Shown: positions 1 through 32,541, counted from the first letter of the stretch. The stretch is 32,541 nt of DNA from Barthelona sp. PCE (GCA_040285745.1 JAUFOR010000001.1:1302001-1334541); one strand, 5' to 3'. The notes: generated by a model not told the origin, from the letters alone. A program made the numbers and translations.

Positions 1-3000
1 ATGGAATAGAAAGGCAACAGTTGAATTATGTCCTTAGACGAACGAAGCTCATCAAAATTAAAACTAAAGTTACATACAAAGTATAAACAATTAAAGATGA
101 ATGTGGTGACGATATGCTGCAATACATTGGTTATGGTACACCACAAGTGATCATGAATGAATAAGTAAATGAACTCTGTTGATAAATTCACTATTGACAA
201 ATTTGACTGCATATTAAATAATGTTGAGTTAACATCATATATCTCTTGTTCAAATTGTAAGAATTTATCAATCATTTCAGGACAAAAATGGATCATTGTC
301 CACCTGGAACTCATTAACTTAAAAACAGAAGTAACTATATCATCACGAATACTACAGGATAAACTATATTGGTCAGTGAGAAATTCATTAATCTCTTTTT
401 GGGTTTGTAAAACGAATACAATATCTTGAAATCTATTCTTGCAACGCTTAAAAAGATCAAATTGCTGATAATTTGACATAATACAAGTTGAATATCGCTT
501 CAGTTCACTCCCTATTAAGGATTGTAGTGCTTGTAATGATGTGGGTAAAGTGTCAAACAATGATACATCATTTGATGAATGAAACATTGGTACGCTTATG
601 AATTTCTTAACAAAAAGTCTAATTTGACGTTTAATTTGACGTGAAAGACAGGTAAAAATATTTTTAACCCAGTATTTAACCATAGTTTTTACCAATGCTC
701 TATTATTACCAACTACAGTATTCAGAAAAAACAAAATTGAATCTGATATTCGATCTAGATAAACATAATGTGCTGAAACACATTGATTAATATCTGAAAT
801 AAAAGTTGATTGGAAACCGTATATCGAAGGATGGGAACTATCATCTGGAATTGGAAAAAGTACTAAATCTTGGATAGAAAGAATTTCTAAGAATACTGAA
901 CCTACACAATTCTTTAATTTATCAACAAAAGAGATGTATTTAGATATACCTTTATCAATATATTTTTTTGCCTGATAAAAATCAACCACTTTGGATAAGG
1001 GACCATTAACAAAAAAATCACCATAATACCTAACTAATCGATGGAATGGTGAATCCATTCGCTGATCATTCACTAACATTTCATCAAAAATAGACCTTCT
1101 TGTGTAAAATCTTTTTAACCCAGGCTTCACTGCATCAAACATATCAACGTTATTATTGGGAACAATATTGTACACTGGTTGCGCTGCTTCAAGTAAAGCA
1201 ACCCCATACAAAATACTTTTGCTGTCGTGATTAATATTATAACTTAGCAATTCCACTGTTTTCTGAGCTTTTGAATGTATCATACTCTGATACACTACTA
1301 ACTCCTCTTTCTTACTCTCAATAAGACTCGATAGATCTTCTACATCACTTACAGATAATAACTGAAAATCTATCAACTGACCAATTAACTCCTCGATACT
1401 AAAGAGAAATCGAGTAAATCGAACAACATACACTATATGATGTGTTATACGATCGGCACAGTGAAGCTTTGTTGTGGAAAATTTTGCATTAATATGTTTT
1501 GTGATTAGTGAAATTAGTGAACGAGAAAGATTGCATAATTCTGCCAATATTGCTATTGGATCAGAAAACCCAAAATGATGACAAATAAGTAGAAAATTAC
1601 ATTTGTTATGAATCGAACTATAATCATCATTACCAAACGAAAGAAAAATTTTCCTGATATATGAAGAAAGTGATCTATCGATTGATTTTAACAGAAAACG
1701 AGCGGAACATAACACTGTACGTAAATTATTAAATGTGGACGGAGACAATTCTGTATCTAATATATTCATTGCCTTTATGATACCATCTAGTGCTGTAGAA
1801 GGAGGAAAATACTTATTAAAGAGAGGATCTTGTGTTGAAATAAAAATTCTGATATGCGACTTAAATGAATCAACTTCTCTACAAACATTCATAAAATATC
1901 TTAAACAACCACTAATTCCAGTAATAAATGAGCTCATATCAAACATGTGACTAAATCGGTGAAACATTGATAATGCAGTAGAACATAATAATTGAAATTT
2001 CGCACGATGAATACCAACACTATTTGAATTTGAACATGTTAAAAACACTTGTTTAAATGATATATTTCTAATTTCTGCTTTAAATTCCCCCAGTAATGAA
2101 GTTTTAAGCATGAAGAAGAGAAAATTAACTAATTCAGGAAAGAATTGAAAAAAGAAAGGAAATTTTTGAAATTTTGAAATTTTTTCAAAAGGTTCATGTG
2201 GCCAAGTTCTAATTATATCCAGAATTATGGGTTTTCCTTTCGGCAAATAATTAAACTGTTTAGAAAGACTGGATAAATTGCTAAATCTTTGAACAAAATT
2301 AATTGCACATTCATTGAAAATACTGAATTCTTTAGAAAGTATTAGCTGTAACTTTAATACTAACATAAAACTATCTTGTAAATAACTACCATACATATCA
2401 ACTACATGAGATATATCAATAATACTAATCATTTCAAAAACTCTTGAAAATATTGAACAAAAGCAAAACAGACCCATAAAATGTTTTGAGAGTAGTAAAT
2501 GTTTAGTTATATAACTAACCAAATCCATGTGTATTGGAACAAGATTATCAACGATATACTTACAACAAACAACATGATATAAAGGATCAATTTTCCATTT
2601 TTCAGGAAAAATTGCACAAAGAGCTTTAAAATGTTGCTTTACCCAACAATCTGATGTAGACTGTGTTGCAAATTCCAAAAACTCATCAATTACAAATGCA
2701 TCTACTAAAAGAGGTACAGAAAAATGTTCATTATTCACAAAAAGAAAGATAAGAGAATTATCTACATCAATAGTCAAGTAATGCATCTGTTCAAAGTTCA
2801 GTGCTTCTGCATGACTACATTGATATGAAGTTCGGTTGACAAAAACAACAATTCCATCTTTAACATCTTGGATCGCTTGTAAATCGTTTTGAAATTTGCT
2901 CGTTTGCGAAAATAACCCTTCAAAAAATGATGCAATAAAATCTCTCATCTCATTGTCAAGATAAAAAGGATGAATTGGAAATAACACTTTATAGTGTATT

Positions 3001-3040
3001 TAAGTTTCACAAAACACTTATTTTTACAATGAGCAGTCAT
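1..3040 (-). CDS. Large hypothetical protein (>980 aa), truncated by the left window edge
   Basis: Manual translation is open from ATG 2948 (MRDFIASFFEGLFSQTSKFQNDLQ...) and the same frame is open at the window edge (...NFDELRSSKDIIQLLPFYS). Its absence from the ORF track fits there being no stop in the window. The start is either 2948 or 3040 via a putative 41-nt intron (2987-3027). No family recognised. Confidence 0.8.
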
Positions 3041-3114
3041 TTTTTATGTCTCCTGTAAAAAAAAAAAAGTTTCTTTACTCTTTTTTTCAAAGTCAATCAA
3101 CATCAGAAGCAAAA

Positions 3115-3810
3115 TTAACCCATGAGCTTGTACTGTGTCACCTTAACCGGTTCTAAAGCGAACTGAATACCACGATAGACAATAAACATATCCAATATTG
3201 TTAACACATGGTAAATAGCATTATGCTCAATATATTTAGTAAAATCGAATGTTTTTGGCATTGCCACTGGAATACTAGCGAAAATAATACCAATTAGTCC
3301 AAATAACAACCATAATCTTCCAGCTCTAAGTGATTCATATTGTGGACGAGCCAATAGAAGAAGAACAATACTGACAATAACACCGGGTCCATACATATAC
3401 ATACAATATATAAACTCTTGTTTTGGAAAAATCCAAATACCAAAGAAAATAGCAATACCAAATAGCACACTAAAGAAATACTTTTTCTGTTGAGGATAGA
3501 ATACTGAAGCAATGAACGCCACCAAAATGAGCATGAGGCACATCAAGGGATACTTGACAAGACCCCAAAGGAAGGAATCTAGAGGACCACGTCCGAATTT
3601 TAGAGCTGATCTCATTATATGATACAAAACACCAAACGCGGAGGTGCAAGCAAAGTCAATGAAGAATGCTCTGAACAAGAATTTGCTATCTGAAGGAATA
3701 AGATCAACATAATCCTTAATTCCGCCATTTATGCTTATCAACATCCATATAAGTTCAACTGTGAGAATGAAATCTGTGATATAAATGCCCAATTCGTCTA
3801 ATATACTCAT
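3115..3810 (-). CDS. Multi-pass (about 7 TM) membrane protein, DUF6962 / CREST-superfamily-like
   Basis: 231 aa with about seven hydrophobic segments, N-terminal 'ITDFIL', 'FGVLYH' and C-terminal 'HNAIYH' histidine motifs. Family assignment is from memory of the motif pattern. Confidence 0.65.
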   Translation of the reverse strand: MSILDELGIYITDFILTVELIWMLISINGGIKDYVDLIPSDSKFLFRAFFIDFACTSAFGVLYHIMRSALKFGRGPLDSFLWGLVKYPLMCLMLILVAFIASVFYPQQKKYFFSVLFGIAIFFGIWIFPKQEFIYCMYMYGPGVIVSIVLLLLARPQYESLRAGRLWLLFGLIGIIFASIPVAMPKTFDFTKYIEHNAIYHVLTILDMFIVYRGIQFALEPVKVTQYKLMG

Positions 3811-3909
3811 TATAAATTATGAAAGAGGAGAATAATACAAAGAATAAGGATATGACGTGGATGATTACAATTACTTCAGTTGCACTCATTGCGAATGTAA
3901 AGGGGGTAT

Positions 3910-6054
3910 TTACATGTGTCTCAATAATGACAAACGTTGATCAAGCTTATTCAATCGCAGATAAAATTGTTCTTCAATTTCATCATATATATCCCGTCTG
4001 GGGATGATCTGCTCAGCCACATCATCACATGTGACGCTTAAAAATTCACTACTGACAGTTTCATCCACAAGAACTGGTTCAATTTTTGGACTGATTGGTG
4101 ATGTTGCTTTATGCATTGATAAACCTTCAATAGTACTTTTGAGCTCATCCAAATGACTTCTCAGCACAGACATAACACTTGCATCCTGTGGAAAACATTT
4201 TTCTTCAGTAAAAAACTCTTCAAGCTCTTTTTCATCTTTTTCATTCGACTCATTCGAAATTATTGAATCTTTGCTTGACTTTGGTTCAATTTCAACCGAA
4301 ATAGATATACGGGAATTACAACCTCCATTAGCGGTAACTTCAGCAGAAATTAAATCATTATTTTTTCCTACCTCTTCATACTGTTCATGTTCAATGGATG
4401 TGTCTATTGAGGCTGCATCGTCACTAGTCACTAGTACAACGTTTTCACAACGTACCCAACCTTGCAATGTGAAAACACAACGTGTCCACTCACTTACTTT
4501 AGCAACATGAGTCAGTTTATCTCCCTTTTTAAGGTCTACCACACGCAAAAAGGCACCATCTACTGCTTGATAAAGTGATGTATCATTAACAACAGTGTTT
4601 TCTGAAATATGTTGCTCAAGTATTACACCGCCGAATGCTTTTTTGATCTTTACCCATCCTTCGCAGCTGTCAATGGCACGGACTAGATCATTATATCGCA
4701 AAACATGAAGTATATTATCTTCTTCTGTTTTCCCAGCCATTACATCACAGTTATCTGATATAATTCTGTAGTATGACGCATCCATTAAATCCGTTGGATT
4801 CAACCACATAGAAGGCATCAGAATCGATGAATCTAATACAATCGTGTTTTCTGAAACATTCACCTCCTCTTCCTGTGCAATTTCTTCTGTAATAATTGCT
4901 ACACTTGGGACATCTGTTGTTGATTCAACATCATTATTAATGATATTGCTGTTGATAGTGTTTGAACTGAGAGAAAATAAGCTTTTTTCCTCTTCCAGTT
5001 CAACAGAATCCGATTCTTCTGTTTCAGGATGTAGAACGAGCTCCAACGGCTGTGAAGAAGCAAGTGTATCAACCGATAAGCGCATACGATCATCATAGAC
5101 TATGCTACTAATATCCGCACTTGTTTTAACCGAAAAATCTTCTTTGTGGATTTCCACACTGGACTCAATGATTGGTTTTTCTGAAGCAACAGTACTAAAA
5201 CTGATATCACGTGTTGATTGTGCATGCGGTACGACATGTAATTTCTTTGGTATTTCAGGAACATTAATGACTTCTTGTGATTTTTTCTTTTTTTGTTTTT
5301 CCGAAAATATTTTTTGGGTAATGAGAACAGCCTTTAAATACCGTTGCATAGTTCTCATTTGATCTTCTGTTCCACACGAGTACACACCTTTAATTTGCAA
5401 CCTTCCTTTTTGCTCAAGCGGAAACAGCTTATTTGTAGAAAAATCTGTCAAATGCATTTTAGAAATTGGAAACAAGAAATTACCCTCAGATGATACTATT
5501 TCCACAGTCAATTCTCCACTATGAGGCCATTTCGGAAATGGAACCATGAAAAAATAGGGTAAATGTGTTCGTTCAGGTCGAAGTTTCATAGGAACACTAA
5601 CTCTTGGGTATTTAGCATCATTGATGAAAATAAATAAACGGAAATCAAGCGTAGACGGTACATTATTTATCTCAAAACCATAAACACAAACAAAAAAATA
5701 GGTATTGTCTTCAGCAATTTCATTTAATGATTCAATAACACTTTCTGGTTGATTTTCGGGTCCTTCAACGACAGAAAGAGACTCTTCTTCCAAAATATGT
5801 TGTTCACAAGGCTTAATAATAGCTAAATCAGGAACATTAGATTTTTTCTTCTTAAAGATAAGGCTTAAGTTGTTTAAAGTATCATCTATGTCCTCCATGC
5901 TTCGCGAGTCAACACCTTTAATTGTTTCATTTTGCCCAGATTCCACTTCAATCCCCAAACTAAGAAATTTTGACATTCGTTGGCGCAATTCAATAGTTTT
6001 ACGCTCAAAAGAGGTTATGTCCGATAAAAGCCTTGCCTGGCTTTTTTCGTTCAT
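3910..6054 (-). CDS. Hypothetical protein: coiled coil, C2-like domain, acidic linker, tandem SH3b-like domains (possibly a divergent C2CD3-like centriolar protein)
   Basis: 714-aa ORF with a beta-rich C2-like segment (aa ~118-240) and two repeats with an SH3b pattern (...EGWVKI...GVI; ...KKGDKL...EWTRC...GWV). The CDS is solid; the domain calls are tentative. Confidence 0.6.
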   Translation of the reverse strand: MNEKSQARLLSDITSFERKTIELRQRMSKFLSLGIEVESGQNETIKGVDSRSMEDIDDTLNNLSLIFKKKKSNVPDLAIIKPCEQHILEEESLSVVEGPENQPESVIESLNEIAEDNTYFFVCVYGFEINNVPSTLDFRLFIFINDAKYPRVSVPMKLRPERTHLPYFFMVPFPKWPHSGELTVEIVSSEGNFLFPISKMHLTDFSTNKLFPLEQKGRLQIKGVYSCGTEDQMRTMQRYLKAVLITQKIFSEKQKKKKSQEVINVPEIPKKLHVVPHAQSTRDISFSTVASEKPIIESSVEIHKEDFSVKTSADISSIVYDDRMRLSVDTLASSQPLELVLHPETEESDSVELEEEKSLFSLSSNTINSNIINNDVESTTDVPSVAIITEEIAQEEEVNVSENTIVLDSSILMPSMWLNPTDLMDASYYRIISDNCDVMAGKTEEDNILHVLRYNDLVRAIDSCEGWVKIKKAFGGVILEQHISENTVVNDTSLYQAVDGAFLRVVDLKKGDKLTHVAKVSEWTRCVFTLQGWVRCENVVLVTSDDAASIDTSIEHEQYEEVGKNNDLISAEVTANGGCNSRISISVEIEPKSSKDSIISNESNEKDEKELEEFFTEEKCFPQDASVMSVLRSHLDELKSTIEGLSMHKATSPISPKIEPVLVDETVSSEFLSVTCDDVAEQIIPRRDIYDEIEEQFYLRLNKLDQRLSLLRHM

Positions 6055-6135
6055 TTTTGAAAAGGTAATAAAAACAAAACAATATTAAAGAATAGTCCTT
6101 AATTTATTCGAACATAGAAGTCAATAAGCACTAAC

Positions 6136-6516
6136 TTAGTCAGAACGGGCACCACACTTACCACAAGCGTAACGAACGGGAGTTTTCTTCTTGTGGTTAG
6201 CCATGTAGACACCAGCACCGCACATCTCACATTCGTAAGTTAAACGCTCGACGGAACCATCCTCGTTGACCTTGAAAAGTCTGAGAATACCCATCTTCTC
6301 GTTCTTGTGCTTGTGCTTGTCCTTCTTGGGGGTCTTGTAGACCTTACGCTTGTGCTTCTTCTTACCAGCACCGAGGACGTCCTCGTGAGCGAAGACGGTA
6401 CAACCCTCTTCAATCTGGTTGATAGCAGAACAGTGAATGTCCTCAGCAAGCTTTTGTTTCAACATAGCGGTGGTACAAACGGTGGTACCTTGGTTGGTCT
6501 TCAAGAAAAAACGCAT
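6136..6516 (-). CDS. RPS27A: 40S ribosomal protein S27a (eS31) with a degenerate 50-aa ubiquitin-like leader
   Basis: KKKHKRKVYKTPKKDKHKHK basic tract and C4 zinc finger (CEMCGAGVYMANH...RYACGKCG); strong high-expression codon bias. Confidence 0.95.
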   Translation of the reverse strand: MRFFLKTNQGTTVCTTAMLKQKLAEDIHCSAINQIEEGCTVFAHEDVLGAGKKKHKRKVYKTPKKDKHKHKNEKMGILRLFKVNEDGSVERLTYECEMCGAGVYMANHKKKTPVRYACGKCGARSD

Positions 6517-6819
6517 CTCAATGTATCGTCAACAAATAGAAAAGTTAGAAAGATAAAAGGAAGTGAATAATGCTCAAAATCAATATTTACAATCGTATAG
6601 GCACTTTATACACAATTATATAACGTATCTAATGCTTAAAGAACCAAATATAGTCAAAATAAAAGCTTTTTAAAAATACTTCTCAAAAACTTCTTGAACA
6701 ACTCTTTTTCAACCATTAGATTGTTGTACTATTGTATGTAAAGAAATTCCAGTGTTGGAATAAACAAGATATACTGTCAAAAACTTCTTTCAAGTTTATA
6801 ACTTTTATATCATCATAAA
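6517..6819. promoter_or_regulatory. Putative bidirectional promoter between RPS27A and RPL10A
   Basis: 303-bp AT-rich head-to-head gap containing an exact 13-bp direct repeat TCAAAAACTTCTT (6683-6695, 6777-6789) and TTCACTTCCTTTT on the minus strand upstream of RPS27A. Confidence 0.5.
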
Positions 6820-7467
6820 ATGTCTAGAATTGGTATTTCCATGATTACTGATGCCGTTGAGAACGTCTTCGCCAACATCGAAGAGTCTAAGCGTAACTTC
6901 AAGCAGACCATTGAGATTCAGATCGGTCTCAAGGGTTACGGCAAGAAGGACAAGCGTTTCAACTCCGTTGTCGAAGTTCCTCACGCCACCCGTAAGGTTA
7001 CTAAGTTCTGTGTTCTTGGTGATGCTTCCCACATTCAACAAGCTGAGCAATTGGGTTACGAGCTCCGTTCTGTTGATGACCTCAAGGGTCTCAACAAGGA
7101 GAAGAAGCTGGTTAAGAAGTTAGCTAAGTCTTATCACTTTTTCCTTGCTTCCCCTACTGTTGCTCGTACTCTCAACCGTCTTGTTGGTAACACCTTCAAC
7201 AAATTGGGTAAGTTCCCCACTCCCGTTTTGAAGGGTGAGTCCCTCGAGAAGAAGGCTGAATCTGGTTGCTGTACTATCCGTTTCAAGCTTCAGAAGGCCT
7301 TTGCTTTTAACTACGCTATTGGTCACGAGGAGATGCCTATTGAGGAGATTGTTCGTAACATTGCTACTTCTCTTGGTTTCCTCATCTCTCTTCTTAAGAA
7401 GGGTATGCAGAACCTTGGTTCTGTCCACGTCAAGGGTACTATGTGCTCCCCTGTCCGTCTCTACTAA
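6820..7467 (+). CDS. RPL10A: 60S ribosomal protein L10a (uL1)
   Basis: 215 aa; KRNFKQTIEIQIGLKGY..KDKRF, CVLGDASH, LNKEKKLVKKLAKSY, LGKFPT and VKGTM motifs typical of L10a. Confidence 0.97.
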   Translation: MSRIGISMITDAVENVFANIEESKRNFKQTIEIQIGLKGYGKKDKRFNSVVEVPHATRKVTKFCVLGDASHIQQAEQLGYELRSVDDLKGLNKEKKLVKKLAKSYHFFLASPTVARTLNRLVGNTFNKLGKFPTPVLKGESLEKKAESGCCTIRFKLQKAFAFNYAIGHEEMPIEEIVRNIATSLGFLISLLKKGMQNLGSVHVKGTMCSPVRLY

Positions 7468-7470
7468 ATA

Positions 7471-7590
7471 GGATGTGTTTTCGTCTGTACAAGACGTTTT
7501 TACCAATACTCACTGCGAAAGCCTGGTTGTTTTTTAAGCAATGAGAGTGATTACAAAGTATTGGGAGTTAAGTACAGTTGAAACTCATCT
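7471..7590 (+). promoter_or_regulatory. Structured 3'-UTR RNA element of RPL10A carrying a uL1-binding-site mimic
   Basis: Nested helices: 7471-7481/7580-7590 (one U-U mismatch), CUGUAC/GUACAG (7485-90/7572-77), GAC/GUU (7493-95/7567-69), CCAAUACU/AGUAUUGG (7503-10/7557-64), CACU/AGUG (7511-14/7546-49), plus a GC-GAAA-GC tetraloop. G-U wobbles favour the + strand. Confidence 0.7.
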
Positions 7591-7625
7591 TTTAAGTAAA
7601 TTTTGCTATGCATGTGCTGTTTTTA

Positions 7626-9125
7626 TTATTTAAATCGATCAAAGATTGATGTATTTGCTTCATCTTTCTCTTTACGCTCTTGCTTCTCTAATTTCTGCAA
7701 CTCATATTCAAGACGTTCACGTGTTGTATCCCTTACAAGAGCCTTCTTTCTGATCAATTTCTTTAGCTGTGTTTGACGACCACGTCCCTTACGCTTATTC
7801 TGACGACGGACACGCTTTTCCTTATCTTCTTCAGTCTCTTTGCTAATAACATTGAGAGTATTTTGAAGTCGCATTAGTTCTTCATGTCTCTTCATCTGTC
7901 GTTCATCGCTGTGGATCATACCAACCATACTCTCAAGACCAATCATGTCTGCTGGTATCTTTTCAAGTAATTTCTTCACCTCCATTTCTTTTCTTAATTT
8001 CTTTGTTGCAAATGGGTTGGCAACATAACCATCAAAGTTAGCTTGGCCAGCTCCGGGGATGGCCAAGCTCTGGAAACCAGAATTGTGACCAATGCCAAGG
8101 AAATCTTCATAAGGACAAAAGCGAGCACCACTAATAATATTTCCTGGTATTTGATGTGACATATACGTGGAATGACCGCAATCTCTGGCCGATGATGTAG
8201 TAAAAACGTTCTGCTTAACTTCTAATGTGTGTCTTGCAGCCAGTGCTAATAATCCAGTTTGCGATATATCAACTGAAGTAACCGGTCGATGATGTTTCCA
8301 CGAGTCCATAACCTCAAACTTGCGAAGATCAGAGACGGCAACTTCCCTATTACTAGACACTGTGACAAGGTATTTCCCATCATGTGATACACAGAGGTCA
8401 ACAATGCTTGATTTGTGCGCTCTGTACTGTACGAGAGGGTTGCTCGAGCCTGGGGCCCATAAAGAAACAATACCATTTGTATGACCAGCACACATAACAG
8501 CAGTTTTTGGATTTTGACGGAAGCAATTGATTTTACCTCTTCCTGCGTGCTTTGTTGCACTCCATTTCGCCACGAGTTCTCCAGTTGACACGTCCTGCCA
8601 TGCCAGGTTGCCGTCAATACATGATGAACACATCAAGTAGTGCCATGGAAGATATTCAATGTTCTTTGGTTTCTTGTGATGCTTGAGACGATGGATCTCC
8701 AGTCCATCATAGTCGTACAGACATGTGTATTCGTTTGCAACTGCAGCTGCAATAAGAGGTGTGTTGTCTAAAACTCGACAATCAACAATCCTCTTATAAA
8801 TGTGAAATTCAGCAGAAAGCTTAGCATCCTGCCACTCCATGAGAGATATGTGTCCCTTTTCTCCACCGAGCAGTAACAGACGACCATCGTAAGAATAATC
8901 TAAATGATAACTACCGAAATCTAACTCTAGATCCAACATTTTTGCATTTGTTTGCACATCAACATGCTCAGCAATATCAGTTTGCTTGAATTTATAAGTC
9001 TTTTCGAGCCCTTCTGCTTCCAAAGCTCCATAATCTTCAGGAAGCATTAAATTCATATCAATTTTTGGCCTCTCTTGCTTAATACCCTTCTGCTTCCGGG
9101 GATCCTTTGCTTGATGTTTGCCCAT
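7626..9125 (-). CDS. UTP7: U3 snoRNP/SSU processome WD40 protein UTP7 (WDR46/BING4)
   Basis: LLLGGEKGH, EYLPWHYL and GHTNGIVSLWAP WD repeats, and the BING4 C-terminal domain FCPYEDFLGIGH...IPGAGQANFD...NPF...EVKKLLEKIP. Confidence 0.93.
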   Translation of the reverse strand: MGKHQAKDPRKQKGIKQERPKIDMNLMLPEDYGALEAEGLEKTYKFKQTDIAEHVDVQTNAKMLDLELDFGSYHLDYSYDGRLLLLGGEKGHISLMEWQDAKLSAEFHIYKRIVDCRVLDNTPLIAAAVANEYTCLYDYDGLEIHRLKHHKKPKNIEYLPWHYLMCSSCIDGNLAWQDVSTGELVAKWSATKHAGRGKINCFRQNPKTAVMCAGHTNGIVSLWAPGSSNPLVQYRAHKSSIVDLCVSHDGKYLVTVSSNREVAVSDLRKFEVMDSWKHHRPVTSVDISQTGLLALAARHTLEVKQNVFTTSSARDCGHSTYMSHQIPGNIISGARFCPYEDFLGIGHNSGFQSLAIPGAGQANFDGYVANPFATKKLRKEMEVKKLLEKIPADMIGLESMVGMIHSDERQMKRHEELMRLQNTLNVISKETEEDKEKRVRRQNKRKGRGRQTQLKKLIRKKALVRDTTRERLEYELQKLEKQERKEKDEANTSIFDRFK

Positions 9126-9298
9126 TACTAAATAGAATTTTTAGAAAAGGTGAAATGCGTAGAAGCAAGTGTTAAACTACATCTTATGTATAATTTTTAT
9201 TTTAAAAGTCCACCTTCGCTGAAAATGACGGTTCTTACTGTGCATGAATAAAGTTAAAAAGATGTTTTCAGTTCTTTTTTCCTTTTCAAACACTTCAG

Positions 9299-12200
9299 AT
9301 GCCATCAAGGCTTTTAGAAGTACCAGATAGCATCGACTTCAGGCATACGTCGGTTGGAGAGGTTCAAACCGTCACATTTCGCGTGAGAAACCTTAGTTCT
9401 TCATCGCGCGTCGTTAGATTGAAACCTCCTAAGCTTTTGCAATTCAAACTGAACGCACAGCCACGATTGCCGCTTGCTCCCGGTCTATCCTTAGAATTCT
9501 CGATCGAATATCATTGTCAAAATTTGGAAGAGTTGTGTGATGAGATTGTGATAGAATCTCCGCTCAAAAGTCGTGTTGAGCGTTTCACTATACCAATTTT
9601 CACTCATGTTCCAAAAGGGAATATTATTATACCAGATTCAGTATTATTTGGTAATATCGTTACAGGTATTCAAGTCTCTAAAGAATTCGAGCTTTTCAAT
9701 GACGGCGACGTTAGTTCCAAATGTAATTTCCTAATTGATGTTGAAGGAGTTGAAATTGTACCATCATCCGTTTCATTAGAGTCAAAAGAAAGAAGAAAAA
9801 TTACAGTATCAGTTAATCCTGAGTACGAGGGGAGCTTCAGAGCTCTCATTTCATGTGAAAGAACAAATTGTCCCAATCATATGCTGGATATTTCTTACGT
9901 TGCGTTTGCTCATGAAGTGCGTATTACACATGCTGGTTTACCACTTGAGAAACTAGACTTTGGTGGTCTTTTCTGGGGCCAGAGTATGATTAAGGAGGTG
10001 TGTGTTCAGAACAGTAGTGCACTACCCATAATGTGTGATTTCACCGTGACAAACAAAAGCACAATCGATGACGACACTGCTGAGTCACGTTTAACAGAGA
10101 CAAGAATGACAACTTTTGAGATGCAGGTACGTGAGAACGGCATCCCAGAACCTGTGGTTACGCCTGGACGTTTTTCTGTGCAGCCATTCTCTGAAAAAAT
10201 CATAAAAATCAATGTGGAGCTTCCTTGTGTAGGTTCCTTCGTTAAACCACTGAAAGGACACTTTCCGTGTACATTAAAGAGTGTTCCGTTCTTCAGTGGC
10301 ACAGGTCGTGACTCAACACGTTTTGTTGGTGAATCTTTGGATCAAGAGCAGCATTGTTCTGTCTATTACACTGCTGTATCTCCTTTTATTGAACTTTCTG
10401 ACGCATTTTTGGCCTTTAGAGACTATTCTGTGCACCAGCGCGCAAGTCAGTCGTTTAAGGTATCCAACGTTGTTGCAAAAGCTATCAAAATTACCATTCC
10501 TCAACAGTTTTCATTTCTGAAGTTCATGCCTTCTGAATTCATCCTTGAACCACTCGGTGTCACCACGGTGAAAGCAATTTTCTCTCCCAATAATCTTTTG
10601 ACTCGTCAAAACAAAAATATTGCAGTCAAATGTTCTCCAGTTGATGGAGATGAAGTAGTGTTTGAGCGTAAGCTTTCTATTCAAGTGGAAGCATCTCATT
10701 ATTCGTCAGATGTAACTGCGACACGTAAAGAACACTTTGCAAAGGGTGTATCACGGACAATTAAGGATTTTGAAAAGTTTAATGATGTGGAGATTGTACC
10801 CTCTTTGAAAGAGAAGGCTGAAATTGAGGCTTCTATGACCAAGGATTTATTCCGCACTATGAATCCCGAAGATGCGATCCGCACTGTTAAGGATTTGAAG
10901 GGATCACGTAAGTCAACAACACTTAACACTGGAGTCATGACATGGAAACGGAAGACCAAGATGGAGATCTCTGAGAAAGAAGATGATCACAATCTTGGTT
11001 ACAATCCACTTGATCATCTAATTGCACCAGAGCCCATATTGCCAGCTGTACTTGATCAACCACTTGTTCAATTGCAGAATGGCCAAACTCATTCTCAGCA
11101 AAAAACACTACGTCTTGTTCACGATCAAACAAGGTTATACCGTCGAAAGTTCTTCAAAGCACCATCAGGTTTTATGGATATGAATATTCCTTCACTGTCT
11201 GGTGATGAGATTTCAAACTTAATCCATTGCGATTTTGAGTATAATCTTGGTACAGTTGTCGTATTCACAAACCTCAAACGTTCATTCAACATTAAGAATA
11301 CATCACGTCAAGTTGTCAAGGTTGAGCTTCGTTATTCTCATATTCCGGAGCTTCAACACACATTGAAAGACAATGTTTCAGGTGTGACACAATACATTCC
11401 TCCCGATGAAACAGCAGGCTTTGATTTGGACCTCTCTTTCACTCGTATGGGTCCCTTACGTCGTAAGATCTTTGTGTACATCAACAATGAACAAGTTTGG
11501 GAGCTTCTTTTACTGGGTAATGTTCGGGAAATATCAATACAAACTGATAAGGAGCAGCTTGATTTCTCCATGAGCGTTATCCCTGAGAAGTGGTGGTTGC
11601 AGAAGCAGATCATCACCCTGACCAACGCTTCCAATTCTAATGTGAAGGTCAAATGGCTTGATGAAGAAGGGTGCAAATCAGGAGAGATTACTCCTCTTTA
11701 CGATAATCCAAATGTCCCTGTCCTTGCTTTGCCTGTTTTCCCTCTTCCCAACACCCTTCCAGTCATCCCAGGATCAAAACCAGGTCACAGATTCTTCTAT
11801 CTTGAGAAGAACGAGTTTATCATTCCCAGCTCTGGATCCATTGATGTAATGGTTCACTTCTTGCCTGGAATCATCTCTGAGTACAATGAGAAACTGATCC
11901 TTGAGGTTGTTGGAGGCAAAACTCTATCAATTGACTGTAGTGCAAAGCTACCAGATACACAGCTTGACATGAGTGCTTCGTTCATTAACTTTGGCACTGT
12001 TGGTGTTGGTATGTCACGTTCACGTTCTATTACAATCACAAACCCAACAGCACAACCGGTCCAGTACTTTATGAACCAGTTCACACCAAGCAATTGTGTT
12101 CGCGTTCCTGATTCAAAGCGATATGGAACTCTTCTTCCCTATTCTTCAACCGAAATAATGGTTGAGTTTAAGTCATCGAAGAAAGTTAAGCTGAAGGGTA

Positions 12201-15200
12201 AAAACATGTTGCGTAGACGTGGTGTTCTTGAGAAAAAGGATAATGGCCTGGTCAAATCATCATCCCCTGTTGACAATATGACCACCACTGCTTCTTCAGT
12301 TCGTTCAGGAAAATCTCGAAGAACTAGTCGTACTCAGGATACTTACAATGATACAGCATCCACTCTGTCTACGTTTTCACGTGCATCCAAACTGTTTGAA
12401 GCATGGAATAACTCCGTTCTTCAGTTTTCAGCAATTGGTTCCGGGAAGGTCCATTACATTGCTCTTCAAGGCGAAGCTGCTGTACCTGATATCACATTTT
12501 CAACACCTATGGTTTCATTCGAAAATATTCAGGTCAACTTCGTTGAACTTTCAGAGTTAAGTGTCAAGAACAATGCTAAACTTCCAGTTGTTTTATTAGT
12601 AGATTTCTCGAAAGAGGGTTTTGCCGATTTTGATATTGTGGCTCCCAATAATGATAACATCAAACGTGTTGTCACTGATGGTCTGTCATCACCTTATCCT
12701 CAGTTTGAATATGAAAAGGATGCTCCCAATCCTGACTCTTTTGCATTAGAAACATACTCCCCAACGCCATTTGCATTCTCTACAATTGCTCCACTTGACC
12801 CACAACGTGTTGAAAGCAAAGTGTATCGTATTTCTGTTGGACCCCTATCAACCGTGGAATTCATGCTTGAATTTAAGCCAAAGGTTGCTTGCTCAATCAC
12901 AACTAAATTTCCTATTTCTTATCCTGGTTTTTCAGCATCTTATCTCCCCATTCCAATGATAAAAGCCACTTCTGAGATGCCCTCAGTTTTACTTAATAAG
13001 GGTGAGGTTAATTTCTTCAACAAGATCGTCGTTCCACCCACATTAAAGAAGGCAATTTATCATGAGGAAGTTATTCTTACCAATACATCTGATCATGTTA
13101 CGAGATTCACTGCTGCGTTTGAGAACCAAACGACTAATAACCCTTTCAAGCTAAATATTTCCAGTGGCATTCTTGCTCCAAACACTTCAACATCTGTACA
13201 GGTTACTTATTGGCCACGTGAAGTATCTTCATCTGAGAACAAGATTATATTCATTGAAGAAGGTTCTGAAACTATCTTTGGTGCAGTTAACGTTAAGGGT
13301 GTTGCCTTAGCTCCATTTATGCGTTTCGATCCTCCCGTTGTTCAGTTGCCAACAGTTCCAGTCCACGATTCTGTAACTGTCACTGTTGTAGTTGAGGCAT
13401 TTGGTATTAATAATGGTGAATTTGAAGTTATCCTTCCTCCCGATCAGGAGCACTTCCCCTTCGAAGTTGATTATATTGACGGACAAAGTATCACATACAG
13501 TACTAACCGCATTCGTATCAACATTACATTCATGCCCAATAGACCTTTATCCTTTGACACTCGCATCCAAGCAGTGTTGCACACCATTGAAGGTTTTGCA
13601 ATCAAAGAGTCTTTCCGTTTAATTGGTATGAGTGATATTGCCATCATTAACACATGGCCAACATTGGCGACTCTACGTGATGGATCATTCACAAGATTGC
13701 TTGCCAGTACTGGTAACCTTGATACAGTCCAGATTCCACAGCAGATGGATCTTACAGAAGTTATGGGTAATGTCACGGATTTGATTCGTCCTTTATTCCC
13801 ACTGTTCTGTGAAGATACGACGTCTGTTAATTTGTTTAGCACCTGTGTACGTTATCTCAATATTGCAATCTCAAAGGTTGTTCTTCCGGTTGACATTGAA
13901 GCATTTGCCCTCTCACAAGGTCGTCTGCTTCTAAACGCTGTTGAAGATCTCACATCAAAGCAGATGAGTGGTGTTGCTGAACGTTTCCGTCGTGGAATTG
14001 AAATTCCTCCTTCAGTTATTATTGAAAACGTTCGAAAAATCCTCGTTTGTTTACAATCATATGGATGTCTTGTTAACACTATTAAACCTCAATATCTTTG
14101 TAGTAAGGATGTTTTCGTCGAATATTGCACGATTGAATGTCTGAGCATCTTCCCAAGAAATTACATTTGTCCTGAAGGAACAGAGTTGATGCTTAATAAG
14201 TACTTTGCTGATCATTATGTTCAGGTTAGCGTTCAAGCATATACTCTTATTGTACTCCAATTGATTAGAACTTTCCTTCTTGTCAAACTATCAAAGAAGA
14301 GTATTTTAGGTGTTGTTGCTCGTTATGCTGATGTTTCTCCTCAGAACGTCAAGATGGTTCAGTCACAATTCAGTGGGTCGTTATCACTGGAAGAGTCGTA
14401 TCTGATTGATTGGTGTCATAACATCGTGTTAACTTTTAAAGAGAATAACGTGAAGAAGTTACCTTTTCTCAAGAACATTAAGGGTATCCATAACAACAAT
14501 GATACATTCATTGGTGCACTATTGAGTGAAGGTGTTATGTATACGCTCTTATTATACGCATATTGTCCTTTCCTTATTCAGTCATCTGAGTTTAATGCTA
14601 TGTTGGATCTCCTTAAGGAGTACAGTAAGGCACAGGGTGATGCTTTGTCATCTTCTACGTGTTTAATCATGTCCCCTCATCGCCGTTTCAAGATGATGTC
14701 TCTTTTCCTCGAAGTTTGTACTTACATCGGTTTACCGTCATTCTGCGATGCTCATCAGCTGATCAGTGAGGATCCACGTGTCCATATTATGGTTCTTAAC
14801 TATTTATACACTGTTTTACCTCCTTACTCGTCATCAACGCCGTTAACTTTCTCAGGTGAGATTAACACTTCCATGCGTCAGGACATCGAGCTTAGAAATC
14901 CTAACAAACGGGATCTATTCTACAGAGTTGCTTGGTTTAACAACAATGGTCTGTTCAGGTTGACTGATAAGATGGACAACTCATCATCGTCCTTAAGTCG
15001 TATTGGTTCAACGCTTTCACGTACCAGAAGTAAGTCTATGGCGAAGATGTCTTTGGTGGACAAGAAAGATGTGAAGTTGGATCCTGATAGTAAGAAGTTG
15101 TTGAATTTGAGCTTCTTTTCAACATTCTCCAAGGATGATGTGGCAACTCTGCTCTTCCTTCCTGTTCATGAGGACAATGGTGGTAAACTCGTTGGTCCAA

Positions 15201-18200
15201 TTATCTTTACGATCAACTTCAAGACCAAACCATCTCTTCCTCTCTTCACTATGACTCAGAGAACGCCGTTGTACCAGAGTTCAGCTACAGCATTCGATGT
15301 TGACATGGAAAAGCTTGAATTCCTTAACCTCTTCAATAAGGATACTGCTGAAATAACATTCTCAATGCGTGTTTCGCAGAAATTCCTTACACATGGCGAA
15401 TATGAGCGAGTTAAAGATAATCCTCAACGAATCCAGAATATTATGAGTGCTCATGCTGTATCTGCTACTAATGCACCTTCTATTCAAAAGTTGATTGAGA
15501 TGTATGATGAAAATGATCACAAAAAGATAAGAAATAGTCTAATTGTTCCATTGATTCAAACACCTAACCTTGTGCTGAAGAAATTGCGCAACAATTCATT
15601 TGGATTCAAGTTTTGTCCACTTTTCTATGGAGTGTATGTAATTGACGTACTATTCTTTAATTCTACAGTGGGAGAATTCCTTACACGTTTCTTTTTAGTT
15701 GCAGATTTACCTGACAAGACAAGAGGCTTTGATTTCATCAATGCTTTTGGAGAACATGAACAAATTGATGTTATTTCTAACTCTCTTTCCTTACAATACT
15801 CTAATCACAAGATTGGTGAAGCTGTTGTTGAATATCCTATTGCAGGACAGTTCTTCGATCATGTTTTCAACTCTGACGGTGAAAAATCAAAATCATTGCA
15901 GTACGAAGCGTATTGGAACAACAGCATGTTCACGTCAGCTGATCGTGTTTCACTCATTAACCGTGAATCAGACCCACGTAATGTCCTCAGCTTCACGTTT
16001 AAGCCAAAGGGCAGTGGTCTTTTCGATGGTGTCGTCCTTCTCCGTTCAGTATTTGATATGCGAGTTTATAATGTATCTTGTATGATTTCAAAGGACGAAT
16101 TCATTGGATCCATGGAGTTTACGACCGCTGTAAGGCATCCTATCGATCAGGATATTCCCATTCACAACAGCAGTGATGAAACGTGGCAGATCGACTGTAT
16201 TCTCAGTGATAGCTCAATGTTTACAATTTCAACCACCATGCTTACCATAGCAGCTGGTCAGACATCCATTGTTAAGGTCGTGTACACTGCAAGTAAGATG
16301 GACCAGAGCGAGACAGATCTTATTCTCAAGAACTCTTCAACAAAGGAAACTCTGAAGTATCACCTCATTGGAAAGACTTTGGAACCCAAGGCTGAAGATC
16401 GTTTCGTATATAAATGCGCATCCGGCCGAGTTCTCAACGAAACACTTCACCTTAACAACCCGTACATGTGCAATGAAACCATTGTTTATCGAGTAGAGTC
16501 GGACATTGAATGTATTGGAGGTTCTAGTACTGTTTCAGTGCCTGCCAACGCACGTACAATTGACTTCCACCTTCAAATCCATCCTAAACTGCCTGGTGTG
16601 TACAACGGTGTGTTGCGCTTTGTGGGTGCTGGTGATCGCACCATGTGGTATGATATTGAGGTTCAATCTAACATTGGAGAAGCAATTGGAACGCTGGATT
16701 GCGTGTGCGAGGTTATGAAAACAAAGGAGGTTTCATTACAGCTCATGAACCCCCTAGATGAACCCATTACATACAAGATCAACTATATGGGCCATGGTCT
16801 GTTTGGACCTAACTTCCTACCCATTGCACCAAAATCACGTCAAGAACTGGTTTTCTATTTCTCTCCCGTTCGAACTGATGAATTTCTTGGTCGTGCAATC
16901 TTCTATGAAGAGAGTATTGGAGAGTTTTCGTATGATCTTCAACTCAAAGCAGTTAGCAAACCTGCTCAACGTATTCCTCAGTTGATTACCACGATTGGTG
17001 ACATTACTTGTCATCCACAGACAATTAAAAACCCTCTTAATCACTCATTGGAGATGAAGATTGTCAACACAAACCGTATTAACTTTGGTGTTTCGGACAT
17101 AGAGATGACAATGGCAAGTAGCATTGATCCGCTAGATAGTATCACTCTTGAAGCATTTGAAGAACGTGAAATCTATTTCTTCTACCGTCCATCTTCTGTT
17201 CGTGTAGTTGAAGAGAGTGTAATCACTTTTGAAGCTGTTGACAGTAATATTGATAGACTAGAATTTGAACTTCGTGGCACTGGAAGATTCCCTCAACAAG
17301 GCAAGGTTGTCACCTTCGAATCTTCTGTTGGTATTCGCCAGCTTGAGTCTATTCCGTTCCGTAACCCATTTGCTCGTCCTATTCACGTACGTTTATCATT
17401 GGATAAGTCAACAGTATTCAGTCTGGAGGGTCCATCGAATGTAACTATTCCCCCTTACCAGTTGGCCATGATTCCCATTATTTTCGAGCCGACCTTAAAA
17501 GCTCGTTTCACTGCGGAGCTACATGTTTCAGACCGAGAAGAAGACATTACGTGGACATTCTCTCTTGTAGGCATTGGCGCGTTTAAGTCAATTGATCCTT
17601 CACATATTATTAAGTTGAACTGCCGTGCACGTGAACCTCTTCGCAAGGAAGTCTCTTTGTTACTTCCTCTGTTCTACAACAACGCAACGCCTGCAGTCGA
17701 TGATATTAACGAATTAATTTCTTATTCACGTCGCTCATCACATGCTGCTATGGAATCACATAAGCGCTTACGTCTTGTGTTTGAATGGGATGTTGAACCG
17801 GAAATGAAGGACTATTTACAGAATATTCTCGTTATTGAACCGGATAATGTTGTTGCCCAATCAAATATGCTCAACTTTGCTATTGTTCTTGACGCATTAA
17901 AGCCTTTCCACGCTCGTGGTGATCTGAAGATCATGGATCCCCAAGGTGGATACTGGGTATTTCAGGTTGAGGTTAACGTTAACTCCCCTGTAGTTGATGA
18001 TGTTATTTATGTACCCCTTCGTATTGGAGAAACTTCCAAACTCAGTTTCGATCTCAAGAACGTATTTGAAGAACCTGAACCGTTTACTGCATATCTAACT
18101 CCTCAATCTAATCCTTGCTTCGTGGTTCTACCTACACAAGGTACTCTTGCTGGTGTTAATGACATGGATGGAACTGAGTTCATCATTTCCTTCACTCCTG

Positions 18201-18451
18201 AAGTGTATGGTATTAAGTATAAGGCACGATTGATCATCACTACAGAACGCATGCAGTGGACATATGATTTGCAGGCTGTTCAACCCTCTTATCGTCCTCC
18301 AAAGGTTGGACCTTCTATTGTTACATCCAACATAACTCAAAATAATCAAGCAAGTGGAAAAAAGAGGAACTTTATGCGCGAGAATATTTCTAAAACTATA
18401 ACTACAACCCGTGAACGATTGAATTCCAAACGTCCAAAGGTGTGGAAGTAG
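9299..18451 (+). CDS. CFAP47: Cilia- and flagella-associated protein 47 (ASH/Hydin-type Ig-fold repeats with a central CH-like region)
   Basis: 3050-aa uninterrupted ORF with repeated 'F G...V G...NxS' ASH-type modules, N-terminal 'LAPGLSLEFSIEY' and C-terminal 'F..SFTP..YG......L.I.T..MQWTY' and 'KKRNFMRENI'. Size and architecture fit CFAP47. Confidence 0.85.
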   Translation: MPSRLLEVPDSIDFRHTSVGEVQTVTFRVRNLSSSSRVVRLKPPKLLQFKLNAQPRLPLAPGLSLEFSIEYHCQNLEELCDEIVIESPLKSRVERFTIPIFTHVPKGNIIIPDSVLFGNIVTGIQVSKEFELFNDGDVSSKCNFLIDVEGVEIVPSSVSLESKERRKITVSVNPEYEGSFRALISCERTNCPNHMLDISYVAFAHEVRITHAGLPLEKLDFGGLFWGQSMIKEVCVQNSSALPIMCDFTVTNKSTIDDDTAESRLTETRMTTFEMQVRENGIPEPVVTPGRFSVQPFSEKIIKINVELPCVGSFVKPLKGHFPCTLKSVPFFSGTGRDSTRFVGESLDQEQHCSVYYTAVSPFIELSDAFLAFRDYSVHQRASQSFKVSNVVAKAIKITIPQQFSFLKFMPSEFILEPLGVTTVKAIFSPNNLLTRQNKNIAVKCSPVDGDEVVFERKLSIQVEASHYSSDVTATRKEHFAKGVSRTIKDFEKFNDVEIVPSLKEKAEIEASMTKDLFRTMNPEDAIRTVKDLKGSRKSTTLNTGVMTWKRKTKMEISEKEDDHNLGYNPLDHLIAPEPILPAVLDQPLVQLQNGQTHSQQKTLRLVHDQTRLYRRKFFKAPSGFMDMNIPSLSGDEISNLIHCDFEYNLGTVVVFTNLKRSFNIKNTSRQVVKVELRYSHIPELQHTLKDNVSGVTQYIPPDETAGFDLDLSFTRMGPLRRKIFVYINNEQVWELLLLGNVREISIQTDKEQLDFSMSVIPEKWWLQKQIITLTNASNSNVKVKWLDEEGCKSGEITPLYDNPNVPVLALPVFPLPNTLPVIPGSKPGHRFFYLEKNEFIIPSSGSIDVMVHFLPGIISEYNEKLILEVVGGKTLSIDCSAKLPDTQLDMSASFINFGTVGVGMSRSRSITITNPTAQPVQYFMNQFTPSNCVRVPDSKRYGTLLPYSSTEIMVEFKSSKKVKLKGKNMLRRRGVLEKKDNGLVKSSSPVDNMTTTASSVRSGKSRRTSRTQDTYNDTASTLSTFSRASKLFEAWNNSVLQFSAIGSGKVHYIALQGEAAVPDITFSTPMVSFENIQVNFVELSELSVKNNAKLPVVLLVDFSKEGFADFDIVAPNNDNIKRVVTDGLSSPYPQFEYEKDAPNPDSFALETYSPTPFAFSTIAPLDPQRVESKVYRISVGPLSTVEFMLEFKPKVACSITTKFPISYPGFSASYLPIPMIKATSEMPSVLLNKGEVNFFNKIVVPPTLKKAIYHEEVILTNTSDHVTRFTAAFENQTTNNPFKLNISSGILAPNTSTSVQVTYWPREVSSSENKIIFIEEGSETIFGAVNVKGVALAPFMRFDPPVVQLPTVPVHDSVTVTVVVEAFGINNGEFEVILPPDQEHFPFEVDYIDGQSITYSTNRIRINITFMPNRPLSFDTRIQAVLHTIEGFAIKESFRLIGMSDIAIINTWPTLATLRDGSFTRLLASTGNLDTVQIPQQMDLTEVMGNVTDLIRPLFPLFCEDTTSVNLFSTCVRYLNIAISKVVLPVDIEAFALSQGRLLLNAVEDLTSKQMSGVAERFRRGIEIPPSVIIENVRKILVCLQSYGCLVNTIKPQYLCSKDVFVEYCTIECLSIFPRNYICPEGTELMLNKYFADHYVQVSVQAYTLIVLQLIRTFLLVKLSKKSILGVVARYADVSPQNVKMVQSQFSGSLSLEESYLIDWCHNIVLTFKENNVKKLPFLKNIKGIHNNNDTFIGALLSEGVMYTLLLYAYCPFLIQSSEFNAMLDLLKEYSKAQGDALSSSTCLIMSPHRRFKMMSLFLEVCTYIGLPSFCDAHQLISEDPRVHIMVLNYLYTVLPPYSSSTPLTFSGEINTSMRQDIELRNPNKRDLFYRVAWFNNNGLFRLTDKMDNSSSSLSRIGSTLSRTRSKSMAKMSLVDKKDVKLDPDSKKLLNLSFFSTFSKDDVATLLFLPVHEDNGGKLVGPIIFTINFKTKPSLPLFTMTQRTPLYQSSATAFDVDMEKLEFLNLFNKDTAEITFSMRVSQKFLTHGEYERVKDNPQRIQNIMSAHAVSATNAPSIQKLIEMYDENDHKKIRNSLIVPLIQTPNLVLKKLRNNSFGFKFCPLFYGVYVIDVLFFNSTVGEFLTRFFLVADLPDKTRGFDFINAFGEHEQIDVISNSLSLQYSNHKIGEAVVEYPIAGQFFDHVFNSDGEKSKSLQYEAYWNNSMFTSADRVSLINRESDPRNVLSFTFKPKGSGLFDGVVLLRSVFDMRVYNVSCMISKDEFIGSMEFTTAVRHPIDQDIPIHNSSDETWQIDCILSDSSMFTISTTMLTIAAGQTSIVKVVYTASKMDQSETDLILKNSSTKETLKYHLIGKTLEPKAEDRFVYKCASGRVLNETLHLNNPYMCNETIVYRVESDIECIGGSSTVSVPANARTIDFHLQIHPKLPGVYNGVLRFVGAGDRTMWYDIEVQSNIGEAIGTLDCVCEVMKTKEVSLQLMNPLDEPITYKINYMGHGLFGPNFLPIAPKSRQELVFYFSPVRTDEFLGRAIFYEESIGEFSYDLQLKAVSKPAQRIPQLITTIGDITCHPQTIKNPLNHSLEMKIVNTNRINFGVSDIEMTMASSIDPLDSITLEAFEEREIYFFYRPSSVRVVEESVITFEAVDSNIDRLEFELRGTGRFPQQGKVVTFESSVGIRQLESIPFRNPFARPIHVRLSLDKSTVFSLEGPSNVTIPPYQLAMIPIIFEPTLKARFTAELHVSDREEDITWTFSLVGIGAFKSIDPSHIIKLNCRAREPLRKEVSLLLPLFYNNATPAVDDINELISYSRRSSHAAMESHKRLRLVFEWDVEPEMKDYLQNILVIEPDNVVAQSNMLNFAIVLDALKPFHARGDLKIMDPQGGYWVFQVEVNVNSPVVDDVIYVPLRIGETSKLSFDLKNVFEEPEPFTAYLTPQSNPCFVVLPTQGTLAGVNDMDGTEFIISFTPEVYGIKYKARLIITTERMQWTYDLQAVQPSYRPPKVGPSIVTSNITQNNQASGKKRNFMRENISKTITTTRERLNSKRPKVWK

Positions 18452-18472
18452 TAAACAATGTAAATTTCTATG

Positions 18473-20350
18473 CTAAAATGATGCATAATCAACGATAATA
18501 CTTGTATCACACATATAATCAACAATATTGAAAATTTGCTCGGAATGTTTCACATGATTTAAATTGCTGAAATCATATTCCATGTAAAGACAGTTGTACT
18601 CTGTGAGATTTTTTGGATAAAAAGTAACATTACTTTTGGATGATAAAAATGGAATAAACTCTGATGAAATACATCCTGTTTCGTACAACAATCGCACTTC
18701 ATTCAATTCTATATTAAAACCATATAACTTTCCATCTACCAACCACATACTTTCGTTAATGAATATATGTGCACTGTCTGAATACTCCAATGATGTACGC
18801 TGAAGTTCTTTACCATCAAACCAAATTATATCTACTGTTCCATCTTGTTCTTCAAGACCTTCATATAAAGCATAATACTCACAATGCTCAATACAAACAT
18901 CTTCATTAAAAATATTAGTGTACAGTGATACGGCATCAATGTCACTGTTATCTCGCTCTAAAGAATAATCTGCTGTAATCACATCAACAGACAACGACAG
19001 TTCATAACGCCACATGTTCTCATTATCTGATACCCACAATACATCACTACAAACACCAATAGCCCAGACTGATGCATCATAATTAATGCTGTAATTGAAC
19101 TCAATCCCGTTACAGAGTGATGTAATAAATACAGTGCTAAAAGTGGAATAGGCAATATATTTTTCATTAAAACACCACAATTTTGTTTTTGAAGATGTTT
19201 GTATTACAAATAGTGGATTTAAATAACTGTCTGTTACCCGAATTTCTTGTTTAACTGTATCAAAGAAAGAAAAAAAAATCATTGCTAATCTGTTCACTTT
19301 CACCTTCATTTTTGGACCAAAATTTGTTCGAATAAACAAAAATGTCTGGGCGTCCTGCGAAAACACGTTCAATAAAAGACTTAAATTGAAAATATTACTT
19401 GCTTTACGATGAAAAACAAGAAATGGTAATAAAAAACTAACATTTGGCTCATGTACTCTCACTCCTGATGAATTAAAAATGAAGTTCAATGTAGAAGTCT
19501 TTTCCAAAGTACAGAAGCCAGATTTTGAAGATGAACTTCGAGGTGACTGAAAAAAAAATTTTCCGTCAGTAGAAGCATACAATGTTTCAATATTTTGAGA
19601 AAATATAGGCACTAAATCACCATATTGAATACCGTGAACACCACTATTTGAAGTAAAAACATATATATCATCCATGTAAACACAGCTTGTAGGAAAAGAT
19701 TTTTCATTCTCACAGAGTAGGGATACTACAAATTGATTATCTAACAATTCACATAAAAATAACGAATATGACCCTTCATCGCGCACACATATTATATCTT
19801 TAGGACTATTAGAATTAACAACTGCAACTGAACAAAAAATATTTTTAGGTAATGATTCAACAATTTGTGACGTAAATTCTCTTGTTACTCTGCAAAAATA
19901 GTGTATACAGTGCAATGGAGTGAAAAAAAAATTTCCCATGAACGAATTGGTGGATAACTTCATTTCATCAAAGTATTGGTGTTTAAGCACATTTGCAAAG
20001 TTAGCTGATATATATTGCAGATCATCAACAGTGTTTAAAGATACGACATCCACCCAATGTCTATAGTCAGTGAATGTGTGTAATTCAATCTTATTTTCCG
20101 TTAACAATGTATAAAACAGGCCTTTTGATCCCGTGAACTTCAATTTTTGCCTAGTAACATCCAAAACAGGATCTTTCTGATCAAGAAAATGGACATCTGG
20201 TAATAAGCCATCTATTTCAACCCTAATTATGCACTCCTCTGCTTTTAACAAGACTGATCCGTAACACGTGCCCAATTTTGAATTCATTGAAAGTGACTGA
20301 AAATCATGGAAAGGTGTTGCAAGTGTAAACAATTTTGGTTCCTCTTCCAT
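18473..20350 (-). CDS. Orphan beta-rich family protein, copy A (~625 aa)
   Basis: Long ORF; probable start at ATG 20350 (MEEEPKLF), which avoids overlap with the opposite gene. Its C-terminus (EQIFNIVDYMCDTS) parallels those of the neighbouring paralogues. Confidence 0.7.
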   Translation of the reverse strand: MEEEPKLFTLATPFHDFQSLSMNSKLGTCYGSVLLKAEECIIRVEIDGLLPDVHFLDQKDPVLDVTRQKLKFTGSKGLFYTLLTENKIELHTFTDYRHWVDVVSLNTVDDLQYISANFANVLKHQYFDEMKLSTNSFMGNFFFTPLHCIHYFCRVTREFTSQIVESLPKNIFCSVAVVNSNSPKDIICVRDEGSYSLFLCELLDNQFVVSLLCENEKSFPTSCVYMDDIYVFTSNSGVHGIQYGDLVPIFSQNIETLYASTDGKFFFQSPRSSSSKSGFCTLEKTSTLNFIFNSSGVRVHEPNVSFLLPFLVFHRKASNIFNLSLLLNVFSQDAQTFLFIRTNFGPKMKVKVNRLAMIFFSFFDTVKQEIRVTDSYLNPLFVIQTSSKTKLWCFNEKYIAYSTFSTVFITSLCNGIEFNYSINYDASVWAIGVCSDVLWVSDNENMWRYELSLSVDVITADYSLERDNSDIDAVSLYTNIFNEDVCIEHCEYYALYEGLEEQDGTVDIIWFDGKELQRTSLEYSDSAHIFINESMWLVDGKLYGFNIELNEVRLLYETGCISSEFIPFLSSKSNVTFYPKNLTEYNCLYMEYDFSNLNHVKHSEQIFNIVDYMCDTSIIVDYASF

Positions 20351-20372
20351 TTTGAAAAGTGAGCAATTCATA

Positions 20373-22313
20373 ATGCCACGTATTAATCCTTGCATCCAGA
20401 CCGATTCTGGGCTTGAAATACGTCATTCAAGAACAAATACAGTTATTCAACCTCTAAATCATGAACTATCCACAGAAGACACATTCATGGTGATTCCAGA
20501 CTTTGAAAGGAGGATAAAACTTCCAATTCAATGTGATAATTTGTGCTGTTGCAATAACAGAATGATTTTTTATAATACCAATACAATGAAAAGGTACAAC
20601 AGAAATATAACATTCTACCAGGAAATTTATTCTGAGTGTGATGACAGGGTTAGATTTGAAGAAAATGATACAGTGTGTTTAACTGATTTCAAAGAGCTTG
20701 AATTTTGCACAGAGTTTTCTGCTTTAAGTGAAAGGATAATCATATGTTATTCTGTTGAATCAGTTTATGTCGTAGATTTACTTCAAAATCAGTGCACTAA
20801 ACAAGATGGTTTTCAATTGGAGAAAAAATTAACAAGAATGACTCTTGTTAAGGATAGTGGATCCAAGCTATATATCCCATTCCTTTTAAATAACACTGTT
20901 GAGTATATTAAATTGCCGCCATTCAATCGTGGCAATATTGTTGTTGAAGTTATCAATGCTGAATTTCCAACATGCCTGTTTATGAGTAGAAATTCAATAT
21001 GTAGGTTATCTATTGTTGATATGAAGCCGATTGTTGAGCAATTTAATGGGACTTTATTTTTTACTAGACACTATACATTATCCAGTTGTTTTGTTATTGA
21101 TGATATCTACTATTTTTCCAGCAAAAGTCAGCCTCTTTTGATTGCATATAAATTTGGTCAGCATCTTCAGCGTCTTGATGCTGTAAGTAACGTGTATTTC
21201 AGACAATTTACAATGTTCAACAATATTTTGTACGGACAATTCGGGAAGTTAATGTATCCATTTACAATCGAACAAAAAGTTAGTGGTTATGGTCTTCTTC
21301 CTGACATGCCAATAACAATGCATGGCATAGATCATGTGAATCCTGTTATTGTGTCAAGCAGACATTCCATTCACATTGATATAACAAGTAACTTGAGACC
21401 CAAAGCGTTAGTTCATGGGATAGTTAAAGAAGGAAGAAATACATTGATTCGTGTTGTTGCAAAACCCAATAATGGTGAAATAATATACTCACAAATATAC
21501 AAATCAAAGGACAGTATAGTATTTAAAAAAGGGCTTGAAGAATGTCATCGTGAGCACATGTTGCGGATGGGAGAAGAGGATTTTGTCGATTATGTGTCCA
21601 ATGCTTTTGTTTTTATTGAAAATAGTTATCATGAAGCGATTAAAATTAATGGTATTGAATTTTGTGCACCAACCGATAATGATTGGTTTTATGTCGATTA
21701 TGTTGATAATGTGCTGTGGATTTCTGGTAGTAACTACACGGGAATAGCAGTTCTTAACGATTCTGGCAATGTTGTTGATTTTAATACATTACTCTATGGT
21801 GATCATCAACACTTGTGCGTTACCGCAAACCAATATGACCCTTATTGTGCATTGCAAGATGACACATACTTTGTTCGGTATGATCCCGAACGCAAGGATT
21901 TTAGTAAGATTTTTGTGTTAAGAGAAGGTGTTAGAACATCTGAATTTTTTATTGATAATACAGTTTTTGTGGTAAATGGAATCGTGTATAAAATTGAAGG
22001 CGAGGTCTTAAATTCAATTGACATTGACTTACCTTGGGAATGTTTGAGATCACCTGAATATTCTTTCTTTTCAATCCGTAGGAGAACTATTTCAAGGTTG
22101 CATATGCGTTTAGATGGGTATGATGTGGTTGTTGATGTGTTAAAGTTTGATGAAAATTACACTACATTTACACTGAAGACAGAACGATACAATTTGTTAA
22201 CCATGTTAGCGGAAAATAGCGAATTCCATCCAATATCTGTTATGTTGGATTTATTTATGTACCGAACATCTGCATTTAGCAGATTTTCGCATGAGTATCA
22301 AGCACGCTTGTAA
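20373..22313 (+). CDS. Orphan beta-rich family protein, copy B (~646 aa), inverted relative to its neighbours
   Basis: First in-frame ATG 20373 gives MPRI..., like MPRIRKF/MPRVRKF of copies C and D. C-terminal ERYNLLTMLAENS resembles ERFHLPSFLAEAS. Confidence 0.75.
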   Translation: MPRINPCIQTDSGLEIRHSRTNTVIQPLNHELSTEDTFMVIPDFERRIKLPIQCDNLCCCNNRMIFYNTNTMKRYNRNITFYQEIYSECDDRVRFEENDTVCLTDFKELEFCTEFSALSERIIICYSVESVYVVDLLQNQCTKQDGFQLEKKLTRMTLVKDSGSKLYIPFLLNNTVEYIKLPPFNRGNIVVEVINAEFPTCLFMSRNSICRLSIVDMKPIVEQFNGTLFFTRHYTLSSCFVIDDIYYFSSKSQPLLIAYKFGQHLQRLDAVSNVYFRQFTMFNNILYGQFGKLMYPFTIEQKVSGYGLLPDMPITMHGIDHVNPVIVSSRHSIHIDITSNLRPKALVHGIVKEGRNTLIRVVAKPNNGEIIYSQIYKSKDSIVFKKGLEECHREHMLRMGEEDFVDYVSNAFVFIENSYHEAIKINGIEFCAPTDNDWFYVDYVDNVLWISGSNYTGIAVLNDSGNVVDFNTLLYGDHQHLCVTANQYDPYCALQDDTYFVRYDPERKDFSKIFVLREGVRTSEFFIDNTVFVVNGIVYKIEGEVLNSIDIDLPWECLRSPEYSFFSIRRRTISRLHMRLDGYDVVVDVLKFDENYTTFTLKTERYNLLTMLAENSEFHPISVMLDLFMYRTSAFSRFSHEYQARL

Positions 22314-22468
22314 TGAAACGCTCACTTCATTTTCATTTTCAATTTGAAAAGGATTTTTGAACAAGTGTATGTTTCTGAAGGATTTTCAGATAAACCTGTT
22401 TTTCCCCAAAAAAATTTGGAGCTGGACTTATCTGAATAATTTGCTTTTTAAATGCTAAGGAAATGGAG

Positions 22469-24637
22469 CTATTCATCATGATAACACTCATGATAATCGG
22501 GCATATGGTACTCAACAACGGAAGCCTCCGCCAGGAACGAAGGAAGGTGAAACCTTTCCACAGTGGGATTAGTTGATTCTGGATCTTCCTCAACGTTGTA
22601 TGTTTTCAACACCATTGTCTTGGTTTCTTCTTCGTAAATAACTTCCTGAACAACGTTATTAGGCATATTTAAGCTGCGAATATCGTTGCCAATATTTGGT
22701 AAAATAGTATTTGAAAAAAATCGCATTTCAATAACGCCATTAACAATGGACACCTTATTAATACCTTGATCCACTTGAATGTACGAATCACCTATGAAAT
22801 TAAAGAAACAGTTACCATCCACTTCACCAACATCTGAATATTTATATATCAAAACGGGTTCCAAAAAATTTCCTGTTGACCAATCTAAACAATGTAAATA
22901 CTGTTCCTCACCATCATTATTGTATTTATATGTAACAAAGAGCTGGTGGTCAGCTGTATCTGTTAATGGATGATGACAGAAGACTATACTCGAAACATCA
23001 TCGCCATGATGAAAAGTGATGTGCTTTTGAACCTCAACATCATTATTATTGATCAGCAATTGCAAAAAATGTGTTGAATTAATACAACTAACACACACAT
23101 AATTTCCAGTGACTGAAGGCATGCAATTATTTATGTACTCATTTGGTGGAAGCTCCAATACTTTTGTTCTACCAAGATAACCTTGACAAACGTTTTCATT
23201 GTGCTCAACAAAAAATGGTAACCCAAGAACTAAGCCAATATAATTCATGCCATCATTTTCAAAAGAAGTTATTATTGGTTTTGATTCTGAGCCTTCCCAG
23301 TGTATTTTAACTATTTCTGAAGCACCTGGTCTTGCATAACACTGTGCAATCATAAAGAAATACTCTTCCTCAACCGGGTGCATCGATAGTTCTCTGTAAT
23401 TCTTTCCGAACATGAAACTATCGTTAGTCATAACACTTTTATGTGTGACGATTCTTTTTTCTTTGAAGTAAAAGTAACACTGTCTTTTCATACTGCTGTC
23501 TGCAAAATGTGCTGTCCCATCATACATAACTCTGTGAGGCCTAATATTTTGCAATCGAATCACCTCGTTATTGACTTTTCTAAACTTTATAGGACCAAAA
23601 ACACCCGTTGCATTACAAGTTCCTAAAAACTGGCATTGTTCATTATGAAAAGAATTCGCCAAGTCAAGGTGCTTTATATTATCAAATTGAATATATGCAC
23701 TGCCTAAATCACCAGTTGTCGACTTAAGCTCCCCGTTTTCAATATGAACAACAGTACAAATAGAGCTATTATAGAAAAGCGCAGAAAATTCATCTTGTGT
23801 CAATGTGAACAAGGAAAAACAAGAACAGTAAGATATTTTCAACTCTAGTAACTGTGGGAATCTTTCCAATAGGTCAACACGGTTTCGTTTACGGTCAAAA
23901 ATGATCAATTCTTCAAATCCTCTGCCAAATGAGGCAAAACAAACACATTCAGCATTGTCACATCCAATACAGCTTTGATTATGGACACCTTCTAGCTGTA
24001 CGATATCCGGCTCATGAGCCTCGTCCATATCATCTACGCAGAAATTGTAGTGGAATAACGAAAAACCATTTTCATAATTGCTCATTAATACATATTCAAT
24101 GGAACAATTGCTGTTGGTGGTGTAATGGTTGTATTCTCCAAGGCACCGGTACCGTTCTGTTAGAATATTGAGAATGTAACAATGAGTCGATTCTCCATTC
24201 TGGTGATCTTCATCAACCTCTGTAATAGCAAAAAAAATGTGGTTTTCATCTAATGGAACAAATTCGCTCGATACATAGTTTTCTAAATCATCCAAATCAT
24301 CAATAGGGAAACGAATCTTTCTGTTTGTGTGTTCATCACTGTTAATTTCGTTGAAATACAGGATTTCAAGATCAGTTAATCGATTATTTTCGCTAAAATG
24401 CTGTTCAACGATCATATATCCTGCTCCAGCTTTTCGCTTGTAATAATACTGAAGTGTTTCACACGTTTCTTCAACATATCCACAAAATTCTTCCCCATCA
24501 ACAGCATCAATGAGATTGTGTAAATGAGTGTCTTCTCTAGTTTTGACCATTCTAACACCCTGACCTTCAAAAATAATTTGCCCCTCGGGAAAGGCCCCGA
24601 TGATAAGGTCATCCTCGAATTTACGGATACGAGGCAT
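22469..24637 (-). CDS. Orphan beta-rich family protein, copy C (722 aa)
   Basis: Long ORF, collinear with copy D (shared VDDMDEAHEPDI, GSESKPI, LDWSTG.FLEPVL and a near-identical C-terminus). Confidence 0.85.
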   Translation of the reverse strand: MPRIRKFEDDLIIGAFPEGQIIFEGQGVRMVKTREDTHLHNLIDAVDGEEFCGYVEETCETLQYYYKRKAGAGYMIVEQHFSENNRLTDLEILYFNEINSDEHTNRKIRFPIDDLDDLENYVSSEFVPLDENHIFFAITEVDEDHQNGESTHCYILNILTERYRCLGEYNHYTTNSNCSIEYVLMSNYENGFSLFHYNFCVDDMDEAHEPDIVQLEGVHNQSCIGCDNAECVCFASFGRGFEELIIFDRKRNRVDLLERFPQLLELKISYCSCFSLFTLTQDEFSALFYNSSICTVVHIENGELKSTTGDLGSAYIQFDNIKHLDLANSFHNEQCQFLGTCNATGVFGPIKFRKVNNEVIRLQNIRPHRVMYDGTAHFADSSMKRQCYFYFKEKRIVTHKSVMTNDSFMFGKNYRELSMHPVEEEYFFMIAQCYARPGASEIVKIHWEGSESKPIITSFENDGMNYIGLVLGLPFFVEHNENVCQGYLGRTKVLELPPNEYINNCMPSVTGNYVCVSCINSTHFLQLLINNNDVEVQKHITFHHGDDVSSIVFCHHPLTDTADHQLFVTYKYNNDGEEQYLHCLDWSTGNFLEPVLIYKYSDVGEVDGNCFFNFIGDSYIQVDQGINKVSIVNGVIEMRFFSNTILPNIGNDIRSLNMPNNVVQEVIYEEETKTMVLKTYNVEEDPESTNPTVERFHLPSFLAEASVVEYHMPDYHECYHDE

Positions 24638-24699
24638 ATAAAAGTAGTTTGCCGTGATGAAACAAGTGTAAAAAGAGATAGCAGTTTAAGAATATATTG

Positions 24700-25343
24700 A
24701 TTACTTACCAATTCTATGTGAAGATTTAAAGATTCAATTTTATTGTAAAGCTTGACCCCTGGACGATAGGGATCAATTATCATTAACTACTGCTCAGATA
24801 ATAATGATTATTGAACTTCTTATTGCTATTTTGTATTTATTTTTAGAAAAATAATTAATGTTTCGGAGACATTTTTATCAAAAGTAATCTCTACAGTGTA
24901 TTCAGGAGAACTAAAATTATCATGTTCACGTATCTAGTGTATCTAGTATATCATGAATATGTGACGAGATGGTCTTTATGTATTTCATTTTAGAATGTTA
25001 TCATTCCTTTAAGCATCAACCACCGGTTTGATGTTCAGTAAGTCCATGGTACAAATAAGAATAAAAATAATACAGGCTGGCTTACCATACATGCGTTTGT
25101 TTCCACCAAATAACTATCAATATTTAAAGCGGAAAAAATGTTAAATTCGAATAAAAAACGTTCAGGCACTATTACATGTTCAGAAAACGCAGAGCATGAT
25201 TCCTTGTAAACAAGAAAGAGAAACTTAAAAAAATAAATGCCCTCATCGTTCAAGTCTTCTGTTGCCATATATAAGAAATTCAATAGTTAACATGGTATCC
25301 AATTGAAGTCGAAAAGTTCTACGTCATCGTTTCTTGATAACAT
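24700..25343 (-). pseudogene. Decayed coding fragments, partly resembling the C-terminus of the orphan family
   Basis: The frame from ATG 25343 reads MLSRNDDVELFDFNWIPC*LLNFLYMATEDL...EFNIFSALNIDSYLVETN (compare FNIVDYMCDT of copy A). A second fragment reads REHDNFSSPEY...ISEQ*LMIIDPYRPG. Each has an in-frame stop. Confidence 0.4.
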
Positions 25344-25591
25344 AATATTTTCAAAATACATTAAAAAATAATGTGCAAAAAAAAAGAATGAAAAAACTAT
25401 AAAAAAAAATCAAAGCGCCTTGTTTTTATCTTGATTATAGAATTTTCATAAAAACATCTTTCAGAACTCACAATAACCTCATAAGGGAATAACATAGAAC
25501 ACACCAATTTTAAAAATCACAATTATTTTGTTTAGTAAAGAATGTTTGTTGGACACCAGTCTGAATATTTGTTCATCTGATTTTCAGTCTA

Positions 25592-27682
25592 TCAACAACA
25601 TTGTTCATGATAATCGGGCATGTGGTACTCAACGATGGAAGCCTCCGCCAGGAACGATGGAAGGTGGAACGATTCCACTGTGGGATTGATCGATTCCGGG
25701 TCTTCCTCAATATTGTAAGTTTTCAGCACCATTGTTTTGGTCTCTTCTTCGTATGACATGTCTTGAATAGTGTTATTGAGCAGATTTTGATCGTGGCTTA
25801 TGTTCAATTCATATGGTAAACTGTTGTTTGTGAAAAAAAGTGTTTCAATTGCACCATCTTCAACGTATACTTTAATGATACCACCCCTCACGTGTATGTA
25901 TGAATCTCCCACGAAATCAATGAAATTGTTGCCTTCCTGCGTTCCATCATCATATGATCTCTTCCAAAGAAGAACAGGCTCTAAGAAGCTTCCTGTTGAC
26001 CAATCTAAACAGTATAAATGTTGCGTGTTTGCTCCACAGGGCGAATGTAGAACAAACAGCTGATGATCAGGTGTTTCAGCCAATGGACGAGGGTTAAAGA
26101 AAACATCACAATATCCAGGTTCAAAAACAATGTGCTTTTGAACCTCCACGTCATACCCGTTGACATTGAACCGAAAAAAATGGAATGTATCTCTACACAG
26201 AATGCATGCTGAATTATCAAAATGTGAACAATGAACACTTTCAACATGAATATTCGGTGGAAATTCCAAAATCATCTTTTCTCCCAAATATACCAGACCA
26301 CGGTCAACATTTAATGGCAACCCTTGAATGAAATCACGGTTTTCAGAGCCACAATGAGGCAAAATGGTTGTGATTGGCTTGGATTCTGAGCCGGTCCAGA
26401 ATAATTTGCCATATGTCTTTGTTTCACCACGGTCCTCTGCCATTACAATAAAATCACCCCCTTCATTTGGATGAACTGATCGGATCACGTAGTTCGTACG
26501 TGAAATCTTATTATACTTACGCAGCACAATAAGCTTCCTTTCTTTGAAAAAAAAGTAACAACTTATTGAAGCGTTATGACCATACACTTCTGCTATACCA
26601 TCAAAAAAGATGTCTGATGGCTGAAGACTGTTCAAACGCAAAACCTCATTATCAACTGTTCTGAATTTGATTGGGCCATAATGTCCTGTTATTTTGTCAA
26701 CGCCATAAAAAACACAATTTTCATCACGAAAGGAATTATCGTTCAAGTCTATATGTTCCAAGTCATCGCAGTGTACATTCTTAAAATTCATTTCACCCTT
26801 TGACATCTTCAATTCACCGTTTTCGATATGAACTACCACATATCTTGAACCAATAAGTAGCATTGACAAAACATCTTGAGTGAGCGTCAATAATGCAAAT
26901 TTTGAGTCTCTGTCAATATTCAATCCTTTAAGCTGTGGAAATCTTTCTGTCAAGTTAACTTGGTTCCTCTGAGCATCAAATATTATTAGTTCACCAACTT
27001 TATATCCGTCAAAGCCAACAAAACAAGTGCAATCCGAGTTTAAACACCCAAAGTATCTTGAAGGGATATCACGCAACTGCTCAATATCAGGTTCATGTGC
27101 CTCGTCCATGTCATCAACAGAAAAATTGTAATGCCATATGGAATTATCTTGGCAATTCCTCAACAAAATGTAGTTTGAATTGATGTTTGATTCAATTAAG
27201 TCATAAGCTCCAAGATATCTATATTCCTCGGTTAGCACATTTAATATGTAGCACAGAAGCACTTGCCTGTTATTAACAGTTTCATCAATGGTGAATAGTA
27301 GGTGGTTTTCATCCAACGGAACTATTTCGCTTGATAGACTCTTAATCATCAGAAATGGAAAGGGTACTATTCTTCTTGTATGTTCATCACTCATGATATG
27401 ATCAAATAATAAGATATCAAAATGAGCTAAAAAGTTATTATCATCAAAAAGCTGTTCGATGATCATGTAAGATTCTCCAGCTTTTAATTTGGATGTGTAT
27501 TGAAGAGGCTTACGCGTATCCTCCACATATCCAACAAAGTCCTTGCCTTCAATGGCGCTTTCAATGAGGCTGATGTTTTCTCTTGATGAAAGCAATCTTA
27601 GACCCTTGCCCTCAAATATCAGCTGACCCTCGGGATATGCCTTCATTACAAGGTCATCCTCGAATTTACGAACCCTGGGCAT
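25592..27682 (-). CDS. Orphan beta-rich family protein, copy D (696 aa)
   Basis: Long ORF, paralogue of copy C. The ~60 bp upstream also share motifs (AATATAT, GCTATCT, TTCAT[C/T]AC[G/A]GC, TATATG). Confidence 0.85.
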   Translation of the reverse strand: MPRVRKFEDDLVMKAYPEGQLIFEGKGLRLLSSRENISLIESAIEGKDFVGYVEDTRKPLQYTSKLKAGESYMIIEQLFDDNNFLAHFDILLFDHIMSDEHTRRIVPFPFLMIKSLSSEIVPLDENHLLFTIDETVNNRQVLLCYILNVLTEEYRYLGAYDLIESNINSNYILLRNCQDNSIWHYNFSVDDMDEAHEPDIEQLRDIPSRYFGCLNSDCTCFVGFDGYKVGELIIFDAQRNQVNLTERFPQLKGLNIDRDSKFALLTLTQDVLSMLLIGSRYVVVHIENGELKMSKGEMNFKNVHCDDLEHIDLNDNSFRDENCVFYGVDKITGHYGPIKFRTVDNEVLRLNSLQPSDIFFDGIAEVYGHNASISCYFFFKERKLIVLRKYNKISRTNYVIRSVHPNEGGDFIVMAEDRGETKTYGKLFWTGSESKPITTILPHCGSENRDFIQGLPLNVDRGLVYLGEKMILEFPPNIHVESVHCSHFDNSACILCRDTFHFFRFNVNGYDVEVQKHIVFEPGYCDVFFNPRPLAETPDHQLFVLHSPCGANTQHLYCLDWSTGSFLEPVLLWKRSYDDGTQEGNNFIDFVGDSYIHVRGGIIKVYVEDGAIETLFFTNNSLPYELNISHDQNLLNNTIQDMSYEEETKTMVLKTYNIEEDPESINPTVESFHLPSFLAEASIVEYHMPDYHEQCC

Positions 27683-29412
27683 ATATAGCTGTAATGAAGT
27701 AGGTGAATATTAAGATAGCTTGCATATATTAAATATTAGTGCTTGCACGTGGCATATAAAGATGATATAATACACGTGAAGCGTAAACAGAAAGCGCGAA
27801 TGTGAAACAGGACTGCATTCGAATTTCTATCCCCTCACAGATTTATTGATGTGGTTCGCAGGGCTTGTAGCGCGTGACACGTAAGATTGTTGGCACGTGT
27901 AGGCATTGGCTTGGTTGTGGGGCACTTTTTAGCTGCGTTGTGGGTACGGCTCGCGTCTTTTGGGACATGCTCCATTGCACATGCATAAGCATTCAGTAAA
28001 CACCGCTGCATGCGTCGCTGGACCGCGCCAAAACTTCTGTTTCCAAATTTTCAGCCTAATTCTCATCAGATTTTCCTGATTTACACAATGCCAACCGTAA
28101 AGCGCGAACGTGAGGACGATGATATCGACGTCCAAACGCCTTTTGAGTTTGTGCTGGATTGAACCACTGTTTTGGTGGCATTACGAAAGTCATGATGCCA
28201 ATCTTGTCCAACGATTCCAATTTTGGTGACATATAGGAAGAGATCCGGTTGCTGACAGGATGTTCGACTGATGTATGTTTGTTGAAAGAGACGAAGGTTT
28301 AAAAATTGAATAATAAGAGGGAGAATCAAAATTCTATTTTTTATCCAAGGTATCGTTTCAAATGGATGTACGATATGGATGCTTCATAAGAATATTGTAC
28401 AACTGCATATGCTTACAAATCACTAATTTTCAGATTTGTATTTAATCACTCAGAGAGTATCACTCAGAGAATGTTGTGTTTTAATGTTTTCTATTTCTTT
28501 ATGTGGAATCGGGATATTGAGACATTCCATATGTTTTTGCAGTATCCCAGTGACACAATGCCTCTCATCATTGATTTGCATCATCATGGACAGTGAATAA
28601 TGAGAATAACTTGATGGTAATTATGAATATGCACTGCAGCAGTGGAATCAACGTTTGCTGAGACCATAGCGTTGGTACAGTGTGACCCCAGCGTTGTCTT
28701 ATATCGATAATAAATGCGTGAATATTAAGTTTGAACTTTTTTGAAAACAGAAATGAAAGCATTCTTTTGTCATGACTGGTTGGAGCAGCATTTTGAATTC
28801 TTTTGAGTAAGCATATTACCGTGTTATGCATGCGCTCATCCGTTGTAAGCCTGGCATAACGCGGTGCATACAGAGATACAGTAGCAGGTTCATGCATGCG
28901 GCATCTCTGGCTATTTGAATGTGTTGTGCAATTGGTTAGTATGTGCTTATAAGTGGTGCAGCTCTGGTATAGCAATAAATTTGAGCTCAAAAGAAGAAAA
29001 AAATGTTGCACGCACCTGCAATGCTCTGTGCGTATTTACGTCGTGATGGGGTTGATATACATTGATATGTATTGCAGCGTGTAGCAGGACTGCGAGTGGA
29101 ATCTTAATGGAAAAAAAGATACGTTTTTTCTCGGCGCTGCGTGGCTATTTTCTCATTTCAATCAAGTTTAGTGTTAGTATATGTGCTTCTTATGCGTGGA
29201 GACCAATTTTGATTGAGAGCGCGAATTCTTAAGAGGAGAAATGAGCTCTTAGAAATTCCCAACTAGAAAGTTACCCCTAATAAGTCTGCTAATAAATTGA
29301 GAGAAATGCTACCGTGGAAATTTGGTTTTGCTGATATTTTTATTAGTATTTAGTGTGAGTTGAGTTTTGGAAACTATTAACACGATACATCATAGATGTG
29401 ATATATACAATA

Positions 29413-29540
29413 GTAGTAAATAGTTTATTAATTTTCGAGCAAGCTGTCCCGGATTCTCGTATGTACTGTTCCTTGGTAGTAAATAGTTTATTAATTTTCG
29501 AGCAAGCTGTCCCGGATTCTCGTATGTACTGTTCCTTGGT
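29413..29540. repeat. Perfect tandem duplication of a 63-bp unit at the retrotransposon 3' end
   Basis: GTAGTAAATAGTTTATTAATTTTCGAGCAAGCTGTCCCGGATTCTCGTATGTACTGTTCCTTG at 29413-29475 and 29476-29538. Each unit contains AATAAA on the minus strand. Confidence 0.95.
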
Positions 29541-29559
29541 CTTCTGCTAACTGTTAGTA

Positions 29560-32541
29560 TCAGACTCTACGCCTGCTCCTTGCTGCCCTCATAATGTTCT
29601 TCATAGCATAAGCGTGAAAAGCAAATAGATGGTAGCTAAGACCTTTTTTAAGTTTCGTTCCACTGGTCTTAATTGATTGCGACGTTGATCTCTCGTTCAA
29701 CGACTCGAGCACCTGTTCCCACGACGTGTAAGCTAGCTCGAAATTGTATTTCTCGCGTGCCTTCGACGTCGGTTCCCACAACATCGGATCCCAAATGGCT
29801 CCTCCGTGCGCAACGGCCAAATCTGACCGGCTGGGGTCATCAAAGTTTTTGCCCTTATTTAGCTTCTGTGTGCTTAGGCTGCACGTACGTGATGATCTTT
29901 GCTCGTGAACTATGCGATGAAGTCATAACATCCACCACAACCTTGTATCCGTGAGTTCCAGTATTGCAAAAATCTGGTCGCTTACGTTCTTCCGATTGGG
30001 GCAATGACTCACCACTTTCGTACCGTCTATGTGTCCAACCCAAACACGATTGATATGTCACTGTACCTCAAACTTTTCTTTTAGGGAATTGTTTATCCAA
30101 GTTGAAAATATGAGCATTTCCTGATTTTCGAACAGTATCAACTGTTTTCTCAAGAATGTTGTTGTGCAGTTGACGACAAGACCGTGATTTTTGAACAAGA
30201 ATAATGATGACTTCTTCTGTCTAAAAACCTTTTCTCCACAGAAGTTGCACCGCCCAGAGGCGTACATTTCAAGAAAGTTCAGGGAACAAATAATTGGTAT
30301 ATACCGGCTAAAGCATAACCAAAACATGTAACGCTCATCAAACATTGAATGAATATTGGCAACTGACCTTTGGGCCATGTGGCGACGGTAGCATCAGAGT
30401 GACCAGGCAACAGAACGCTGAGACATCGAGGCGTCTCGGGATATAAATGATTCTGGATGGAAAACGACAATGTTTGATCGCATAATCAAACAATTGAAAA
30501 ACGTTTTGTGAGAATGTTTTGTAGTTTGCTTTTTTGACGCACAATATTAGTAGCCATACTGATCTCAACATCGTACGACTCCATCTGAGTGTGCTGCCCA
30601 TAGTTTAAAACTACAGTAAATTTGAAGCAAATTCATGCTTTGTTTCACTGTTAAGAGAAACTGCTTCCACAAGTTTAGCAAGGTCCTCATCTTGGTAATG
30701 AGCATCCGGCATAAAGTAGGGTTTGTTATCTTTGTCATAGTTGAATCTAGCTGCGGCCAAATAACGTGGGCTAAGCCTAGTGAAATCCGACCACTCAATC
30801 AAATTGAAACGCTTGATTGAGCTACTTACCGAAGCGGTACTTGCCAAGTCAGCTATTTTGTGGAGAAACACAAAGTCTAGACAACCAGTCCCACCAAGAG
30901 ACAAAGGATAACGGAGAGTTGGAGCTTCATCGATCGATAACTCATCGGCTCCAGGAAATCCTCAAGAAGTAAATTCTGTTTGATGGTCCTTTCCATATCA
31001 TCAACTGCATCTTCAGTGCGAGAGTCACCGAGCGTACGTGATGAATGAGCATCTGATCAATCGACATAGAAGCAAGATAAAACAAAGCTGTCCCTGGACT
31101 TATATACTCGAAGTTGTTTGACGCCATTGCTGCAAATCTTTGCGCATGCATGACTAACATTAAAGTCGCCAATCTGAGTACCTAACAATTGAAAAAAGCT
31201 AAGCTTTGTGGGTAGCGATGTTCTCTTTTTTCACCCTTGGAAATATCCTTGGAAGCGAAAGTAACACTCCCGGCTCCATACCCCACCTCAGCTCTGACAC
31301 TAATTCTCAGCATTCACTTCAGGTTATAGAACTGAGCTTACCTTTGATTGGCATCAAAGTTGACATGACAGTTGATGGTTCACCAACAATATAAATATCA
31401 GTATACGCGTACATATTGATCAACTCAGGGCCAAGGGCTTCGTATCCTTCCAACATCAGCAATAAGAAGAGCAAATAACAATGGATGCCAGCACCCTGTA
31501 CACGCCCATACAACTAGCTCGTGTGCTGAAGGCGCTCTCCATTCGACCGAATTGGCCTTGCATATCTGGATGATATGTTTTAAAAGCACCATGAGAGCAT
31601 GTGCACGGCAGCAATATGCAGCAGCTTGTCACGACGAACGCTGTTGAAGGCGTTAGCAATGTCAATAACAAGAGCAACATTACGATCACTTCGCTTTAGA
31701 TTGACATCAACGAGGTTTGCGACCAGAGCAGTAGCATCCCGCATCCCAGCACCGAATTGTTTGTGTTTAAAACAAGTACTTTTTGACACGTTCAGACTGA
31801 AACTTCAGATCTGACTCGCGATGATCTTATCAGCGATACCGCAGAGTGCAGAGGCAACTGCGATGGGGCGTACAGGCATATGCTCACCCTCTTGAAGCTC
31901 CTCACATGCTTTTTTTAAGAAAATTAGTCGGATATTCAAAGGGCCCACGGGCGCGATCCGAACGCATAATCGGTGATAACTTGAGTAAAAGCATCCATGT
32001 AGCGATCGTTACGATAGTTTCCTGCAGCAACTTGCCGTAAATATGGCATCACTCCATCGGCACCGGCAGAAAATGTACTTTTTGACTTTTTTGGTGGTCT
32101 CATACACGTATATCTTTCTGATATTATGATTTCCCTTGGGTCCCTCTCACCTCTCTTGAAAGAACTCATGGTTTTGCGCAGAATCGCATCAGAAACTGGT
32201 GCACTGACTGGATGCTTTGATTGCATCTGTTCAGCAACGTTAGTATCTGATAAAGGCATGGTACCTTGCTCTTTGCTAGCCTTATGGCCTTTCCTGGTTG
32301 GTTGGCGTCTGCGTACTTCTTCATACGAAGGCTTACAGACTCCTGGGGATGGCTGATTGGAACGTTGCCTCGGCGTCTTACCAAAACATAGCGCAGGCGC
32401 TGCAACTATTAGAGCCTCATAGCATCGTTGAGACTCAACGTAATGGAGTATTCCGTATTAACAAACCAATCTTCAGGACACAGAAATATAGCTTTCTTGA
32501 TTTCTTATCACCAATTAAATTATCTTGGTTCTCGATAACTT
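29560..32541 (-). pseudogene. RT-CCHC-RLE polyprotein pseudogene
   Basis: Many frameshifts and in-frame stops; the catalytic YxDD motif is reduced to YAYTD-IYIVG. Confidence 0.85.

Follow-up and report, generated by a model that had tools for sequence, protein, structure and literature searches.

The RPL10A gene of Barthelona sp. PCE, which encodes ribosomal protein uL1, is followed 3 nt past its stop codon by a 120-nt segment that can fold back on itself, and the question raised by this locus is whether that segment is a binding site through which uL1 regulates its own mRNA. That ribosomal proteins can regulate their own synthesis by rRNA mimicry is textbook knowledge for bacteria; to our knowledge only a few eukaryotic cases exist. 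An initial annotation of the locus had read the segment as a mimic of the L1 stalk with the strand order permuted, and we analysed it here within a window, by which we mean the whole stretch of 32,541 nt that contains it. All descriptors and patterns used below were written after the candidate had been seen, and the descriptor counts within the window are accordingly indicative only.

The window is gene-dense, AT-rich and apparently intronless eukaryotic DNA (GC 0.28-0.45). The features on either side of the segment are the following:

6820-7467 (+): RPL10A/uL1 coding sequence, 215 aa, intronless, with a TAA stop; PF00687, 94 homologues.
7595-7600 (+): AGTAAA, a possible poly(A) signal whose function has not been shown, 5 nt past the hairpin.
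7626-9125 (-): convergent gene of 499 aa, from the ORF list, which bounds the 158-nt spacer after RPL10A.

Pfam assigns PF00687 to the product of 6820-7467 and thus identifies it as uL1/RPL10A, encoded without introns, as the initial annotation had it. Its end branch in a quick tree measures 4.18 against a median of 0.17, which marks the protein as very divergent; the nearest of its homologues at E <=1e-3 is 52% identical, and no close relative was found in the sequence collections. In an alignment of 16 uL1 proteins it ends in ...VRLY, as its relatives do. This common end point led us to reject a reading in which the TAA stop is read through. At the position where 15 of 15 aligned relatives carry the Gly of a conserved T-M-G triad, which we take to contact RNA, the window protein has Cys.

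The leader before the RPL10A ATG is very short, AT-rich and unstructured. Elsewhere in the window one pair of convergent genes (18451/18473) is 21 nt apart and two tandem spacers measure 81 and 99 nt, which suggests, from gene layout alone, that UTRs in the window are short, a point against an RPL10A mRNA that reaches 7590. No clear poly(A)-signal consensus was found at the ten gene ends of the window where one was sought, and AGTAAA or TGTAAA lies downstream of two of the nine other gene ends inspected. The AGTAAA 5 nt downstream of the stem may matter, and a terminating ribosome would need to open the base of the stem, 3 nt past the stop; the relevance of either point is untested.

Folded without constraint, positions 7471-7590 of the + strand form a single long hairpin of -35.6 kcal/mol (RNAfold minimum free energy structure, MFE). 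This reproduces the nested stem with an asymmetric loop, beginning 3 nt past the stop, that the initial annotation had described, and the letters and positions it had given for GAC, GTTTTTA, CCA, TGG, GA, GTT and AGTAAA proved exact. From 5' to 3' the parts of the hairpin are:

7471-7490 (+): lower stem, 5' arm, the open-end continuation of P2, beginning 3 nt after the stop (MFE).
7493-7495 (+): P2, 3'-type strand GAC, C7495 pairing with G7567 (MFE and pair probabilities).
7496-7502 (+): J2-1 loop GTTTTTA, 7 nt with G first and A last, counterpart of rRNA loop B (unpaired in the MFE; unpaired probability 0.74-1.0).
7503-7510 (+): P1, 3'-type strand CCAATACT, counterpart of H77, with CCA at 7503-7505 (MFE and pair probabilities).
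7511-7556 (+): apical extension capping P1, 46 nt (MFE), variable in length and sequence in related elements.
7557-7564 (+): P1, 5'-type strand AGTATTGG, with TGG at 7562-7564 (MFE and pair probabilities).
7565-7566 (+): J1-2 dinucleotide GA, the middle of GGGAG (unpaired in the MFE; unpaired probability 0.66 and 0.78).
7567-7569 (+): P2, 5'-type strand GTT (MFE and pair probabilities).
7572-7590 (+): lower stem, 3' arm (MFE and pair probabilities).

The comparison with shuffled controls that the initial annotation had asked for came out in favour of a real structure: 200 dinucleotide shuffles of 7471-7590 averaged -23.3 kcal/mol (sd 3.3; z -3.72), and none was as stable. The opposite strand gives a z of only -2.25, with 5 of 200 shuffles as stable, and because it folds less well the fold must depend on G-U pairs of the + strand. 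It is therefore both stable and strand-specific. The complete 158-nt spacer gives a z of -2.47 (4 of 200 shuffles as stable), and this spacer has the lowest energy per nucleotide, -0.247 kcal/mol, among the window spacers shorter than 200 nt (ten spacers in all). Another convergent spacer, 22314-22468 (155 nt), reaches -0.205 kcal/mol per nt, and a third, of 21 nt, contains no hairpin. In four sequence contexts of 133-501 nt, pair probabilities were 0.99-1.0 in P1 (0.86 for its last pair), 0.95-0.99 in P2 and 0.98-1.0 for six pairs of the lower stem (7485-7490/7572-7577). P1 has 8 bp; P2 has only 3, one of them G-U, before a 2x2 A/A loop, and is accordingly weak.

The resemblance to uL1 sites lies in the internal loop between P1 and P2. 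We took the consensus for such sites from the text of the papers cited and from E. coli sequences, numbering E. coli 23S rRNA from its annotated start. In that rRNA, GGTGG at 2120-2124 pairs with CCACC at 2174-2178; GA comes next, the following helix opens with GGC and closes with GCC at 2161, and a 12-nt strand, GACCTTGAAATA, then completes the core GGTGG-GA-GGC ... GCC-GACCTTGAAATA-CCACC. We take the helices around 2120-2178 to be H77 and H78, with loop B. The part of PMC5689012 available to us, in which the uL1 site comprises P1 (H77), P2 (H78) and two joining strands, agrees with these names. Parsed by us with the guidance of the accessible text of PMC3616713 and PMC7732827, the E. coli rplK leader reads GGG-GA-GCCTC ... 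GAGGC-GTTATTA-CCC, and the window loop, written in rRNA polarity, reads TGG-GA-GTT .. GAC-GTTTTTA-CCA. The rRNA core that the initial annotation had quoted, UGGGAG ... C-G(N)n-UACCA, is present in E. coli 23S rRNA, and its statement that bacterial L1 mRNA operators mimic this core is matched by the rplK leader.

As far as the available portions of the sources go, an L1 mRNA site is a stem of 6-12 bp that has an internal bulge, an A left unpaired and perhaps a G-A pair, and it is low in information content (PMC3616713); GGGAG is the core that all known Rpl1 sites conserve, and a GGGAG-type core has been found by mutation to be needed for yeast RPL1B feedback (PMC7732827). The window supplies this core as TGGGAG at 7562-7567, with GG paired, GA unpaired and G7567 paired to C7495 in both the MFE and the ensemble, and it supplies the opposite strand of an operator, a P2-closing C, a loop running from G to A and then the CC of P1, as GAC-GTTTTTA-CCA at 7493-7505. 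It does not keep the native strand order, in which P1 is open and P2 capped: P1 is capped in the window and P2 forms the open end, with loop polarity still the same. Nor does it lie in a 5' leader, since it begins past the RPL10A stop, and the 5' flank of the window RPL10A holds no descriptor match.

Set beside E. coli 23S H77/H78 and loop B, the window element has the same polarity and the same junction letters (TGG-GA-G / C-G(N)nA-CCA), the three junction-proximal pairs of H77 (C-G, C-G, A-U) are identical in its P1, and the closing C of H78 corresponds to C7495. In the rRNA, however, H77 is open toward H76 and H78 is capped, whereas the window has P1 capped and P2 leading toward the RNA ends; loop B has 12 nt rather than 7, and P2 is GC-rich in both the 23S and rplK sites, unlike the 3 bp before an A/A loop seen here. 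The rplK-rplA (L11-operon) leader, from an operon that includes the uL1 gene, is likewise a small stem with an internal loop. It has GGGAG in common with the window, its joining strand GTTATTA is also 7 nt long and identical to GTTTTTA in six of seven letters, and the last C of its P2 hairpin corresponds to C7495; it differs in being an operator of native order upstream of the rplK start, whereas the window element is permuted, follows a stop codon and belongs to a eukaryote. The one topological difference from the known sites is which helix is capped, that is, a circular permutation. Two helices enclose the motif, which is an internal loop, and we infer from this that permutation would leave its local geometry unchanged.

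Regulation from a structured 3' UTR also has a reported counterpart among ribosomal protein genes: yeast RPS28B is said to carry a 3' UTR decay element that acts via Edc3, although both the protein and the RNA are different. The remaining comparisons rest on sources available to us in part. L1 bound at the rplK leader inhibits translation of L11 and L1 (PMC3616713). The operator of the archaeal MvaL1 operon (Methanococcus) is an rRNA mimic with two helices and two joining strands, bound via domain I of L1 (PMC2175363, PMC5689012); it differs from the window element as a 5' operator in native order. The yeast RPL1B element lies in a eukaryotic uL1 gene described as intronless, as ours is, and has a GGGAG-type core, GGAAG; excess Rpl1 represses RPL1B through this core, with direct binding by EMSA (Roy et al. 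2020, PMC7732827), from the 5' UTR rather than the 3' flank. The metazoan L10ARE, in intron 3 of rpl-1/RPL10A, mediates autoregulation of a eukaryotic gene of this family (Takei et al. 2016, PMC4937301) and agrees with what the initial annotation had said of splicing-based control in nematodes; it works through alternative splicing and NMD, whereas the window RPL10A has no intron, and its sequence and structure are, per its authors, unrelated to the L1 stalk (PMC4937301).

How readily could such a loop arise by chance? Our loose descriptor accepts either strand order within a span of 140 nt and asks for 3 bp or more in P1 and in P2, the G-C pairs, GA and G(N)3-12A. Counted on both strands, it matches the window 14 times and is not enriched, since shuffled windows average 15.3 and 15.7 matches. 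Only the candidate among these 14 is formed in the local MFE structure, compared with three realised matches in 60 shuffled windows, or 0.05 per window (65 kb), and arithmetic from this shuffle rate implies a chance of about 2e-4 of an MFE-realised motif in the flanks of RPL10A (some 300 nt). ACCA.{6,120}TGGGAG, our plain pattern, matches the + strand once in 32.5 kb, at the candidate, and the - strand twice. The Rfam search proposed by the initial annotation lent no support: Rfam 15 returned nothing on the hairpin at gathering score or at E <=10, and no match anywhere in the window at gathering score, although it was not established that Rfam contains an L1-leader model. At E <=10 the window has two weak Rfam matches only, at 7639-7704 (-), inside the neighbouring gene. 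ARAGORN found no tRNA on the hairpin, no C/D or H/ACA boxes were seen in it by eye, and it is not repeated in the window beyond one 30-nt, 80% match at chance level.

Because no close relative of the window uL1 was found, distant metagenome loci had to take the place of covariation within the lineage. With the alignment of 16 uL1 proteins we retrieved RPL10A loci from metagenome contigs, 80 in total; identity to the query runs from 39 to 49%, the match is unbroken in every case, and 71 loci have a 3' flank of at least 150 nt. A listing of loose matches contained several loci with the permuted arrangement 79-175 nt past the stop, and simpler patterns were therefore tested. One of them, A-C followed by a hairpin with 5 or more uninterrupted bp and then GG-GAG, has a sense-strand match in the 3' flank of 16 of the 80 loci, against 2 for the antisense 3' flank, 1 for the 5' flank, 0 for the antisense 5' flank and 1 for the CDS. 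ACCA.{6,120}TGGGAG is found on the sense strand of 18 of the 80 3' flanks (21.1 kb in all) and, among the controls, in 1 (antisense 3'), 2 (5'), 1 (antisense 5'), 3 (CDS) and 3 (antisense CDS). These 18 loci correspond to 0.85 matches per kb. Distal sequence, taken as 125 kb lying over 300 nt away from the gene, has a rate of 0.064 per kb (Poisson P ~1e-14 against the distal rate), and shuffled 3' flanks carry the pattern in a mean of 1.0 locus (maximum 6 in 200 shuffles). By contrast, the native rRNA order TGGGAG...ACCA is enriched in no region (3' flanks, 2/80), and 5' UTR sites of the yeast type remain at control level (permuted in 2/80 loci, native in 4/80).

As far as sequence comparison can establish it, then, the loop recurs behind RPL10A in a gene-, strand- and position-specific manner relative to flank, CDS and distal controls; the 3' UTRs of other ribosomal protein genes were not compared. 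The conservation in relatives that the initial annotation had made a condition of its proposal is thus found at a distance, and in the permuted order it had described. The loose descriptor combined with the MFE test singles out only one of the 80 loci (L058), and is too strict here because P2 is often a local hairpin. Rfam at E <=1 places nothing on the elements of ten related loci. In one locus (L006), below-threshold matches resembling C/D snoRNAs lie 140-350 nt downstream of RPL10A.

The window was also searched with a model that had not seen it. R1 is a covariance model of six P1 pairs and their flanks, built without the window from 11 loci whose short P1 hairpins align cleanly at both ends (alignment A2). 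Searched against both strands of the window (65 kb) with filters off, it gave 8 matches at E <=10, of which the best was the candidate (7498-7569, +, 17.5 bits, E 0.084 by rough calibration) and the next scored 11.1 bits; at window scale this E-value is marginal. Over 81 sources (182.5 kb, both strands, default filters), all 15 matches at E <=10 fall in 3' flanks of RPL10A and on the sense strand, and four come from three loci outside the training set (L027, 20.8 bits; L060, 19.8 and 15 bits; L072, 13.8 bits); the window match is lost to the default filters in that run. The first three P1 pairs are invariant C-G, C-G and A-U in all 15 matches, and because they never vary these core pairs cannot show covariation. 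The fourth pair is A-U in 13 matches and C-G in 2, and 85.6% of all cells are paired against 77.0% in shuffles, none of 500 reaching the observed value, in an alignment that was fitted to the model and leans toward it.

We define the class, for this analysis, as A-CCA...TGG-GA-G elements in the 3' flank of RPL10A. The window qualifies by position, with its core at +26 to +102 past the stop where members, required to lie in sense orientation within 300 nt, range from +23 to +257; by its 8-bp P1, since members need a capped P1 that begins with C-G, C-G and A-U and stands between a 5' A and a 3' GAG; and by being the top match (filters off) of a model trained without it. In other loci ACCA and TGGGAG delimit a span of 24 to 122 nt. 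A local P2 hairpin of at least 5 bp that starts exactly at the G after GA is found in 10 of the 18 loci; shuffles average 2.5, with none of 1000 reaching 10, and the offset controls have 0-3 of 16-18. We adopted the 5-bp threshold because one of 4 bp is uninformative (12/18 against a shuffle mean of 6.9 and maximum of 13). P2 stem sequences differ across lineages, and the alignment of P2 hairpins (A4) was left-justified by MAFFT and is unusable for pair counts. In the window, as in L040 and L006, the G after GA pairs instead 5' of the joining strand, in a closing stem; the joining strand of L040 also has 7 nt, with G first and A last, and in L025 and L033 the closing stem has one or two pairs at most. 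Local-hairpin and closing-stem P2 may be two sub-types or two drawings of one fold. Unconstrained MFE structures realise the constrained motif in L006, L025, L056, L062, L063, L070 and the window.

Two close relatives, L016 and L017, show which parts of an element change. Its stems and flanks are identical between them and both loops differ, and the first ~40 nt past the stop have diverged, including an 18-nt indel; both loci have AATAAA ~47 nt past the P2 hairpin. In nine element-bearing contigs, seven measuring 1.0-1.1 kb and the longest 1.9 kb, the element is internal and the 5' flank is only 12-95 nt, dimensions that suggest transcripts without proving it. On a quick tree, for which the careful search was unfinished and support is SH-aLRT only, element-bearing loci occupy about nine separate places: the Pyramimonas group (the protein of L062 is 90-91% identical to Pyramimonas entries); a second chlorophyte group with L032, L038 and L070; L033, near Tetraselmis; a strongly supported group with L006, L044, L060 and L063; L016 with L017; L027 with L035, near the basidiomycete anchor; and L025, L040 and L056, each on a long branch. 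The plain-pattern element is absent from three well-supported groups of 7 to 11 loci (7; 11; a 10-row clade), and L058 and L065, the sister pair to the 10-row clade, have only a CCCA/TGGG variant. The distribution of the class is wide but patchy, and an ancient origin with losses is not distinguishable from repeated invention.

Several other explanations of the hairpin have to be weighed against feedback by uL1. It is unlikely, though it deserves to be kept in view, that uL1 binds the element without negative feedback, so that the hairpin would hold or capture new uL1 near the mRNA, serve mRNA targeting, or couple uL1 supply to 3'-end processing at AGTAAA. All of the evidence for a uL1 site applies equally to such a role, and the 3' position is unlike that of the characterised operators, all of which lie before or near the start codon in the available text of PMC3616713 and PMC7732827. 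Because the element is in 3' UTR position, a classic block of initiation cannot apply directly. Feedback from a 3' UTR is nevertheless feasible, given the reported RPS28B decay element. Moreover, the characterised uL1-mRNA interactions are all repressive, to the extent covered by the accessible parts of the reports on bacteria and archaea (PMC5689012, PMC3616713), yeast (PMC7732827) and nematodes (PMC4937301). We find it distinctly unlikely that the likeness to uL1 sites is coincidental and that the hairpin serves the boundary between convergent genes in some general structural capacity, for instance as a transcription stop, a 3'-end signal or a barrier to read-through. It does take up most of its convergent spacer, the 155-nt convergent spacer also folds fairly well, and the loose motif is common by chance; but MFE realisation singles out the candidate well above the shuffle rate, the 21-nt convergent spacer manages without a hairpin, and the motif recurs specifically behind RPL10A elsewhere, including loci with a different or unknown layout of neighbours.

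That same recurrence of the loop core would be left unexplained by a separate small RNA gene beside RPL10A, a miRNA-like precursor or a snoRNA, which we regard as very improbable. The hairpin is long, stable and of the size of a pre-miRNA, and the snoRNA-like matches downstream of RPL10A in L006 could be counted in favour, but Rfam (at E <=10), the tRNA search, inspection for C/D and H/ACA boxes and the lack of repetition in the window all fail to support such a gene. Hardly more credible is pure chance, a functionless inverted repeat with an accidental GGGAG/ACCA loop. The candidate was picked post hoc, with descriptors written after it was seen, and the L1 site carries little information, as noted in the available part of PMC3616713; against this stand the z-score of the fold, the low expected frequency of a realised motif beside RPL10A, and the first rank given to the candidate by the independently trained R1.

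We therefore return to the uL1-binding feedback element in the 3' UTR of its own mRNA as the explanation that we hold to be probable, if only moderately so; its inclusion in the mRNA, its binding by uL1 and the repressive direction of the outcome are all inferred. Against this reading weigh the short spacers elsewhere in the window, the weak P2, the lack of enrichment of the loose descriptor, the marginal E-value of R1, the invariance of the core pairs, the absence of an Rfam match and the Cys in the window uL1. Under this hypothesis the internal loop would copy the two-helix junction of LSU rRNA (H77, GA, H78, loop B) that uL1 recognises, and free uL1 would bind the hairpin at 7471-7590. When uL1 is in excess of free rRNA sites it would bind the mRNA instead and lower its stability, its translation or its 3'-end formation. 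We favour negative feedback because every characterised uL1-mRNA interaction is repressive and because a 3' UTR route suits an intronless gene with a very short leader. Feedback by uL1 does not in itself require a mimic, because the metazoan L10a element, on the evidence of the accessible text of PMC4937301, is unrelated to the L1 stalk. The element would belong to a class of RPL10A 3' flanks spread over many eukaryotic lineages. Whether that class amounts to an ancient or repeatedly evolved, eukaryote-wide 3' UTR sensor for free uL1, a circularly permuted H77/H78 junction placed after the RPL10A stop in green algae, fungus-like lineages, several unplaced protists and this divergent flagellate, is a proposition for which we see the arguments as evenly balanced; binding is again inferred.

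We found no description of a 3' UTR uL1 site in the literature, including fungal and plant structured-RNA surveys, as far as these sources were accessible; supplements, figures and most subscription journals lay outside the search, so prior description is not excluded. The eukaryotic uL1 cases that we found in print, within the same limits, are the yeast 5' UTR site and the non-mimic metazoan intron element, and the element is probably a feedback sensor of a kind so far undescribed at the 3' position. If our interpretation is true, the autoregulation of ribosomal proteins by rRNA mimicry known from bacteria would persist in eukaryotes at the opposite end of the mRNA, acting through decay, termination/recycling or 3'-end formation and not by a block of initiation, and the principle of the rRNA mimic would be widespread among eukaryotes. 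It would pose the new question of how a protein bound past the stop codon lowers expression, and would offer for it a small and testable RNA-protein pair whose structural homologues are known. For an organism without an intron in RPL10A, it would provide a route of feedback that is free of splicing.

An element built on the core A-CCA...TGG-GA-G is found in the 3' flanks of 18 of the 80 distant RPL10A loci taken from metagenome contigs (L002-L081), representing about nine lineages, green algae among them. It lies 23-257 nt downstream of the RPL10A stop codon, and its parts follow one order: A-CCA, a capped hairpin, TGG-GA-G and usually a second hairpin.

In three chlorophyte-like loci (L032 at 2254-2300, and the same region of L038 and L070), about 25 nt located 3' of the P2 hairpin, the local H78-like helix, are identical. 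This stretch could pair with 7 nt located 5' of the joining strand, the loop strand that precedes CCA; such pairing would produce a three-way junction in which the RNA ends enter by way of this same strand, the loop-B counterpart. At another locus, L006, two matches resembling C/D-box snoRNAs (27-32 bits, below the gathering score) occupy 2291-2502, 140-350 nt 3' of RPL10A.

Within the window, residues 207-209 of the encoded uL1 (7441-7449) read T-M-C, versus T-M-G in 15 of 15 aligned relatives, a triad that contacts RNA. A 30-nt segment that includes the TGGGAG side of the window's own element (7554-7583) shares 80% identity with a segment inside a coding region (19969-19998), a likeness that is probably due to chance. 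The divergently placed neighbour of RPL10A (6136-6516, minus strand) resembles a ubiquitin-like/S27a fusion whose N-terminal half is highly diverged; the 3' flank of this neighbour lacks a uL1-type motif. Further along, convergent ORFs encoding proteins of 3050 and 640 aa are separated by only 21 nt (18449-18475), such that their 3' UTRs must be either very short or overlapping with the opposite gene.

Two tandem paralogous genes, at 22469-24637 (722 aa) and 25592-27682 (696 aa), lie on the minus strand; their repeat segments are 72-83% identical and spaced ~3.0-3.1 kb apart. The two genes are followed by 885 nt without an ORF of at least 100 aa (27683-28567), whose plus-strand folding energy, -0.277 kcal/mol per nt, is the lowest among all window spacers; Rfam yielded no match in this interval at gathering score. 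A 63-nt unit is perfectly duplicated in tandem at 29413-29538.

Variant cores also occur in RPL10A loci, CCCA/TGGG in L058 and L065 and CCGT/ACGG in L074 and L076, and these may raise the tally above 18. The element recurs in RPL10A 3' flanks and has apparently not been described before.
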